From: an uncultured Candidatus Actinomarina sp.
GTDB lineage: Bacteria > Actinomycetota > Acidimicrobiia > Actinomarinales > Actinomarinaceae
Reading direction: 5' to 3'
DNA length: 64,000 nucleotides
Assembly: GCA_902578135.1 (NCBI GenBank)
Contig: CACHBU010000001.1
Location: 33,932-97,931, forward strand
Part shown: one piece after another, positions 1-64,000 of the stretch
Numbering within the stretch: the first letter of the stretch is position 1
Layout: each line of letters opens with the position of its first letter
The notes under the pieces: generated by a model
What the model was told of the DNA's origin: nothing
Database searches by the model: none
The model's input: only the letters and a program-made list of their open reading frames with translations
Made by a program: the position numbers and the translations under genes

Positions 1-584
1 GATTTTCCAGTAAATGCTCCGAGTGCAAATCCAAGAGCACCAAAAGTAACTCCAGCCAAAGCGGCTTGAAGTGTTGCTTTCATAAGTGGAACATAATCAA
101 GTGTTTGACTAAGTTCCATAGTTGCAATTGGAATAAACATAATATTTGTCCATGCAAAAGTGACAAATAAACCGAATAGAACAGCAACAATTGATTGTGT
201 AAAATACACAGAAGTTCTTGTCATTGGTAAAGCTGCAACAAATTCAAAAGTCCCATCTTCTTCTGCTTTTGAACCTAATTTATTTAAAAGAATTATTGTG
301 GCAGTGCCAATTAAAAGTGGAACAAATGGTACTAAGAAGTAAGTTGTTACCATTCCTTCTAATGTAAAAACATTGTCCCAATCCGAAATTCCCAATAAAT
401 TCATCATTGTTTCATTTTCTGACATTCCTCTAAAAGCTTCTCTTTGTGTGTCAATAAGCAAACTTTCTACACTTGAATTTGCAAAAGCTAGTGGAAGTAT
501 TAATAAGTAAACTCCTCCGGAAATTGCCCAATTTAAAATAAATTTTCTCGGAACTGTAATCATATATTTGAAATAGTTAAGCAT
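1..584 (-). CDS. ABC-2 type transporter permease (partial, runs off the left edge)
   Basis: Not in the ORF track; translated by hand. ATG at 584 overlaps the stop of the ATPase gene. Reads MLNYFKYMITVPRKFILNWAISGG...AEEDGTFEFVAALPMTRTSVYF..., with several hydrophobic segments and the ExxGTxExxxxxPxxR ABC-2 permease motif. Open to position 1. Confidence 0.85.
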   Translation of the reverse strand, partial: MLNYFKYMITVPRKFILNWAISGGVYLLILPLAFANSSVESLLIDTQREAFRGMSENETMMNLLGISDWDNVFTLEGMVTTYFLVPFVPLLIGTATIILLNKLGSKAEEDGTFEFVAALPMTRTSVYFTQSIVAVLFGLFVTFAWTNIMFIPIATMELSQTLDYVPLMKATLQAALAGVTFGALGFALGAFTGK

Positions 585-1297
585 TATCCCTCTCTTCTAT
601 CATAGAATGTAAAAAAAGCATCTTCTAAATCTTGACCTTCTTCTTTTGCTTTATTTAAAAATGTATCATATGTTTCATCATATACTTTTGCACCTTCTCT
701 TAAAACAGCCATCGAATCGGCAACTTTTTCAACCTCAGAAATAATATGTGATGATAAAAGTATTGCTGCACCATCATTAGCAAATTCTTTTACAATTTCA
801 AAAAAACTTCTTTGATGAAAGGGGTCTAAGCCTGAAGTTGGTTCATCTAAAATTAATACCTTTGGCTTATGCAGTACTGCTAGAATCAAGGCAACTTTTT
901 GTCTGTTACCTTTAGATAATTCTTTGAGAGTTTGATCAACCTCCAATTCAAACTTTTCTGCTAACTCCATAGCATAATCGGTTGATTGACCTCTCATGTC
1001 TGCACCAAGTTTAAATAGTGACTTAGAATTTAAATTTTGTGGAAGTTGAGGATCCCCAGGTAGATATCCTATTATTTTTTTTGCCTCAACGGGGTTTTCA
1101 ATTGTATCAATTCCCTCAACTGAAAGTGAACCTTCAGACGGCATCAAAAATCCCATAAGACTTCTCATTGTTGTAGATTTTCCAGCTCCATTAGGACCAA
1201 GAAGCCCTTTAACCTCGCCATTATCAACAGAGATATTGATATCTCCAACGCCTTTTCCATTTTTGTATCTCATAGTGAGATTCTTAATTTCTATCAT
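584..1297 (-). CDS. ABC transporter ATP-binding protein (exporter type)
   Basis: Walker A GPNGAGKS, signature LSKGNRQK, Walker B ILDEPTSGLD, H-loop SSH. Start placed at MIEIK (1297). Confidence 0.95.
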   Translation of the reverse strand: MIEIKNLTMRYKNGKGVGDINISVDNGEVKGLLGPNGAGKSTTMRSLMGFLMPSEGSLSVEGIDTIENPVEAKKIIGYLPGDPQLPQNLNSKSLFKLGADMRGQSTDYAMELAEKFELEVDQTLKELSKGNRQKVALILAVLHKPKVLILDEPTSGLDPFHQRSFFEIVKEFANDGAAILLSSHIISEVEKVADSMAVLREGAKVYDETYDTFLNKAKEEGQDLEDAFFTFYDRREG

Positions 1298-1409
1298 TAT
1301 TCTTATTGTATACAATAAAACTTATAAATTGACCTTACTATTTTCCGATTAATTTCGATAAGTTTAATTATAATAAACTTATTTTTATGCTTATAGTAAA
1401 TATTTAATC

Positions 1410-1973
1410 ATGGATAAAAGAAAAGTAATAGCTAAAAATCGATATGAAGAAATTCATTATGAACTCCTTGAAGTTGGTGAAAAGCTATTAAACACCAAAA
1501 GACTTACCCAAATATCCCTAAATTCTATAAATGAATACACAGATATTTCTAAAACAACTATCTATGAACATTTTCATTCGTTTGAAGAATTTTTATCTGA
1601 TGTAATCAAGCATGTTTATAAAAAAAGGAGACAAAGCTATCTTGAAAAATTACAAGATAAACCAAAAGAAAATATAAAAACCATTTTTAAAGTTTGGACT
1701 GAATTTACTTACGAAAACTTTACCCTTGGAAGAAACATATATGCAGCTTATATACTTCTTGCTGGCAAATATAATTTTCAGCTGATGGGTGGTGTTTATA
1801 AAGATTTAGATATGGAGTTAGAAAAGTTAGGATTTAGCAATAAAGAAAGAGAAGAGTTTATTGGAAAATTTTATTTCAGCATTGACGATCTGATAATAGA
1901 TTTGGAAAACGAAAATAAAAACAATATAAATTCAAAAATTAATGACTTGATTTTATATCTGGATAATTACTAA
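1410..1973 (+). CDS. TetR/AcrR family transcriptional regulator
   Basis: N-terminal HTH-like segment (EVGEKLL...ISKTTIYEHFHSFEE); divergent from the ABC exporter genes, a typical TetR arrangement. Confidence 0.75.
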   Translation: MDKRKVIAKNRYEEIHYELLEVGEKLLNTKRLTQISLNSINEYTDISKTTIYEHFHSFEEFLSDVIKHVYKKRRQSYLEKLQDKPKENIKTIFKVWTEFTYENFTLGRNIYAAYILLAGKYNFQLMGGVYKDLDMELEKLGFSNKEREEFIGKFYFSIDDLIIDLENENKNNINSKINDLILYLDNY

Positions 1974-1981
1974 TTATTAAG

Positions 1982-2116
1982 CTATTCATCTAAATTTTCA
2001 TTTTTTTGCTTATTTCTTAACCAAGTTAATAACAAAGCTGGAATTAAAAATATAAGCATTTCATCCCAGCCACCTTGGTGTTGAAAGATTGGCGGAGGTA
2101 TTATCTTTATAAGCAT
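1982..2116 (-). CDS. Small single-pass membrane protein, 44 aa (MLIKIIPPPIFQHQGGWDEMLIFLIPALLLTWLRNKQKNENLDE)
   Basis: Translated by hand; below the ORF-track cutoff. Starts 3 nt after the nuoN stop and fills the nuoN-tetR gap. One hydrophobic helix followed by a basic patch. Confidence 0.65.
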   Translation of the reverse strand: MLIKIIPPPIFQHQGGWDEMLIFLIPALLLTWLRNKQKNENLDE

Positions 2117-2119
2117 TTT

Positions 2120-3592
2120 CTAGAGATAGTTTTCTACCATCCATCTTGTGATGTTCACAAGAGTATTTGGTAAAAGTCCAAAATAAATTGTCAAAGCAGC
2201 CATAAATCCAAGTAAGGCTTTATCAGAAATACTAATTTTTATCTTTTCAATTGAATTATCAGTTTTTTCAATTGCAGCTACCCAAATTGGTCTTAAGTAA
2301 AAATAGAAACCAGTAACCGTTGTAAGCATTAACACAGTCACAATTAAATATTTTTCATATGACCATAAATTCGTAATCAGAATAAATTTTGAAACGAAAC
2401 CACTAGTTAGAGGGAGTCCTGCAATGCCAAGCATGAATATAGAAAATGTAATGGTTAAAAATTTATTTTCTTTAAACAATCCTGACAAATTTGAGATTTT
2501 AAAATCTGAACTCAATTGTCCGCTTATGATTGAAAATACTGTAAAAACTCCAATTAATTGTATGATGTATGTGATTAAATAAAATATAGATGCGCTTATG
2601 CCATAGGCACCAAAAGAGATCCCCGAAAGTATAAATCCAGACTGTATGACTCCACTGTATGCAATCAGCCTTTTAATATCAGTTTGATTTGTAGCAAATA
2701 ATGCGCCAGCTAAAACTGACAAAATTACAATTGCTGTAAAAAATAAATCAAATTTATCAAGGATGAATCTTAATGAAATAGCGGAAAGCCTTGCTAAAAC
2801 TATAAATGAGGAAGCTTTCGCAACAGCAGCCATATACCCAACATATCCTGTTGGAGAACCTTGGTAGACATCAGGTGCCCATGCTTGAAATGGTGCGGCC
2901 GCAACCTTAAACAAAAGTCCAACTAGTACCATTATCAAGCCAATCAAACTTGTTAGCGGAACATTGTCAGGGCCAATAAAACTGATTGCGATGCTTGTTT
3001 CGTATACTCCACTTATTGATAAAGAGACATATAAAAGTGCAACACCATAAATTAAAATACAAGAAGCTAACGATCCTAAAAGAAAATACTTTAAAGATGC
3101 CTCGTTACTGAGTTGATCACCTCTATTTAATCCAGCCAATGCATACAGACTTATTGATCCAATTTCTAAACCAATAAATAACATTATGAAGTTTTCTGCA
3201 TCCACCATAAGTAAAAATCCAGATGCAGACATCAAAATTAAAATCAAAGCTTCTGTAGTTTTATTATCAATTACTTCTGAAGTTTTCCAAAAGGAATTAA
3301 ATGTTAACAGTAAAACTAATCCAATAAGAACATTTCCTACTAAAGAGAACTCATCAAGAAGTATCTTCTCTGAAAAATAAGACGTTATACCATCTCTTGC
3401 AAAAAGTCCAAATTTAAGAAAAATTGTAAATAATGTAATAAGAATTCCAACAAATGAAATATATTTTTTAACATAAACGGGTGTTGAGATTGTAATTGTG
3501 CAAAAAAGTAACACTAGAGTTGTAAATAGCAGTGCAAGGGTTGGACCAATCACCACAAAATTAATACCTAAAAATTCAGAAATACCGTTCAT
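2120..3592 (-). CDS. nuoN: NADH-quinone oxidoreductase subunit N
   Basis: EASLKYFLLG, FKVAAAPF(Q)AWAPDVYQG and KRLIAYS motifs; last subunit gene of the nuo operon. Confidence 0.97.
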   Translation of the reverse strand: MNGISEFLGINFVVIGPTLALLFTTLVLLFCTITISTPVYVKKYISFVGILITLFTIFLKFGLFARDGITSYFSEKILLDEFSLVGNVLIGLVLLLTFNSFWKTSEVIDNKTTEALILILMSASGFLLMVDAENFIMLFIGLEIGSISLYALAGLNRGDQLSNEASLKYFLLGSLASCILIYGVALLYVSLSISGVYETSIAISFIGPDNVPLTSLIGLIMVLVGLLFKVAAAPFQAWAPDVYQGSPTGYVGYMAAVAKASSFIVLARLSAISLRFILDKFDLFFTAIVILSVLAGALFATNQTDIKRLIAYSGVIQSGFILSGISFGAYGISASIFYLITYIIQLIGVFTVFSIISGQLSSDFKISNLSGLFKENKFLTITFSIFMLGIAGLPLTSGFVSKFILITNLWSYEKYLIVTVLMLTTVTGFYFYLRPIWVAAIEKTDNSIEKIKISISDKALLGFMAALTIYFGLLPNTLVNITRWMVENYL

Positions 3593-5076
3593 TTTATATC
3601 CTTAAATAAAGCAATTGTTTCACTTATGAACCCTGCTTCCTGAATAACAAAACTTTCAATATAGCTTGGGTAAATTCCAATAAATAACATGGGTAAAACA
3701 AGAGGAACAATTGATAGAGTTTCTCTTATATCTAAATCTTTCAAGCTTTCATTTTTTTCATTAGAAATTGGACCTGTAAAGATTCTTTGATAAGCCCATA
3801 ACATGTAGATTGCAGCTAACACTACACCAAACGCTGCAATTGATGTTAAGACTTTGTAGCTATTAAAGCTGCCCATTAATATCATAAATTCACCAACAAA
3901 ACCATTTAATCCTGGAAGTCCTATCGAGGCAAAAGAGGTGAACAAAAATATTGCCGCGTATCGTGGCATTGTAATTTTAATTCCTCCAAATGAACTAATA
4001 TTTCGGGTGTGTCTTCTTTCATAAAGAAATCCTACAAGCATGAATAGTGCACCAGCTGTTATACCATGATTTATCATTTGAATAATTGCACCCTCAATAC
4101 TCAGATATCCTCCAGCAGAAATACCCAACATAACGTACCCCATATGACTTACGGATGAATATGCAATTAACTTTTTAATGTCTATTTGTGCAATTGCAAC
4201 TATTGCACCATAAATAATTCCGATCACTGATAGAACAGCAACAAAATTTTTATATGCTAAAAATCCCTCAGTAAAAAAAGGTATTGATACTCTTAAAATT
4301 CCGTAGGCCCCTACTTTTAATAAAACACCTGCTAATAAAATACTTCCAGCTGTTGGTGCTTCAACGTGTGCATCTGGTAACCAAGTGTGAAGAGGAAATA
4401 TTGGAACTTTAATTAAAAAACCAAAAGTAAATAGCAAAAACAAAGTTTTAGATTGTGAAGAAGTAAGAGCTAAGTTTGCAAGTGAATCAAAATCAACGAC
4501 TAGTGAGCCATTAGCACCATAGCTTATTACAGCTGTGTATACTGTTCCGATGAAAATAAAAACTGAACCAAAAACTGTGTAAAGAATAAATTTTATTGTT
4601 GCATACCTTCTATTTTCTCCTCCCCATATTCCCATTAAGAAATACATTGGAATTAACAATGCTTCAAAGAATATGAATAGAGAAATTAAATCGCCACTGA
4701 TGAAAACACCATTAATTGCAAAATGTAATGCAAGTAATGAACCGATAAAACCCTTGCTTTCTGCATGTTCATTTCCAATTGATAATAGGGAAACACATAT
4801 TAAAAGCGAGGTTAATAATAATAGTAATGTTGACATGCCAGAGATTCCGAAGCTGATTTCAAGCCCATAAGATTGGATCCATTTGTAATTAGAAAGAATT
4901 ACAAATTTTGTTTTTCCATAGTCGCTGAATAATAAATAAAAACATTGTGTAAGAGTTATAAGTGAAAAAATTATGCCAATTGGCCTAAATATTTCTTTTC
5001 TAGAATTGGGGATCATAAATATTAGTAGTGCACTGAAAAGTGGAACAATTAGAAGGGAAATTATTATTCCGGTCAT
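3589..5076 (-). CDS. nuoM: NADH-quinone oxidoreductase subunit M
   Basis: KVPIFPLHTWLPDAHVEAPT, LLKVGAYG and KKLIAYSSVSHMG motifs. Confidence 0.97.
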   Translation of the reverse strand: MTGIIISLLIVPLFSALLIFMIPNSRKEIFRPIGIIFSLITLTQCFYLLFSDYGKTKFVILSNYKWIQSYGLEISFGISGMSTLLLLLTSLLICVSLLSIGNEHAESKGFIGSLLALHFAINGVFISGDLISLFIFFEALLIPMYFLMGIWGGENRRYATIKFILYTVFGSVFIFIGTVYTAVISYGANGSLVVDFDSLANLALTSSQSKTLFLLFTFGFLIKVPIFPLHTWLPDAHVEAPTAGSILLAGVLLKVGAYGILRVSIPFFTEGFLAYKNFVAVLSVIGIIYGAIVAIAQIDIKKLIAYSSVSHMGYVMLGISAGGYLSIEGAIIQMINHGITAGALFMLVGFLYERRHTRNISSFGGIKITMPRYAAIFLFTSFASIGLPGLNGFVGEFMILMGSFNSYKVLTSIAAFGVVLAAIYMLWAYQRIFTGPISNEKNESLKDLDIRETLSIVPLVLPMLFIGIYPSYIESFVIQEAGFISETIALFKDIK

Positions 5077-6974
5077 TGTGGCACCATCGGAGTAATAATA
5101 AATAATCCAATTAGGAGAAGTAGAAATAATCCAAAATACACAACATAGCTTCTAACTAGGCCAGTCTGGGTCGCGGATGCAACTCTAGAAGTTTTACCAA
5201 ATGCAGCTGAAACAAAATTAACAGAACCATCAATAATTAATCCATCAACAATTACTGCAACCTTTCTTGTAAAGTTTTTCATTCCTGAAACAAAAATTGA
5301 GTTACCAAATCTATTTAGATAGAGCACATTAAATGACAAATCTTTTACTAAATTGATCGGATAATCTAAATTAATTCTCTTCAAGTTGAATCTTTTAAAA
5401 ATTTCAAATGAAAATATTAAATATGCTATTAATAATCCTGTAAAACCAGCGCCAATTGATAAAACTGCAAGCACAATTAATGTAATACCTTCTGGTAGAT
5501 GAGTTATTTCAACTCCCTCTAGAGAATAATGAAGAACTTTTTCAACTCCGTGGAAAAAAGGTGTGTTAATAAACCCTATAAAAATTGAAAACAACCCAAG
5601 AATAATCAAAGGTCTTGTCATAGTTTTTGGGGCCTCATTTACATTAGAGTGATCAAAACCATTGTCTTTTTCAAAAATTAATAACCAGTGTCTTCCCATA
5701 TAAAATGCCGTTAAAAAAGCTGCACCTAAACCAAGTGCCCAAAATATGTAATAGATTCCACCATTTGCAAATACTGAAGCCAAAATTTCATCTTTCGACC
5801 AAAAACCAGCCAATGGAGGAATGCCGGAAATTGCTAGCGTTCCAATTCCCATCATTGAAGCAGTAACAGGCATTTGTTTTCTTAATCCACCCATCTTTCT
5901 AATGTCTTGTTCGTGATGCATAGAGTGAATAACTGCACCTGCACCTAAAAACAATAAAGCTTTAAAAAAAGCATGCGTTACAAGATGAAAAATAGCTGCC
6001 ACATATGCCCCAGCACCAATTGCAATAAACATAAAACCTAATTGAGAAATAGTCGAATAAGCTAATACTTTTTTAATATCATATTGGTTTATTGCTGAAA
6101 AAGCAGCAAGTAAAGCAGTTAAAAGACCAAATGAAATTATCACCATTCCTGCTATTTTTGAATGCTGAAGGATAGGTGAAATTCTTACAAGCATAAACAC
6201 TCCGGCTGTCACCATAGTCGCAGCATGGATTAATGCACTTGCGGGAGTAGGTCCTTCCATTGCATCTGGAAGCCAACTAAAAAGTGGGAACTGAGCAGAT
6301 TTACCAAATGCCCCAAGGAGTAAAAATAATGTTATTAAAGTAATCGTATTTTCTGGAACGTCTGATGCATTCTTCAAAACAGTATAAAAATCGAATGTAT
6401 TAAAAGTATTTAATATAAACATCAATCCAATCAAGAAGCCGAAATCTCCAACCCTGTTTAAAATAAACGCCTTGTTTCCTGCTTTTGCTGCTGCTGTTTT
6501 TTTTGACCAAAATGATATTAATAAATATGAACTTAGCCCTACTAGTTCCCATCCAATAAACATAACTAAGAAATTTGAAGACATTACCAACATAAGCATT
6601 GAAAATACAAAAAAATTAAAATAAACAAAATAATTATTGTGCTTTTCATCTGTCTCCATATAAGAAGTTGAAAAAAGTTGAATAATGAAAGATAAGCCTG
6701 TCACTAATAAAAGCATTATTCCTGAAAGACCATCGAGAGTGAAACCTATTTTTATATCAGGAGTATTAGTCCATTGAAATATGTTGTAATTAATCGGTTG
6801 AAACTTATCAATTGCCAGCATAACAAATACATAAAACGATATAGCAAAAGACAATAAGGCGCTATTTAAAGTAAAAAAATTAGTAATAAGCTCATTAAAT
6901 AAATTTTTGTTAGAAAATAAGAATATAGCTGTCAAAAAAGGTAGGAAGATTGGAAGTAAGAACAGTAATTCCAA
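5073..6974 (-). CDS. nuoL: NADH-quinone oxidoreductase subunit L
   Basis: GKSAQFPLFSWLPDAMEGPTPASALIHAATMV and DIRKMGGL motifs. Start probably TTG at 6974 behind GAGG; the ORF track gives 6992. Confidence 0.96.
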   Translation of the reverse strand: MELLFLLPIFLPFLTAIFLFSNKNLFNELITNFFTLNSALLSFAISFYVFVMLAIDKFQPINYNIFQWTNTPDIKIGFTLDGLSGIMLLLVTGLSFIIQLFSTSYMETDEKHNNYFVYFNFFVFSMLMLVMSSNFLVMFIGWELVGLSSYLLISFWSKKTAAAKAGNKAFILNRVGDFGFLIGLMFILNTFNTFDFYTVLKNASDVPENTITLITLFLLLGAFGKSAQFPLFSWLPDAMEGPTPASALIHAATMVTAGVFMLVRISPILQHSKIAGMVIISFGLLTALLAAFSAINQYDIKKVLAYSTISQLGFMFIAIGAGAYVAAIFHLVTHAFFKALLFLGAGAVIHSMHHEQDIRKMGGLRKQMPVTASMMGIGTLAISGIPPLAGFWSKDEILASVFANGGIYYIFWALGLGAAFLTAFYMGRHWLLIFEKDNGFDHSNVNEAPKTMTRPLIILGLFSIFIGFINTPFFHGVEKVLHYSLEGVEITHLPEGITLIVLAVLSIGAGFTGLLIAYLIFSFEIFKRFNLKRINLDYPINLVKDLSFNVLYLNRFGNSIFVSGMKNFTRKVAVIVDGLIIDGSVNFVSAAFGKTSRVASATQTGLVRSYVVYFGLFLLLLIGLFIITPMVPQ

Positions 6975-6975
6975 A

Positions 6976-7284
6976 TCAACCTCTGGACACATTTAAAACA
7001 TCTACAGATGCAGATGATTGTTTTCTAAAAATTGAAACAATAATTGCTAATCCTACAACTACTTCAGCTGCTGCAACTACTAGAACAAAAAAAACTGCAA
7101 TCTGGCCATCTATTTGACCAAAATGATTAGATGCTGAAATGAAAGTTAAGTTAACAGCATTCAACATTAGCTCAATACACATAAACATTATCAAAGCATT
7201 TTTTCTTATCATCATTCCAAAAAAACCAATTGAAAATAGGATTGCGGAAAGTGTCAAATACCAATCAGTTGTTACTTCAAACAT
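6976..7284 (-). CDS. nuoK: NADH-quinone oxidoreductase subunit K
   Basis: [12 protein letters not shown] and [10 protein letters not shown] motifs. Start at 7284 or 7287 behind AAGGA. Confidence 0.96.
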
Positions 7285-7804
7285 CATTTTTCCTTCTTTT
7301 AGAATCGTACGCAAGAGCAATAGCTGCAGCAGTTGCAACGATTAACAGAATTGAAATTATTTCAAATGGGAAAATCCAAGCGGTAAACAAAGTACCCGCA
7401 ATAAGTTGAGGGGTGCCCTCTACTGCAAATTCAACAGCTTCAAACCACAAATCCCATTTAAATTCAGAACTAACAGCAACGTAGCCCAATATTGAAATGA
7501 GAATCAAAAAAACTCCGCTAACTAAAAAGGTCTGTCCTTTAATAGATTCTGAACTTTGTTCTTTTTTATCAACTCCTATCATCATGATTACGAATAGAAA
7601 TAAAGTCATTACTGCGCCTGCATAAACGAGCATTTGTACCATGGCGACAAAGGTAGCATTGAGCGTAATATAAATAATTGCAATTGAAACTAATGTCATG
7701 ACAAGACCCATGGCATTGTGCACTGGATTCTTTGCAAAGACTACTATTAATGCTCCAATAATTATTAATGCAGCAGGAATAAAGAATAAGATTAAATCAA
7801 CCAA
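7277..7804 (-). CDS. nuoJ: NADH-quinone oxidoreductase subunit J
   Basis: [19 protein letters not shown] and PFEIISILL motifs; operon position. Confidence 0.96.
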
Positions 7805-7805
7805 G

Positions 7806-8420
7806 CTACTCTTCCTCTAGAGATTGGCCTTTTTCAGGTTCTTTTTTTCCTACACCCAATGAGCCAGACCAATTGACAACATTTTGAAAATTTGGATTAC
7901 CGTTTGAAGACGTTGCTCTCATCCACCCGTCAGAAGTTTGTAGTTCTTCAAATCTTGTAAGCTTTGTTTGTTCTTCATGGGTATTTGGAGTTCCATCATC
8001 ATTCACGACTAATACAGATTTATCAAAAATTGCTTCTGACCTATTAGCCACACTCATTTCAAACAATGATGTCATTGTTATTGCCTCTGTTGGGCAAGCT
8101 TCAACACAAAGCGCACAGTAAATGCATCTGAGCATATTTATTTCGTAAATAAATCCATATCTCTCGCCCGGGCTTACAGGTGCGTCTTCAGGGTTATCTT
8201 CACCTCTGACATAAATACATTGAGCTGGACATACTCCTGCACACAATTCACAACCAATACATTTTTCCATTCCATCTTCATATCTATTTAGTACATGACG
8301 GCCATGAAATCTTTGTGGCTTTTCTCTAAATTCTTTAGGATACTTATCAGTTACCGACTTTCTGAACAATTCTTTAAAAGTTACTTTTAATCCCTTAAAC
8401 AATCCGAAACTATCGCTCAT
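7806..8420 (-). CDS. nuoI: NADH-quinone oxidoreductase subunit I
   Basis: Two ferredoxin motifs, CIGCELCAGVCP and CIYCALCVEACP. Confidence 0.97.
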   Translation of the reverse strand: MSDSFGLFKGLKVTFKELFRKSVTDKYPKEFREKPQRFHGRHVLNRYEDGMEKCIGCELCAGVCPAQCIYVRGEDNPEDAPVSPGERYGFIYEINMLRCIYCALCVEACPTEAITMTSLFEMSVANRSEAIFDKSVLVVNDDGTPNTHEEQTKLTRFEELQTSDGWMRATSSNGNPNFQNVVNWSGSLGVGKKEPEKGQSLEEE

Positions 8421-8423
8421 AAT

Positions 8424-9521
8424 TTAACTCCAAGGTAATCCAAATTCTCTTAAGCCTAAAACTATTGATGAAAGTATTAGCCAAACTAAGGATATTGGAA
8501 TCATTCTTTTCCATCCTAGTTCCATTAACTGGTCATATCTTAATCTAGGGAGTGTTGCTCTTATCCAGACAAAAACAAATAAAAGTAAAAAAGTTTTTAC
8601 GCCTAGCCAAATTATTGGCATTATCACAGAGAATATTGGAGGTAATATTCCTTCAAATGTTGGACCTAGCCATCCACCTAAAAAGAAGGTTGCTGTAATC
8701 GCACACATGTTAAACATGTTTATGTACTCTGCCAAAAAGAACATAGCAAATCTAAAACCTGAATATTCAGTATGAAAACCTCCTACTAATTCCTGTTCAG
8801 CTTCAACTAAGTCAAAAGGTGCCCGATTAACTTCAGCTACTGCAGCTATAAAAAATATTCCAAATGCAACAAATTGAGGAAAAATATTCCATTTGGGAAT
8901 AAATGAAACGATTGTGTTAAGAATTGGAATTGAAGTAGATAAATTTCCTGATTGACTATTTACAATATCAACTAACGAAAGTGATCCCGAATACAAAATA
9001 ACAGGGACTAATGCTAAGCCCATTGCAGCTTCATAAGAAATCATCTGTGCTGAAGCTCTTACTCCTCCTAATAAAGGATATTTTGATCCTGATGACCATC
9101 CAGCCAAAACAACGCTATATACAGCAATTGAGGAAAGTGCTAGGAAGTACAAGACTCCTACGTTTAAATCTGCACCAACTAATGGAATGGTATATTGTGC
9201 ATTTTGCCATTCAACCGTGATATCAGGCCCTAAAGGAATAATCATAAAGATTAAAAAAGATGGAACAAGTGCAATTAATGGCGCAAGAAGGTACATAGCC
9301 CTATCAGCTTTTGAAGGGAGAATTTGTTCTTTTAATAATAACTTAATGGCATCAGCTAAAGTTTGAAGTATTCCAAATGGACCTGCTCTGTCAGGCCCAA
9401 CTCTAGATTGCATTCCTGCAACTACTTTTCTTTCAAACCAAATTAATAATATTGTATTGGTTAATAAAACAGCCAAAACTATGTTTGCTTTTACCAGTGA
9501 AATTATTAACTCAATTGACAT
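8424..9521 (-). CDS. nuoH: NADH-quinone oxidoreductase subunit H
   Basis: RVGPDRAGPFGILQTLADAIKL, NRAPFDLVEAEQELVGG and PRLRYDQLM motifs. Confidence 0.97.
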   Translation of the reverse strand: MSIELIISLVKANIVLAVLLTNTILLIWFERKVVAGMQSRVGPDRAGPFGILQTLADAIKLLLKEQILPSKADRAMYLLAPLIALVPSFLIFMIIPLGPDITVEWQNAQYTIPLVGADLNVGVLYFLALSSIAVYSVVLAGWSSGSKYPLLGGVRASAQMISYEAAMGLALVPVILYSGSLSLVDIVNSQSGNLSTSIPILNTIVSFIPKWNIFPQFVAFGIFFIAAVAEVNRAPFDLVEAEQELVGGFHTEYSGFRFAMFFLAEYINMFNMCAITATFFLGGWLGPTFEGILPPIFSVIMPIIWLGVKTFLLLFVFVWIRATLPRLRYDQLMELGWKRMIPISLVWLILSSIVLGLREFGLPWS

Positions 9522-11823
9522 TTAAAGCTTCTTTGGACTGATTTGGCGATATTTCAATAGTCTCTGAAAAATCAAATCTGTTAAAATTTCTTCTATTTTG
9601 CGGAATAAATATTACTCCATCTGCAAATTTGTTGTTAACGACATAATTTGCTGAGACTTTATACCCATTCTGTTTTAATGTGCATTCACCAGATGATAAA
9701 TTAAGTTTTTCAATTGTTGATTCACTTGCTTCAATAAATTGTTTTGCGCCGAGTAGTGATATGCTGTCTGAGTAACGAATAGTTATATTGTCACCGTAGA
9801 GTTTTTTTCCAACAAAATATTGTGAAGTAATAGTTTCGTTGGGCATAGTTGATATATTGGGTTGGTAATCATTAATAATCCCATCAAAATTACTTGGTTT
9901 ATCTAAATTTTTAAATGATGGACTGTCTTGATTATCAAAATCTTGATAAGCTAACTCATTTAAGCCCTCTAGGCTATCAATATTATTATTGAAATTACAA
10001 AAGTTAGAAAGACCAGAAATAAACTCCCAATCACTCAGGCTTTGACCAGGTGAAGGTACAAGCTTATCAATTCTTGAAGTTCTAAATTCGATATTAGTAA
10101 ACGTTCCTTCTTTCTCTCCTAATGTTGAACTTGTAGGAATAATGTAATTGCCTAATTCAGAGGTTTCATGTAAAAATAAATCTAAACATACAACATTATC
10201 TATATCTTCAATAATTCTATGAATTTCATTTGAGAAAACAGATCTACCTATTGGGTCAGAACCAACAACAAATAGTAAATTCGTATTTTCGGAACTTACA
10301 TTTTTTGTAAAATCTCTCAGATTTTTTACATTATCTAAATTATTAATTGCACCAAAAGTATTACCGCTAGAAAATGCATTCATTATTTTTGAGTTAGAAT
10401 TTTCGACTAAATACGATACTAATTTATCTAAATTCTCATCTAGTTGATAAGGGGTAGATTTTCCTACTATCGCTGTCACATTCTTATCTTTAACGTGCTC
10501 TTTTATACCTTTTAATTTGGATATATCTTTTATTATTTCAAAATTTTCAGAGACAATATCTTCGGAATAATAAAAATCAGCTATGTCTTTTAAAGTTGAG
10601 TTTGAATGTCCAAAAACTATAAGTTTTGCTCCATTTTTAACAGCTTGCCTCACTCGTAAATAAAGCACTGGGAGATTTTCTTTTAAATCCTCAGACCAAA
10701 TTACAATTGCTTCAGAGTTATTTAAATCATTGATTGTTGCTCTGTTTATATCTTTTTCAAAAAATCCAGCATAGAGATAGTCATCATTTAAATAGAAGGT
10801 TTGATTTGTTGTAGGAAAGTTTTTAGCAAACTCATTAAAAGCAACATAATCTTCATTGGTACTATTAGTGCCTATTAAAAAATTTATATTTGTATTTCTA
10901 TCGCTAATTAATTCACTTAATTCTGTGTAGATTTCTTTGACTGACGTTTCCTTAAATTCATTGTCTATTTTTTTTAATGGATTTTTTAACCTAAATTCTG
11001 AATTCAAGTATTCAAAATTGTACCTACCTTTATCACAAAGCCAACCTTGATTTACACTATCGTTATCAACTCCAAGAATTCTCAGCATTTTGTTTTGAGA
11101 TGAATTTAATTCTGTTGAACAACCTACTGGACAGCCATTACATGTTGATCTAACTGATTTTAGATCCCAGGGTCTTGCTTTAAACCTGTATGAAGTTGAC
11201 GTTAATGCACCTACGGGACAGATTTGTACTGTGTTGCCAGAAAAGTAAGATTTAAAAGGTTCGTTGGGAAAAGTATTAACTTCTGTTTTATTGCCTCTTT
11301 GAATAAATTCAATTAATGGATCCCCAGAAATTTCATCAGAAAACCTTGTACATCGAGCACACAGAATACATCTTTCTCTGTCTAAAAGAATAATTTCAGA
11401 AATAGAAATTGGTTTTTCAAAGTGTCTTTTTTCTTCCACAAATCTACTTTCCCCAGGTCCATAAGCCATAGTCTGATCTTGTAAAGGACACTCACCAGCT
11501 TTATCACATATAGGACAATCAAGCGGATGATTGATTAACAAAAATTCTAAAACTCCTTCTTGAGCTTTTTTTACTACTTCAGACTCAGTATCTACAACCA
11601 TTTCATCAGTTACTTCAGTAGTACATGATGGAACTAACATTTTTCCTCTTGGAGTTTCTATTTCCACTAGACACATCCTGCACATTCCAACAGGGTCTAG
11701 TCTTTTATGCCAGCAAAATCTAGGTATATGAATTCCTGAGTCTTCACATGCTTCAATTAATAATTTGTTAGGAGCTGATTCAATTTGATTTCCGTTAACA
11801 TTTATTTTTATATTTTCACTCAT
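9511..11823 (-). CDS. nuoG: NADH-quinone oxidoreductase subunit G
   Basis: IPRFC...GMCRMC, HPLDCPICDKAGEC, CILCARC and CNGCPVGC...WLCDKG Fe-S motifs. Confidence 0.96.
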   Translation of the reverse strand: MSENIKINVNGNQIESAPNKLLIEACEDSGIHIPRFCWHKRLDPVGMCRMCLVEIETPRGKMLVPSCTTEVTDEMVVDTESEVVKKAQEGVLEFLLINHPLDCPICDKAGECPLQDQTMAYGPGESRFVEEKRHFEKPISISEIILLDRERCILCARCTRFSDEISGDPLIEFIQRGNKTEVNTFPNEPFKSYFSGNTVQICPVGALTSTSYRFKARPWDLKSVRSTCNGCPVGCSTELNSSQNKMLRILGVDNDSVNQGWLCDKGRYNFEYLNSEFRLKNPLKKIDNEFKETSVKEIYTELSELISDRNTNINFLIGTNSTNEDYVAFNEFAKNFPTTNQTFYLNDDYLYAGFFEKDINRATINDLNNSEAIVIWSEDLKENLPVLYLRVRQAVKNGAKLIVFGHSNSTLKDIADFYYSEDIVSENFEIIKDISKLKGIKEHVKDKNVTAIVGKSTPYQLDENLDKLVSYLVENSNSKIMNAFSSGNTFGAINNLDNVKNLRDFTKNVSSENTNLLFVVGSDPIGRSVFSNEIHRIIEDIDNVVCLDLFLHETSELGNYIIPTSSTLGEKEGTFTNIEFRTSRIDKLVPSPGQSLSDWEFISGLSNFCNFNNNIDSLEGLNELAYQDFDNQDSPSFKNLDKPSNFDGIINDYQPNISTMPNETITSQYFVGKKLYGDNITIRYSDSISLLGAKQFIEASESTIEKLNLSSGECTLKQNGYKVSANYVVNNKFADGVIFIPQNRRNFNRFDFSETIEISPNQSKEALNVN

Positions 11824-13109
11824 AAAAGAACCTTGGTTGGAATTAAACTCTCAACTTCTTCTCTGAAATCATTCATTAAAGATGTTATAGGTGATACAGC
11901 TGAGGGTCCTAATGGACAAATAGTTGTCATCTTTGGAGGCCAAGAGAGACCGGGTGAAATATTATCACAAACATCTAAAAGTAGTTCGATATCTGATGCT
12001 CGACCTCTACCAGAAGCAACTCTGTCTAATATCATTTCTAACCAAGTAGTTCCTTCTCTACATGGTGTACATTGACCACATGATTCATGAGCAAAAAAAC
12101 TAACAATACTTTTTGCAGCGTTGACTAGATTTGTGTCCTCATCCATCATAACTACTGCCCCAGATCCAAGCATTGAATTATTGTTTGCTACATCATCAAT
12201 TGTCATTTTGATATCAAGTTGATCACCTCTAAACCAAGGAGCAGATGCTCCACCAGGAATATAAGCTTTAACTTTTTTGTTATTTCTTATTCCATTGCCC
12301 AAGGACTCAACAAACTCTCCAAAAGAACTTCCCATTTCAATTTCGTAATTCCCAGGATTGTTTACATGACCTGAGAGGCTGAAAATCCTTGTTCCTGTAG
12401 ATCCTTCAACCCCTAATTTGTTATATTCTTTTCCGGTATTTTCCATAATCCATGGAACAGATGAAATAGTCTCAACATTGTTAACTAAAGTGGGTTTCAT
12501 ATATAGACCTTTTACTGCAGGAAAATAGGGTGGTTTTAGCCTTGGCTCGCCTCGCCTTCCTTCGAGTGAATTAAGTAATGCAGTTTCTTCACCACATATG
12601 TAAGCACCTGCACCCAAATGAACAACTAGATCTAAATTCATTTCAGAGTTAAATATATTTTTTCCCAAATATCCTTTTTGATAAGCTTGATCTACTGCAT
12701 CCTGAACTCTTCTTGCAGATTTTGCATATTCTCCCCTGATGTAAATAAATGCATTTTTAATGTTTGCAGCAAAACAAGTAATGATTATTCCTTCAATTAG
12801 TTGGTGAGGGTCTCTCTCAAGTAAAATTCTATCTTTGAAAGTTCCGGGTTCTGATTCGTCAGCGTTTATTACTAAATACCTATCTTCATTCTCAGCTAAA
12901 AAACCCCACTTAACTCCAGTGGGGAAACCTGCGCCACCTCTACCTCTTATATTTGATGCCTTAATTTCTTCGAGTACGTTTTCAGGTGAACCATTAATTA
13001 AAGTTTTTCTTGCTGTTCCATATCCACCATTTTTTTCATAACTATCGATTAAATGGCTATCTTCAGGATTTTCACGCATGTGTTTGGTTAAAAGAAGAGT
13101 TTCTTTCAC
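11820..13109 (-). CDS. nuoF: NADH-quinone oxidoreductase subunit F
   Basis: GRGGAGFPTG, NADESEPG, GAYICGEETAL and ESCGQCTPCREG motifs. Confidence 0.97.
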   Translation of the reverse strand: MKETLLLTKHMRENPEDSHLIDSYEKNGGYGTARKTLINGSPENVLEEIKASNIRGRGGAGFPTGVKWGFLAENEDRYLVINADESEPGTFKDRILLERDPHQLIEGIIITCFAANIKNAFIYIRGEYAKSARRVQDAVDQAYQKGYLGKNIFNSEMNLDLVVHLGAGAYICGEETALLNSLEGRRGEPRLKPPYFPAVKGLYMKPTLVNNVETISSVPWIMENTGKEYNKLGVEGSTGTRIFSLSGHVNNPGNYEIEMGSSFGEFVESLGNGIRNNKKVKAYIPGGASAPWFRGDQLDIKMTIDDVANNNSMLGSGAVVMMDEDTNLVNAAKSIVSFFAHESCGQCTPCREGTTWLEMILDRVASGRGRASDIELLLDVCDNISPGLSWPPKMTTICPLGPSAVSPITSLMNDFREEVESLIPTKVLL

Positions 13110-13720
13110 TTTTTCTCCTTTGTAGTGTTAAATGTTTGAAATCCTGGCACAGAACCAGTAGTTCCCGATTGGTCTTTAATAGCCCAGTCAAAAGATTTTG
13201 TTCCTCCGAAATTATCTTGCATTTCTTCAGCAATTATCACATCAGGTTGTTCTTCTTTTAGCCACTTGCAGAGTTTTATAGTGTTTTCAGAAGACAGACC
13301 TTCAACAGTTTCATAATTTATTTGCATTGCAGGAGCTCCACCGCATGCTCCAATGCATTCAACTGCTTCAAATGTAAATAAGTCGTTCTCATCAGTTTCG
13401 TTATTGTTTAGCCCTGTAAAGTCTTTAATAACATCAATTATCTCTTTAGAATTGTTTATCTCACAGGAAATAGATTTACAAACACTTAAAAGATATTTTC
13501 CTGTTGGTTCTTGCTTGTACATAGAATAAAAAGTTGACACCGATTTGACCTGAACCTCTGTAATGCCCACCAATTCACTTATTACAGCAACAGAGTCATC
13601 TGAAATATAGCCATCTTTACTTTGTGCAAGGTGTAAAAGTGAACCAATTGCTGATCTTTTTTGAGGATACATTTTTATTATCTTTTTAGCTTGCTTTATC
13701 ATTGAATCATTCCAGCTCAT
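13106..13720 (-). CDS. nuoE: NADH-quinone oxidoreductase subunit E
   Basis: 2Fe-2S motifs CKSISC and CIGAC; position between nuoD and nuoF. Confidence 0.94.
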   Translation of the reverse strand: MSWNDSMIKQAKKIIKMYPQKRSAIGSLLHLAQSKDGYISDDSVAVISELVGITEVQVKSVSTFYSMYKQEPTGKYLLSVCKSISCEINNSKEIIDVIKDFTGLNNNETDENDLFTFEAVECIGACGGAPAMQINYETVEGLSSENTIKLCKWLKEEQPDVIIAEEMQDNFGGTKSFDWAIKDQSGTTGSVPGFQTFNTTKEKK

Positions 13721-15081
13721 CTGTCTACATCTCCAATCACAGGATCTAATGATGCGATAGCAGCAACAGCGTCGGCAATTGGACTATCAGTCATTATTAC
13801 AGGCAAGGCCTGAAGATTACAAAATGAAGGACCTCTGACATGCATTCTGTATGGTTTCGATGAACCGTCAGAAACTATATAACAACCGAGCTCTCCTCTT
13901 GGAGATTCTATAGCAACATATGCATCTCCTTCAGGAACTTTAAATCCCTCAGTGTAAATTTTAAAATGATGAATTAGTGCTTCCATAGACTCATCAAGTC
14001 TTTTTCTAGGCGGAGGTGTAATCTTTTTGTCTTGAATTTTGTATGGACCTTTTGGCATTTTGTTAAGTGCTTGTTCTACAATTTTTAAACTCTCAAAAAT
14101 CTCAAGAACTTTAATTCTCCATCTTGCAAAAACATCTCCTTCATTCAAAACTGGTACTTCAAATTCAAAGTTTTCAATTCCAGAATATGGTTGAGCTTTT
14201 CTCAAATCCCAAGAATGACCACTTGCTCTTAAACTTGGTCCTGTAACACCGTAAGCAAAACATTCTTCTGTTGTGAGAATACCTACGTTTTGTAAACGTC
14301 CTTTCCAAATTGGATTGTCAAGCAGCATATCATCGTAATCTTGAAGTTTTTCAGGAATTATTTTTAAAATTTCTTCGATATCTTTTTGCCAGCCATCAGG
14401 AAGATCTGCTGCTACTCCACCTGGACGAATATAGTTATGGTTCATTCTTAGACCTGTGGTTTTTTCAAAAAAATTAAGAATTAACTCGCGCTCCCTAAAT
14501 CCAAAAATCATCATTGATAAAGCACCTATATCCATTCCACCAGTTGCAAGAGCAACTAAATGTGAAGCTATTCTGTTTAGCTCTGTCATAAGAATCCTTA
14601 TATTTTTTGCTCGATCTGGAACCTCGATTCCTATTAGTTTTTCTGTAGTTAAGGAAAAGGCCAACTCGTTAAATAATGGAGATAAATAATCCATCCTTGT
14701 TGTATTTGTTGGACCTTGAAAATAATTTAACTCTTCTCCAGTTTTCTCCATTCCAGTATGTAAATATCCAATAATTGGCTTAACTCTTCTAACTACTTCT
14801 CCCTCTAGCTCAGCTTGTAATCTCAAAACACCATGAGTTGATGGATGCTGAGGTCCCATATTAACGATCATTCTTTCATCATCAGAAGTGTCTTCATCAA
14901 TTACAAAATCATCGATGACATCTGTCCCAGTTTGAATTCTTATTTGCTTTTCATTTTCTTCTTCAAGCATTTTCTGAGATCCTTCATCAGTGGATGAAAT
15001 GTTCCAGCCACCTTCTTCAGAATTTGTTGCCCAGAAATCAAACTTGTCTTTAAATTTATTTTTTTTAGTTTCTTTCTTCAA
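13717..15081 (-). CDS. nuoD: NADH-quinone oxidoreductase subunit D
   Basis: NMGPQHPSTHGVLRL, GYLHTGMEK and ESPRGELG motifs. Confidence 0.97.
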   Translation of the reverse strand: MKKETKKNKFKDKFDFWATNSEEGGWNISSTDEGSQKMLEEENEKQIRIQTGTDVIDDFVIDEDTSDDERMIVNMGPQHPSTHGVLRLQAELEGEVVRRVKPIIGYLHTGMEKTGEELNYFQGPTNTTRMDYLSPLFNELAFSLTTEKLIGIEVPDRAKNIRILMTELNRIASHLVALATGGMDIGALSMMIFGFRERELILNFFEKTTGLRMNHNYIRPGGVAADLPDGWQKDIEEILKIIPEKLQDYDDMLLDNPIWKGRLQNVGILTTEECFAYGVTGPSLRASGHSWDLRKAQPYSGIENFEFEVPVLNEGDVFARWRIKVLEIFESLKIVEQALNKMPKGPYKIQDKKITPPPRKRLDESMEALIHHFKIYTEGFKVPEGDAYVAIESPRGELGCYIVSDGSSKPYRMHVRGPSFCNLQALPVIMTDSPIADAVAAIASLDPVIGDVDR

Positions 15082-15495
15082 TTACTCAACCTTTGGTGCA
15101 TTTTTAAATTGGACTGGGATTCTGCCAGAACCATAATTTTTTCTTAAAGGATGGCCATTCCAATCATCTGGCATCAAAATTCTTGTTAAATCAGGATGTT
15201 CTAAAAAGTTGATACCAAACATATCAAAAGCTTCTCTTTCATAAAAATTGGCACTTGGGTAAATATCAGTTATTGATGGTATTGATAAATCTTCATCATC
15301 AACAAAAACTTTTAGTGTTTTCCTTTGATTTTTTGTAATAGATAAAAATTGAACAACTACCTCAAATCTTGGTTCTTTTTTTCTAAACCAATCAACTACA
15401 GTTAGATCTACCATCATCTCATAATTTTCTGAATGCAAAGACTCAACTAATTCTTTGTATTCTTCAACAGATGTATTAATTATTTCAGAATTCAT
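15082..15495 (-). CDS. nuoC: NADH-quinone oxidoreductase subunit C
   Basis: [14 protein letters not shown] and WNGHPLRK motifs. Confidence 0.95.
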
Positions 15496-15953
15496 CGATT
15501 TATTTCACCATCCATGATTTTGTCATGCAAAGTTAGGATTCCATGCATTAAGGACTGGGGTCCAGGAGGGCAACCTGGAACATAAATATCAACTGGTACA
15601 ATATGATCTACTCCCTGAACTAATGCATAATTGTTAAACATTCCACCGGTTGATGAACAGGCACCCATTGCAATAACCCATTTTGGATCAGCCATCTGGT
15701 CATATACTTGTCTTAAAACAGGAGCCATTTTTTGTGAAACTCTTCCCGCAACAATCATTAAATCTGCTTGTCTTGGAGATGCTCTAAAAACTTCCATCCC
15801 ATATCTTGCTAGATCATATTTTGCACTACCAGCTGCCATCATTTCTATTGCACAACATGCAAGACCGAAGGTTACTGGCCACATAGACTGCGTTCGAGAC
15901 CACCTTACAGCTTTATCAATAGTTGTTGTGAGAATGTTGTCAGGTGTATACAT
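15492..15953 (-). CDS. nuoB: NADH-quinone oxidoreductase subunit B
   Basis: [22 protein letters not shown] and [10 protein letters not shown] motifs. Confidence 0.97.
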
Positions 15954-16357
15954 TAAGCTGCCTCTTTAGTTAAATCTTGCTTTAGATAACGTTCTCTTCT
16001 TGGAATATTCCAGTCAAGCACTCCTTTTTTCCAGACATAATACAAGGTCTCAAGAACGAAAAAAGTAAAAATAGAAATGGCTAATATTCCATACCAACCA
16101 AGATCATTAAATCTTGTAGCCCAAGCAAATAAAAATATAATTTCAATATCAAAAACAATATATAGCATTGCAACCATATAGAATTTGACCGGAAATCGCT
16201 GCGAAGGTTCTACTTCAGGAAATATACCACATTCATATGGTGCTAGTTTTTCAGGCGTTGCTTTTTTAGGAGACAATAAATACGAAGCACCAAGCGAAGC
16301 TAGTGCAAAACCTACAGCAACAATAAACATTATCAAAATAGGTAACCAATCAGTCAT
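15953..16357 (-). CDS. nuoA: NADH-quinone oxidoreductase subunit A
   Basis: KLAPYECG and [12 protein letters not shown] motifs; SD GGAGGG upstream. Confidence 0.96.
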
Positions 16358-16370
16358 GTTCCCTCCGTAA

Positions 16371-16388
16371 TTGTGAAAATTTTCACAA
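16371..16388. promoter_or_regulatory. Rex operator upstream of nuoA
   Basis: TTGTGAA-AATT-TTCACAA, a perfect 18-bp palindrome identical to the Rex consensus TTGTGAA-N4-TTCACAA. It lies immediately upstream of the nuoA SD, and the rex gene is 1.4 kb away. Confidence 0.93.
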
Positions 16389-16436
16389 GCCTACTCTTTA
16401 TTTTACTATCAATATCAGGTTATTTTTATCTGACTA

Positions 16437-17702
16437 TTAGTTTTTCGAAACCATAAAAAGCAATTTTGAAGGAAGTAAAAATTTATACATAATTTTTACC
16501 ACTTCCCCAAATGTTAAATAAGCTTCATCGAATAGAAGTTCTACTACAAAGTCAATTGTATCCTGGTCGTTTGAAGCAACTTTTAAAAGTCTTTTGGTCA
16601 TAAAAGGGCTTTGGAGTACAAGACGCGCTAGTGCACAACTTAAATAATGCTTTTTAAATCTTTTTGAAAATGCTTTTTCATAAGACCCTATGCCCTTGAT
16701 CAAATCTGGTGAGTCCAAAAGATAATGAGTATTTTTTGCTAAAAGATAACCTGCTTCCATTCCATAAAAAATTCCTTCCCCACTCATTGGATTAATCATT
16801 GAGCTTGCATCCCCAATTAAGGCAACATTTACTTTTTGTGTAATCTTTGGTCTTGATGATGCAAATGGAAGTAGGTATGATTTTTCATCCCTTACATTCT
16901 CAACTACTACTCCTCTTTTTTCTAACTGTTCTATAAAATTTTGAAGTAGCACATTAATGTCTAGTTTTTCCTTTTTAAATATGCTTAATGGCACTCCAAT
17001 TCCGATGTTTAATAAATTACCTTTACTCGGAAACGCCCATGCATAACCTTTTTCAGCTGATACATTAATTTCAAACATTAAAGACCTTTCTTTAAAAATT
17101 TCAAGATAATTCGGACTGTCTATGTAAGCTCTTATCGCTATTGCCTTGTGCCAATCACTGTTTTTATTAACATTTAGTTGTTTTCTTACCCGTGAATTTG
17201 CTCCGTCAGCACCTATTAAAATTTTGGTTCCAAATTTTAAATTGTGATTTTCATTTTTAATTTCTACGACTAATTTTTTATCTATATCCTCTTCGAATGC
17301 AACAAAGCTATAACCTTCAAATACATCTACTTCTAGATCTTTTGCTAAATTTAATATTCTATTGTCAAGATCAATCCTTGGTATTACATAAACTATTGAA
17401 TCTTCTTTATTCTTTACTTCAGGTATGTAATTTTGAATTCCAATGTTATCAGGACCGTAAAGAGTAGTTGATACCACTTGTGGTTCGTTTTCTAAAATAT
17501 GTTCATTATCAAACCTTTTTAAGGCACTAATTACACCCGGACCAATTGCATCACCACATGATTTATCTCTTGGAAATATAGCTTTATCTATAAGACCTAC
17601 TTTTAAAGTAGGATTTAATTTTTTATACGAAATTGCTGCATTTGAGCCAGCAGGACCGGCCCCAATAATCAAAACATCATATAAATCAGTGTATTTTTGC
17701 AT
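16437..17702 (-). CDS. Geranylgeranyl reductase family FAD-dependent oxidoreductase (MenJ-like)
   Basis: GAGPAGS FAD motif, FPRDKSCGD, GYAWAFP and GDASSMINPMSGEGI; located directly upstream of nuoA. Confidence 0.88.
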   Translation of the reverse strand: MQKYTDLYDVLIIGAGPAGSNAAISYKKLNPTLKVGLIDKAIFPRDKSCGDAIGPGVISALKRFDNEHILENEPQVVSTTLYGPDNIGIQNYIPEVKNKEDSIVYVIPRIDLDNRILNLAKDLEVDVFEGYSFVAFEEDIDKKLVVEIKNENHNLKFGTKILIGADGANSRVRKQLNVNKNSDWHKAIAIRAYIDSPNYLEIFKERSLMFEINVSAEKGYAWAFPSKGNLLNIGIGVPLSIFKKEKLDINVLLQNFIEQLEKRGVVVENVRDEKSYLLPFASSRPKITQKVNVALIGDASSMINPMSGEGIFYGMEAGYLLAKNTHYLLDSPDLIKGIGSYEKAFSKRFKKHYLSCALARLVLQSPFMTKRLLKVASNDQDTIDFVVELLFDEAYLTFGEVVKIMYKFLLPSKLLFMVSKN

Positions 17703-17809
17703 TATTTACTAACTTACATTGAAAATTCATTAATAAGAAACTGAATAAACATAATAAATAGTTTGATTTTATTACATATAATTTTCAGATCTAATTAGAT
17801 TGTGCATTA

Positions 17810-18454
17810 GTGAAACAAATTAAAAAAATACCTCCAGCTACGGTAAAGAGATTACCTCTTTATCTTCAATGTCTTGATCAAGTTGACCAGGATGCTATTG
17901 GTATTTCCTCAAAAAAACTCGCAGAATTAGCAAAGGTTAATGATGCTCAAGTTAGAAGAGATCTTTCATATTTAGGCACCCTTGGTACTAGAGGTGTTGG
18001 ATATGATGTATCTACACTTAGAAATCAACTTCAATTAGAACTTGGACTAGTTGAAGGCTGGAGTGCTGTAATTGTTGGAGTTGGAAATTTAGGTTCTGCT
18101 TTAGCTCACTATGGTGGTTTCAAAGACAAAGGTTTTGGGGTTGTTGGCTTATTCGATGATGATCCAAAAAAAATTAATAGTCAAGTTGCAGGATTGGTCG
18201 TCAAACCTTTAAGTGAATTACAAGATTATTGTAATAAATTCAATGTTGCAATTGGAATTATCGCCACCCCTGGGGAATTTGCACAGGCTGTGGCAGATGA
18301 CTTAATAAATTGTGGAGTTAGATCAATACTGAATTTTGCACCTGTTCTCCTAAAAAATGTTAAAGATGTTCAAATTAGATCAGTTGACTTGTCACAAGAA
18401 TTACAAATATTAAGTTATTATCTTGACCGACCAATTTTAAAAGCGGTAGATTAA
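17810..18454 (+). CDS. rex: Redox-sensing transcriptional repressor Rex
   Basis: IPPATVKRLPLY, QVRRDLSYLG..G.RGVGY, Rossmann motif GVGNLG and ILNFAP. Confidence 0.97.
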   Translation: MKQIKKIPPATVKRLPLYLQCLDQVDQDAIGISSKKLAELAKVNDAQVRRDLSYLGTLGTRGVGYDVSTLRNQLQLELGLVEGWSAVIVGVGNLGSALAHYGGFKDKGFGVVGLFDDDPKKINSQVAGLVVKPLSELQDYCNKFNVAIGIIATPGEFAQAVADDLINCGVRSILNFAPVLLKNVKDVQIRSVDLSQELQILSYYLDRPILKAVD

Positions 18455-19740
18455 TCTTCTAACTGATAGTAGAAACCAATTAATCCTCGATATAACAAAC
18501 TTAAATTTAGACCTATCCACAGACTAGACAGTGAGTTGTCTTGGCTTAGTAAATATATACAAGAAAAAAATCCAACCAAAGATGATATAACAGACAAAAT
18601 TGAGAACTGTTTAGATTTGTCTAATCCCAATAATACGCCATCCCATAAAAATGCGAAGCTTCCAATTAGTAAGCTCAATGCAAACAACATTTTAAGTTCA
18701 TTATCAATTATTAAAACAAGAGATGCTTCTGTGATTAAAAGAACTATATTTTCAAGAAATATAAAGGAAATAATAAAGAGAAAGATTGCAATTTTACAAG
18801 TTAGACTGTTGAGATATTTTTTGAGTTCTGAATTTTTGTAAATATTAAATTTTGCTTTATGTTCTGCAACTAAGGTTTGAGCTGCAATAGCTAATGCATC
18901 AACAAAAACATAACCAAAAGACCAGAGTTGTAGTAAAACATGCTGCAAAGCTATTTCTGACATTGACATTAATGAAGCTTGATTTCTTAAATAAGCCATA
19001 AATAGTGTCAAGAACATTGATCTTATAAAAATGAAAAATCCAATACTAAAAAACTTTTTACTAATCTCTTTTTTTTCATGTGACTTAACAATTTTTGATG
19101 TTTGCATTTGAGTGCTAATCAAGATTTTTGTTGAATATATTGAGCTTATTAAAAAAGCTATTGAGCTTGCAATCGCAATACCTTCAACTCCAAAATTTAA
19201 AACTATTCCAAGAAAGTAACTTAATATTACATTTGCTACCCCAACAATTGCTGAGGAATATAAAGTAATTTTTGGATATTTCATCCCCCTTAATACAGCT
19301 GTCGAGTGCATATTTAGTAAATAGAATGGCAAACCAAGGCTTCGTAATATTAAATATGAATTTGCCTTAAAAGAAACAGCTACTGTGGGTTCAAAAAATT
19401 TAATTAACTCAGTAGAAGCAAAAATTAATAAAGTCGCAGATATTAACCCGATAAGTACTGACGACTTTCTACCAAATGTTATTAAATAATTTAATTTATG
19501 TATTTGTTTTGTTGCTTGAAGATTAGAAACGTAAGGTGTTGTGCCATATGCTAAGAAAACAAAAATCCATATAAAGACAAAATATACTGTTTCTCCTATA
19601 CCTACTGCAGATAGAACGTCAATATCTATATAACTTGCAATTTTTGAATCAATTAAACCAACTAATGGTTCAGAAACTAGCCATAAAAAAATGGGATAAG
19701 TATTTAACCAAACTTCTTTTTTTTTAAATTGATTTGTCAT
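18451..19740 (-). CDS. MATE (DinF-like) efflux transporter
   Basis: About 12 TM segments; EPLVGLID, RGMKYPK.TL and DALAIAAQTLVA motifs typical of DinF/MATE proteins. Confidence 0.85.
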   Translation of the reverse strand: MTNQFKKKEVWLNTYPIFLWLVSEPLVGLIDSKIASYIDIDVLSAVGIGETVYFVFIWIFVFLAYGTTPYVSNLQATKQIHKLNYLITFGRKSSVLIGLISATLLIFASTELIKFFEPTVAVSFKANSYLILRSLGLPFYLLNMHSTAVLRGMKYPKITLYSSAIVGVANVILSYFLGIVLNFGVEGIAIASSIAFLISSIYSTKILISTQMQTSKIVKSHEKKEISKKFFSIGFFIFIRSMFLTLFMAYLRNQASLMSMSEIALQHVLLQLWSFGYVFVDALAIAAQTLVAEHKAKFNIYKNSELKKYLNSLTCKIAIFLFIISFIFLENIVLLITEASLVLIIDNELKMLFALSLLIGSFAFLWDGVLLGLDKSKQFSILSVISSLVGFFSCIYLLSQDNSLSSLWIGLNLSLLYRGLIGFYYQLED

Positions 19741-20029
19741 GAAAATACTTAGCTTTTTCTATACCCCATAAAATTAAAGAATTATTAAGTTCGCTTCCTA
19801 ACTCATGTGGAGTAATCTTTAAATCCTCTTTTAATTCATTTTTAATATAATCATTTAATATCTGTGTTGGTGTAAATATTTGCTTATTAAATGGTTTAGA
19901 AAGTTCAATATTTAATATATTCATTAATTCTTCATAAAAATTTTCATTTACTTTTATATGGTTTTTTTCAAAATAAGATTTTAAACCTTTGATTATCTGA
20001 GATACTAATTCAGAAAATTGAAAATTCAT
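19724..20029 (-). CDS. Hypothetical protein (101 aa)
   Basis: Overlaps both neighbours in operon fashion; no recognisable motif. Confidence 0.6.
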   Translation of the reverse strand: MNFQFSELVSQIIKGLKSYFEKNHIKVNENFYEELMNILNIELSKPFNKQIFTPTQILNDYIKNELKEDLKITPHELGSELNNSLILWGIEKAKYFHDKSI

Positions 20030-21039
20030 GAGGAAAATATTTGAACAATAATGAGTCCTAAAGGTCCAGAAACAATTCCAATTCCGACTCGTTTAAATTC
20101 GTTGTCTAAAATTGTGTTTTTGTGTGACTCTGAATTCATCAAACTGTTATGACCAGATCTTACTGAGGATGAAAGGGCTAAGTTTTCACCTATGTCTATA
20201 TAAGGAAAACCTTTTTTTGATAACCTGTCTCCTACAAGTTCACCATTGATTGGATTCTTATGACACCAAAATCCTTCCTGATACATCTCATAAGCATAAT
20301 TGAGTGCTACCTCAGATAAAGTTTCACTTAATTCAAGTGGAACTAAACTTTCTTCACTTCTCTCAACTAACAACAGCTCATACAATTCGTCTTTTTGTTG
20401 TATATTGTTTGATAAGTTAGATAGAGAATATTTAGGTATCTCTATACATCCTTGTTCACTAACTACTACTGAAGGCTTTCCGGTAAGGTCTTTAATTCTA
20501 GTTACTACTTTTATAAGATCTGTTCCTGTGATAAGCTCTAACGCCTGCTGAGGAGTTCCGTTAGTATCTGTATAAAACGAGATAAGATTTGAATTTTCAA
20601 TTGATTTTTGTAAAAAGCTTGGAATAGAAATAATTGATGAAATAGTGAATAAAAGAGTAAGTATTAAATTACTCACTAGCAGTGAAAAAGACGCTCCAAG
20701 AAGCTTGTTACCAACATCTCTTTGTTTTTGATTATTTGTTATAAAATTTTGAAAGAAAGATAAAATTGTCAAAATAGAAATAAAAATCAATAATCCACCA
20801 AATATTTCTGACAGTTGAATATTGGAATTGAACCAACTGCTAATATAAGATCCAACTTGATATGAATATCTGAAACTTAAAGCAACTGAAATTAATAAGG
20901 TCATTAAGTAAAAGAACTGAAGTAGAAAACCTTTTCTCCAACCATAAATTATAAAAAATATTATGAAAATATATACAAATAGCTCAATATATTGAAAATT
21001 TCTTAGGCTTAAAAGTAAGGTTTCAATTGCGTTATTCAT
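20026..21039 (-). CDS. CvpA family membrane protein fused to a CAP (SCP/YkwD-like) domain
   Basis: N-terminal TM region with GWRKGF...(D)VGNKLLGA is CvpA-like. C-terminus has GENLA...MNSESHKNTILD..FKRVGIG, a CAP domain signature. Confidence 0.8.
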   Translation of the reverse strand: MNNAIETLLLSLRNFQYIELFVYIFIIFFIIYGWRKGFLLQFFYLMTLLISVALSFRYSYQVGSYISSWFNSNIQLSEIFGGLLIFISILTILSFFQNFITNNQKQRDVGNKLLGASFSLLVSNLILTLLFTISSIISIPSFLQKSIENSNLISFYTDTNGTPQQALELITGTDLIKVVTRIKDLTGKPSVVVSEQGCIEIPKYSLSNLSNNIQQKDELYELLLVERSEESLVPLELSETLSEVALNYAYEMYQEGFWCHKNPINGELVGDRLSKKGFPYIDIGENLALSSSVRSGHNSLMNSESHKNTILDNEFKRVGIGIVSGPLGLIIVQIFSS

Positions 21040-21156
21040 ATTATGATTAAATTATTTAACTCTGCTATTGAATAGTACTAAATTTCCGCTATTGTTTAAT
21101 AATTCCTACAAATTATGTAGGTTTTTTTAATTTCAGTGACTGAAAGGAAATTATAT

Positions 21157-22452
21157 ATGAAGAATCGTAAAGCTTTAGCTTTGATTGCGATTTTAGCACT
21201 TGTTGCTGCAGCTTGTGGCGGTAGTGATGGTGGAAGCGATGAAGCGGTAGTAGAAGTTGAAACAACTGAAGCTCCTGCAACTACTGAAGCCCCTACAACA
21301 ACAGCTGCACCTGCGTCTGCTGGTGACCCATTGGTTTTGGCATCTTTAATGCCGTTATCAGGTGACCTCGCATCGTTAGGACCTGGTATTGCACTTGGAG
21401 CTCAAGTAGCCGTAGATCAAGTTAATGCATTAGGCGGTGTTAATGGACAGGATATTGTTTTCATTGAAGGAGACAGTGGTTGTAATGCAGATGTAGCCCT
21501 TACAGGTTTACAAGATGTAATTGCACAAGGTGCACAAGGAGTTATGGGTGCTGCATGCAGTAGTGCTACATTAGCCCTTCTCGCAAGTGTTATTGAAGCA
21601 AATGTTGCTTTAGTATCACCTTCAAGTACAAGTCCTCAATTGACAACTGTTGAAAAAGGTGGAATGTTTTCAAGAACTGCACCATCTGACGCTTTTCAAG
21701 GCGTTGTATTAGCTGCAGAATTAGTAAAAGATGGTATTGAAACAATATCAATCATTTCTAGAGCTGATTCATACGGTAGAGGATTAGCAAATGCTACACT
21801 TGAAGCTTTTGAAGCTCAAGGTGGAAAAGTTGCAAATGTTGTATATCATGCTGCAGATGCAACAGAATTTTCAGCAGAAGTTACAGCTGTAGGTAATGGA
21901 AATCCGGATGCCATTGTTGCAATCTTATTTCCAGATACAACTGGTTGTCCAATTGTCCAGGGAGCTTTTGAACAAGGCTTAACAGATATTCCATGGTATT
22001 TTACTGATGGAGTTAAAGACTCAGCAACACTTATCGAGTGTTCACAGGGTGCTCTTGAAGGATTCAAGGGTGTAGCACCTGGAGCATCAGAGAGTGCTGC
22101 ATTAGAAAGCTTTAAAGCTCTTTACTCTGCCGCTACAAATGGCGAAAATGAAACATTTATTTTTGCTCCACAAGCATATGACGCAGCAATGTTAATGATT
22201 TTGTCTGCTATTGCTAATGGAACAGATGGTAAATCTATTGCAGGTGGAATGATTGCTGCATCTGGAGGTGGAACACCTTGTATTGGTGCGGAATGTATTG
22301 AACTTGCTTTGGCAGGTGAAGACTTTGATTATGTCGGTGCATCAGGTCCAATTGACCTAGATGCAAATGGTGATCCTACAGCAGGAACATACGATATTTA
22401 TCAAATACAAGGAGACGAATATGTTGTCCTTGAAACAATAGATTATCCCTAA
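21157..22452 (+). CDS. Branched-chain amino acid ABC transporter substrate-binding lipoprotein
   Basis: Lipobox VAAAC, Thr/Ala/Pro linker, and LMPLSGDLA..G, GAACSS and FSRTAPSDAFQG motifs of the type I periplasmic binding (Liv) family. Start at 21157 behind GAAAGGA. Confidence 0.9.
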   Translation: MKNRKALALIAILALVAAACGGSDGGSDEAVVEVETTEAPATTEAPTTTAAPASAGDPLVLASLMPLSGDLASLGPGIALGAQVAVDQVNALGGVNGQDIVFIEGDSGCNADVALTGLQDVIAQGAQGVMGAACSSATLALLASVIEANVALVSPSSTSPQLTTVEKGGMFSRTAPSDAFQGVVLAAELVKDGIETISIISRADSYGRGLANATLEAFEAQGGKVANVVYHAADATEFSAEVTAVGNGNPDAIVAILFPDTTGCPIVQGAFEQGLTDIPWYFTDGVKDSATLIECSQGALEGFKGVAPGASESAALESFKALYSAATNGENETFIFAPQAYDAAMLMILSAIANGTDGKSIAGGMIAASGGGTPCIGAECIELALAGEDFDYVGASGPIDLDANGDPTAGTYDIYQIQGDEYVVLETIDYP

Positions 22453-22471
22453 AAAGATAAATCTTTAAATT

Positions 22472-22502
22472 AAAGCCCCTTAAGTTTTGCTTAAGGGGCT
22501 TT
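22472..22502. terminator. Bidirectional intrinsic terminator between convergent SBP and livF
   Basis: Perfect 13-bp stem AAAGCCCCTTAAG / CTTAAGGGGCTTT with a 5-nt loop, flanked by A/T tracts. Confidence 0.88.
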
Positions 22503-23209
22503 TACATTTTTCCTAGATACAACTCGATAACTTTTTCGTCGTTTAAAAGATTTTCTCCCAAACCACTATAAGCATTTCTTCCCTGATCAAGAACGTAACC
22601 TCTATTACTTATCTTTAGTGATCTTCTTGCATTTTGTTCAACAATTAAAATAGAAACTCCCGTTTTATTGATTTTTATAATTGACTCAAATACTTCATCA
22701 ACGGCATTTGGAGATAAGCCTGCAGAAGGCTCATCCAATAACAATATATCTGGTTTAGATATCAAAGCTCTACCCAAAGCTAACATTTGCCTTTGTCCTC
22801 CAGATAAATTTCCCGCTTTTTCATTACTTCTTTCTTTTAAGAGTGGAAATAATTCATAAACGTCAGCAAAATTTTTATTATTATTTTTTCTATTCCCCAT
22901 CTCAAGATTTTCTAACAATGTCAATGATGGAAAAACATTGTTTACTTGAGGTACGTACCCAACACCTTCATGAATAATTTTATATGTTGGAGTGTTTGTT
23001 TTTTCAACACCATTAAGATAAAACCTTCCACCATTTATTTTTATTATTCCAACAATAGCTTTTAATAGTGTTGATTTGCCTGCACCATTTGGGCCAATTA
23101 TTGAAACGATTTCACCAGAACCAAGTGTTAGGTCAATACCATTTAATATATTCAATCCTTTTACATATCCAGCAGCAATGCCAATGCATTCAAGAACGGG
23201 TTTATTCAT
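22502..23209 (-). CDS. livF: Branched-chain amino acid ABC transporter ATP-binding protein
   Basis: GPNGAGKS, LSGGQRQMLALGRAL, LLDEPSAGL and VEQNA motifs. Confidence 0.92.
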   Translation of the reverse strand: MNKPVLECIGIAAGYVKGLNILNGIDLTLGSGEIVSIIGPNGAGKSTLLKAIVGIIKINGGRFYLNGVEKTNTPTYKIIHEGVGYVPQVNNVFPSLTLLENLEMGNRKNNNKNFADVYELFPLLKERSNEKAGNLSGGQRQMLALGRALISKPDILLLDEPSAGLSPNAVDEVFESIIKINKTGVSILIVEQNARRSLKISNRGYVLDQGRNAYSGLGENLLNDEKVIELYLGKM

Positions 23210-23972
23210 AAGATTTACCTAAATACGCTGAAACAACTTTTTCGTTGGCTCTTATCTCATCAGAACTTCCCTCAGCAATCACTGAACCTTCTGCTAAGAC
23301 AACTATATGATCTGAAACTTTCATTACAGCGCTTATATTATGTTCTACCATCAAAACTGACACCCCCTCATTCACAAAAGTGTTGATCAGACTTAGAATA
23401 TCTTCAGAAAGTTTAGGATTTACCCCCGCTAAGGGTTCATCCAATAGCAAAATTTTAGGTTTTTGAACAATTACACGTGCAAGTTCAAGTAACTTTTTTT
23501 GTCCTCCTGAAAGCTCTCTAGCATAAGAATCTTTCATATGATAAAGGTTTACCATATTTAGTACTTCGTTCTTTTTTTCTTCCAATTCTTGTTCTATTTT
23601 CGACTTTTTAGAGGAAATAAATAATGAATTAATAAATCTATCATTTTTCAATGAAGACGCAGAAAATAAAATATTTTCACTTACAGTCATTCTGTCAAAA
23701 ACTTTTGTTAATTGAAATGTTCTTACCATTCCAAGCCTTGATATTTTATAAGACTCGAGATTAGATATATTTTTACCTTCAAACTTTATAATCCCACTAT
23801 CTTGTTTTGTAAATCCTGTAATTAAATCAAAAAATGTTGTTTTACCGGCACCGTTTGGACCTATTAAGCTAATAATTTTATTTCTTTCAAATTTTAAGTC
23901 TTTGATGTCTACAGCTTTTAACCCTCCAAAGGTTTTTGTTAAATTTTTTATTTCAATAATCTTATTTGACAT
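23202..23972 (-). CDS. livG: Branched-chain amino acid ABC transporter ATP-binding protein
   Basis: FGGLKAV, GPNGAGKTT, RTFQ, LSGGQKK and V..AYLG motifs. Confidence 0.92.
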   Translation of the reverse strand: MSNKIIEIKNLTKTFGGLKAVDIKDLKFERNKIISLIGPNGAGKTTFFDLITGFTKQDSGIIKFEGKNISNLESYKISRLGMVRTFQLTKVFDRMTVSENILFSASSLKNDRFINSLFISSKKSKIEQELEEKKNEVLNMVNLYHMKDSYARELSGGQKKLLELARVIVQKPKILLLDEPLAGVNPKLSEDILSLINTFVNEGVSVLMVEHNISAVMKVSDHIVVLAEGSVIAEGSSDEIRANEKVVSAYLGKSYE

Positions 23973-25017
23973 CTAAAAGCAATTCTTCTTTCTTGCCCAT
24001 TATTCCACTTGGTCTTAAAATCATTAGAGCAATGATTAGAACTCCAACCAACATAAATCGAACTCCTGCAATCTGCTGTCCATCAGCATTTTCAAAAATT
24101 AACGAAGCAATTTGGTCTGTTTCTGATATAAATGCCCAAAAAAGAACAGAGCCAAAAATTGGACCTGAAATACTTCCAACTCCACCAAGAATCATAATTG
24201 CCCATATATAAAATGTTAATAAAGGAACAAACATTTCGACCTGCAATGTTCCATAATTAAATGCTAATAAGATACCAGATAGCCCAGCTATTGAAGCGCC
24301 TAACATAAAGCTTTGTAATTTTAACCAAGTAGCATTTTTTCCCAACGCCCTCACGGCGTCTTCATCTTCTCTAACAGCCCTCAAAGCTCTTCCCCATGGT
24401 GAGTTTTCTAGCCTTTTTAATACAAAAACTAAAAGGATTACCATAATCCATGAAAAACTTGCTACCCAAAGCTGACCAACAGAAACATCAAGACTTACCG
24501 AAAGATTTTCTAGAAACTGAGGTCTCATATCTTGAAATGCTTCTGAAAAAGAAATAACTCCGTAAACTCCTCCCGTAAGACTCTCCTGGTCTCTGACTAA
24601 AAGTCTGAAAATTTCAGAAGAAGCAATTGTTACAATAGCCAAATAATCACCACGTAATCTTATTGCAGGAAGTCCAATTATTAGACCAAAAATAGCTGAA
24701 GCACTTAGTCCGATAATTATTGCTAAAAACAATGGTAATCCTTCTTCGTTTATACTTCCTTCTCTCCCTGCTGCATGTGGAATTAGTAAGATTGTTGTAT
24801 AAGCTCCAACGCCCATAAATGCTGCGTGTCCAAAGTTAATTAATCCAGTCCATCCAAAATGAATATTAAGTCCAATTGCAGAAATTGCATATATACCTGC
24901 AAATGCCATCAAATTTATAAGTATTCTTGTAGGTCCTTCATTATTTAAAAAATATATAGATCCAATTGAAAATACAATTAAAGAAAAGCCAACTAAATTT
25001 CTTTTTAAATTAGTCAT
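23962..25017 (-). CDS. livM: Branched-chain amino acid ABC transporter permease
   Basis: GLINFGHAAF, RLRGDYLAIVT and SPWGRALRAVREDE motifs. Confidence 0.93.
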   Translation of the reverse strand: MTNLKRNLVGFSLIVFSIGSIYFLNNEGPTRILINLMAFAGIYAISAIGLNIHFGWTGLINFGHAAFMGVGAYTTILLIPHAAGREGSINEEGLPLFLAIIIGLSASAIFGLIIGLPAIRLRGDYLAIVTIASSEIFRLLVRDQESLTGGVYGVISFSEAFQDMRPQFLENLSVSLDVSVGQLWVASFSWIMVILLVFVLKRLENSPWGRALRAVREDEDAVRALGKNATWLKLQSFMLGASIAGLSGILLAFNYGTLQVEMFVPLLTFYIWAIMILGGVGSISGPIFGSVLFWAFISETDQIASLIFENADGQQIAGVRFMLVGVLIIALMILRPSGIMGKKEELLLDVK

Positions 25018-25931
25018 GATATTCTTTCTTTTCTACCAAATATTCCTTGGGGTCTAATCAATAAGATAAATATCATTAACGCAAGTGCAATTGCATTTTT
25101 TGCTTCAGCATGACCTTCCATAAAAGGCAAGGCCACAGAGATCTGAACAACAATCCCAATTATGAATCCACCAACCATTGCACCAAAAGAAGTTCCTATA
25201 CCGCCAAGCACAGTTCCCGCAAAAACCAACAGTAGAATTAAAAAACCCATATTCCATCTAACATCATTAATCATCCCTTGGAAGATTCCTGCAGTTCCAG
25301 CTAACATCGACGAAAGAATCCAAGTATAAAGAATTACTCTGTCAGAATTAATTCCTGAAATATTTGCAAGTTCTGTTGAGTCCCTAACTGCTCTCATTTG
25401 TTTTCCAATACGTGTAAATGAGATAAATAATCCAAAAATCACCATTATTAAAATTCCATAAACAATTATTTTGAAATCACGTGGAGTTAGATCAAAAATA
25501 AAATACTGCTGTCTTCTTTGAAGATCTAAAGGATAATCCTGAGGTTTACTTGAAGCAAATATTAAATATAAATGTCTCAGAAATATTGAAATACCAATCG
25601 TTATAACAAGAACGGCTATATTGCCAAAATCATTTTTTCTTAAAGGCCTGAATACAAATAGCTCTAACAGAGCGCCAAAAATTCCGCAAATAATAATCGA
25701 TAAAGCAAGGGAGAGCTCAAAGCTTAATCCTAACGGAGAAGTTTTCTCAAAAAAAATATATCTTGATGTCGGAAGATTGGAAAAAAAAGAAGCCATTATT
25801 GCCCCTAAAGCGATTATTTCACCATGTGCAAAATTAACTATTCTTGTTACACCATACAGTAAAGACAATGCAACAGAAGCTACAGAAATAATTATCCCTA
25901 ATAAAAGCCCATTACCTAGCTGATCTAGCAA
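25014..25931 (-). CDS. livH: Branched-chain amino acid ABC transporter permease
   Basis: IVNFAHGE, TRIGKQMRAV and VLGGIG motifs. Confidence 0.93.
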   Translation of the reverse strand: MLDQLGNGLLLGIIISVASVALSLLYGVTRIVNFAHGEIIALGAIMASFFSNLPTSRYIFFEKTSPLGLSFELSLALSIIICGIFGALLELFVFRPLRKNDFGNIAVLVITIGISIFLRHLYLIFASSKPQDYPLDLQRRQQYFIFDLTPRDFKIIVYGILIMVIFGLFISFTRIGKQMRAVRDSTELANISGINSDRVILYTWILSSMLAGTAGIFQGMINDVRWNMGFLILLLVFAGTVLGGIGTSFGAMVGGFIIGIVVQISVALPFMEGHAEAKNAIALALMIFILLIRPQGIFGRKERIS

Positions 25932-26789
25932 TTAAGAACCCTCTTTTTCATCATAAAACTTAACATCAGAACCATCCTCAACAAATATTTTTAATGTATA
26001 TACTTCATCAGCTTGATTTAAATATCCTATTGTAGCATTTATCCAACTTGGCGGCACTGTTACTTTACCAATAACAGCTATTGGTAGATTTGAATCAACA
26101 TAGATATCAAAATTTCCACTTATAACAATTTCTTTTGAATTTAATTTATCTCCAAGATTTATCTCTCCTGTACCAATTATTTCAGTCGTTATAAGATTTA
26201 AATCATTCAGATTTATATATGATCCAAATGACAATACATATAAATTCCATAATGTCTGATTTCCTAGTTGCAAGTCCCAGCCTTTTACCTGCAGCAACCT
26301 ATCAGTTTCTATTTCTCTAAATTGAATGGGTCGTGGATTTCCAATATTTGATTCTACAGCTTCTGGAAATCCAATATTTCCTGGTCTATTTTGGATGTCA
26401 ATAATATAACCTGATCCTTCAAAAGAATTTAAATTAACCGATCCATCTATGTCTATATTTAGACTGTAAACAATATCCTTTTCAAAATTGCTGCTACGAA
26501 AACTTGAATTATAAGTATTTGTAGTTAATATTTCTTGGCTAGACAAAAGCACAGCTGGGAATAGTGAATAAATAATAATTAAAAAACCATAGATATAATT
26601 ATCGAATTTAGAGTTGCTTATATATATTTTGTTAAAAATTAAAATTAAGATTGGCAGTAAAGATAATGGCCAATTATCTAAGTAGTCATAAATGATTGAA
26701 GGACGTAAGATTCCAAACAAAACTAATGAAGCCTGTATGGCTAAAACAAAGTAAAATATATTTCTGAATGTTTTGAGATAATTATTCAC
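25932..26789 (-). CDS. Hypothetical membrane protein, possibly LiaF-like
   Basis: N-terminal TM helices with a WP motif (DNWPLSLLPILILI) resembling LiaI/LiaF-type TM regions; beta-rich C-terminus. Family assignment is tentative. Confidence 0.6.
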   Translation of the reverse strand: MNNYLKTFRNIFYFVLAIQASLVLFGILRPSIIYDYLDNWPLSLLPILILIFNKIYISNSKFDNYIYGFLIIIYSLFPAVLLSSQEILTTNTYNSSFRSSNFEKDIVYSLNIDIDGSVNLNSFEGSGYIIDIQNRPGNIGFPEAVESNIGNPRPIQFREIETDRLLQVKGWDLQLGNQTLWNLYVLSFGSYINLNDLNLITTEIIGTGEINLGDKLNSKEIVISGNFDIYVDSNLPIAVIGKVTVPPSWINATIGYLNQADEVYTLKIFVEDGSDVKFYDEKEGS

Positions 26790-26790
26790 T

Positions 26791-26866
26791 TGGAGCCGGA
26801 GAGGGGAGTCGAACCCCTGACCTGCCGATTACAAGTCGGCTGCTCTGGCCACTGAGCTACTCCGGC
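26791..26866 (-). tRNA. tRNA-Thr (UGU)
   Basis: GCCGGAGTAGCTCAGTGG...GCCGA-CTTGTAA-TCGGC...GGTTCGACTCC...CCA; 76 nt, anticodon TGT, encoded CCA. Confidence 0.97.
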
Positions 26867-26876
26867 GAACATTAAA

Positions 26877-26885
26877 ATAATAGCA
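26877..26885 (-). promoter_or_regulatory. Putative extended -10 promoter of tRNA-Thr
   Basis: TG-C-TATTAT, 10 nt upstream of the tRNA 5' end. Confidence 0.55.
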
Positions 26886-26904
26886 AAGAGATAATTGAAT
26901 AAAT

Positions 26905-27630
26905 CTATTTTTTTATAAATATTTCATGCATTGCTATAGCTGTTGCAACAGATGCATTTAAAGATTCCATATTATTTGTCATTGAGATATGAACAATTAG
27001 ATCTAATTTTTTTTGAATTTCTTTGCTTAATCCGGTCTCTTCTGATCCAACAATTAATGCAATATTTTGATTTTTTAAATCTAAATCTTTTATTTGATTT
27101 GATGAATTCATATCTAAACCAATTGTCCAATAACCAAGATTTTTTATCTTTTTAATTACCGAGAATATTGAGTTATACATAACAATATTGACATATTCCA
27201 TTCCTCCTGATGATATTGCAAATGTCTTTTCAGTAATTTGTACAGATCTTTTTTTTGGCAAAAATATTGTTTGAAAATCAAATGCTGCTGCGCTTCTAGC
27301 AACCGCTCCCAGATTATTTGTGTCTTGAAAATGGTCTAGTATTAATATTTTTTCAGAAACTATATTTTCAAAATTTTTTTCATCAAATATATCTTTTTCC
27401 TCACAAATTCCAACTATATTGTGCCTCGAGTGGAATTCCCATAATTTATCATCTTTGACAATTTCAATTTCTATATTTTGTTTTTTAATACCCTCAATTA
27501 AAAAACTGAACTTATTTGATTTATTGAGCTTGGTATCTAAAACAATAACTTTTTTGACTCTATTTGAATTTAATGCTGCCTCTAATGCATTTACGCCTTC
27601 AACTATTTTTCCAACGCCATCCACTTTCAT
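26905..27630 (-). CDS. rlmB: 23S rRNA (guanosine-2'-O)-methyltransferase, TrmH/SpoU family
   Basis: DTNNLGAVARSA, VGSEETGL and ESLNASVA motifs; follows cysS. Start could be 27642, 27630 or 27624. Confidence 0.9.
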   Translation of the reverse strand: MKVDGVGKIVEGVNALEAALNSNRVKKVIVLDTKLNKSNKFSFLIEGIKKQNIEIEIVKDDKLWEFHSRHNIVGICEEKDIFDEKNFENIVSEKILILDHFQDTNNLGAVARSAAAFDFQTIFLPKKRSVQITEKTFAISSGGMEYVNIVMYNSIFSVIKKIKNLGYWTIGLDMNSSNQIKDLDLKNQNIALIVGSEETGLSKEIQKKLDLIVHISMTNNMESLNASVATAIAMHEIFIKK

Positions 27631-28993
27631 TCCCGTCTTCAATCACAATTCCAACTTCTTCTAATCGATCTCTCATGTAATCAGCGATTTCAAATTCTTT
27701 ATTCTTCCTATGATCATTTCTTTTTGTAACAAATTTATTAATTGAAACATTAATATCATTTTCAATTTCTATGTTTTGTTCAGTTAATATATCTTCTAGC
27801 AATTTGGCATCAATTGTTTGCTTGTTGTCTTCGAAAACAAATCCTAAAATCTCAAATAAATATTTGATTGTTGATTTCATGTCAGTTATTCGAGTTTGAT
27901 TTCCATTTTTATTCTTATTGATATATTCAAACATTTCACCAAGAAATTTTGGTGTGTTTAAATCATCATTCATTGATTCAATAAATATTGTTTCAAGGTT
28001 GCTATCTTTTAAATTAGCTTCAACTCCAGAAATTAAACCTTCTATGTTGTTGAAAGTTGCTTTTGATTCTTCTAAAAGAGCTTCAGAAAATTCTTGAGGT
28101 TTTCTATAGTTAGCTCTTAGAAAAAAGTACCTCAATACATTGCCGCCATAATTGTTAATATACTCTTGGAGAAATTTGGAGTTTCCTTCAGATTTAGACA
28201 TTTTTTTACCTGATAAATTTATCATTCCATTATGTACCCAGTGTTTTACAAATTTATGATTAAATGCCGAGGTGGATTGAGCTCTCTCATTTTCATGATG
28301 TGGAAAAATCAAATCATTGCCACCACAATGAATATCGATTTCTCCTTGAAAAATGTCATGAATCATTGCTGAGCATTCAATATGCCAGCCTGGTCGACCC
28401 TTGCCCCATGGGGATTCCCAGCTCGGCTCATCATCTTTTGAAATTTTCCATAAAGCAAAATCTTCTGGGTTTTTCTTATCTTCTGCAACATTTACTCTGG
28501 TTCCTCTTAACACTTCATCAAAACTTCTCCCTGAAAGCTCAAGATAGGAATCGTATTTGCTTACATCAAAGTAAACACCAGACTTAGTAATGTAACCATA
28601 ATTTTTTTCAATTAAATCATCAATTAATTCAACCATCTGATCAATAGTTTCAGTTGCCTTTGGTTCAAAATCTGGAGTAAGACAATTTAACGCATCATAA
28701 GAATCTTTAAACTCTTTAGTTACTCTCTCGCCTAACTCTTGATAAGTAATATTTTCTTCAATTGATTTTTCAATAATTTTGTCATCGATGTCTGTAATGT
28801 TTCTAGCAAAAATAACGCTGTTACCAGAAAATTTTATATATCGAACCATAAAATCAAATACTACTGCAGACCTACCGTGTCCTATGTGGGGAGAGGATTG
28901 AACAGTTGGGCCACAAAGATATATCTTTATGTCGGAACCAGTACTTTCTATAGTCTCCAAGGATTTAGTAAATGTGTTGTATAGCTTAAGCAT
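27599..28993 (-). CDS. cysS: Cysteine--tRNA ligase
   Basis: CGPTV...HIGH, GRPGWHIECSAM, DLIFPHHENE and KMSKS motifs. Confidence 0.98.
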   Translation of the reverse strand: MLKLYNTFTKSLETIESTGSDIKIYLCGPTVQSSPHIGHGRSAVVFDFMVRYIKFSGNSVIFARNITDIDDKIIEKSIEENITYQELGERVTKEFKDSYDALNCLTPDFEPKATETIDQMVELIDDLIEKNYGYITKSGVYFDVSKYDSYLELSGRSFDEVLRGTRVNVAEDKKNPEDFALWKISKDDEPSWESPWGKGRPGWHIECSAMIHDIFQGEIDIHCGGNDLIFPHHENERAQSTSAFNHKFVKHWVHNGMINLSGKKMSKSEGNSKFLQEYINNYGGNVLRYFFLRANYRKPQEFSEALLEESKATFNNIEGLISGVEANLKDSNLETIFIESMNDDLNTPKFLGEMFEYINKNKNGNQTRITDMKSTIKYLFEILGFVFEDNKQTIDAKLLEDILTEQNIEIENDINVSINKFVTKRNDHRKNKEFEIADYMRDRLEEVGIVIEDGNESGWRWKNS

Positions 28994-29456
28994 GTGATAA
29001 GGATATTATAGTTTGGCATGCTGAAGCCTCTTTACTTCCAATAGTCCCAATATTGTCGGTTGTTTTACCCTTTATATTAATTTTTGATGCGTCAATATTT
29101 AATAAAATACCTAAATTTTCAATCAATTTAGTTCTAATATTTGCAATATTTATTATTTGTGAAATAACAATAATATCAATGTTGTTTACGATATATTTTT
29201 TGTAATCAATAATCCTTAAAACCTCTTCAAGCATTTCAACACTAGATATTTTTTTAGGCGTCTCACTGTTAGACGGAAAGTAGTGACCTAAGTCTTTTTT
29301 AGATAGAGCTCCGAGCAGAGCATCGCACAAAGTATGTAAAAGAATATCGCCGTCCGAATGTGCTTCGAATCCAGGACCGTCTATTTTTAGACCACCTAAA
29401 TAAAGATCGTCCTCTTGAGAGTGTCTATGTATATCAAAACCTATGCCAACCAACAT
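28986..29456 (-). CDS. ispF: 2-C-methyl-D-erythritol 2,4-cyclodiphosphate synthase
   Basis: GIGFDIH and HSDGDILLHTLCDALLGA motifs. Confidence 0.95.
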   Translation of the reverse strand: MLVGIGFDIHRHSQEDDLYLGGLKIDGPGFEAHSDGDILLHTLCDALLGALSKKDLGHYFPSNSETPKKISSVEMLEEVLRIIDYKKYIVNNIDIIVISQIINIANIRTKLIENLGILLNIDASKINIKGKTTDNIGTIGSKEASACQTIISLSHA

Positions 29457-29486
29457 AATTACCTCAGATAACTTGGTTTAATTTGA

Positions 29487-30044
29487 TTATAAACCGTCTT
29501 CAGGATCTTCTTCTGGAAGTTGCTGATTAATTTTATCTATTGCAGTATCCTCATCAACATTAAGTGCGCACGCAATTTCACTTGCAAGTGTCATCCTTGC
29601 TTTGGCTAGCATTCTTTTTAATGCTGGAGAAATACCTTTATTGATTTGTGCATGTGTTAAGTCTCGCACAACTTCAGCAACCTGTATCACGTCTCCAGAT
29701 GTCATTTTTTCAGTTAGGACTTTGTACCATCTGCTCCAATTCGTTCCTGCTTCTTCAGGTTTTTCCTTGAAAATTGGGAATACTTTTTTTGAAACTGCAT
29801 TCTTTGAAATTACAGGTCTTATAACTTCATCAACACTATCAACAGGAACCATAACTAATAAACCGTCTGTAAGAACTTCGATTTCAAAATACTGAATTCT
29901 CTTTGACTTTGGTTCACCTTCAACAAACACCTCTACATTTTTATTAACTTTTCTAATTACTTTCGCCGCACCGTGATGAGGGTGGACGACAAATTGATTT
30001 GGTTTGTATTTATCTTTTGGAGTTTTTTTAGTTTTAGTTGCCAT
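29487..30044 (-). CDS. carD: CarD family transcriptional regulator
   Basis: VVHPHHGAA, NWSRWYK and AEVVRDL motifs; conserved position upstream of ispF. Confidence 0.93.
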   Translation of the reverse strand: MATKTKKTPKDKYKPNQFVVHPHHGAAKVIRKVNKNVEVFVEGEPKSKRIQYFEIEVLTDGLLVMVPVDSVDEVIRPVISKNAVSKKVFPIFKEKPEEAGTNWSRWYKVLTEKMTSGDVIQVAEVVRDLTHAQINKGISPALKRMLAKARMTLASEIACALNVDEDTAIDKINQQLPEEDPEDGL

Positions 30045-30076
30045 AGATTACAACATTACTATAGATTAAAATCTAT

Positions 30077-31129
30077 TTAATGGCCATTTAGATAGGAAAA
30101 ACCAACATTTTTTAATAATGTATCAAAATAATCCCTTAATTGTTGAGCCCTACCACGACCGATCCCTTCAACACTGTAAAGATTTTCTGGAGAAGAAGTA
30201 AGTAGTTTAGGTAATGTTTTAAATTTTTGGACTAAAGAATCATGTAAGTTTTCTGGTAGGTTCGGCAACCTTGCAAGAACCCTATAGCCTTTTGCTATAG
30301 ACAAGTCATCGAGTGGAAGTTTGCTTAAGACTGAACCAAGGAAGTCGATATTGTTTAATTCCTCATAGGAAAGTTGTGAAATTTCTTCTACTGCTTTTGA
30401 AATATTTCTGTATTTTTTAGATGGCAAATGATCTTTTAAAACTAGATTAAAAGTATTTTTAACACCAGACTCAAAAGAATCAATCTGAATCAAAATTAAG
30501 CCAGCTTCGCCACCAAGTTTTAAAGCCTCTATTCTCACTTGATTAGCTAATCTGGTTAACAACTCGCCTCTTTGAATAACTTCTAACACTTCTTGATTAC
30601 TGAGAGAGTTTTCAATTTCTAATTCACCCAGTTCGGCTACAGCATCATCAAATCTTCTTCTCATTCTATCAACTGACTGTAATGATTCATTAACTCGACC
30701 CAGTGTGACTGATGGCTCTTCTAGTTCAGTTGTGCCTGCATTATTAAAAACTTTAACAAACGACGACTCTTCTGAAACAGTTATAACAGTTAAATCAGTT
30801 TCTTCAGCTGTTCTTTCTGCTGTTCTATGCCTTGTACCAGTTTGGGATGTAGATAGAGAATCAGAAGGATTTAAATGAACATTAGCTTTTAATATTTTGG
30901 TCACATCATTGCTAACAATAATTGCTCCGTCCATTTTTGATAATTCACTAAGCATTTCTGGAGAAAAACTACAATCAATTAAGTTAATTCCTCCTGAAGA
31001 AATTTTTTCTAACTTATTTGAAGTACCAATAACTATCAATGCTCCAGAATTTTTATCAGCAATTAAATCCACTCCAACTCTCAATGGTTGGCCAGGCAGT
31101 AATTGATTTAGTTCATTGCCGTTTTGCAT
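30077..31129 (-). CDS. disA: DNA integrity scanning diadenylate cyclase DisA
   Basis: ELSKMDGA (DGA), GTRHRTAER (RHR) and C-terminal HhH VEGIG motifs. Confidence 0.95.
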   Translation of the reverse strand: MQNGNELNQLLPGQPLRVGVDLIADKNSGALIVIGTSNKLEKISSGGINLIDCSFSPEMLSELSKMDGAIIVSNDVTKILKANVHLNPSDSLSTSQTGTRHRTAERTAEETDLTVITVSEESSFVKVFNNAGTTELEEPSVTLGRVNESLQSVDRMRRRFDDAVAELGELEIENSLSNQEVLEVIQRGELLTRLANQVRIEALKLGGEAGLILIQIDSFESGVKNTFNLVLKDHLPSKKYRNISKAVEEISQLSYEELNNIDFLGSVLSKLPLDDLSIAKGYRVLARLPNLPENLHDSLVQKFKTLPKLLTSSPENLYSVEGIGRGRAQQLRDYFDTLLKNVGFSYLNGH

Positions 31130-31208
31130 ATTTCCTCTTTTATATATGAGTTATTTTTTTATTTGAATGTTACTGTATTATTTTATTATTAGTAATTAGT
31201 TTATTTAT

Positions 31209-32039
31209 ATGAAAAAATTTGAATGTAAAAGTGGTGCTGCGAACTGTCCTGCTCTAGAGGATCAATCTATGGAGTTCTGTACAAGTTGTGGTGAATGGCT
31301 TGGGTTAAGTCTTCAAGATTTGGAAAAAGAGAACTCTATTAAGGAAGATGAAATTCGAAGAACAACTAGAGTTCCTGAACAGTTATTAAATAAACCTCTA
31401 TCTACATATGGTGCCACCCCTTTGCCTTCCAGAAAAGAGGTACCGGGAATAAGAGCTGTATTTTTCCTTACTTTTTTGATTCCTGTTATAGCACTGGCTA
31501 GTTATTTTTATAATTTAAATATTTCAGAAGAGATTATAGAACAAGTAGAGGTTGTTCAACAAATTACTACTACATCGTCAACAACTACTGTTCAAGACAT
31601 TTTAAGAAAAGCATATCCTATTGGTTGTTCTGCCTCTAGCTCATATAGAGATGGTGATGGTTATTCTTGCGAAAATCTTTACGACCAAGATCCGTCATCT
31701 TGGCAGGATAATACTCTTCAATGTAAAGATGGTTGGGTTGAGTTTTCTTTTGCTCAAGAAATTTATATTGACTTTATAGTTTTTCAAAATCTTGAAGATT
31801 CAAAATCCTTTAAACGAAATTTTAAAGCAAGAGATATTGCAATTACTACAACTGACAGTGAGTTTTTATTAAACAAAGAACTTGAAAATGATAATACTTC
31901 TCAGTGGATAGATATAAATCAAACAACATCATATCTCAAAATAGATATTCTTAGCGCATTCCCTGGTGAAGATGTGGGGACAAATGAGGCATTTGATGAA
32001 TGTGCAATTCAAGAAATAACTTTTTACGGAAGAGGCTAA
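31209..32039 (+). CDS. Single-pass membrane protein with N-terminal zinc ribbon and C-terminal discoidin/galactose-binding-like domain
   Basis: N-terminal Cx6C...CTSC; one TM (AVFFLTFLIPVIALASYFY); Thr-rich linker; C-terminal W..F.F...(A)IQEITFYG beta-sandwich pattern. Confidence 0.65.
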   Translation: MKKFECKSGAANCPALEDQSMEFCTSCGEWLGLSLQDLEKENSIKEDEIRRTTRVPEQLLNKPLSTYGATPLPSRKEVPGIRAVFFLTFLIPVIALASYFYNLNISEEIIEQVEVVQQITTTSSTTTVQDILRKAYPIGCSASSSYRDGDGYSCENLYDQDPSSWQDNTLQCKDGWVEFSFAQEIYIDFIVFQNLEDSKSFKRNFKARDIAITTTDSEFLLNKELENDNTSQWIDINQTTSYLKIDILSAFPGEDVGTNEAFDECAIQEITFYGRG

Positions 32040-33277
32040 TTAAGCTCTCCTTTTTTGTAAGGTACACCAATTTTTTCTGGTAATTTTATCCTTTGATTAG
32101 CAAAAGAAAGAACAATTAAAGTAGTTATGTGTGGTGTAAAATAAACAAACTGGTTTGGAATACTTGTAGAATTCAAAAACCAAATTAGAAATGCTGCACT
32201 AAAAATAAAAGATGCAAAACTTGCCTTATATTTTTTTTCAAAAAAAGACTTGAAAGTTAAAACTAGCAAAAATATTGAAATAATTATTAATAAACCATGA
32301 ACGGCTTGTGGAGATCTTAATTGCAAGGCATCAGCAAACCCAAACAACCCAGATCCCATCAAGATACCAAATGGTTTGTAATTTCCAAACAACATAGAAG
32401 CTAAACCAATAAATCCTCTACCACCAGTTTGACCTTCAAGATATGTGCCAGTTCCTGCAACAACAAGGTATGAACCAGCTAAACCAGATAAAGCACCTGA
32501 AATAGTAACGCCAATATATTTCATTAAATAAACATTTACCCCTAATGACTCACTTCCAGCTGGATATTCACCAACACTTCTCATTTGCAACCCAAGTGGT
32601 GTATACCATAAAATTAATATAGAGACTGGAACTAAAGCTAATGCAAATAGTGTTAAATAAGATATATTTGATAAAAATCCTAAAAGAAGACCTGCAAAAT
32701 CAGAAATTAAAATTATATCTAAATCTTCAATGCTACCAATAAAATTTGACGTCTCTCTTTCACCGATTTTTCCACCTGCTAAAAATGGCATTGTAAATTT
32801 TCCAATATCTCCCTGTATCCTTGGTGAAGCAGTTGAAGATGCGAATGCAACATCTTGATATGCAATAACATTTAAAAATCTTGCAACTCCAGCAGCTAGT
32901 ATATTTATAGCTACACCAGAAACTATGTGATCTACTTGAAATGAGACAGTAGCAATTGCATGTATTAGACCAAAAAGTGCCCCACCTAACATGCCAATAA
33001 ATACACCTTGCCATGCACCAAATGTAAATCCACCCCAAGCACCGAACCAGGTACCCATTATCATCATTCCTTCAAGTCCAATGTTGACTACCCCAGTTTT
33101 TTCAGAATACAAACCGCCCAAGCCCGCCAACAAAATTGGAATTGACAATCTAATTGCCGCACCAAAAGTACCACTTGTTGTAAGTTGAGAATAGGTTTCA
33201 ACTTGAGCAACAACTATGACCAACAATATTGGGGTAAAAATAATATATCTTTTTGATAACGATTTAAGTATTTTCAC
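32036..33277 (-). CDS. Nucleoside/sugar (CUT2/BMP) ABC transporter permease, NupC-like
   Basis: SEKTGVVNIGLEGMM and GRGFIGLASMLFGNYKP motifs. Confidence 0.92.
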   Translation of the reverse strand: MKILKSLSKRYIIFTPILLVIVVAQVETYSQLTTSGTFGAAIRLSIPILLAGLGGLYSEKTGVVNIGLEGMMIMGTWFGAWGGFTFGAWQGVFIGMLGGALFGLIHAIATVSFQVDHIVSGVAINILAAGVARFLNVIAYQDVAFASSTASPRIQGDIGKFTMPFLAGGKIGERETSNFIGSIEDLDIILISDFAGLLLGFLSNISYLTLFALALVPVSILILWYTPLGLQMRSVGEYPAGSESLGVNVYLMKYIGVTISGALSGLAGSYLVVAGTGTYLEGQTGGRGFIGLASMLFGNYKPFGILMGSGLFGFADALQLRSPQAVHGLLIIISIFLLVLTFKSFFEKKYKASFASFIFSAAFLIWFLNSTSIPNQFVYFTPHITTLIVLSFANQRIKLPEKIGVPYKKGELN

Positions 33278-34356
33278 TATTCATCCGTTCTTTTTGAAGC
33301 ATCTTTTATTTGTTGCTTCACAATAAATCTTCTTATTACTTCATAGAAAACAACAACGATTAACAAGATAAAAGCTTGCATCATTTGTTCAATTTCTTTT
33401 GGAACATCATTTAAATCTAAAATCTGGGCTGAACGCTGTAAAAATGCAAACAACAAAGCACCAACTGCCATTCCAAAAGGATGATTCCTCCCTAAAAGTG
33501 CAACTCCAATCCCAGCAAATCCTAATCCTGTTGGGAAATCAATTGTATATCTATGAAAATATCCTAAAAGAGGTCCTAATCCAACAAGTCCGGCGAACCC
33601 ACCAGATGTAATCATTGCGATTACAACCAGCTTGTTTGGATTTATACCGCTAAACTTCGCTGCAATTGGATTCGAACCTGTAATTCTCAAGTCAAAGCCT
33701 AAAGTTGTTTTCCAAACCAACCAATAATAAAAAATACCCACAAAAACTGCCACTACCAAAAATCCATGAAGATCTTGAAGGTCTTCAATGTTAAACAAAT
33801 TATTTAAGGGTGGCATTTTTCCACTTTCAGGAAGTTCTTTCGTTCTGGGTAAATCATAATTTGAATTTGGTTCATCAAAAATTGTAGTTAAGGAATATGC
33901 AATTAATCCAGTTCCTATGTAGTTCAACATTATTGTTGAAATAACTTCATGAATTCCCTTTTCAACTTTTAGGTATCCTGCAATAGCGGCCCATAAAGAT
34001 GAGGTTGTTACTGCGACAATAATAATAAATAAAATATGAAGAGGAGTAATTACAGAAAATTGAGCACCAATATATGCAGCAATTAATGATCCCATTAAAT
34101 ACTGCCCCTCAACTCCAATATTGAATAATCCCATTTTGAAGCCCACAGCAACAGCAATAGCAGAAATATAAAGTGGGATAGACCTATTAATAATTGAAAC
34201 AATTGATTTTCCGCGAATTCCGTATTCAAACATAATTTTGAATGTTTCGTAAGGGTCTTTGCCAATAATAAGTAATATCAAAGAACTTAGACCAAATGAT
34301 ATTGTCAATGCAATAATAGGTGCAGATAAACTTACAAGTCTAAATCTCATTTTCAT
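33277..34356 (-). CDS. Nucleoside/sugar (CUT2/BMP) ABC transporter permease, NupB-like
   Basis: GLFNIGVEGQ, HEVISTIMLNY and GIGVALLGRNHP motifs. Confidence 0.92.
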   Translation of the reverse strand: MKMRFRLVSLSAPIIALTISFGLSSLILLIIGKDPYETFKIMFEYGIRGKSIVSIINRSIPLYISAIAVAVGFKMGLFNIGVEGQYLMGSLIAAYIGAQFSVITPLHILFIIIVAVTTSSLWAAIAGYLKVEKGIHEVISTIMLNYIGTGLIAYSLTTIFDEPNSNYDLPRTKELPESGKMPPLNNLFNIEDLQDLHGFLVVAVFVGIFYYWLVWKTTLGFDLRITGSNPIAAKFSGINPNKLVVIAMITSGGFAGLVGLGPLLGYFHRYTIDFPTGLGFAGIGVALLGRNHPFGMAVGALLFAFLQRSAQILDLNDVPKEIEQMMQAFILLIVVVFYEVIRRFIVKQQIKDASKRTDE

Positions 34357-35864
34357 GTTTTTAATCCAGTCATGTATCCACCAAGATCCTCTGGGGTTAC
34401 ATTTTTAGCATCTAATTCTTTAACAAGCTTTCCCTGATAAAAAACAATTATTCTATCTGACAATCCTATCAGTTCTTCTAAGTCTGCTGAAATCAATAAA
34501 ACGGATAGGCCTTCATCTCTACTTTTTTTCAATTTTTCCCAAATTAGAGCTTGTGCACCAATATCAATACCTCTTGTTGGTTGAGAAGCAATTAGTAAAC
34601 TTGGATCATCCTCTAATTCTCTTCCAACGACAAATTTTTGTTGATTTCCGCCAGATAATGCAGTTGCTAGTGTGTTTGTTCCTGGAGTTTTAACCTCAAA
34701 TGCTGATATTACTTTTTCGGACTCTTTAACTGCATTTTTTGTTTTCATTGTTCCAAGACTGCTTTTATATTTCTCAATATTTTGTCTTCCAATAATTACA
34801 TTATTTGTTAAATTCATATCCATAATCATTGCTTGTAATTGTCTATCTTCTGGTATGAAACTAATTCCAGATTCTAATCTTTCTCGAGTACCTTTATTTT
34901 TAATGTCTTGATTCATAAAAGTTATTTTGCCTGAATCAATTGCTTGAATTCCAATAATTGCTTCAACTACTTCCTTTTGACCGTTACCCTCTACTCCCGC
35001 TATACCTAAAATTTCTGATTTGTTTACTTCAAATGATATGTCTGTAAATACATTTCTTCCATCCTCATCTTGTGATTCTAAATTTTCAACTTTTAAGATT
35101 ATCTCTTCACTAGTAGATGTAGCTCTTGGAGGAGGTACTGGAAGACTCTTGCCTATCATCATTTCAGCTAATTGAATTTTGCTGACATTATTATTCAAAA
35201 CAGTATCGATCATTTGTCCTGACCTCATTACAGATATCTCATCTGCAATCTCTAAAACTTCATCCAATTTATGTGAAATAAACAATACAGTCACACCGTT
35301 ATCTTTTAGATCTTTTAAATTTTTAAATAATTCATCAACTTCTTGAGGTACTAATACAGCAGTTGGTTCATCTAAAATTAATATCTTTGCACCTCTATAC
35401 AAAACTTTAATTATTTCTACTCTTTGTTTTTCACCAACACTTAGTTCATCAACATATTGATCAAGATCAATATTAAGTGAATACAGATTCATTACTTTTT
35501 GAATTTCTGATCTGTATTTAGCTAATTTAATATTTTTTAAAAATGGTTTATCAATACCCAAAATTATATTTTCTAAAACTGTAAGATTTTTTGCCAACAT
35601 AAAGTGCTGATGAACCATACCAATTCCTAAATTTATTGCTTCTTTAGGTGAGGAGATATTTGCTTTGTTTTCAAAAATTTCTATGATTCCAGAGTCTGGC
35701 TTTACCATACCATATAACATTTTCATTAAAGTAGATTTGCCGGCTCCATTTTCACCAACAATTGCATGTATGTGTCCTGAAAAAACGTTAATAGAAACAT
35801 CGGAATTGGCTAAAACACCTGGATATGTTTTAGTAATATTTTTTATATTTATCGCTGATTTCAT
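34353..35864 (-). CDS. Nucleoside/sugar ABC transporter ATP-binding protein with two ABC domains, NupA-like
   Basis: GENGAGKS, GMVHQHFML, LSVGEKQRVEI, LSGGNQQK and PTRGIDIGA motifs. Confidence 0.95.
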   Translation of the reverse strand: MKSAINIKNITKTYPGVLANSDVSINVFSGHIHAIVGENGAGKSTLMKMLYGMVKPDSGIIEIFENKANISSPKEAINLGIGMVHQHFMLAKNLTVLENIILGIDKPFLKNIKLAKYRSEIQKVMNLYSLNIDLDQYVDELSVGEKQRVEIIKVLYRGAKILILDEPTAVLVPQEVDELFKNLKDLKDNGVTVLFISHKLDEVLEIADEISVMRSGQMIDTVLNNNVSKIQLAEMMIGKSLPVPPPRATSTSEEIILKVENLESQDEDGRNVFTDISFEVNKSEILGIAGVEGNGQKEVVEAIIGIQAIDSGKITFMNQDIKNKGTRERLESGISFIPEDRQLQAMIMDMNLTNNVIIGRQNIEKYKSSLGTMKTKNAVKESEKVISAFEVKTPGTNTLATALSGGNQQKFVVGRELEDDPSLLIASQPTRGIDIGAQALIWEKLKKSRDEGLSVLLISADLEELIGLSDRIIVFYQGKLVKELDAKNVTPEDLGGYMTGLKT

Positions 35865-35882
35865 TGTTTTATAAAAAATATC

Positions 35883-35906
35883 CGTTCCAGGGTTTCCCCC
35901 GGAACG
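35883..35906 (-). terminator. Intercistronic stem-loop after the BMP gene (partial terminator or mRNA stabiliser)
   Basis: Minus strand CGTTCCGGGG-GAAA-CCCTGGAACG (one G-U pair, GNRA loop), followed by GATATTTTTT. Confidence 0.75.
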
Positions 35907-35928
35907 AATATAAAATTTCTAGCCTTTA

Positions 35929-37047
35929 CTAAGGTCTAGCTGATGGAGGGACAATCTCTCCACTCATAATTTTTTCTTTATAGCTATCAATTTGATCTTT
36001 TATATCATCAATATAGCCACCAGAATATGATAGATAAATTCCGCCAGTTGCTAAATTATCTACGTTTGCTCCACCAGTAAAAGTACCTTCCATTGTTTGC
36101 TTTGCAGCATTATAAATAGAAACATCGACTGCTTTTACCATAGATGAAAGAATGTATTCTTGAAGCTCAGGTAGTGCATTACCAACTTGATAATATTGAT
36201 CAAAGTCAACACCTATACCCCATACTTTAGAACCAGTACTTTCAGATACTTCTTTAGCAGCTTGGAACATACCTGTTCCTGTACCACCAGCAGCATGATA
36301 AATAATATCAGCACCTGCTTCATATTGTGCAAGCGCAATTTCTTTACCTTTGACTGTGTCATTAAATCCAGAAAAATCTGGAGCAACGCTGGCGTATCCA
36401 ATTTGAACTACGATATCTGGGTTGATTGCCGCAACACCAGCAAGAAATCCTTGTTCAAATTCATGAATAAGTGGAAAATCAACTCCACCTAAGAATCCAA
36501 CATTGTTTGTTTTTGTTTTCAAAGCTGCTGCAACACCTGCTAAGAATGAACCTTCAGCATGATTAAATAACATGCCTCTTACATTTCCAGGTTCAGCAAC
36601 ACCATCAGTAATTGCAAAATTCAAATCAGGATAATTTGGAGCAACTTCATTCATTGATGCATCGAATAGGAAACCATTACCAATAATTAAATCATTTCCT
36701 GCTTCTGCACAAAGTTCTAGAAGCTCTCCTCTATTTTCTCCACCACCCTCTGGCTCTAAGAATGTTCCTTTCATGCCAAAGTCAGCGACAGCTTTTTCAT
36801 ATCCAGCGTAAGCTAGATCGTTAAATGAGAGGTCGCCAAGGCCACCAATATCTAACACTAAGCAAATGCCCATAGGGTCTTCTTCTGGCTCAGCAGGTGC
36901 AGCTGTTGTAGCGGGAGCATCCAGTGTTTCAACTGGTTCCTCTACTGCAACATCTTCAACCGCGTCGTCAGATCCGCCTCCACAAGCAACTAAAAATAAA
37001 CTAAATACCATGAAAAGTATTAGCCATTTTGACTTCATTCGAGTCAC
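35929..37047 (-). CDS. BMP family ABC transporter substrate-binding lipoprotein (nucleoside-type)
   Basis: Lipobox LVAC, GGLGDLSFND, ADIIYHAAGGTG and IGVDFDQ motifs; SD AAGGAG before the GTG start. Confidence 0.94.
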   Translation of the reverse strand: MTRMKSKWLILFMVFSLFLVACGGGSDDAVEDVAVEEPVETLDAPATTAAPAEPEEDPMGICLVLDIGGLGDLSFNDLAYAGYEKAVADFGMKGTFLEPEGGGENRGELLELCAEAGNDLIIGNGFLFDASMNEVAPNYPDLNFAITDGVAEPGNVRGMLFNHAEGSFLAGVAAALKTKTNNVGFLGGVDFPLIHEFEQGFLAGVAAINPDIVVQIGYASVAPDFSGFNDTVKGKEIALAQYEAGADIIYHAAGGTGTGMFQAAKEVSESTGSKVWGIGVDFDQYYQVGNALPELQEYILSSMVKAVDVSIYNAAKQTMEGTFTGGANVDNLATGGIYLSYSGGYIDDIKDQIDSYKEKIMSGEIVPPSARP

Positions 37048-37191
37048 TTTTTACTCCTTGTTCAACTAGTTGAAGGTATACAAAATACCTATACGAAATA
37101 CATAGTAGACAAAAATTTTTGGTTAAGCCTTGTTCTTGACTAAGTTTTTTGGTTCAATTTGACAAATAAGTTAGCTTATTTATTTGAATAA

Positions 37192-39672
37192 TTAAGATTC
37201 AGAATCAACAAAATCAACTGGAGGCTCATCTGGTGCTTCAACAGGCTCAAAGTCAAGCTTCTGATTTTCACTGTCAAGAGAGACAATTATAGTTGATCCA
37301 GCCTTATATTTGCCCATCAAAAGTTCTTCAGATAACGGATCTTCTAAAAGACGTTGAATAGACCTTCTGAGCGGTCTGGCACCAAATTCTTTATCATATC
37401 CTTGAGTTGCCAAATACTCTTTTGCTTCATCAGAAAGAACAATTTCTAAGTCAGAATTTTTTAATTGTTCATGAACTCTATCAAGCATAAGGTCAACAAT
37501 CTCTTTTACTTCATCTAATGTAAGTTCATGGAACACAATTGTTTCGTCTATTCTATTTAGGAATTCGGGCTTAAAATATCTTTTTAGCTCTTCTCCAACT
37601 TTAGATTTCATTTTTTCGTAATTATCAATCTCTGACAGACTGCTAAAGCCAACATTCTTTGAAATATCTTTGGTTCCTAGGTTGGAAGTCATAATGATAA
37701 TTGTATTTTTGAAATCAACAGTTCTTCCCTGAGCATCAGTTAAACGTCCATCTTCTAAAATTTGAAGAAGAGTATTAAATACGTCTGGATGTGCCTTTTC
37801 AACCTCATCAAGAAGAACTATGCTGAATGGTTTCCTTCGAACTGCTTCTGTAAGTTGTCCACCTTCATCATAACCTACGTAACCTGGTGGAGAACCAATT
37901 AATCTACTTACAGTATGTTTTTCCATATATTCAGACATGTCAATTTGAATTAATGAATCTTCATCTCCAAAAAGGAACTCTGCCAAGGCTTTTGCTGTTT
38001 CTGTTTTACCAACTCCAGAAGGTCCTAAGAATATAAATGAGCCAGATGGTCGTTTTGGATCTTTTAGACCTGATCTTGTTCTTCTAATTGCTTTAGAAAC
38101 CGCTGAAATTGCTTCTTCCTGGCCAATAATTCTTTTATGAAGTTCATTTTCCATTTCAAGCAATCTAGCTGTTTCTTCTTGTGTTAGTCTATGTACTGGA
38201 ATACCAGTCCACTGAGCTAAAACTTCTGCTATTTCTTCTTCATCAATAACCATCTCAATTTCTGATACTTCGCTTGGGTTGCTACTAGAAACCTCATCTA
38301 AAAGAAGTTTTTCTTGATCTCTAATTTGTGCAGCTTTTTCATATAGTTGTGACTGTACAGCATCAATTTTTTGTTCTCTTAAGTTCTTAAGTTTGTCAGC
38401 TGCTTCTTGTTTTTCTGGGTCTAAAGGCTTTTTGTACACTCTCATTCGGCTACCAGCTTCATCAATTAAATCTATTGCTTTATCAGGTAAAAATCTATCT
38501 GAAATATACCTATCTGCCATATTTACAGCTGAAGCTATAGCTTGGTCTGTAAATCTAACACCGTGGTGAACTTCATATCTGTCTTTTAGTCCATCAAGAA
38601 TTTCAATTGCATCAGAGAGCTTAGGTTCATCAACTTGAACAGATTGAAATCTTCTTTCTAAAGCTGCATCTTTTTCAAAATGTTTTCTGAATTCTTCAAG
38701 TGTTGTTGCGCCAATTGTTTGTAGTTCTCCCCTAGCTAACATTGGTTTTAGTATTGATGCAGCGTCAATTGCACCTTCTGCTGCTCCAGCTCCAACAAGA
38801 GTATGAATTTCATCAATAAAAAGTACAATGTCACCTCTAGTTTTTATTTCTTTTAAAACTTTTTTAAGTCTTTCCTCAAAATCTCCTCGATATCTAGAAC
38901 CAGCTACTAAAGCAGATAGGTCTAGGGTATAAATTTGTTTTCCTTCAAGAGTTACAGGTACATCACCTGAGACAATTTTTTGTGCTAGACCTTCAACGAT
39001 TGCAGTTTTTCCAACTCCTGGCTCACCAATTAAAACAGGATTATTTTTTGTTCTACGTGAAAGAATCTGCATAACTCTTTCTATTTCAGTAGTACGTCCA
39101 ATAACAGGATCGAGCTTTCCTTCTTTTGCCATTCTTGTTAAGTTTCTACCAAATTGATCTAAGATTGCAGAACCGGTGCTTGATCCGGGTCTCTCCCTAC
39201 CACCAGTTGATGCTGACTGCTGTTTTTTACTTTCACCTGATGAGGAAATTAATTTTATTACAGTTTGTCTTACTTGAGAAAGTTCTGCTCCAAGCTTTTT
39301 AAGTACCTGCGCAGCTACACCTTCACCTTCTCTAATAAGACCTAAAAGAATGTGTTCAGTACCTATGTAGTTGTGACCTAATTGTAAAGCTTCTCTTAAT
39401 GAAAGTTCTAGAACTTTTTTTGCGCGAGGAGTGAATGGAATATGTCCACTTGGAGATTGCTGGCCTTCGCCAATAATTTCAACAACTTCTGACCTCACAC
39501 TATCAATGTTGATGTTAAGTTCATCAAGGGCCTTAGCAGCATGTCCTTCTCCTTCTTGAATTAAGCCAAGAAGTATGTGCTCGGTACCAATATAATTGTG
39601 ATTTAATCTTCTTGCTTCTTCTTGAGCAAGTACGACTACTCTCCTGGCACGGTCTGTAAATCTTTCAAACAT
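37192..39672 (-). CDS. clpC: ATP-dependent Clp protease ATP-binding subunit ClpC
   Basis: [22 protein letters not shown]-domain and two AAA+ modules ([16 protein letters not shown]). Confidence 0.98.
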
Positions 39673-39751
39673 AATCTTATATTAATAACTATCCGTTTAT
39701 ACACTTAAATGAAAATTGCAAGTATTTATACATTTCACGTATTCTTTAGAT

Positions 39752-40735
39752 ATGGAAAGTAAAGAAATACAAAAAATCATTCCATTTGACGATTTATGGG
39801 ATAATTTGAAAAAATTAGAAGAACGGTTGATTGATATTTCTAGTTCAAATGATGAATACCTCTCTTCAATCTCGCAATACTTGATAAAAGCAGGTGGAAA
39901 AAGGTTTAGGCCTATAATTTCACTTCTTTCGGGAAAATTTGGAGATGAAAAAAATTATATAAACAAAATTATAGATGCAGGTGTTGCAGTTGAGTTAATT
40001 CATATTGGAAGCCTTTATCATGATGATGTAATGGACAATGCTACAACACGAAGAGGTGTCGAAAGCTCAAATTCAAAATGGAATTCTAATTTATCTATAT
40101 TGGCTGGAGATTATCTCTTAGCAAGGTCATCTGAGTTAGCTGCCGAAAATTTAGGATTACAGTCAGTGAAATTACTAGCTTCAACTTATGCAGAGTTAGT
40201 AGAAGGACAAACTAAAGAACTAAATCTTTCATTTAACTTAGATCATGGCGTGGAAGACTACCTAAAAGTTATCGAAGGCAAAACAGCTAGTTTAATAAGA
40301 ACAAGTGCAAGACTTGGCGCAATTGCAAGTAATGCAGAAGAAGAAGTTATTGATGCTCTAAGTGAATGGGGTTGGAACTGTGGAATTATATTTCAAATAT
40401 CTGACGATATTTTAGATTTAACTTCAGATGAGAAAACTCTCGGAAAACCATCTGGAAATGATATTTTGGAAGGAACATATACCCTTCCAGTCCTAATCGC
40501 ATTAGAAATGAATCGTGGAAAATATGAAGATATTTTAAAATCAATACAACAGGAGCAAGTTGATATTAATTCGGTAATTAATGAATTTACAACTGATGAA
40601 ATAATTAGTAACTCTAAAGATATAATTAATGATTATTTCAGTAAAAGCATTGAGTCAATATTTGAATTAAAAAACCATTCGTTATTTCCAGTTTTAGAGA
40701 ATATAAACAATTATTTAATTAATAGAACGAATTAA
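39752..40735 (+). CDS. Long-chain polyprenyl diphosphate synthase (HepT/GrcC-like)
   Basis: GGKRFRP, first DDxxD (HDDVMD...RRG), second DDxxD (DDILD) and LAGDYL. Start placed at MESKE. Confidence 0.93.
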   Translation: MESKEIQKIIPFDDLWDNLKKLEERLIDISSSNDEYLSSISQYLIKAGGKRFRPIISLLSGKFGDEKNYINKIIDAGVAVELIHIGSLYHDDVMDNATTRRGVESSNSKWNSNLSILAGDYLLARSSELAAENLGLQSVKLLASTYAELVEGQTKELNLSFNLDHGVEDYLKVIEGKTASLIRTSARLGAIASNAEEEVIDALSEWGWNCGIIFQISDDILDLTSDEKTLGKPSGNDILEGTYTLPVLIALEMNRGKYEDILKSIQQEQVDINSVINEFTTDEIISNSKDIINDYFSKSIESIFELKNHSLFPVLENINNYLINRTN

Positions 40736-42219
40736 TTCTCTGGTTTTAAATGAGGAAAAGCAATTACCTCTCTTATTGAATCATTGTTTGTAATCATCAT
40801 TACAAACCTGTCGACACCAAAGCCCAATCCTCCTGTAGGAGGAAGGCCAAACTCTAAAGCTTCAATGTAATCATTATCTTCAACATGAGCTTCTTCATCA
40901 CCTGCAACTTTTTTTTCTGCTTGGATTTTCAATCTGTTTTCTTGATCAACAGGATCAATCAATTCTGAAAATCCATTTGCTAGTTCACTACCAAATGCAA
41001 AAAGTTCGAATCTCTCAGTGATCCCCCTTTTCTCATCACTTTCTCTAGCAAAAGGAGATACTTCTTTGGGATAATCAGTAACAAATACTGGGTCTACAAT
41101 ATCATGCTCAATATAATTTTCAAAAATGTCAAACACAAATTCTCCAACTGTGGTTGATTCAGATTCAATTTGATATTTTGACTCTAACAATGCCTTAACC
41201 TCATCAAGGTTTGAATCATACGATACGTTTATTTCAAACTTTTCATTAACCAATTCAAACATACTTTTTCTATCCCAAGGGAAACTAAAATCAGCAACTT
41301 TTTCATTGAATTCCACTCTTTTATCTACTTTTAAATTTTCGAGTACATACTGACACATATTTTCAACCATATCGATCACTCCATTGACATCTGTATATGC
41401 TTCATAACTTTCCATCATCGTGAATTCTGGTGAATGTGTTTGGTCAACTCCTTCATTTCGAAATACTTTTCCAAGTTCAAATACTTTTTCAAAACCTCCA
41501 ATTATTAATCTCTTGAGATAAAGCTCAGGAGCAATTCGTAAATACATATCTATATTCATTGCATTGTGATGAGTAGAAAAGGGTCTTGCTATTGCTCCAC
41601 CTGCTTTTGGCTGGAGTGTTGGTGTTTCAACTTCAGTAAAACCCTCCGATGTCATGAATTCTCTGATTAACTTTAAAATATTAAATCTCGTTGAAATTGT
41701 ATTCTTTGCATCTTCATTCACTACAAAATCTAAATATCTTTGTCTAAATCTAGTTTCTTTATCTTTAAGTCCGTGCCATTTCTCAGGAAAGTTTCTAAAT
41801 GATTTTGTAAGCAGTGAAAGATTACTAATGTATATTGATAGTTCTCCTTTTTTTGTTTTCATTATTATTCCAGAAACTCCAACAATATCTCCTACATCAA
41901 GATTTTGAAGATAATCTATTAGCTCTTCTGAAAGGTCTTTGTCTGAATAAACTAATTGGATTTTTCCGGTTTCATCCTTAAGGTCAATAAATGTTAATTT
42001 TCCAAATGATCTAATACTTAAAATTCTTCCCCTAACAGAAACATTTATATCTGTCTTAAAACCGTCTTCTATATCTTTATGTTCTCTGTGTAGGAAGTCT
42101 ATGGGAGTAGAATTTTTAAAACTAGTTTGGAATGACTCAAGCTTACTGTTTTTTATTTTTTGCTCTTTTTCTTTTCTTAAAGAGTAAATTTCATTTTCTG
42201 ATTTAGATAAGTCACTCAC
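40732..42219 (-). CDS. lysS: Lysine--tRNA ligase (class II)
   Basis: RFRQRYLD, YLRIAPELYLKRL, FRNEG and GLPPTGGLGFGVDR motifs. Confidence 0.98.
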   Translation of the reverse strand: MSDLSKSENEIYSLRKEKEQKIKNSKLESFQTSFKNSTPIDFLHREHKDIEDGFKTDINVSVRGRILSIRSFGKLTFIDLKDETGKIQLVYSDKDLSEELIDYLQNLDVGDIVGVSGIIMKTKKGELSIYISNLSLLTKSFRNFPEKWHGLKDKETRFRQRYLDFVVNEDAKNTISTRFNILKLIREFMTSEGFTEVETPTLQPKAGGAIARPFSTHHNAMNIDMYLRIAPELYLKRLIIGGFEKVFELGKVFRNEGVDQTHSPEFTMMESYEAYTDVNGVIDMVENMCQYVLENLKVDKRVEFNEKVADFSFPWDRKSMFELVNEKFEINVSYDSNLDEVKALLESKYQIESESTTVGEFVFDIFENYIEHDIVDPVFVTDYPKEVSPFARESDEKRGITERFELFAFGSELANGFSELIDPVDQENRLKIQAEKKVAGDEEAHVEDNDYIEALEFGLPPTGGLGFGVDRFVMMITNNDSIREVIAFPHLKPEN

Positions 42220-42228
42220 AACTACATC

Positions 42229-42996
42229 TTAATTATTTAATTTAAATATTTCTTCAAGACCAACTAATGTTAGGTTTTCTATATATTCAACATTAACATT
42301 CAGAATCGGTTGTACCACTTTACTTAATCCACCAGTTAAGATGATTTTTGGTTCAATATCTATTTCTAATATTATCTTTTCAACCATTGAATCAATCATT
42401 GAGGCATGTCCCATAATTAATCCGCTTTGTATAGCTTCGTATGTGTTTTTTCCAATAACTTTGTTTGGAGTACCAAGTTCGACCGATTTTAGTGATGCTG
42501 TTTTCAAAGTTAATGCATCAAGACTTATTTTGATTCCAGGAGCTATAGATCCCCCAAGATATTCCTTATTTTTACTGACTACATCAAAAGTTGTAGCTGT
42601 ACCAAGATCAATTACCACAGTATCAGTTTCAGTTATAAGATACCCTGCTACTGAATTAGCAATCCTATCAGGACCAAGTTCTTTTGGGTTATCGATATTA
42701 ACTTTTAATCCAGTCTTAATTCCAGGACCAACAATAACTGGTTCTAAATTTAAATATTTACGAATAGCTTCACTAAAGCTATTCGTAGCCTGTGGGACAA
42801 CAGAGCAAATAATAGCGCCTTCAATATCTTTCTTAATTTCACTTTTAATTTGAAAAGTTGAATTAAAAAGAGCTAATAATTCATCTGGTGTATTTGTATC
42901 TCTTGTTGTAAACCTGTATGAATCCCAGTTATCCTTACTTCCTATCCCTACTGTGGTTTCTGTATTGCCAATATCTACAGCAATTATGTTCCTCAT
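42229..42996 (-). CDS. coaX: Type III pantothenate kinase
   Basis: DIGNT, LGPDR and DLGTATTFD motifs. Confidence 0.96.
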   Translation of the reverse strand: MRNIIAVDIGNTETTVGIGSKDNWDSYRFTTRDTNTPDELLALFNSTFQIKSEIKKDIEGAIICSVVPQATNSFSEAIRKYLNLEPVIVGPGIKTGLKVNIDNPKELGPDRIANSVAGYLITETDTVVIDLGTATTFDVVSKNKEYLGGSIAPGIKISLDALTLKTASLKSVELGTPNKVIGKNTYEAIQSGLIMGHASMIDSMVEKIILEIDIEPKIILTGGLSKVVQPILNVNVEYIENLTLVGLEEIFKLNN

Positions 42997-43820
42997 TGTA
43001 TTACCTCCATATTGTCAATTAATCGAATTCCTTCTACATAAGCAGCAGTAATTAACAATAATTTCTCCTGATTTTTATCTGGTGTTTCAAAATATTTTGG
43101 GTCTACAAAATTTAAATAATCATACTCAATATCATTTTCATTGAATAATTCTTTTCCAATAGCTTCAGCTTGTTGAATGTCTTGATTTTGAAAGAAGTGT
43201 TCTTTTGTATTCTTGAGAATTTGAAAAATATTCCTTGCAATATTAATGCCGCTTTTAGATAGTAAACGATTTCTACTACTCATAGCTAATCCATATTCAT
43301 CTCTAATTATTTCTCCTTCTATTATTTTTAAATTATTGCTTTTATTAACAAAAAATTTTTTAACTAGGTAAAGTTGTTGAGCGTCTTTTTTTCCAAAAAC
43401 TGCTGACTTTGGGTTTACTAATTCAAACAACCTGTTAACAACAGTTAATACCCCGTCAAAATGACCTGGCCTGTGAGCGCCTTCAAACAAACTTCCTTTT
43501 TCTCCAGATTTTATTCCATCTAGTTCTGCAAAATCTTTTGGGTAAATATAATTTTCATCTGGTATGAATATATAATCAACTTCCTCTTTTCTTAAGAGTT
43601 CTATATCTTTATCAAGGTCAATCGGATAGTTATCGTAATCACTTTCATCATTAAATTGCCTTTTATTAACAAAGATCGAAACAATTGTCTTGTCATTTGT
43701 AGACTGCTTTCCAAGTTTAACTAATGACAAATGTCCTTTATGCAATGCCCCCATTGTTGGAATAAAGCATTTCTCCTCAAGAAATATTTTTTTATCGATT
43801 TCATTTATTATTCTTGTCAT
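42993..43820 (-). CDS. panC: Pantoate--beta-alanine ligase
   Basis: PTMGALHKGH, RPGHFDGV, KDAQQ and GLAMSSRN motifs. Confidence 0.96.
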   Translation of the reverse strand: MTRIINEIDKKIFLEEKCFIPTMGALHKGHLSLVKLGKQSTNDKTIVSIFVNKRQFNDESDYDNYPIDLDKDIELLRKEEVDYIFIPDENYIYPKDFAELDGIKSGEKGSLFEGAHRPGHFDGVLTVVNRLFELVNPKSAVFGKKDAQQLYLVKKFFVNKSNNLKIIEGEIIRDEYGLAMSSRNRLLSKSGINIARNIFQILKNTKEHFFQNQDIQQAEAIGKELFNENDIEYDYLNFVDPKYFETPDKNQEKLLLITAAYVEGIRLIDNMEVIQ

Positions 43821-43847
43821 ATCGTGCCCTAAATATGGTGCCCGTAC

Positions 43848-44321
43848 TTATAGATTTATACTACCTACTCTTTTAACTTTTTGACCATTAATTTTATATT
43901 CAGACTTATTCAACTCCAGCTCTAAAATTTCATACAAAGGCTCTATAACAAATAATCTATTTTTCCAGTCATAATGTGGAATAGTCAAATTATCTTGATT
44001 GACTTCGTAATTGTTAAAAAATATGATGTCGATGTCAATTAACCTAGGTCCATATCTAAATGTAGATTCTCTCCCCATATCATTTTCTATTATCTTTATA
44101 CCTTCTAACAATTGATCTGGAGACCCTTTGTATTCAACTTCCAAAATCATATTTAAAAAACTATTTTGGTTTTCAAAAAGTAATGGTTCTGTTTCATAAA
44201 TAGAAGATGCTTTAACAATTTTCATTTTTTTAGAAAGTTCCAATATTGCTTTTGTAAGGTTGTCTGTCCTATCTCCGATATTTGATCCTAAAGAAAGATA
44301 AATACTATTTAAATTTTTCAC
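43848..44321 (-). CDS. folK: 2-amino-4-hydroxy-6-hydroxymethyldihydropteridine diphosphokinase
   Basis: YLSLGSNIG, YETEP, FLN, GPRLIDIDII and IPH motifs. Start placed at GTG 44321. Confidence 0.95.
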   Translation of the reverse strand: MKNLNSIYLSLGSNIGDRTDNLTKAILELSKKMKIVKASSIYETEPLLFENQNSFLNMILEVEYKGSPDQLLEGIKIIENDMGRESTFRYGPRLIDIDIIFFNNYEVNQDNLTIPHYDWKNRLFVIEPLYEILELELNKSEYKINGQKVKRVGSINL

Positions 44322-44676
44322 TGTAAGTAACTGATAAATCATTTGTTTTTTCTTTCAAAATAGTATCTGGTTTATGAACTGTCACGATGATTTCAAATAT
44401 TTTTACATTACTTTTGGAATTATATTTTTCATAAATATCTTGGGTGATTTTTTTTGATAATGTCTCGATAAGGTTAAAGCTTTCAGTTTTGACAATTCCA
44501 ATTACATCATCCACTACGTTTTCATAGTTAATTGTGTCATATATTTCATCACCTTGAAAATTATCTATAGTAATTTTTACATCTATAAGGAATTTTTGAT
44601 CACTTGACTTTTCAATTTCGTAGATTCCGTGTTTCCCTGATGTTTTGATCCCAAGAATATTTATGTCATATGACAT
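44305..44676 (-). CDS. folB: Dihydroneopterin aldolase
   Basis: HGIYEIE..Q.F.ID, DTINY, NLIETL and VTVHKP motifs. Confidence 0.9.
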   Translation of the reverse strand: MSYDINILGIKTSGKHGIYEIEKSSDQKFLIDVKITIDNFQGDEIYDTINYENVVDDVIGIVKTESFNLIETLSKKITQDIYEKYNSKSNVKIFEIIVTVHKPDTILKEKTNDLSVTYSEKFK

Positions 44677-44679
44677 TTT

Positions 44680-45150
44680 TTAAGTATTTGGAATAAGGGC
44701 AATAGCCTTTGGAGATAGTGGCTTCTCTAATATCTTTTCTAATATTGTTCTAGCTAGAATTGGATCGTCTAGAAGTTCAGAATAAATTAAATATCCAGCA
44801 AGTATACCTGGCACCTCTTCATCTAAGTACTCTCTGTGTATTAGAAGTTTTCTTTCTTTGTCTGTTAGTGCTTCTTTTATTGCCTCAAATATTATGTTTA
44901 ACGACTCCTTTGGGACATCATCTGCAAGAGGATAGTGGTAAGTCCTGAATCCTACCTCTTGGTAGTTCTTTAAATTGAAATCTGAATCTAACAAAGAAAA
45001 AATTGCATTTATTCCTTGACTCTTAATCCATTGAATTTCTTCTTCTCTTCTAATTTTCCTAGGTGTTAATCCACCACCACCAATACATTCAGAAACTGCT
45101 AGTTTTCCTTCAATAATCCAGTTAAAATCATTTGGTTTTAAACCAGCCAT
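44680..45150 (-). CDS. Dual-specificity-phosphatase-fold protein lacking the CX5R catalytic motif
   Basis: FNWIIEGKLAVS...GINAIFSLL...YHYPLAD matches the DSP/CDKN3 pattern; HCxxGxxR is replaced by HREYLDEE. Start behind AAAGGA. Confidence 0.7.
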   Translation of the reverse strand: MAGLKPNDFNWIIEGKLAVSECIGGGGLTPRKIRREEEIQWIKSQGINAIFSLLDSDFNLKNYQEVGFRTYHYPLADDVPKESLNIIFEAIKEALTDKERKLLIHREYLDEEVPGILAGYLIYSELLDDPILARTILEKILEKPLSPKAIALIPNT

Positions 45151-45187
45151 ATTTCCTTTCTGTAAATACAATAATAGCTTACACTAA

Positions 45188-45934
45188 TTACGAATTTGTT
45201 AGATGCATTCTTACTAGTGAAACCCCAGAATCAACACAGTGTTTGAATAAATCAGAATTTGACATTGGAATATTTTTAATAAATTTCTTTTTTGAATACC
45301 CAACAATCAAGGGAAAGCCATCTTTAAGTTCTTTGATGTTCATCAATAAATCAACAGAATCAGATAAATTTTTACCAAACCCTAAGCCTGGATCAACTGC
45401 AATTTGTTCTTCCCTAACTCCCAAACCTATTAGTGATTTTATTTTTGAATTTAAGTGTTCTTTTACTTCCTTCACGACATCTTTATAAATCATTTTATGA
45501 TGCAAAGATTCTGATTTAGGATGTCTATGAACTAAGATGATTTTTGATTTTGAATCAACGGCTATTCGAATCATTTCTTCTTTCATGAAGCCACTTACAT
45601 CGTTGATTATTTCAAAATTATTTTCAACTGCATGGTTTGTCACAATTGGATTAAATGAATCAATTGAAAATGAAAATTTATTTTGATTTGTATTTATAAA
45701 ATAATTTAACCTTTTAATCTCCTCTTCAGTTGTGACACTATCAAATCCTGGTTTTGTTGAAGCACAACCAACATCAATAAAATTGATATTTTTTTGATTT
45801 GCAGAATGCAATAACCTATTTAATTTAGCGTCCTTATTAAATACGCCATCACCTGTAAATGAGTCATTAGATAAATTTATAATTCCTAATATTTTTGAAT
45901 TATCTGAGGATAATGCACGATTCCAATTGGACAA
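45188..45934 (-). CDS. folP: Dihydropteroate synthase (divergent)
   Basis: GIINLSNDSF, STKPG, SID, INDVSG, DPGLGFGK, GYSKK and RMH motifs. Confidence 0.9.
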   Translation of the reverse strand: MSNWNRALSSDNSKILGIINLSNDSFTGDGVFNKDAKLNRLLHSANQKNINFIDVGCASTKPGFDSVTTEEEIKRLNYFINTNQNKFSFSIDSFNPIVTNHAVENNFEIINDVSGFMKEEMIRIAVDSKSKIILVHRHPKSESLHHKMIYKDVVKEVKEHLNSKIKSLIGLGVREEQIAVDPGLGFGKNLSDSVDLLMNIKELKDGFPLIVGYSKKKFIKNIPMSNSDLFKHCVDSGVSLVRMHLTNS

Positions 45935-45937
45935 TTT

Positions 45938-46498
45938 CTAAAAATTTAATAAGGCTTCATTACGAAGCGTATGGTCGATTTCGTAGATTCCAGTACTGTA
46001 AGTTGTTTCAAATTCAGTTTGAGAATTTTCAATATTTAACAAACTTGAACACATGTGATTTGCACTTATTTTTACCATCACACCTTCAGGATCTAGTGCA
46101 TTTTGTATTTCAATTGCTATATTTTTTGTTAGAGTTTCCTGCAAAGTTAAATTATTTGAAAGCATATTTACAAGTTCACTAAATTTAGAAACTCCAGCTA
46201 TTTTGCTATTTGGATAAACAGCTATATTGACCAAGCCTGTAAAAGGAAGTAGGTGATGCTCACATAAGCTAACAAAATTTATTCCTTTTAAGTAAATAGG
46301 TTGATTGTGTTCTACATTTTCCAGATTAATTAAAATTTCAGATGGTGAGTGCGATTTGTGTAATTTTAACTCTATTTGCTCAAGAAACTTTTTGGAAAGT
46401 TTCAGTATTTCTTTTTCTGATTTGTCAGTCTTTGTTTTTAAAAATTCGAAAAGAGCAATCTCAATATTGCTCTTAGTTTCATTTACAGAACTCATCAA
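45938..46498 (-). CDS. folE: GTP cyclohydrolase I family protein (divergent)
   Basis: [17 protein letters not shown] and HMC motifs; conserved position between ftsH and folP. Confidence 0.85.
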
Positions 46499-48354
46499 GC
46501 AAGCCTTAAGCTTTTTCCAGAACCGGTTATTTTTACTTTTGCAATTGTTTTAAAAATTTCTGATACTTCATCTTTGTTTAATGTCTCTTTTTCCATTAAC
46601 TGTTTGACCATAGCATCCATTTGTTTCTTAAATTTCTTTAGAATCTTTCCAGCAATTACATGTGCATCGTTTAATAAATTTCTTACTTCGTCGTCAATAG
46701 AAGAAGCTATTTCATCGGAATAATCTTGTTGTCTTCCGTAATCTCTTCCTAGAAATACTTCATTAGATCCTTTACCGTAAAGCATTGGCCCTAGCTTTTC
46801 GCTCATTCCAAATTCCATAACCATTCTTCTAGCAATGTCTGTAGCTTTTTCTATGTCATTTGAGGCACCTGTAGTAGGATCAGCAAAAATTAATTCTTCT
46901 GCCACTCGACCTCCCATCAGCATTGCAAGCCTGTCTTTAAGCTCAGCTTTGGATGAAAGATATTTTTCACTATCAGGGAGTGCTTGAGTATAGCCTAAAG
47001 CTCGACCACGGGGAATAATGGTAACTTTGTGGATAGGATCAGCATTGGGAAGGGCCCATCCAACTAAGGCATGGCCTGTTTCATGATAAGCGATAATTAA
47101 TTTTTCTTCTTCGGTCATTACTTGGCTTTTCTTTTCTGGACCGGCCATTACTCTATCTATGGAATTTTCAATATCTGAAATACCAATCGTTTTCTTATTT
47201 TTTCTTGCTGCTAATAAAGCTGCTTCATTTAATAAATTTGCTAAATCGGCGCCGGTAAAACCAGGTGTTTGTTTTGCTAATGTTTCAAAATTAACATTTT
47301 TTGCTAATGGCTTATCTTTTGCATGAACTTTAAGTATTTGTGTCCTTCCAGATAAATCTGGCCTTCCAACAATGACTTGTCTATCAAATCTACCAGGCCT
47401 AAGAAGTGCTGGGTCTAAAACATCTGGTCTATTAGTCGCAGCCATAAGGATTACTCCCTGATTTGCTTCAAACCCATCCATCTCAACTAAAAGTTGGTTT
47501 AATGTTTGCTCCCGCTCGTCGTGACCTCCACCTAAACCAGCTCCCCTCATTCTTCCAACTGCGTCAATTTCATCGATAAAAATTATTGCTGGAGATGCTT
47601 CTTTAGCTTTTTTAAATAGATCTCTAACTCTACTGGCTCCAACTCCGACAAACATTTCAACAAAATCTGATCCTGAAATACTAAAGAATGGAACTCCTGC
47701 CTCTCCTGCTACTGCTTTTGCTAAAAGGGTTTTTCCGGTTCCCGGTGGTCCAACAAGTAGAACTCCTTTTGGAATCTTTGCTCCTAACTTATTAAATTTT
47801 TCTGGAGACTTAAGGAATTCTTTAATCTCTTCGAGTTCTTCTTTAGCTTCTTCTACACCAGCGACATCTTTAAAAGTTACTTTTGGGGATTCTTCATCTA
47901 GTTCTTTAGCCTTTGATTTTCCAAATTGCATTATTTGATTTCCGTTTGATCTGACTTGAGAAAACATATAAAACATAAAAGCAGCTAGAAATAGCCAAGG
48001 TAAAAATGCAAAAAAGTAGTCCTGAAATCCTGCAGGTTCTGTGTCTGTGTTCAAAATAATATCTTGGTCTACAAGGAGTTGAAAGACTTCTCCTTCAAAG
48101 CCTTCTGGATATTCTGTTTGATAAATTGTGTCATCATTATTTAATTTAAATTCGACAAGATTTGACTGTTCTTTTATGGTTGCTTCAGATACATTTCCAG
48201 ACTGTATGTCGTTTTTAAATATTGTAAAAGATTTACTTTCTGGTGAGTTTACAGTTGAATTATATTGCTGTACTCCAAAAAATATTAAAAGACCAAGTCC
48301 AACATAAAGAAGAAAAGACCTGTTGTTGTTTTTGTTTCCTTTTTTATTTTCCAT
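46495..48354 (-). CDS. ftsH: ATP-dependent zinc metalloprotease FtsH
   Basis: Two TMs, [17 protein letters not shown], second region of homology [10 protein letters not shown], and HETGH. Confidence 0.98.
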
Positions 48355-48397
48355 CTTCTTAATTTAATACTGTTGAGTTTAAAAGCAATAGTGAGAT

Positions 48398-48910
48398 TTA
48401 TGACAAAACACCAAGGAAAGGGAGCTCTCTATATTTTCCTTCATAATCGAGACCATATCCCACAACGAATTCTGGTCCTATCTCAAATCCTGAATATTTT
48501 ATGTCTACTGGTTCAATTGCAATATCTTTTTTAATAAACATACACAATATTTCAATGCTTTTTGGGTTTCTAGATTCAAGCAAATTTTTTAAGTGAGATA
48601 TAGTCAAACCTGTATCAAAAATATCTTCGACAATCAATATATTTTTTCCAGTTATATCTATATCAAGATCCTTATCAATTTTTATTTGACCAGTAGATTT
48701 TGTTCCTTCATAAGATTGGATGCTCATAAATTCGAATGTTACATCTACATTGAGCTGCTTTGCTAAGTCGCTGATAACAATAAATGCACCTTTTAGGATA
48801 CCAACTATTACTAGTTCTCCTCCCGAGTAATCTTTGTTGATTCTTTCAGCTAGCTCTTTAACTTTTTGTTCAATTTCAACTTGTTCAATAAGGACTTTAG
48901 ATACTTTCAA
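48398..48910 (-). CDS. hpt: Hypoxanthine-guanine phosphoribosyltransferase
   Basis: GILKGA, LIVEDIFDTGLT and FVVGYGLDY motifs. Confidence 0.97.
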   Translation of the reverse strand: MKVSKVLIEQVEIEQKVKELAERINKDYSGGELVIVGILKGAFIVISDLAKQLNVDVTFEFMSIQSYEGTKSTGQIKIDKDLDIDITGKNILIVEDIFDTGLTISHLKNLLESRNPKSIEILCMFIKKDIAIEPVDIKYSGFEIGPEFVVGYGLDYEGKYRELPFLGVLS

Positions 48911-50162
48911 AATTGCTCTTTTCTATTGAAGTTGTAATTATATGTTTGTTGTTTTCTGAATCAAAATCTTTTGCTAAATCACTTTTTCTAACCCCTGGAA
49001 TCCATATGACTTCATTATCAATTTTTGCAATAGGCCAAACTTCTCTGAGAGGTTCTTTAACTCCAAAAGACCTCAATACCTCAGATACTTTCTGTGATGA
49101 ACCATTAATTGAAATCTTGTCACCACTAGAGATTGAAGATATATTGAAATTTTCCACTAAATTTTGTGGTACTCCAAGTTTCCAGTTGTTTGAATAATTA
49201 CATTTTGTAGTATGTTGAAAATTAAAATAACCAAAAGTCATGTCTTCATCAGAATTCAATTTCCACATTTCTTTTTCAATAAATACAACTAAACCAGATT
49301 GATTAGAAACCACCCAGTTTTTGTGATAACTTACATGGCTTCTGCTAGTAATCGATGAATATATTTTTTTCAAATCATCTCCTTGGAGACCACTTTGTCC
49401 AATAGATGAAGAGATTAAAGAAATTAAGTAATTTGATCTTGAATCATTTTCCTGAATAAGTAAAAGCGGCACTTCAAAATATCCTTTTGCAAACTTAATA
49501 AATTTTCTTACTTCTACTTTATTTTCAAGCAGTACCTCTATTTCCAAAATTAGATTTGAAATTTTTTTATTTATCTCTCCCGGAAATCTTTCATCTACTT
49601 CTGGTATTAATTGGTTTCTAATCCAATTTCTAGAAATTTTATTATTTTGGTTTGTAGTGTCTTCAGTAAATACAATATTATTTTTTATTGCATAATCTTG
49701 GATCTCAGACTTCTTTGTATTTATTAGTGGTCTTAATAAATTTTCATTTTCAGCTTTAATTGATGTAAGCCCTTTTAGCCTGGTGCCTCTAAATAGGTTA
49801 ATCAGAAAAGTTTCAACTTTATCATCTTTGTGATGACCTGTTACTAATATTTCTTCTTCTCTAAGATTATCAAATAATAAACCGTACCTTTTTTCTCTCA
49901 TTTTTGTTTCGGAGGCGTTTTCTTCTAAATCTGAAATGATGTTTTCATGTCTTGTTTCAAGATGTTTTGCAATTTTTTCGGCAGATTTTTGTAATAAACT
50001 TGAGTCTTTCTGATTATGATTTACAAAAATTGTTCTATAAGACAAATTTAGTTCGTTAAAAATTGAAGCTAATACTGCACTATCAACACCTCCGCTGAGT
50101 GCTAAAACATATTTATTATTCTTATTAACTAATTTGAGTATCTTATTTTTAATATCTGTCAT
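48897..50162 (-). CDS. tilS: tRNA(Ile)-lysidine synthetase
   Basis: SGGVDS PP-loop, GHHKDD..ET, RPL and RNWIR motifs; conserved position upstream of hpt. Confidence 0.94.
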   Translation of the reverse strand: MTDIKNKILKLVNKNNKYVLALSGGVDSAVLASIFNELNLSYRTIFVNHNQKDSSLLQKSAEKIAKHLETRHENIISDLEENASETKMREKRYGLLFDNLREEEILVTGHHKDDKVETFLINLFRGTRLKGLTSIKAENENLLRPLINTKKSEIQDYAIKNNIVFTEDTTNQNNKISRNWIRNQLIPEVDERFPGEINKKISNLILEIEVLLENKVEVRKFIKFAKGYFEVPLLLIQENDSRSNYLISLISSSIGQSGLQGDDLKKIYSSITSRSHVSYHKNWVVSNQSGLVVFIEKEMWKLNSDEDMTFGYFNFQHTTKCNYSNNWKLGVPQNLVENFNISSISSGDKISINGSSQKVSEVLRSFGVKEPLREVWPIAKIDNEVIWIPGVRKSDLAKDFDSENNKHIITTSIEKSNFESI

Positions 50163-50177
50163 AAAGAAAAAGTATTG

Positions 50178-50441
50178 TTATTTCTCTATAACCTTATATC
50201 TTTTTCGAGTTACTTGTCTGAAATATTGAATAACGTTTCCAAGAATTACCAATGTTGCTATAGCAACAGTTGTTGGAATTAAAAATCGGTAGGTCCATGC
50301 TACATCTTCAATTTGCTCTGGTGGTTCTTCAACCACGATAGCGGGAGTAGGTACTTCTCCTTCAGTATGGTCGTCTGCAATTACAATGCTTACAGGAGAA
50401 AACAGAATTAAAAAACCCAAAATTAAAAAAAACTTTTTCAC
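50178..50441 (-). CDS. Small membrane protein with signal peptide (87 aa)
   Basis: Signal-like N-terminus, acidic Pro-rich linker, one TM and a basic tail; abuts tilS. Confidence 0.7.
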   Translation of the reverse strand: MKKFFLILGFLILFSPVSIVIADDHTEGEVPTPAIVVEEPPEQIEDVAWTYRFLIPTTVAIATLVILGNVIQYFRQVTRKRYKVIEK

Positions 50442-50504
50442 AATATGAGACTACTAAAAGAAATTAGAAATAAGAAGAATTTAATGATTTTTATTTACCG
50501 ATTG

Positions 50505-51338
50505 CTAAATATTTAATCTGTATTTTTCAGAAAATTTAATCAACTTAGTTTGATTTATGTCTTTTACTTTGTAGTCTTTAATATCTTTTGGAACATTTAC
50601 AGATTTTTTTAGTGTTGTTAATTCTTTAAATAGTTTTAAAAGTTCAAAATTGTTAGATATAGTTTCTGCATGCCTTTCGCCGCCTCTAACTGTCTTTTTC
50701 CAATTGTCTACATCATTTAAAATTAAGTCAATATTTTCATATTTTTGAAGAAGCAAAGTCGCAGTCTTTTGACCTATTCCCTTCATTCCTGGAATTCCAT
50801 CAGAACTATCTCCTGTAAGAGCAAGAAAATCCGGTATCTGATTTGGCAAGATACCAAATTTTTCTTTTACCCCTTTATCGTTTGTAAAAGTTTTATACCT
50901 AGTCGAATACATTACAACCTCATCTCCTTTTACACATTGCATTAAATCTTTATCTAATGATCCAATTATGATTTTTATATTTTTGCCGCTAAATTGTTCG
51001 CATACCGATGCAATTCCATCATCAGCTTCATATTTCTTCATAGACAGAAGGGTTATTCCAAGTAATTTTGTTACTTCCTCTGCTAGAGGAAATTGATTAA
51101 GGATATCAGGAGCAATATCATTGCTAGATTTATAACCCTGGTAAAGCTCATTTCGAAATGACTCAACAGTAGAGTCAAAAGCTACGCACAAATATTTATA
51201 TTCTTTTTTTAAAGAGTTGAGATGAGTTATATATCCCTTTAACGCTCCAACTTCAATTCCATTCGGAGAAATTCTACTAGGGTAACCAAAATGCGATCTG
51301 AATAATTCATATGTTCCATCAACAATATAGAGCTCCAT
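50505..51338 (-). CDS. Stand-alone 5'-3' exonuclease / flap endonuclease
   Basis: IVDG, VAFD, FRNELY..YK, EADD, DKDLMQ and GDSSDGIPG..GIG.KTA (H3TH) motifs. Confidence 0.93.
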   Translation of the reverse strand: MELYIVDGTYELFRSHFGYPSRISPNGIEVGALKGYITHLNSLKKEYKYLCVAFDSTVESFRNELYQGYKSSNDIAPDILNQFPLAEEVTKLLGITLLSMKKYEADDGIASVCEQFSGKNIKIIIGSLDKDLMQCVKGDEVVMYSTRYKTFTNDKGVKEKFGILPNQIPDFLALTGDSSDGIPGMKGIGQKTATLLLQKYENIDLILNDVDNWKKTVRGGERHAETISNNFELLKLFKELTTLKKSVNVPKDIKDYKVKDINQTKLIKFSEKYRLNI

Positions 51339-51363
51339 ATTCTGATTTTACTTTATGATAACA

Positions 51364-51460
51364 AACACTGGAAAGCAAAAATCCCGATTGATCTTACGAC
51401 CCTTCGGGATTTTCTGTTCTATCTTCTTTTCTATCTTTCGATTTCTTTTCCGATAGTGTT
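51364..51460 (-). ncRNA. Candidate small structured RNA
   Basis: Upstream TTGCAT-17bp-TATATT; two GNRA-capped hairpins; terminal U tract; complementary 5' and 3' ends. No ORF with a usable start on this strand. I do not recognise the family. Confidence 0.55.
51372..51413 (-). terminator. Intrinsic terminator-like hairpin
   Basis: Minus strand AAAATCCCGAAGGGTC-GTAA-GATCAATCGGGATTTTTGCTTT. Confidence 0.75.
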
Positions 51461-51465
51461 CTATA

Positions 51466-51494
51466 AATATACGTTAGTTTTTATTCTTATGCAA
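51466..51494 (-). promoter_or_regulatory. Putative housekeeping-sigma promoter
   Basis: -35 TTGCAT (51489-51494), 17-bp spacer, -10 TATATT (51466-51471). Confidence 0.65.
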
Positions 51495-51600
51495 GAAATT
51501 TACTAATCTATTTTTCGCGAGGTTTATAGCTCTAAATTATTTATTTTTTCCAAAGATTATATGTAAAAGTTTAAGTTACTAAATTAGCTAACCTTCTTAT

Positions 51601-52776
51601 ATGTTCAGTGAGATAAAAAAAATATCAAGTCTTCTTTTGTCAGTAGCTTTTTCATCAATAGGCTTTATAGCTTCAATTACTGTCACTGTGCTTGCTGCAA
51701 GAGAAGTTTCTAGTAATCCACTTTTTGTCGGCTTTCCAAATGCAGTTGGGGTAGGAGGTGCAGTCATAGGAACTAGAATGATATATTTAATATCAAAATC
51801 TAATTCTCAACTTAATGCTTTAGCATTTACCTTTTTAATAGGTGCCTTTGGGGGAGCAATTATGTTTTACAGTCTTATACTTGACTCATTTTTGCTTCTG
51901 TTGCTTGGAGCTTTCATTTTAGGAATTGGTCAATCGGCAACACTTCAAACAAGGTACGCAGCTTCATTTGTTGCTGGTGCGAAATTTAAAGCTACTGCAT
52001 TGTCTCTAGCAGTTTGGTTTTCAGTTTTTGGTTCTGTATTTGGACCACGTATGGTTGGAAGCTATTCAAATTTTTTTGAAAATATATTTAACTCTGACCT
52101 AATCGTTGGTTATGTAATTGCGTTGGTTGGAATGCTATTCGCAGCGGCCTCTCTGTTCACATTTACTTCAAAAAAAAGTATTTTAAGGAGCCCAAGTGAT
52201 TTAGAAAGTGAATCAAGTGATCAAAGTTTTGAAAGAAAAAATGGTAACTTATTATCGCTACTTTTAGTTTTGAATCACTTCACAATGGTTGTAATAATGT
52301 CTGCTACACCATTGCATATACAAGATATAGGTGAAACCGTTCAGCTGGTTGGAATTATTATTAGTTATCACACTTTAGGGATGTTTCTATTTTCACCCAT
52401 TCTTGGAAATTATGTAGATAAATATGGATACAAGAAATTTACATATGTAGGAACTGTAATTTTATTTATAAGTTGCTTAATTACTTTAATCAACTCTGGA
52501 CCTACTGCGTTAAAAATAGGTTTATACCTATTAGGACTTGGATGGAATTTTAATTATGTTGCAATTAGTGCAGCTATTTCAAAATTTTCAACCAAGTACA
52601 GAACTCCTCTAAACATAAAAAGCGACTCTTTTGTTTTTTTAGGAAGTTTTGTAGCTCATACATCTTTAGGCTTAAGCTACTTGCTAATCGGATTTAAAGG
52701 TTTGTCTTTTGTAGGAATTGCTGTAAGTATTTTTTTATTTTACAATTTAAAAAATCTAAATAAGTTAAATATTTAA
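51601..52776 (+). CDS. MFS transporter
   Basis: About 12 TM segments; HTLGMFLFSPILGNYVDKYG (MFS motif A-like) and LYLLGLGWNF. Confidence 0.88.
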   Translation: MFSEIKKISSLLLSVAFSSIGFIASITVTVLAAREVSSNPLFVGFPNAVGVGGAVIGTRMIYLISKSNSQLNALAFTFLIGAFGGAIMFYSLILDSFLLLLLGAFILGIGQSATLQTRYAASFVAGAKFKATALSLAVWFSVFGSVFGPRMVGSYSNFFENIFNSDLIVGYVIALVGMLFAAASLFTFTSKKSILRSPSDLESESSDQSFERKNGNLLSLLLVLNHFTMVVIMSATPLHIQDIGETVQLVGIIISYHTLGMFLFSPILGNYVDKYGYKKFTYVGTVILFISCLITLINSGPTALKIGLYLLGLGWNFNYVAISAAISKFSTKYRTPLNIKSDSFVFLGSFVAHTSLGLSYLLIGFKGLSFVGIAVSIFLFYNLKNLNKLNI

Positions 52777-53381
52777 TGAATAAAAATTTTTCAAAAGCTG
52801 AGGAAAGTTTGATAGAAAGTGATCCAAAATTAGCCAAAGTTATTGAAAATAACGGTCATTTAAAATTTTCAATCAAAAAAGTAGATCCGTTTAATGAGTT
52901 AGTAAATATAGTTATTTCACAGTTCATTTCTGCAAAAGCTGCCACAAGCATTAAAGAAAAAATGTTGAAGCAACTCAATGTAGAAAGTTTTAAAATTTTA
53001 AGTTTCAAAAATCTTACTGTTAGTCAAATAAAAAGCCTCGGACTAAGTAAAAACAAGGCTAAGTCTATTAAATCGTTAGTGTTGTTCTTTAGTCAAAATC
53101 CAAATTCTAAAAATCTCCTTAGACTGTCCGTTGAAGAACGATACGACAATCTAATTAAAATTTTTGGGATCGGTAAGTGGAGTATTGAGATGTTTGAGAT
53201 GTTTTGTGTTAGAAACAAAAATATTTTTTCAAGCGGAGATGCTGCTATTAGAGTCGCGATGGAGGAACTTAAAATGGTCAAAAAAACTAGAGATTTTGAG
53301 AAATATGATAAATATGCAAAAAAATGGAGCCCTTATAAAACTATTGCGTGCTTACATCTTTGGCATTTTATTGAATCTTAA
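52776..53381 (+). CDS. DNA-3-methyladenine glycosylase, AlkA/HhH-GPD family
   Basis: ISQFIS.KAA..I, GLSKNK, HhH motif FGIGKWSIEM, catalytic Asp (GD) and W.PYKTIA..LW. Confidence 0.9.
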   Translation: MNKNFSKAEESLIESDPKLAKVIENNGHLKFSIKKVDPFNELVNIVISQFISAKAATSIKEKMLKQLNVESFKILSFKNLTVSQIKSLGLSKNKAKSIKSLVLFFSQNPNSKNLLRLSVEERYDNLIKIFGIGKWSIEMFEMFCVRNKNIFSSGDAAIRVAMEELKMVKKTRDFEKYDKYAKKWSPYKTIACLHLWHFIES

Positions 53382-54646
53382 GCTAAAACGAGCACATCCT
53401 TAACTGGATGTGGTATCGGAGTTGGCCTAATCTCAAGCGATTCATCTATTTCAAAATTGTCGATATTTTGGACAAATTTGTAGATTACATTTTTGTAAAT
53501 ATAGCTAGCAAAGAACTTACCTAAACATGTATGAGCCCCTCCAGCAAATGGAAAATAAGCTTTGTTATGATAGTTTGGATCAATGAATCTATATGGATCA
53601 AAAACATCTGGATTGTCCCAGTACCTATCATCGTGATGTAAAAGTAATGGACTTATCGTCACATAAGTGCCTGCTTTTAGTGGGTAGCTATGAATTTCGG
53701 TATCCCTTACAACATATCTGATTGAAAATGGCACAGGTGGATAATATCTCATAGCTTCTTTAAATATTGATTCCCCTACTAATCCATTCTTCAATGAGGA
53801 GATGTCAGAATGATTAACTTCATTTGCTTCTTTAATTAAGTCATTCCTGAAATCTACATTTTGAGACAAACTATAAATTGAATTTGTAAGAGTGATGGTT
53901 GTAGTGTCATGAGCTGCCAACAGTAAAAAAATCATGTGTTCAGCTATCTCAAAATTTGTTAATCCCGCATCCCCTTTATTTGTATTAACTAATTCAGCAA
54001 ATAAAGTCTTTTTGCTGTCATCTTTAATAAGTCCTGCTTTTGATTCAAAATAATCAAGCAAAAACTCACGTGCTTTGAGTCCTTTTTTCATTTTGGTAAA
54101 TGGCAGTGGCCACCTTATTGCAGAAGTTGCAGAAGCAATTGAATCCATAAAAAGTTTGTTTAACTTTTCAGATTCGTCTTGTTTTACATCAAGAAAAAAA
54201 AGGCTTAGAGAAATATCAAACATGAGCTGTTTAACAGATTGATACAAATTAAAGCTCCCAGCTTTCTTTAAGTTTTCTACCCACTGATTAATAATTGGTT
54301 GAATGATTTCTAAATATCCATGAATTGCATCGTGTCGAAAAGAATCTTGCAGTAAAGTTCTATGATATTTGTGATCATCAAAATCTCTTAGCATTAACCC
54401 GTTTTCAAAAGTTGGTCCTAGTGATACAGCCCAACCTTCCTTGGAAGAAAATAGATCGTCTTTGTCTAAAAAAATATCTTTTGTAGCCTCTGGGGTTAAA
54501 AGTGCAATAAACTTTTCATTTAACAACGAAATTTGAAATACATCTCCATATTTTTCTTGCATTTCAGAAGTAAATTTAAGTGCATTACGTTGAAAAGCTA
54601 AAGAATTACCAATGATAGGAAGGCTTGGAATTACTGGAACAGTCAT
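53378..54646 (-). CDS. Cytochrome P450 (CYP136-like)
   Basis: I-helix AAHDTT, K-helix EAMR, heme motif FAGGAHTCLG. Confidence 0.95.
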   Translation of the reverse strand: MTVPVIPSLPIIGNSLAFQRNALKFTSEMQEKYGDVFQISLLNEKFIALLTPEATKDIFLDKDDLFSSKEGWAVSLGPTFENGLMLRDFDDHKYHRTLLQDSFRHDAIHGYLEIIQPIINQWVENLKKAGSFNLYQSVKQLMFDISLSLFFLDVKQDESEKLNKLFMDSIASATSAIRWPLPFTKMKKGLKAREFLLDYFESKAGLIKDDSKKTLFAELVNTNKGDAGLTNFEIAEHMIFLLLAAHDTTTITLTNSIYSLSQNVDFRNDLIKEANEVNHSDISSLKNGLVGESIFKEAMRYYPPVPFSIRYVVRDTEIHSYPLKAGTYVTISPLLLHHDDRYWDNPDVFDPYRFIDPNYHNKAYFPFAGGAHTCLGKFFASYIYKNVIYKFVQNIDNFEIDESLEIRPTPIPHPVKDVLVLA

Positions 54647-54700
54647 ATAAATATTTTACAATTTAAAATTTAAGTTTAAAAAGAAAAAAGCATATTTCTA

Positions 54701-55525
54701 TTAGATATCAAACTGCATCAAATCTTTACCAACTACAATTTCTCCATCAAAATGCTTAGAAATTCTATCTACTAAGACATCTTCATCAAAAACAGGAGGC
54801 ACAAAATGGTTTAAGATTAATTTTTTAACACTTGCATTACTGGCTAATATCCCAATTTCTTCTGGGGTTGTATGATAATCACTTATATTTTCAATCGTGT
54901 CCAATGACATTCGTACTGGATCATAATCCAAACCCACGAACACTTCATGTACTAAAATATCAGCATCTTTTGAAGATTTTTCTAGAACCTCACAGTATCG
55001 AGTATCTCCAGAAAAAATTATATTTTTTGGTCCAAGAATAAATTTATACCCAAATGCAGGATCAACAGGATGATGGTCAACTTTTACACTTTCTATGGTT
55101 GCGTTATCAAGCTCGATTTTTAATTCATTATTAATTTCGGTTATTTCATATGCTAATCCCTCTACGTTAGGTCTTTTCTCCCATTCTTTTCGTAAATCTA
55201 ATTCTTCTTTATAAGCTTCAAAGATTTTATCAAAATGACTTTTTAGACCTTTCGGGCCAAATACTTTAAATTTAGTTTCTCGCCCAGTGTGCCACCCAGA
55301 TATGAATAATTGATATAAGTCAACAATATGATCTGAGTGTAAATGGGTAATAAAAAAATAGTTTATTTCTCCTGGCTTTATTCCTGCTTCACTAAGCCTT
55401 TGAGTGACTCCCGAACCAGCATCAATTAAATAATTTGTTCCTTCATAGGACACTAAACTACTTGGTCCATATCTTAAATGACTTGGACTTGGACAACCTG
55501 TACCTAAAAGGGTCAATTTGTTCAT
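54701..55525 (-). CDS. MBL-fold metallo-hydrolase (RNase Z/AtsA-like)
   Basis: LLGTG, THLHSDH, FSGDT, LVHEV and LNHF motifs. Confidence 0.9.
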   Translation of the reverse strand: MNKLTLLGTGCPSPSHLRYGPSSLVSYEGTNYLIDAGSGVTQRLSEAGIKPGEINYFFITHLHSDHIVDLYQLFISGWHTGRETKFKVFGPKGLKSHFDKIFEAYKEELDLRKEWEKRPNVEGLAYEITEINNELKIELDNATIESVKVDHHPVDPAFGYKFILGPKNIIFSGDTRYCEVLEKSSKDADILVHEVFVGLDYDPVRMSLDTIENISDYHTTPEEIGILASNASVKKLILNHFVPPVFDEDVLVDRISKHFDGEIVVGKDLMQFDI

Positions 55526-55529
55526 ATTA

Positions 55530-56363
55530 TTAAACCTCTAGTGACAAGTTGCTTAATACTACTTGTGGCCTCATGCCAGAACTTATGTCTGCCATAGCTA
55601 TTTCAACTTTGACTGCAAATTCGTACATCTCTCTTGATATGTTCTGTTGAATGATTATTGAGTTAGTTAAATACTCAAGACAACTAACAATAAGTGAATT
55701 AAGAGTTAAAGATACATGATCAAGATTATTAATGACTTCCTTACATTCGTTTACTAGAGCAAATGAGTGGATCAAATTACTTAACTCTTTTTTTTGGATA
55801 GTTAAAATATCTAAAATTTTTTTAAAAGACTGCTTTCCATCAACTATTTCAAAATCTAAAAAATCAATAAAGTCTTCATCTGAATAATTAAACTTTATAT
55901 CTTTATCAGTATCAACAAAAATAGTTCTACATCTACTTTTTATAGTTGAGAGAATCATATTGTTTGAATCATCTCTACTGTGAGACCAAAAATTCCCAGT
56001 AGACAGTATCAAAAATACACTTGTTTTTGATGGCTCTTCTATAGTCTTTAATAGTGCATTTGATGCTTCCTCAGTCAAAGATTTTAGTGGTGGAAATATG
56101 ACGACCTTATATCTTCCCTCAATTGGAGAAAGATTATCTTGTGTTATAACTGTCCTAATATCTTCAACACCTAATGTACGAAGATTGTCAGATTCAACTA
56201 TTTTTATATCTGGATGGGTTTCTATAGATTCATCGTTAAACGCAATAAGGCCTGCAAATTTTTTTGCTTGTTTGATAAGTTCTCTTGATGAGTTTGAAAA
56301 CAGAAGATAGGCATGAAATACGCCATCTAGTTCTTTTTCAAGTGATTTATTAAGCTTTGTCAA
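55530..56363 (-). CDS. holB: DNA polymerase III subunit delta' (reduced)
   Basis: HAYL, HPD, VEDIR, ASNALLKTIEEP and TIKSRC motifs; follows tmk. Confidence 0.88.
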   Translation of the reverse strand: MTKLNKSLEKELDGVFHAYLLFSNSSRELIKQAKKFAGLIAFNDESIETHPDIKIVESDNLRTLGVEDIRTVITQDNLSPIEGRYKVVIFPPLKSLTEEASNALLKTIEEPSKTSVFLILSTGNFWSHSRDDSNNMILSTIKSRCRTIFVDTDKDIKFNYSDEDFIDFLDFEIVDGKQSFKKILDILTIQKKELSNLIHSFALVNECKEVINNLDHVSLTLNSLIVSCLEYLTNSIIIQQNISREMYEFAVKVEIAMADISSGMRPQVVLSNLSLEV

Positions 56364-56958
56364 TTCCTAACCAATTACATATCTTCATCAAATTTTCTTC
56401 TAAATTTTTTTCAGCGTCTAACACAAAGAAGCTTTCCGAAAATTCTTCTGAAAGCCTCAAATATCCTTCTCTTATATTTTGAAAAAACTCTATTTTGTCA
56501 CTACCAATTCTGTCTGCAACTTTTTGACGGTCTAAGGAAACTAATGGATCAATATCAAGTAAAACAACTTTTTCTGGCCAGAAACCTCCAATAGCAATAT
56601 CGTTTAACTGATATATTTTTTCATAGCCTAATTCTCTTCCAACACCTTGGTAAGCAACAGAGGAATACGCACTTCTATCTGACAAAATTTTTATTTCCTT
56701 TTGAATTGATGGTTTTATAAGCTCGTTTACTAATTGAGATCTTTGAGCACAAAATAATAAGGCTTCTGTGAGAGGGTCAACTTTGTAGTCATGGCTTAAT
56801 AATAACTCCCTAATACCTTCACCGACTTTAGTTCCGCCTGGTTCTCTGACTATCTTATTTTCTATTTTGTTCTCATCTAAAATTTTTGAAAGCTGTTCAA
56901 TAATGCTTGACTTTCCAGATCCATCAATCCCTTCAAAAGCTACATAGTCACAATTCAT
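56350..56958 (-). CDS. tmk: Thymidylate kinase
   Basis: FEGIDGSGKS, REPGGT and DRSAYSSVAYQG motifs. Confidence 0.97.
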   Translation of the reverse strand: MNCDYVAFEGIDGSGKSSIIEQLSKILDENKIENKIVREPGGTKVGEGIRELLLSHDYKVDPLTEALLFCAQRSQLVNELIKPSIQKEIKILSDRSAYSSVAYQGVGRELGYEKIYQLNDIAIGGFWPEKVVLLDIDPLVSLDRQKVADRIGSDKIEFFQNIREGYLRLSEEFSESFFVLDAEKNLEENLMKICNWLGIDKA

Positions 56959-58286
56959 AATGGTTCATCTTCATCAGTATCAAGGTTTAATCTTAACTTG
57001 TTAAAATTGGAATTTTCAAATCCAAAATCTTTAATTATCGTTCTATACCCTTTAACAAAAGTAATTAAACCAGAAAGCAAAATAAACCCAGAGCTTATTC
57101 TTAAAACAAAAAGTACTCCATCAAACTCAAAATATTGATTTATAAAATTTGCAGCAAATCCAGAAATAAATAGTGAAAGTAGAATTGAGAGTCTCCCGAT
57201 TGTATAAAAATTACCAAATACTCTTCCTCTTAAATTTTTATCTGTTGTGCTTTGAAGATAGCTTATAGTTAACAAGTAAACAGATCCTGATCCTATTCCT
57301 GAAATAAAAATAAAAAATAAGATTGTTGAAAATTCTGATGAGTTAAATGCAAATAAAAGTGAGAGGCCAGTTATTAACATACTTATACCAATAAAAAATG
57401 GAATTCTGCTAAACGAGGTTACAAAGTAACTTAAAATTACCATAGTAAAAATAATTCCAAACCCAAACGAAGCAATCATAAAACCAAAAGAGCTTTGGGT
57501 AAACTTAAGTGACTCTGTCAAGTATGTGTTTCCTAAAACAAAAAGAGCTCCTGCCCCAACAAGACTTAACGATATCGATGTTGTTACTGTTCTGAGTTCT
57601 TGAACAGAAAGAAAATAATTAAAGCCTTCCTTAAGATCACCAAGAACATTCGATTGCTTTTCTATATTTTTATTTGGAGAATCTGTTCTGAGATACAAAA
57701 GTAAAAATGATGAAATTAAAAAAGTGACCGAATCAATTACAAATATTACAGACCCATTCCAACCATTTCCATAAGAAACAATTCCTTCAATTAAAGAATT
57801 ATCAGAAATTACACCAAAAGCTAATGAAGCTAGTGGAAGTGACGCATATGTGCCTACTGTAAACAGAGAATTTGCTTTAACTAAATATTCATTGTCAACT
57901 ACTTCAGGAATTACTGATTCTCTTGAAGGTTGTCTGATAAGGGAAAAAATTTCAGATAAAAAATTTATAAGAAAAAGTTGAATTAAGGTAGTTGTAAAAA
58001 AAAGTCCCAGAACTATAACCATTCTTGATAGATCACATATGATCATCACATTTTTTTTATTAAACCTATCAGCCAATATTCCTGCGAAAGATGACATGAG
58101 CGCGGGGATTATCCTTGCAACTATTGGAATAACGGCGGTAAGCTCAGAATTGCCTCCTTCAGATCCTAAATAACTTGCTAATGCGACAGAAGCAAATAAT
58201 GTTGCCCAGTCTCCAAAGCTTGACAAAGTGCCCGACCACCATAGAATTGAGAACTGAGATTTTGAAAATATTTTTATTGATTTCAT
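56955..58286 (-). CDS. MFS transporter (DHA3/H+ antiporter-like)
   Basis: GILADRFNKK..MI.CDL.R, QPSRES..P.VV and LRGRVF motifs. Confidence 0.9.
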   Translation of the reverse strand: MKSIKIFSKSQFSILWWSGTLSSFGDWATLFASVALASYLGSEGGNSELTAVIPIVARIIPALMSSFAGILADRFNKKNVMIICDLSRMVIVLGLFFTTTLIQLFLINFLSEIFSLIRQPSRESVIPEVVDNEYLVKANSLFTVGTYASLPLASLAFGVISDNSLIEGIVSYGNGWNGSVIFVIDSVTFLISSFLLLYLRTDSPNKNIEKQSNVLGDLKEGFNYFLSVQELRTVTTSISLSLVGAGALFVLGNTYLTESLKFTQSSFGFMIASFGFGIIFTMVILSYFVTSFSRIPFFIGISMLITGLSLLFAFNSSEFSTILFFIFISGIGSGSVYLLTISYLQSTTDKNLRGRVFGNFYTIGRLSILLSLFISGFAANFINQYFEFDGVLFVLRISSGFILLSGLITFVKGYRTIIKDFGFENSNFNKLRLNLDTDEDEPL

Positions 58287-58373
58287 TGCCTTATACCCAT
58301 CCTAGTTTATGTTTAGAATACTTTTTTTCTTAAATCCTGTACATATGACAAAAATAGTGTTATCAATAAGGGC

Positions 58374-61100
58374 ATGTCAAAACCTTTAGTTATTGTCGAG
58401 TCGCCAACAAAAGTAAAAACTATTTCTAAGATTCTAGGTTCTGAATATATCGTTAAATCAAGTGTTGGCCACATAAGGGATCTTCCACGTAATGCTAAAG
58501 CTATACCTGCTAGCTATTCCAATAAGGAAATCTTGTGGGGTGCTGTTAAGCCTAAGAATTTTGAGAATATATATGTAATACCTGAAGACAGAAAAGCAAT
58601 TGTTAAAGAACTAAAAGACTTAGCAGATGAAGCATCGGATGTATATTTAGCGACTGATGATGATAGAGAAGGTGAAGCTATCGCATATCATTTGATGGAA
58701 TCACTTGAACTCAAAAGTGAACCTAAGAGAATCAAGTTCAATGAAATTACAGAATCAGCAGTAACAAACGCAATCAATAATCCTGAAACTATTGATATTG
58801 GCAAATTCAAATCTTATGAGGCTAGGAGAACTCTTGATCGAATGATTGGATATGAAATTTCACCAAAAGTTAGGGATCTTGGAGGAGCATTCATCTCTAC
58901 AGGAAGAGTCCAGGGTCCTGCTATCAGGTTAATTGTTGAGAGAGAAGAAGAAAGACTAAAATTTGTAAAATCAAAATACTTTGAAATCAAGGCATTATGT
59001 AAAAGTAATGATTATAAATTTACAGCAAATCTTAAAAGAGTTAGTGGAAAGAGGTTGGCTTCATCTTCGGATTTTAATGAAAAAGGAAATAAGACTAGTA
59101 AGGATAAAAAATACCTAGATGAAAATGAAGCTAACGAAATAGTTAGTATATTAAAAAATCAAACTGCATCAATCTCATCCATTAAAGAGTCTTCTCGGAG
59201 TGGTAAGCCTCCAAAGCCATTTAAAACAACAAGTTTACAATCTTCCGCTAGAAGTAATTTGGGTTTTCAGCCAAGAAAAACCATGAGTGTGGCCCAGCGG
59301 CTTTACCAAGAAGGTTTAATTACATATATGAGAACTGATTCAATTAGGTTATCAGATGTCGCAATTAAAGCCTCAAGAGCTTATATTAAGGAAAATTTTT
59401 CTGAAAAACACTTACCTGATTCTCCAAATCTATATGGTGACAGCAAAAATGCGCAAGCAGCTCATGAGGCAATTAGGCCTTCTGGTGAAATCTTTACTAC
59501 TCCTCAAGAATTACTTAAAACACATAAAGAGGACAGCGATGAATACAAGCTTTACAGTTTAATTTTTAACACAACAGTCGCATCTCAGATGACTGATGCT
59601 CAAGGAATTACGAAAACTATTGAAATAGAAGCGAAAGAAAATACTTACTCTCCTTTAATTTTGGGAATCTCAGGGACAACTTGGACATTTGGTGGATATA
59701 GGGATTTAATTAAAGATTTGTCAGAGAAGTCTCAAGAGCTTCCAGACTTGAGAGAAAATGATGAAATAAAAATTATTGAATCAGAGAGCGAAGAGAAATA
59801 TACAAATCCTCCAAATAGGTATTCGTCAACTTCACTTATCAATAAATTGGAGGAATTAGGTATAGGTAGGCCATCAACATATGTGTCAATTATTGAAAGC
59901 ATAACTTCTGTGTTTATAAACTCTGAATCTAGTCTAAAACCAAGAATTTTAGCTATAGCTTTAATCAATAATTTTATGAAACCTTATTTCAATCAATACA
60001 TTGATTATGAGTTCTCAAAATCTATGGAAGATGATCTTGATAAAATTTTGGAAAGCGATGATCCCGAGAGTTCAAAAATTAAATTTTTAGAAAAATCGTT
60101 TAATACAATTAATAATCATGTTGATAATTATGGCGTGCAAGACCCTCTTATACTTACTACTGTAAAGCTTCCCTTTGAATCAAGATACGTGGTTAAAACG
60201 GGAAGAATCCAAAATAAAATTCCCTATCCTTATTTATTAAGAGATGATGATTTTAAGGTTGGCCTACCACCAGAAATTGCACTTGAAGAAATAGAGGTTG
60301 AATACATAAAAGAACTTGAAGAACACCAAGAAGAAAATCTAAAAAAAGAGCGTATGGTTTCCAAGTGTAGTGAATGTTCTGCTTCCATATTGATAAAGCT
60401 AGGACCTAATGGAGGTTTTTATCTTCAGCTTGATGGAAAACAAAAGAGAGGGAAACAGGAAAAGTGTGGCTTTAAAAATCTTGAAAATTGTAATTCTAAA
60501 AATCTTATTGGACCAATATTTGAAGGTGAAGATCCTGATACTTTAACAGAAGAACAGTGTATAGAAAGATTCTCTCTATCTGCTAAAAACCCAAGGAAAA
60601 TTGTCGAGATTGATGAATGGACATACTCATCAGCTGTGGGGCCGTATGGCGGATATGCAATGAAACAAAGAAATAGGACTGTCTTTGAAAATGATATGCT
60701 TCAGAGTTTATCAAAAGATGAGTTGAGAAGTTTGCTTGATGAAGAGAAAAGTAAAGCTATTTCAAATTTTTTGGGTGGTGAAATTCTTAAAATTCCAAAA
60801 AGTGCTACAAAAAATAAAATAATTGAAATGATAAATAATCATTATTTATTAGATGAGAAGTATATTAAAAAATTACCTAAAGAACACTTGGTAGGTTTGG
60901 CCAAATCTCTTGAAATTGTCTTCTATAGAGGAAGATTTAGAATGAAGCCAGAGGATGCCACAAAAGACAATCTGATCAATAAAATATTAATAGACAAAAA
61001 AAACAAGCCTCTAGAAAATCCAAGAAAAGCTCTGACTGTTACGCCTTCAGAAGTTCTTGAATTGTTTGGAGATATTGAATCTAATCAAGAAGAGGAATGA
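58374..61100 (+). CDS. topA: DNA topoisomerase I (type IA)
   Basis: LVIVESPTK, SSVGHIRDL, ATDDDREGE, GRVQ, catalytic LITYMRTDS and GIGRPSTY motifs. Confidence 0.97.
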   Translation: MSKPLVIVESPTKVKTISKILGSEYIVKSSVGHIRDLPRNAKAIPASYSNKEILWGAVKPKNFENIYVIPEDRKAIVKELKDLADEASDVYLATDDDREGEAIAYHLMESLELKSEPKRIKFNEITESAVTNAINNPETIDIGKFKSYEARRTLDRMIGYEISPKVRDLGGAFISTGRVQGPAIRLIVEREEERLKFVKSKYFEIKALCKSNDYKFTANLKRVSGKRLASSSDFNEKGNKTSKDKKYLDENEANEIVSILKNQTASISSIKESSRSGKPPKPFKTTSLQSSARSNLGFQPRKTMSVAQRLYQEGLITYMRTDSIRLSDVAIKASRAYIKENFSEKHLPDSPNLYGDSKNAQAAHEAIRPSGEIFTTPQELLKTHKEDSDEYKLYSLIFNTTVASQMTDAQGITKTIEIEAKENTYSPLILGISGTTWTFGGYRDLIKDLSEKSQELPDLRENDEIKIIESESEEKYTNPPNRYSSTSLINKLEELGIGRPSTYVSIIESITSVFINSESSLKPRILAIALINNFMKPYFNQYIDYEFSKSMEDDLDKILESDDPESSKIKFLEKSFNTINNHVDNYGVQDPLILTTVKLPFESRYVVKTGRIQNKIPYPYLLRDDDFKVGLPPEIALEEIEVEYIKELEEHQEENLKKERMVSKCSECSASILIKLGPNGGFYLQLDGKQKRGKQEKCGFKNLENCNSKNLIGPIFEGEDPDTLTEEQCIERFSLSAKNPRKIVEIDEWTYSSAVGPYGGYAMKQRNRTVFENDMLQSLSKDELRSLLDEEKSKAISNFLGGEILKIPKSATKNKIIEMINNHYLLDEKYIKKLPKEHLVGLAKSLEIVFYRGRFRMKPEDATKDNLINKILIDKKNKPLENPRKALTVTPSEVLELFGDIESNQEEE

Positions 61101-62131
61101 GAGATAAATTTTTCAACAACACTTTTCCATGAAAAATTTTCTTCGACAAATAGCTTTGAATTACTTCCAAATTCTTTAATCATGTCCTTATTTTCGTAAA
61201 AATATTTAATAGCATCATATATTTCGTTTCTTGAACCAACAATAAAACCAGTTTTTCCAGGAATAATAGTTTCGAAAGCCCCACCAGAACTTCCAACAAG
61301 AACTGGTAATCCATAGCTTGCAGCTTCTAAATAAACTAGCCCGAGACCTTCATATTCTCTTCCAAAAAATCTGGAATTTGCAGGCATGACAAATATATCT
61401 AAGTCTTTGTAAAAACTATCCAATGCATTTTCATCATCATCTGAGTAAAAATTTACTTCTTGAGATGAAATATCGGACAATTTTTTTAGATACTTCTCTA
61501 GTTTTCCATAACCGAAAATGTTTAATGTAACATCATATCCATCCATTTGTAAATCATTTAAAGAATCTATAACCCAATCGATTTTTTTTCTGGATACAAA
61601 TCTACTACTTACTCCTACAATTAATTTTTCATTTTCATTAAATTCTTTTTGATATTCATTTTTTTCAACACCTGCACCTATAAGTACGATCTCAGTTGAA
61701 GTAATTTCTTGTAATTTTCTACCTGTAAAGTAGCTAACAGTAAATATTTTTTCTAAGGATTCAAGTGATCTTCTAAATATTTTTTTGACAATTGGAATTG
61801 AATCAATCACATTGAATTCCGCTCCATGAATGATCATATACTGCTTTAATCCAAAACTTTTTAATTTATCAACCAAATAGAACTGTGGATTGCTTGATGC
61901 GTGTAAAATTATTTCGACGTTGTGTTGGTTAATTATCTGATTAATTTCTCTTAAATGAGTTCTACTACCAAAGATAAACTTTGATTTAGAGTTAACAACA
62001 TTAGGTCCTTCTGCCCAATTTGGGGCATATATTATTTTTTTAAATTCAAGATGGTCTTCAAAAGATTTTATGTAAGTAGAAATTCCACCTTTTTTTGGAA
62101 AATAATCATTCGTTATAACTAATGTTTTCAT
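61085..62131 (-). CDS. GT4 glycosyltransferase, PimB'-like mannosyltransferase
   Basis: VITNDYFPKKGGISTY and EGLGLVYLEAASYGLPVLVGSSGGA.ET resemble mycobacterial PimB'. Confidence 0.85.
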   Translation of the reverse strand: MKTLVITNDYFPKKGGISTYIKSFEDHLEFKKIIYAPNWAEGPNVVNSKSKFIFGSRTHLREINQIINQHNVEIILHASSNPQFYLVDKLKSFGLKQYMIIHGAEFNVIDSIPIVKKIFRRSLESLEKIFTVSYFTGRKLQEITSTEIVLIGAGVEKNEYQKEFNENEKLIVGVSSRFVSRKKIDWVIDSLNDLQMDGYDVTLNIFGYGKLEKYLKKLSDISSQEVNFYSDDDENALDSFYKDLDIFVMPANSRFFGREYEGLGLVYLEAASYGLPVLVGSSGGAFETIIPGKTGFIVGSRNEIYDAIKYFYENKDMIKEFGSNSKLFVEENFSWKSVVEKFISHSSS

Positions 62132-63335
62132 ATCCTATTTTTCCTACATTATACGACCATAAAGAATATTTGTTGTCCTTGACCTCCAAACAAGATACTC
62201 CTAAATTATTGGGAATCGTAAATGATGAAGCAGCTTTTGGTTCTGGACAGTTTAAAAAAGTTGTAATCGCAGCTTTAATAGTTCCGCCATGACTGGCAAC
62301 TAATATTTTGGCTTTATCATAATCGTTTAGTAAATCTCTTACTCTAATGCCGGCTTCATTCATTGACTCTCCATCTATTCCGTACTTAACTCTAAAGTTA
62401 ATGAACAAGGACTGAATGAAATTTTCTCTATAATTTTCCATTATTTCTGATGTGCTTAAACCTTCCCACTGGCCTAAGTCCATTTCAGCTAAAAGTTCAG
62501 TTGCGGTTATATCTTTGTCATCCACTATTAATGAGATAGTTTCAAAAGCTCTTTTAAATGAAGAAGATAAATATAAATCATAATTTGAAAATTTACCTTT
62601 CAATTCTTTTGCAGTTTCAACGCCATATGTATTTAATGGATTGTCAACATGACCCTGCCATACGCCTTGAGTATTAGAATCGGTCTGACCGTGTCTAATA
62701 AATGTTAAAATTCTACTTTTATCTTTAGTTGGATAATCAATATATGAATTAGGTAGGTGAATAGCATCGTTGAATTTATTAACTTGCATTACAGAGTCTC
62801 TTTTTATAACTGTAGAAACGGATGTATTTTGAATATTGCCAATTGGATATGGATACTGATTAAACCCTAGAACTAACCCTATAGCTGTACCAATAAAGAA
62901 ACCATGTGTAACTACTATGCATTCAGAGTCTTCATCAATATTTTCAAAAATATAATCAACCTCTTGTTGGACTCTTTGTTTAAACTCCTGAACAGATTCT
63001 CCATTTGGAAAAACATACGTGTCATCTTGTAAAGCATCAAATATGTCTAAATTATCTGAATATGTTTCTTTTACAGACTTTCCTGTGAAGTCTCCAACAT
63101 TTATTTCTCTTAAATTTTCTCTTACCGTTGGCGAATCTGATAAGAAATAAGCAGTTTCTTTTGCTCTAGCCAGATCTGAAGTGAAAACAGTTTGATTTTT
63201 TAAATTTAACCTATCTGACAAAAGCTTGGCTTGAGCTTTTCCAATTTTACTTAATTTTGTATTTGTATGACCCTGCCAAATTCCATCTTTATTTTGCTCT
63301 GTTTCTCCATGGCGAACAAAATGAACTGTTTTCAA
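62106..63335 (-). CDS. Histidine phosphatase family protein with two tandem domains
   Basis: FVRHGETEQN...THG and FIRHGQTDSN...SHGG. Confidence 0.92.
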   Translation of the reverse strand: MKTVHFVRHGETEQNKDGIWQGHTNTKLSKIGKAQAKLLSDRLNLKNQTVFTSDLARAKETAYFLSDSPTVRENLREINVGDFTGKSVKETYSDNLDIFDALQDDTYVFPNGESVQEFKQRVQQEVDYIFENIDEDSECIVVTHGFFIGTAIGLVLGFNQYPYPIGNIQNTSVSTVIKRDSVMQVNKFNDAIHLPNSYIDYPTKDKSRILTFIRHGQTDSNTQGVWQGHVDNPLNTYGVETAKELKGKFSNYDLYLSSSFKRAFETISLIVDDKDITATELLAEMDLGQWEGLSTSEIMENYRENFIQSLFINFRVKYGIDGESMNEAGIRVRDLLNDYDKAKILVASHGGTIKAAITTFLNCPEPKAASSFTIPNNLGVSCLEVKDNKYSLWSYNVGKIGYENISYNE

Positions 63336-63342
63336 TTAAATT

Positions 63343-64000
63343 TTAAAACGCAGAAGCAAATATCAGACTTACTATAGTCATAACTTTGATAACAATATTC
63401 ATTGCCGGACCAGATGTGTCTTTAAATGGATCCCCTATAGTATCTCCAATTACTGCAGCTTTATGTTCTTCAGATCCTTTACCAGCGCCGCCACCAGCTT
63501 CAATATATTTTTTTGCATTGTCCCATGCACCACCTGAGTTAGCCATAAATATTGCAAGTAAGAACCCTGTTACTAAAGCACCAGCTAAAAAGCCGCCAAG
63601 AGCTTCTTTGTTCCAGAAACCAATAATTAAAGGCGAAACAATTGCAAGACCGCCTGGAAGAAGCATCTCTTTTAAAGCTGCTGAAGTTGCAATATCAACA
63701 CATTCTTCATATTCAGGAGTTACGCCTTCTTTTCCTTCACGCAATCCAGGAATTTCTCTAAATTGACGCCTGACTTCTTCAATCATTTTAAATGCAGCTC
63801 TCCCTACTGCATTAATTGTCATCGCAGCAAACAAGAAAGGAAACATTCCACCTAAAAACAATCCTGCTGTAACTTCTACTTGCGTAATATCTAGTTCAGT
63901 CAGGCCTGCGCTTTGCACAAATGCAGAGAATAAAGCTAATGCTGTTACAGCAGCAGAACCAATTGCAAATCCTTTTGCAATGGCAGCTGTTGTGTTTCCT
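63343..64000 (-). CDS. hppA: Membrane-bound ion-translocating pyrophosphatase (C-terminal part; 5' end outside the window)
   Basis: [30 protein letters not shown] and [21 protein letters not shown] motifs; frame open to the right edge. Confidence 0.96.

Follow-up and report, generated by a model that had tools for sequence, protein, structure and literature searches.

GTP cyclohydrolase I (FolE, or GCH1) is a textbook enzyme and a drug target, and the arginines that bind the triphosphate of its substrate are treated as defining residues. The canonical enzyme, a D5 homodecamer in which three subunits contribute to each active site, converts GTP to 7,8-dihydroneopterin triphosphate. It is specific for GTP, and we know of no FolE-type precedent for a less phosphorylated substrate. 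In the Thermus thermophilus enzyme, the phosphates are bound by K134, R137, R183 and R64 (PMC4005822). In human GCH1, the beta and gamma phosphates are contacted by R216, which also brings order to the loop that carries it, and the region 115-130 forms a lid that closes over the bound substrate (PMC7750480). By its position in the motif, human R216 matches R185 of the E. coli enzyme, the numbering of which is used below unless numbering of the window protein is indicated. Canonical FolE requires no divalent cation (PMC6718149).

FolE2 and QueF are likewise T-fold enzymes acting on guanine-derived substrates. The plant bimodular GTP cyclohydrolase I (Basset et al. 2002, cited in PMC4005822), also a FolE-type enzyme, reportedly contains a domain lacking part of the canonical residues for substrate binding and catalysis and still works in folate synthesis, its two tandem domains reportedly complementing each other. 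Unlike the plant enzyme, the FolE analyzed here consists of a single domain encoded by a single gene, with nothing to supply missing residues. In Chlamydia, FolE and FolQ are bypassed by RibA (GTP cyclohydrolase II) and TrpF, a promiscuous isomerase (PMC4161248).

We analyzed a stretch of 64,000 nucleotides from an uncultured Candidatus Actinomarina sp. (hereafter, the window), which carries a folE variant at positions 45938-46498 of the minus strand; all window features described below lie on this strand. The gene was delineated from the list of open reading frames, its match to PF01227, alignments to PDB chains and an AlphaFold2 (AF2) model. The frame encodes 186 amino acids from a TTG codon and ends with TAG at 45938-45940. 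Its second codon is an ATG at 46495, which overlaps the ftsH stop codon as TGATG. This ATG is likely the true start, yielding a protein of 185 aa, the length at which near-identical proteins from metagenomes have also been called. The near relatives of the protein are marine metagenome proteins, Tara sequences among them. The source assembly (0.99 Mb in 27 contigs, 87% complete) and the GC content of the window (~32%) fit the published description of Candidatus Actinomarinales, with genomes of about 1 Mb and 33% GC (PMC10205998). The order is among the most abundant surface-ocean actinobacteria.

The window FolE matches the Pfam family GTP_cyclohydroI (PF01227) with 134.6 bits (E=3.3e-39; gathering score 27) over residues 28-183. 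It falls under all four NCBIfam cut-offs for FolE (TIGR00063, 112.5 vs 181.6 bits; NF006826, 124.6 vs 162; NF006825, 121.6 vs 174; NF006824, 90.9 vs 202), so that folate prototrophy of these organisms could be mis-scored. We counted this shortfall against GTP as the substrate. The protein belongs to neither of the other two T-fold families: it has the Zn site of FolE, it fails the QueF equivalog score (TIGR03139; 19.4 bits vs 86.9), and FolE2 (PF02649, GCHY-1) gave no match in the genome of the window or in the 65 genomes of the order that were searched. The AF2 monomer model (pLDDT 73) was compared to known structures with Foldseek. It aligned to the FolE of M. tuberculosis (9p8z) with a TM score of 0.80 over 183 columns, and scores for the set of M. 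tuberculosis, Listeria, Thermus and human FolE (9p8z, 4uqf, 1wm9 and 6z86) ranged from 0.79 to 0.85 over 180-190 columns, spanning the full protein. Thus, the protein is predicted to have the T-fold of FolE together with its N-terminal helices.

Active-site residues kept and replaced

For comparison with the window FolE, we aligned rat and human chains from the PDB, the E. coli enzyme and 66 canonical representatives. The Zn ligands Cys110, His113 and Cys181 and the catalytic His112 and His179 are all present, as C79, H82, C150, H81 and H148, respectively. Three of these residues lie in the motif C79-E80-H81-H82 (46253-46264), where E80 corresponds to Glu111 and which is invariant in the Actinomarinales clade except for a change of E to K in 2 species. 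The other two lie in H148-M-C150-S-S-L-L154-N155 (46034-46057), the counterpart of H179-x-C181-M-x-M-R185-G186. Furthermore, the Ser-Lys pair is kept in S104-K105-F-S-E108 (46175-46189), equivalent to S135-K136-x-x-R139, and Gln151-Glu152 is kept in S114-N-N-L-T-L-Q120-E121-T122 (46133-46159), equivalent to canonical (S/A)RRLQVQER. An earlier reading made from the sequence only had listed the same elements (CEHH, SK, QE and HxC) as retained, and all of them hold in the alignments. The guanine-binding, Zn-binding and catalytic residues are invariant in 32 to 50 orthologues. As all residues for ring opening, Amadori rearrangement and ring closure are conserved, we take the variant to be active as a cyclohydrolase and to supply FolB, FolK and FolP. 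It would be a Zn-dependent type-IA enzyme, in which C110/H113/C181, H112, H179 and Q151-E152 serve to open the imidazole ring of its guanine ribonucleotide substrate.

The same alignments reproduce the replacements that had been noticed at R139, R185-G186 and R147/R153. SKLAR has become SKFSE (R139 to E108), RRLQVQER has become NNLTLQET (R147 to N, Q149 to T and R153 to T), and CMxMRG has become CSSLLN (R185 to L154 and G186 to N155); canonical Y125 is missing as well. The change of TPxR to LSKK had been taken as the loss of one more arginine. The Thr-Pro is indeed gone, but R65 itself is conservatively kept: it aligns with K37 (46388-46390), and in an L-INS-i alignment 27 of the 32 clade sequences have Lys at this position and the other 5 have Arg. 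Hence, within the basic cluster that holds the triphosphate in canonical enzymes (R65, K136, R139 and R185), the two latter arginines are replaced, K136 is kept and position 65 remains Lys/Arg. The phosphate-binding role that the sequence-only reading assigned to these arginines is supported by the literature (PMC4005822, PMC7750480). At 30 positions, the canonical sequences agree in 85% of cases or more; of these positions, 21 are kept and 8 lost in the variant. The canonical sequences had been picked for having R139 and R185-G186, and the counts are to be read with this caveat. All three highly conserved arginines fall among the 8 lost positions, and the pattern is not due to chance.

The clade also has invariant residues of its own that differ from the canonical ones, namely, in numbering of the window protein, K45, P67, Y69, S151, T166, Y172, D175, A182 and N185. 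Two of these belong to the segment H64-N-Q66-P67-I-Y69 (46292-46309), which immediately precedes the first strand of the T-fold. All 32 clade sequences share P67 and Y69, 30/32 share H64, and Q66 is invariant in a 15-sequence alignment; the canonical counterparts of residues 64, 67 and 69 are Y/H, M and I/V, respectively. The segment is homologous to the lid region of human FolE (PMC7750480), and its new residues, which lie near the ceiling of the active site, are under selection. Thus, the variant resembles the canonical enzymes of E. coli, T. thermophilus, M. tuberculosis, L. monocytogenes and human in Pfam family, predicted fold, Zn ligands, catalytic histidines, Ser-Lys and Gln-Glu pairs and operon place near folP, folB and folK, whereas it differs from them in the arginines, Gly186, Tyr125 and Thr-Pro that it lacks, in the clade-specific residues that it has gained and in its position under the NCBIfam cut-offs.

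Fixation across the order and gene neighborhood

To follow the replacements across the order, we used 65 genomes, 64 of one genus and 1 of its sister genus, and tabulated 50 species-level sequences. A whole-genome search recovered one folE homologue each in 54 of the 65 genomes and in 12/12 high-quality ones. Although identity to the window protein drops to 43-45% within the order, the frame is intact in all 50 species, and the replacements recur. Position 139 is acidic in 46/50 species (D36/E10/K2/N1/Q1), position 185 is non-basic in 48/50 (L34/M8/T3/I2/K2/D1), and Gly186 survives in a single one (N36/S11/D2/G1). In the same loop, position 183 is Asp/Glu in 37/50 species and position 182 is Ser in 49/50. 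Position 136 is K/R in 48/50 (K44/R4/Q2). The FolE of the sister genus carries the motifs SKYSD, SNAFEIQER and HICSQVDGR; the same pattern is thus present there, indicating that the remodelling is older than the genus split. The eight FolE sequences compared from other families of the same class are fully canonical. In the maximum likelihood tree, the variant clade is monophyletic (SH-aLRT 99) and sits on the longest internal branch, of 1.14 substitutions per site. Judging from these comparisons, the phosphate-binding entrance was rebuilt in the ancestor of the order: the beta/gamma-phosphate clamp has gone, with R139 turned into Asp/Glu and the R185-G186 loop into Leu/Met-Asn/Ser, and positions R147 and R153 have been freed from the constraint to be Arg, with Lys at the R65 position and S135-K136 as the surviving canonical contacts.

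The sequence-only reading had offered a decaying gene as its alternative. A gene that is decaying or already inactive would account for the disappearance of residues found in every canonical FolE and for the extreme arginine depletion, but this explanation is contradicted by the intact frame at such low identities and by the fact that identical replacements are fixed rather than scattered, with the catalytic residues invariant. Moreover, Nei-Gojobori dN/dS values are 0.03-0.18 for most close pairs (two near-identical pairs gave noisy values of 0.38 and 0.47), and the orthologue alignment that had been suggested as a check shows the substitutions to be fixed under purifying selection. In species L019 and L022, CEHH is changed to CKHH (E111K) together with R153E, and SK..D to SQ..K (K136Q with D139K), with Lys at position 185; L019 nests inside the genus in the tree. 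These coupled swaps look compensatory, and they show that constraint on the architecture of the active site persists. There is also no backup enzyme. A single PF01227 match was found in the genome of the window and at most one copy per genome in the 65 genomes of the order, in a protein search sensitive enough to catch the canonical FolE of class relatives at about 1e-20. Since FolE2 is missing as well (see above), the search for a FolE2 or second folE that had been suggested as a check turned up neither in the order. We therefore dismissed decay as very improbable.

Another explanation to be weighed is compositional drift. The window FolE has 1 Arg in 186 residues, under the first percentile of the ORFs of its genome (median 3.1%), and mean Arg content is 1.1% in the variant clade vs 6.1% in canonical representatives. 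Replacement of Arg by Lys, as composition bias predicts, is seen at position 65 and at position 153 (Lys in 20/32 clade sequences). However, drift driven purely by AT content or arginine economy is insufficient, because it predicts Arg to Lys and not Asp/Glu at 139 or Leu/Met at 185. Nor does mutational bias alone explain the losses, since the phosphate-binding arginines of the neighboring FolK and FolP are either kept or replaced by Lys, and the FolE of a 24% GC organism retains 8 Arg. In translations read directly, FolK from the same operon still has the arginines in the motifs GR...GPR...D.D and H......R, and FolP shows only the changes of STRPG to STKPG and of SRK to SKK, with the arginine of VR.H kept; by E. 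coli numbering, these FolK and FolP arginines would be the phosphate-binding ones.

On the minus strand, the gene order is tilS (48897-50162), hpt (48398-48910), ftsH (46495-48354), folE, folP (encoding dihydropteroate synthase, 45188-45934), a gene for a 163-aa protein denoted X (44680-45171), folB (44305-44676), folK (43848-44342) and panC; FolB and FolK are downstream enzymes of the pterin branch. The junctions of folE within this operon measure 1 nt and 3 nt. The stop codon of ftsH, directly upstream, overlaps the folE start, and folP begins 3 nt past the folE stop; apparently, folE is translationally coupled to ftsH through the overlapping stop and start codons. The order ftsH-folE-folP-X-folB-folK is conserved in 30 species and also in class relatives.

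Gene X encodes a dual-specificity-phosphatase-like protein (E=3e-4 to 25xa_A), in which the HCxxGxxR P-loop reads HREYLDEE, without the Cys and Arg; searches against Pfam and NCBIfam profiles gave no family match for it. Across the genus, X is 81-99% identical, compared to 45-95% for folE and folP. The sequence-only reading had combined the FolE variant, this dead phosphatase and the upstream hpt into a rewired pterin pathway. Neither neighbor sustains that picture. Homologues of X (39-44% identity) occur in folE-(folP)-X-folB-folK operons of three class members with canonical FolE, and their loops read HREAVDD, HRETIDD and HHEEFGD. The presence of X with a degenerate loop beside canonical FolE indicates that X goes back to the ancestor of the class and has not evolved jointly with the variant FolE, so that this candidate explanation was ruled out. 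As for hpt, tilS-hpt-ftsH-folE is the usual actinobacterial arrangement, and the ftsH-folE linkage recurs in class relatives with canonical FolE as well as in an unrelated 24% GC contig (tilS-ftsH-folE-folP).

Candidate functions and substrates

The conserved operon also bears on the question of whether the variant serves folate synthesis at all. It might have been neofunctionalised to act on another guanine-containing molecule, in another pterin or deazapurine pathway or in a structural capacity, with pterin coming from a RibA-based bypass or from salvage. Such a role would be in line with scores under all FolE equivalog cut-offs and with the long stem branch, and the genome encodes RibBA, an enzyme to be expected for riboflavin synthesis. 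In addition, three further non-canonical FolE-like proteins fall together with the variant clade in the tree (SH-aLRT 95); gene contexts were read for two of them, P0091 and P0122, and both lie outside fol operons. However, this grouping may be due to long-branch attraction. In every species examined, folE is located between ftsH and folP in a fol operon, with apparent translational coupling and in the same gene order as in canonical-FolE relatives, and it is the sole candidate for the first pterin step in the 65 genomes. The guanine-recognition and ring-opening residues are invariant, and PTPS/QueD was not found in the genome of the window. We consequently regard a non-folate role as improbable; in Candidatus Actinomarinales, FolE would be maintained by selection as the enzyme that starts the pterin branch of the folate pathway.

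A more serious contender, if still rather unlikely in our view, is a change of substrate, from GTP to GMP or possibly GDP or guanosine, so that dihydroneopterin monophosphate or dihydroneopterin would be made directly and the FolQ/NudB step would not be needed. Structurally, the carboxylate at 139 and the hydrophobic residue at 185 would close the beta/gamma site, and Lys 65 with S135-K136 would hold a single phosphate. The residues replaced are those tied to the distal phosphates (R185, PMC7750480; Thermus R137/R183, PMC4005822), and the contacts at 65, 135 and 136 are kept. The charge reversal at 139 is fixed in 46/50 species, and acidic and hydrophobic replacements are not what neutral drift would leave; likewise, the remodelled G186 loop and the new P67/Y69 lid indicate binding that has been re-selected and not merely relaxed. 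The new carboxylates have no canonical role, given that canonical FolE needs no divalent metal (PMC6718149). A natural entry into the pathway at the monophosphate level exists in Chlamydia, where RibA and TrpF make H2NMP (PMC4161248). Under the GMP hypothesis, the two systems would be alike in that a reduced genome feeds the pterin branch at dihydroneopterin monophosphate without a pyrophosphatase; they differ in that the Chlamydia enzymes are unrelated and FolE is absent there, whereas Actinomarinales retain a FolE homologue. If a less phosphorylated substrate were confirmed, the variant would be the first enzyme of the cyclohydrolase-I type to dispense with both the triphosphate and the FolQ step, a new specificity in a shortened folate pathway.

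Ring opening, Amadori rearrangement and ring closure formally need no phosphates. The gamma-phosphate has reportedly been proposed, by Nar et al. (1995), to activate Ser135 for the Amadori step; a carboxylate one helical turn from Ser135, such as the Asp/Glu at 139, could replace the phosphate in that role.

The gene content of the genome gives less help than it first seems to. Only two Nudix genes are present and neither reaches the NudB cut-off, as expected if the pyrophosphatase step were bypassed. However, one of the two is a generic MutT-like Nudix gene, the product of which could act as FolQ, and the NudB cut-off is reached by no genome of the class, canonical-FolE relatives included. 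The absence of NudB/FolQ is thus uninformative, and we rejected it as evidence for a bypass. Similarly, no PTPS/QueD that would need the triphosphate product was found, but most class relatives are without QueD too (PTPS/QueD is present in only 3/24), yet their FolE is canonical. The idea that the enzyme was freed from a need for triphosphate when the queuosine/PTPS branch was lost is therefore not supported. Furthermore, cellular GTP greatly exceeds GMP and guanosine in abundance, and the Lys residues at 139 and 185 in two congeners suggest that in these species phosphate binding may persist or be regained.

We favor GTP as the substrate, bound in a remodelled or weaker, possibly Mg-bridged, mode, and give this reading about even chances. 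The abundance of GTP in cells speaks for it, as do the two basic contacts that are kept, the two congeners with Lys at both 139 and 185, and partial losses in other apparent FolE genes. GTP would then most likely still be converted to dihydroneopterin triphosphate. It would be gripped mainly by its guanine, ribose and proximal phosphate, either with lower affinity or through Mg2+ that the new carboxylates would bridge; where GTP is abundant, an enzyme that is slow and carries little flux could tolerate a high Km, in a proteome under strong arginine economy. Set against GTP is the extent of the change, which goes beyond weakening: charge is reversed at 139, position 183 is acidic in 37/50 species, position 185 is hydrophobic and the otherwise invariant G186 is lost. 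Without an intervening metal, the remodelled site would be expected to repel the four negative charges of a triphosphate, and because canonical FolE uses no divalent cation, Mg-bridged binding would itself be a novelty.

With either substrate, a whole order of abundant, streamlined marine bacteria relies on a single FolE without two of the arginines, one of which has given way to a carboxylate and the other to a hydrophobic residue. If GTP is still used, the enzyme can do without the triphosphate clamp, and a second mode of substrate binding exists, possibly metal-bridged. Our literature searches found no paper on loss of the FolE clamp, on folate in Actinomarina or on FolE activity with GDP, GMP or guanosine. 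The lineage concerned is ecologically important, and the variant extends through the whole order.

Arginine-deficient FolE-like proteins in other lineages

To place the partial losses mentioned above in context, we turned to a profile search of 1.84 billion representative proteins, which gave 8,535 FolE matches; the best 150, a selection biased to similarity with the clade, were examined, and 142 non-clade sequences among them could be scored. Both R139 and R185 are present in 111 of these 142 sequences and neither is present in 12. Arginine-deficient metagenome proteins that keep the Zn site, the Gln-Glu pair and the Lys of the Ser-Lys pair include P0067, P0069, P0127 and P0141. The contigs of P0069 and of another protein, P0096, are too short to show a gene neighborhood. 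These four resemble the window FolE in having lost R139 and/or R185 with the Zn site and Gln-Glu kept, and in most of them the whole Ser-Lys pair is kept as well; they differ in coming from varied lineages and in being only partially similar to it. P0141 carries R139E and is otherwise canonical. P0067 carries R139E and R185N in a tilS-ftsH-folE-folP context at 24% GC; it keeps the R65/K68 helix and R147, is without the invariant residues specific to Actinomarinales, and groups with canonical sequences in the tree. The partial losses in P0141 and P0067 imply that some apparent FolE genes can do without R139 and R185, and loss of the clamp has thus arisen more than once. Horizontal acquisition of the variant from another arginine-poor FolE lineage was considered and rejected: P0067 falls on the canonical side of the tree, the contexts of P0091 and P0122 are unrelated, and no clear donor emerges. 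The 12 of 142 related representatives (among the best 150 of 8,535 matches) that lack both arginines suggest that a wider class of such proteins exists.

Active-site variation within and outside the clade

Within the genus, the FolE proteins of two Actinomarina species (L019 and L022, from genomes G009 and G001, respectively) differ from those of the remaining members by coupled active-site swaps (E. coli FolE numbering). In both proteins, E111K occurs together with Glu at position 153, K136Q occurs together with Lys at position 139, and position 185 is also occupied by Lys. The swaps look like compensatory pairs, and the phosphate site of these two enzymes looks as if it had secondarily regained basic residues.

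Outside the clade, neither of the triphosphate-clamp arginines, R139 and R185, is present in 12 of the 142 non-clade FolE homologues (representatives P0064-P0209, among the best 150 of 8,535 profile matches). Several of these 12 proteins also lack the Ser-Lys pair (GIGD and GFGE types), and the FolE-like set they form is heterogeneous and apparently undescribed. P0067, encoded at positions 6001-6570 of a contig with 24% GC (L049) from an unrelated organism, carries R139E and R185N and retains an intact R65/K68 helix; its gene lies in the order tilS-ftsH-folE-folP-glmM-glmS. P0067 appears to have lost part of this clamp independently. The gene for P0091 adjoins a short-chain dehydrogenase gene, and that for P0122 neighbours a Sua5/YciO-family gene.

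Nudix repertoire of the class

First-look counts in the relatives G001-G060 gave 0-6 Nudix candidates per Actinomarina genome and 4-15 per genome of other class members. An equivalog of NudB, the dihydroneopterin-triphosphate pyrophosphatase, was looked for in the same relatives and found in none of the class genomes.

Organization and composition of the fol operon

The junctions at both ends of folE are very tight. The likely folE start codon, an ATG, overlaps the TGA of ftsH by 1 base (TGATG, 46493-46498), and folP starts with TTG 3 nt past the folE TAG (45932-45940). Such spacing suggests translational coupling at these junctions.

Gene X (44680-45171, minus strand), located between folP and folB, encodes a protein with a phosphatase fold but without the catalytic Cys and Arg. 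Its genus-wide identity (81-99%) is far above that of folE, folP and folB and similar to that of FtsH. The fol operons of other class members (L043, L045 and L046) also carry gene X, with the same degenerate acidic loop, and it looks like an ancient component of the operon across the class.

FolB (44305-44676, minus strand) contains no Arg in 123 residues and FolE (45938-46498, minus strand) a single Arg in 186, the genome median being 3.1%. The depletion is extreme in this pair of pterin enzymes and does not extend to FolK, FolP, the gene X product or FtsH.

Follow-up and report, generated by a model that had tools for sequence, protein, structure and literature searches.

A predicted small RNA gene of Actinomarinaceae, present in several copies and sharing an upstream box with dnaA and a whiB-like gene

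The window, by which we mean the whole 64,000-nucleotide stretch of Candidatus Actinomarina DNA analysed here, gave 64 crude gene calls and 63 gaps with a median length of 0. By these crude calls, the longest gap (51339-51600, 262 bp) lies between a gene for a stand-alone 5'-3' exonuclease and a divergent MFS transporter gene (Table 1), confirming that it is exceptional, as the initial annotation had stated. On the minus strand of the gap, the proposed promoter TTGCAT-17-TATATT is present and conserved across orthologues and paralogues, and the RNA predicted downstream of TATATT reads AACACUAUCGGAAAAGAAAUCGAAAGAUAGAAAAGAAGAUAGAACAGAAAAUCCCGAAGGGUCGUAAGAUCAAUCGGGAUUUUUGCUUU, with the exonuclease gene 32 nt further on. 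Both GNRA hairpins, the U tract and the long stem interrupted by a 2x2 purine internal loop were found, and the repeat AAGAUAGAA occurs twice, 12 nt apart, as claimed. The terminator of the RNA was missed by a simple terminator scan because its stem contains an internal loop. Other proposals fared less well. The stem suggested to close the RNA (AACACU/AGUGUU and GGAAA/UUUCC) extends beyond the U tract of the terminator and is not conserved in seven orthologues. The segment CUAUC had been said to pair with either GAUAG copy; pairing with the second (P1) holds throughout the family, whereas the first GAUAG is absent from other paralogue types.

Table 1. Features of the intergenic gap and its flanks, in window coordinates (R1 and R2, RNA models described in the text)
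Feature	Position	Strand	Basis or remark
5'-3' exonuclease gene (stand-alone, FEN-like)	50505-51338	minus	Pfam PF02739 and PF01367; outside the RNA
MFS transporter gene	51601-52776	plus	other flank of the gap, divergent from the exonuclease gene
Upstream box CTCGCGAAAAA	51511-51521	minus	family consensus YTCGCGAAAAA; core palindrome TCGCGA/TTCGCGAA
A/T-rich spacer TAGATTAGTAAATTTC, conserved, box to -35	51495-51510	minus	comparison of seven orthologues
-35 hexamer TTGCAT	51489-51494	minus	read from the sequence; TTGC and 17-nt spacer kept in three copies and orthologues
-10 hexamer TATATT	51466-51471	minus	read from the sequence; conserved in copies and orthologues
Predicted small RNA, about 85 nt (83-88)	51372-51459	minus	models R1/R2, 106-110 bits; ends predicted
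Predicted transcription start (A)	51459	minus	7th nucleotide past the -10; predicted 3' end inside the U tract
P1 5' arm CUAUC	51452-51456	minus	partner 51419-51423; double changes in 3 of 5 pairs
J1/2 GGAAAAGAA, purine-rich, 5' side of the 9x9 internal loop	51443-51451	minus	mean column conservation 0.86
P2 hairpin AUC-GAAA-GAU	51433-51442	minus	family consensus RUC-GCAA-GAY
J2/1 AGAAAAGAA, purine-rich, 3' side of the internal loop	51424-51432	minus	mean column conservation 0.81
P1 3' arm GAUAG (second GAUAG)	51419-51423	minus	covariation and fold
P3 hairpin, 10 bp + 4 bp, doubling as terminator stem	51378-51413	minus	loop GUAA 51394-51397
Terminator tail UGCUUU, after four U of the 3' arm	51372-51377	minus	read from the sequence
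Leaderless -10 of the exonuclease mRNA, TAAAAT	51345-51350	minus	6 nt before ATG 51338-51336; also matched by the promoter scan

Trimmed to 51372-51460, the RNA folded with a minimum free energy (MFE) of -25.3 kcal/mol (z = -4.9), and none of 200 shuffled sequences did as well. Five members of the family, both sister-genus copies included, were folded separately and gave the same P1, P2 and P3 in their MFE structures, with z between -4.9 and -8.5. In the common architecture, P1 (5-11 bp) surrounds an internal loop and the GNRA-capped P2, followed by a 5-nt linker and then by P3, which is built from a 10-bp lower stem, a 2x2 purine internal loop (AG/AA in this copy), a 4-bp upper stem and a GNRA loop. 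Covariation among homologues, proposed in the initial annotation as a check, was found in the form of compensatory changes in all three helices among 81 distinct sequences. The results showed that 98.9% of the pair cells hold standard pairs, versus 27-50% when the partners are slid by 1-3 columns. Double-sided changes occur in 11 of the 22 pairs, spread over all three helices, in an alignment that was fitted to the structure of the model and has an effective sequence number of 1.5, so that few independent events stand behind the counts, most sequences being very similar; 0 of 500 shuffles reached the observed values. In P3, 6 of the 14 pairs show double changes, in divergent members, and the outer pair of P2 is A-U in 38 sequences, G-C in 41 and U-A in one, with every cell paired. 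P1 changes from CUAUC/GAUAG to CUAAA/UUUAG, and other compensatory replacements are CCCGA/UCGGG to CCCAG/CUGGG and AUCCC/GGGAU to AACCC/GGGUU. Within the three copies of the source genome itself, P2 changes from AUC/GAU to GUC/GAC and P3b from GGUC/GAUC to GGCC/GGUC.

We compared conservation across the locus in seven orthologues at the exonuclease gene, and found that mean identity was 95% for the RNA and 87% from the promoter box to the transcription start, versus 74% for the exonuclease coding sequence (53% at its third codon positions) and 60% for the 20-35-nt spacer between the RNA and the exonuclease ATG. This supports the view that the RNA is under much stronger purifying selection than its neighbouring sequence; it is 95% identical between species in which protein identity has fallen to about 65%. 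Among the 81 distinct sequences, the P3b tip GGUC/GAUC is the most conserved part of the RNA, with a column frequency of 0.99, and both loops follow at 0.97-0.98, while the 5-nt linker reaches 0.67. The consensus of both loops is GCAA (70 of 81 sequences in P2 and 75 of 81 in P3), so the loops of the window copy, GAAA in P2 and GUAA in P3, are minority variants. The G.U pair of P3b is invariant in all 80 scorable sequences, and the internal loop of P3 is purine/purine in every sequence. J1/2 is not constant from one paralogue type to another, and in one sister-genus copy it forms base pairs.

The initial annotation described one copy, but the 0.99-Mb genome holds three paralogues: the window copy and, 188 kb from it, two copies in tandem that precede an nfo-like gene. 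All three have the box YTCGCGAAAAA, a TTGC-type -35, a 17-nt spacer and a TAnnTT -10. We searched other genomes with two models, R1 from the three genome copies and R2 from 112 sequences, scoring the best candidates per genome under strict filters, by which very remote relatives could be missed. Over the whole order, R1 matched 59 of 65 Actinomarinaceae genomes, including all 12 of high quality, with 1-7 copies each; among the matches are two divergent copies in a single sister-genus genome. Over the whole class, R2 matched 59 of 401 genomes, all of them Actinomarinaceae and representing 2 of 177 genera, and the family was found in none of the 336 other genomes of the class searched with this model. 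The 3' hairpin was found on 70 genome contigs, labelled Candidatus Actinomarina, OCS155 or Actinomarinales with three exceptions (Acidimicrobiaceae, Actinomycetota and one contig binned as Methanosarcinales, which is probably mis-binned), and on more than 120 marine metagenome contigs; viral contigs gave no match to it.

The initial annotation had noted no match to the SRP, tmRNA, RNase P, c-di-GMP, c-di-AMP, SAM, TPP or glycine riboswitch motifs, and our scans agree with it. An Rfam 15 scan of the window at gathering thresholds returned tRNA only, a scan of the gap at E <= 10 gave nothing on the minus strand, and the paralogues and sister-genus copies had no Rfam match. Weak matches on the plus strand (a rimP leader at E = 0.99 and a His leader) were rejected, as they reflect only a hairpin and a U run. 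The hairpin sequence was found in no searchable paper, and the Actinomarina literature, including the main genomic description of the order (PMC7771536), gives no account of the RNA. Every comparative test that we ran supports the proposal of a novel small RNA gene that stands alone and has a promoter and a terminator of its own. From these comparisons, positions 51372-51459 of the minus strand appear to be a genuine stand-alone gene for a structured non-coding RNA, belonging to a new family confined to Actinomarinaceae, and it is likely that the gene is real and expressed. An Rfam entry for the family would be justified.

Few free-living cells of the surface ocean are smaller or more abundant than those of Candidatus Actinomarina. 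In its 1-Mb genome, the median intergenic spacer measures 2-3 bp, paralogues are very few, there are only two sigma factors and two-component systems are absent (PMC7771536). That so economical a genome maintains a non-coding gene in two to seven copies speaks for the importance of the RNA.

The copies lie at two sites. Site A is upstream of exonuclease/tRNA-c9-tilS-ftsH, and site B lies between a gene for a small membrane protein and nfo, where variable cassettes are flanked by one to three copies. The site A copy and the first copy at site B are nearly identical in the six other genomes that were compared, promoters included, and share variants that are specific to the genome, which indicates gene conversion or recent duplication; in the source genome, that site B copy has diverged, with compensatory changes. 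The initial annotation had regarded multiple genomic copies as the sign of a MITE-like repeat. Multiple copies do exist (three here), but they are paralogous genes at two syntenic loci, with promoters of their own and with compensatory changes. We rejected a MITE or REP-like repeat because copies occur at these two loci only, the promoter is conserved and no terminal inverted repeats or target duplications were seen at the copies read; the sole pairing of ends, AACACU/AGUGUU, is not conserved. The pattern of copies fits a gene kept in duplicate for dosage instead.

The position of the module offers an argument for another reading. The module and the gene that follows it mostly share a direction, with 20-35 or about 170 nt between them, and at all 20 exonuclease loci whose flank is intact, the RNA is the immediate upstream neighbour (the gene occurs in 25 of 65 family genomes, and the other five loci end at a contig edge there). 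Under that reading, the RNA would act in cis on the exonuclease here and on nfo, P450 or lipoprotein genes elsewhere, as a leader or attenuator (for example a riboswitch or a terminator that depends on a protein). However, the exonuclease has the leaderless -10 of its own that had been noted initially: TANNNT stands exactly 6 nt before its ATG in 7 of 7 orthologues, despite the poor conservation of the spacer. Across the genome, TANNNT is found at 6 nt in 158 of 1049 genes versus about 25-60 at other, neighbouring offsets, and this peak indicates that leaderless transcription is a regular mode in this genome. The genes downstream of the other copies (P450, lipoproteins, nfo) mostly have TANNNT 6-7 nt before their ATG as well. 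In four genomes that lack the exonuclease, the same site consists of the box, the promoter and the RNA and is followed by a tRNA gene, and in four other such genomes the site is without the RNA; at the second locus, what comes after the RNA is a convergent GNAT gene or another complete promoter-plus-RNA unit. The fold offers no alternative antiterminator pairing, with the MFE structure equal to the centroid and the 5' domain independent of the terminator, and conservation is highest in the terminator instead of in an aptamer-like junction. Given the downstream -10s, the tRNA, GNAT and tandem-copy contexts and the lack of antiterminator pairing, a leader or riboswitch is unlikely, with only a very slight chance of being right. 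A functional module of the RNA and the exonuclease as a nuclease was also rejected, because no more than 25 of 65 genomes have the gene, site A carries the RNA before a tRNA gene also where the exonuclease is missing, and the sister-genus copies sit in other contexts. A different reading takes the element to act at the level of DNA, as a repeat that anchors homologous recombination at the edges of exchangeable gene cassettes or as an insulator made of a promoter and a bidirectional terminator, with the role of the RNA secondary or absent. The copies at the second locus bracket different cassettes in different genomes (nothing, P450, GNAT, lipoproteins), site A has three configurations across genomes, distant copies are homogenised within a genome with their promoters, assemblies often break at the element, and its reverse complement also gives a hairpin and then a T-rich run. 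Against this, compensatory changes maintain P1 and P2, helices without an obvious role in DNA, the promoter and box, which are strand-specific, are conserved, the loops remain GNRA on the sense strand, and there are only 1-7 copies at two syntenic loci with neither terminal repeats nor target duplications seen; a recombination role is also compatible with a function of the RNA. We consider a DNA element improbable as the main explanation. The copies of the RNA gene may also serve as recombination anchors, and it is possible that P3 is kept by selection on DNA (as an anchor or a bidirectional terminator). In any case, the copies explain the recurrent assembly breaks and mark the borders of a variable gene region.

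To return to the stand-alone gene, its promoter is preceded by a box, TTCGCGAAAAA, that we found upstream of all RNA copies and their orthologues and also upstream of dnaA and a whiB-like gene (Pfam PF02467). The form TCGCGAAAA occurs six times in the genome. Each of the three RNA genes has one occurrence, dnaA is preceded by two in tandem and the whiB-like gene by one. By our estimate, simple base composition predicts about six occurrences, so the count alone is unremarkable and the placement is what is remarkable. In four other species, 15 of 17 exact matches to YTCGCGAAAAA are located at RNA genes, dnaA or whiB, and a reversed control pattern gave 0-3 matches per genome. These results suggest that the RNA may be co-regulated with replication initiation and the WhiB regulator. 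Few regulatory handles are visible in this uncultured lineage, and the box common to dnaA and whiB offers one.

From the comparisons, a sigma-70-type promoter (TTGCAT-17-TATATT), with the YTCGCGAAAAA box ahead of it, would start the RNA, and the exonuclease forms a separate leaderless unit. In the 5' domain, P1 closes the purine-rich 9x9 internal loop with the GNRA hairpin P2 as its cap; in the 3' domain, the 14-bp hairpin P3 also acts as the intrinsic terminator. In the mechanism that we propose, the near-invariant tip of P3, GGUC-GCAA-GAUC, echoed by the tip of P2 through UCGCAAGA, would be the surface recognised by a protein or another RNA, and the more variable 5' domain would set the paralogues apart. 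The RNA would work as an abundant binding, titrating or scaffold RNA, not as a classical seed-pairing small RNA. Recognition of the tips is suggested because they are more conserved than the single strands and both contain UCGCAAGA, and because one sister-genus copy has lost the purine-rich loop, identical duplicates are maintained and no target signal was obtained; a need for high dosage is suggested by identical duplicates in a genome with very few paralogues. We consider the best explanation to be a stand-alone gene for a structured RNA of about 85 nt, whose hairpin tips would be recognised and which may be co-regulated through the shared box, and on the comparative evidence this is probably correct. 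If the RNA gene is taken as real, recognition by a partner is tentatively preferred to classical seed pairing, a preference that falls just short of probable.

Seed pairing itself is unlikely, though it deserves to be weighed. As a classical trans-acting small RNA, the molecule would pair with pyrimidine-rich mRNA through GGAAAAGAA and AGAAAAGAA, and P3 would be only a terminator and stability element. The architecture agrees with that of sibling small RNAs, with an own promoter, a 5' effector domain, a Rho-independent terminator and paralogues with distinct 5' domains, and inside a paralogue type the J segments are conserved fairly well. Yet over the whole family the J segments reach 0.81-0.86 versus 0.97-0.99 for the hairpin tips, and in one sister-genus copy they are replaced by a paired helix. 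We used RNAduplex to compare the 5' domain with 1049 start regions of one genome (a crude scan, from -50 to +40 of roughly called gene starts), and the best duplex, at -25.7 kcal/mol, lay inside the range of twelve shuffled queries (-23.0 to -27.0), giving no target signal. Furthermore, the 36 near-invariant nucleotides, the invariant G.U pair and the purine loop exceed the needs of a terminator.

Among known systems, Qrr1-5 of Vibrio, PrrF1/PrrF2 of Pseudomonas and the CiaR-dependent csRNAs of Streptococcus are sets of sibling small RNA genes with a shared upstream regulator site, some of them in tandem. They are the closest by architecture, as the Actinomarina RNAs are also several 80-100-nt paralogues, some in tandem, each with its own promoter and Rho-independent terminator, and also have a conserved box upstream of the -35 and paralogues that differ in the 5' domain. 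This genome has three copies and its relatives have 1-7, each with box, -35, -10 and terminator. Unlike these systems, with which there is no sequence or model similarity, the Actinomarina RNA has a hairpin tip and not a single-stranded seed as its most conserved part, and gave no target signal; to our knowledge, the host phylum is generally considered to be without Hfq and ProQ. CsrB, RsmY and RsmZ are small RNAs that titrate a protein by repeated hairpin motifs with GGA loops. The repetition of the tip motif UCGCAAGA in P2 and P3, and the abundance suggested by several gene copies, are similar to these RNAs, but the Actinomarina RNA has two motifs only, and they carry GNRA tetraloops. A sponge of the CsrB/Rsm type was rejected since the loops are GNRA and the single-stranded segments contain one GGA at most.

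The tips also resemble a part of the ribosome. Helix 27 (the 900 tetraloop hairpin) in the 16S rRNA of this genome reads GGGGAGUACGGUCGCAAGACUAAAACUC, and the 10-mers GGUCGCAAGA and GUCGCAAGAC are common to it and to the tips of P3 and P2; by our estimate, chance would give about 0.3 such 10-mer matches to rRNA. In both structures, a GCAA loop caps a 4-bp stem that contains a G.U pair, and a purine-rich internal loop lies beneath it, but the order of the G.U and G-C pairs is swapped. A far-reaching extension of the proposal, which we regard as highly improbable, is that a minimal circuit for growth or the cell cycle may have this RNA as its abundant RNA arm, in a host with only two sigma factors, no two-component systems and, from our searches, no SRP pathway. 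A single factor that binds the box would read the RNA genes, dnaA and the whiB-like gene, and the two UCGCAAGA hairpins, by mimicking the tip of helix 27, would serve as a decoy that titrates a ribosome-assembly or translation factor, or would dock on the 30S subunit. If true, such a circuit would couple translation capacity to replication initiation.

Finally, identity with SRP RNA was considered because RF00169 is undetectable in Actinomarinaceae. Like domain IV of SRP RNA (RF00169), the Actinomarina RNA has a GNRA-capped hairpin and purine-rich internal loops, and its 5' strand AGG(G)UC-GNAA resembles AGGUCC-GGAA. In contrast to SRP RNA, it is multi-copy and has neither the AGCA side of the symmetric loop nor an asymmetric loop. 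The identity was rejected, as the RNA has no RF00169 match at E <= 10 and no AGCA loop, and Ffh and FtsY are absent. As a separate observation, Actinomarinaceae genomes, one closed genome included, have no detectable SRP RNA, Ffh or FtsY. RF00169 at E <= 10 had no match in five family genomes, a pattern search for SRP domain IV and a scan of the dnaX neighbourhood found no SRP RNA, PF02978 and PF00448 were absent from the Actinomarinaceae genomes searched, and tblastn with the Ffh and FtsY of relatives gave a best E of 0.13. Relatives from the same class have SRP RNA in 4 of 4 genomes searched and SRP54-type GTPases in 2 of 2.

Site A, the sRNA locus lying upstream of the exonuclease or tRNA gene and c9-tilS-ftsH, takes three configurations across the genus (listed below), with the loci L396-L403 representing it in genomes that lack the exonuclease. 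Carried by 25 of the 65 genomes, the gene for the stand-alone exonuclease is accessory. Comparison of window 51520-51600 with loci L118, L124, L131 and L134 showed that metK and/or a metY-like gene is found upstream of this sRNA copy in other genomes, whereas in the window the MFS transporter gene adjoins the sRNA in that place. A tblastn search found no metK match at E <= 1e-20 anywhere in the window's assembly, which is 87% complete.

Gene orders at site A and positions of the promoter box outside the sRNA genes
Feature	Gene order or position	Strand
Site A configuration 1	sRNA-exonuclease-c9-tilS	
Site A configuration 2	sRNA-tRNA(anticodon CGU)-c9-tilS	
Site A configuration 3	metK-tRNA-c9-tilS, without sRNA	
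Box TTCGCGAAAAA beyond sRNA genes	G000 (the window's genome) C1:229171-229201 and C7:8159	minus

Site B, the second locus, between a small membrane-protein gene and nfo, is a small hypervariable region (L004 3714-3985; loci L115-L133). The cassettes between its sRNA gene copies differ by genome: some have none, and others hold a cytochrome P450, a GNAT acetyltransferase or large lipoproteins. The P450 gene of the window's genome lies elsewhere, at window 53378-54646, with no sRNA copy. Single-cell and metagenome assemblies of Actinomarina often stop inside or beside the sRNA element (L372, L376, L378, L386, L390, L392 and many further contigs), making it a recurrent break point.

The tips of the GNRA-capped hairpins P3 and P2 of the sRNA family have the 10-mers GGUCGCAAGA and GUCGCAAGAC in common with 16S rRNA helix 27 (…ACGGUCGCAAGACUAAAAC…; G000 C10:12843-12870). 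Since about 0.3 10-mer matches to rRNA are expected by chance according to our own estimate, we regard this likeness as only a lead.

Actinomarinaceae seem to lack the SRP pathway, judging from the genome sequences of G000 and the relatives G009, G062, G086 and G088. In the Actinomarinaceae genomes searched, including a closed one-contig genome, neither the Ffh M domain (PF02978) nor the SRP54-type GTPase domain of Ffh and FtsY (PF00448) was found, and SRP RNA (RF00169) gave no match in the genomes searched even at E <= 10. Among relatives of the same class, SRP RNA was present in 4/4 searched and SRP54-type GTPases in 2/2; when their Ffh and FtsY proteins were used as tblastn queries against G000, the best E was only 0.13. 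SRP loss in Actinomarinaceae is not mentioned in PMC7771536. A closed genome scores only 87% 'complete', possibly owing to this apparent loss.

Two tandem copies of the conserved box TTCGCGAAAAA, which in sRNA promoters lies upstream of the -35 hexamer, also precede dnaA by about 200 nt, and a single copy precedes a whiB-like gene by about 50 nt. Other Actinomarina species keep this placement at both genes; the observation also covers loci L353, L354, L360 and L348. The leaderless-mRNA signature is strong at window 51339-51350 and genome-wide: TANNNT ends exactly 6 nt 5' of the start codon in 158 of 1049 crude gene calls, compared with about 25-60 at other offsets.
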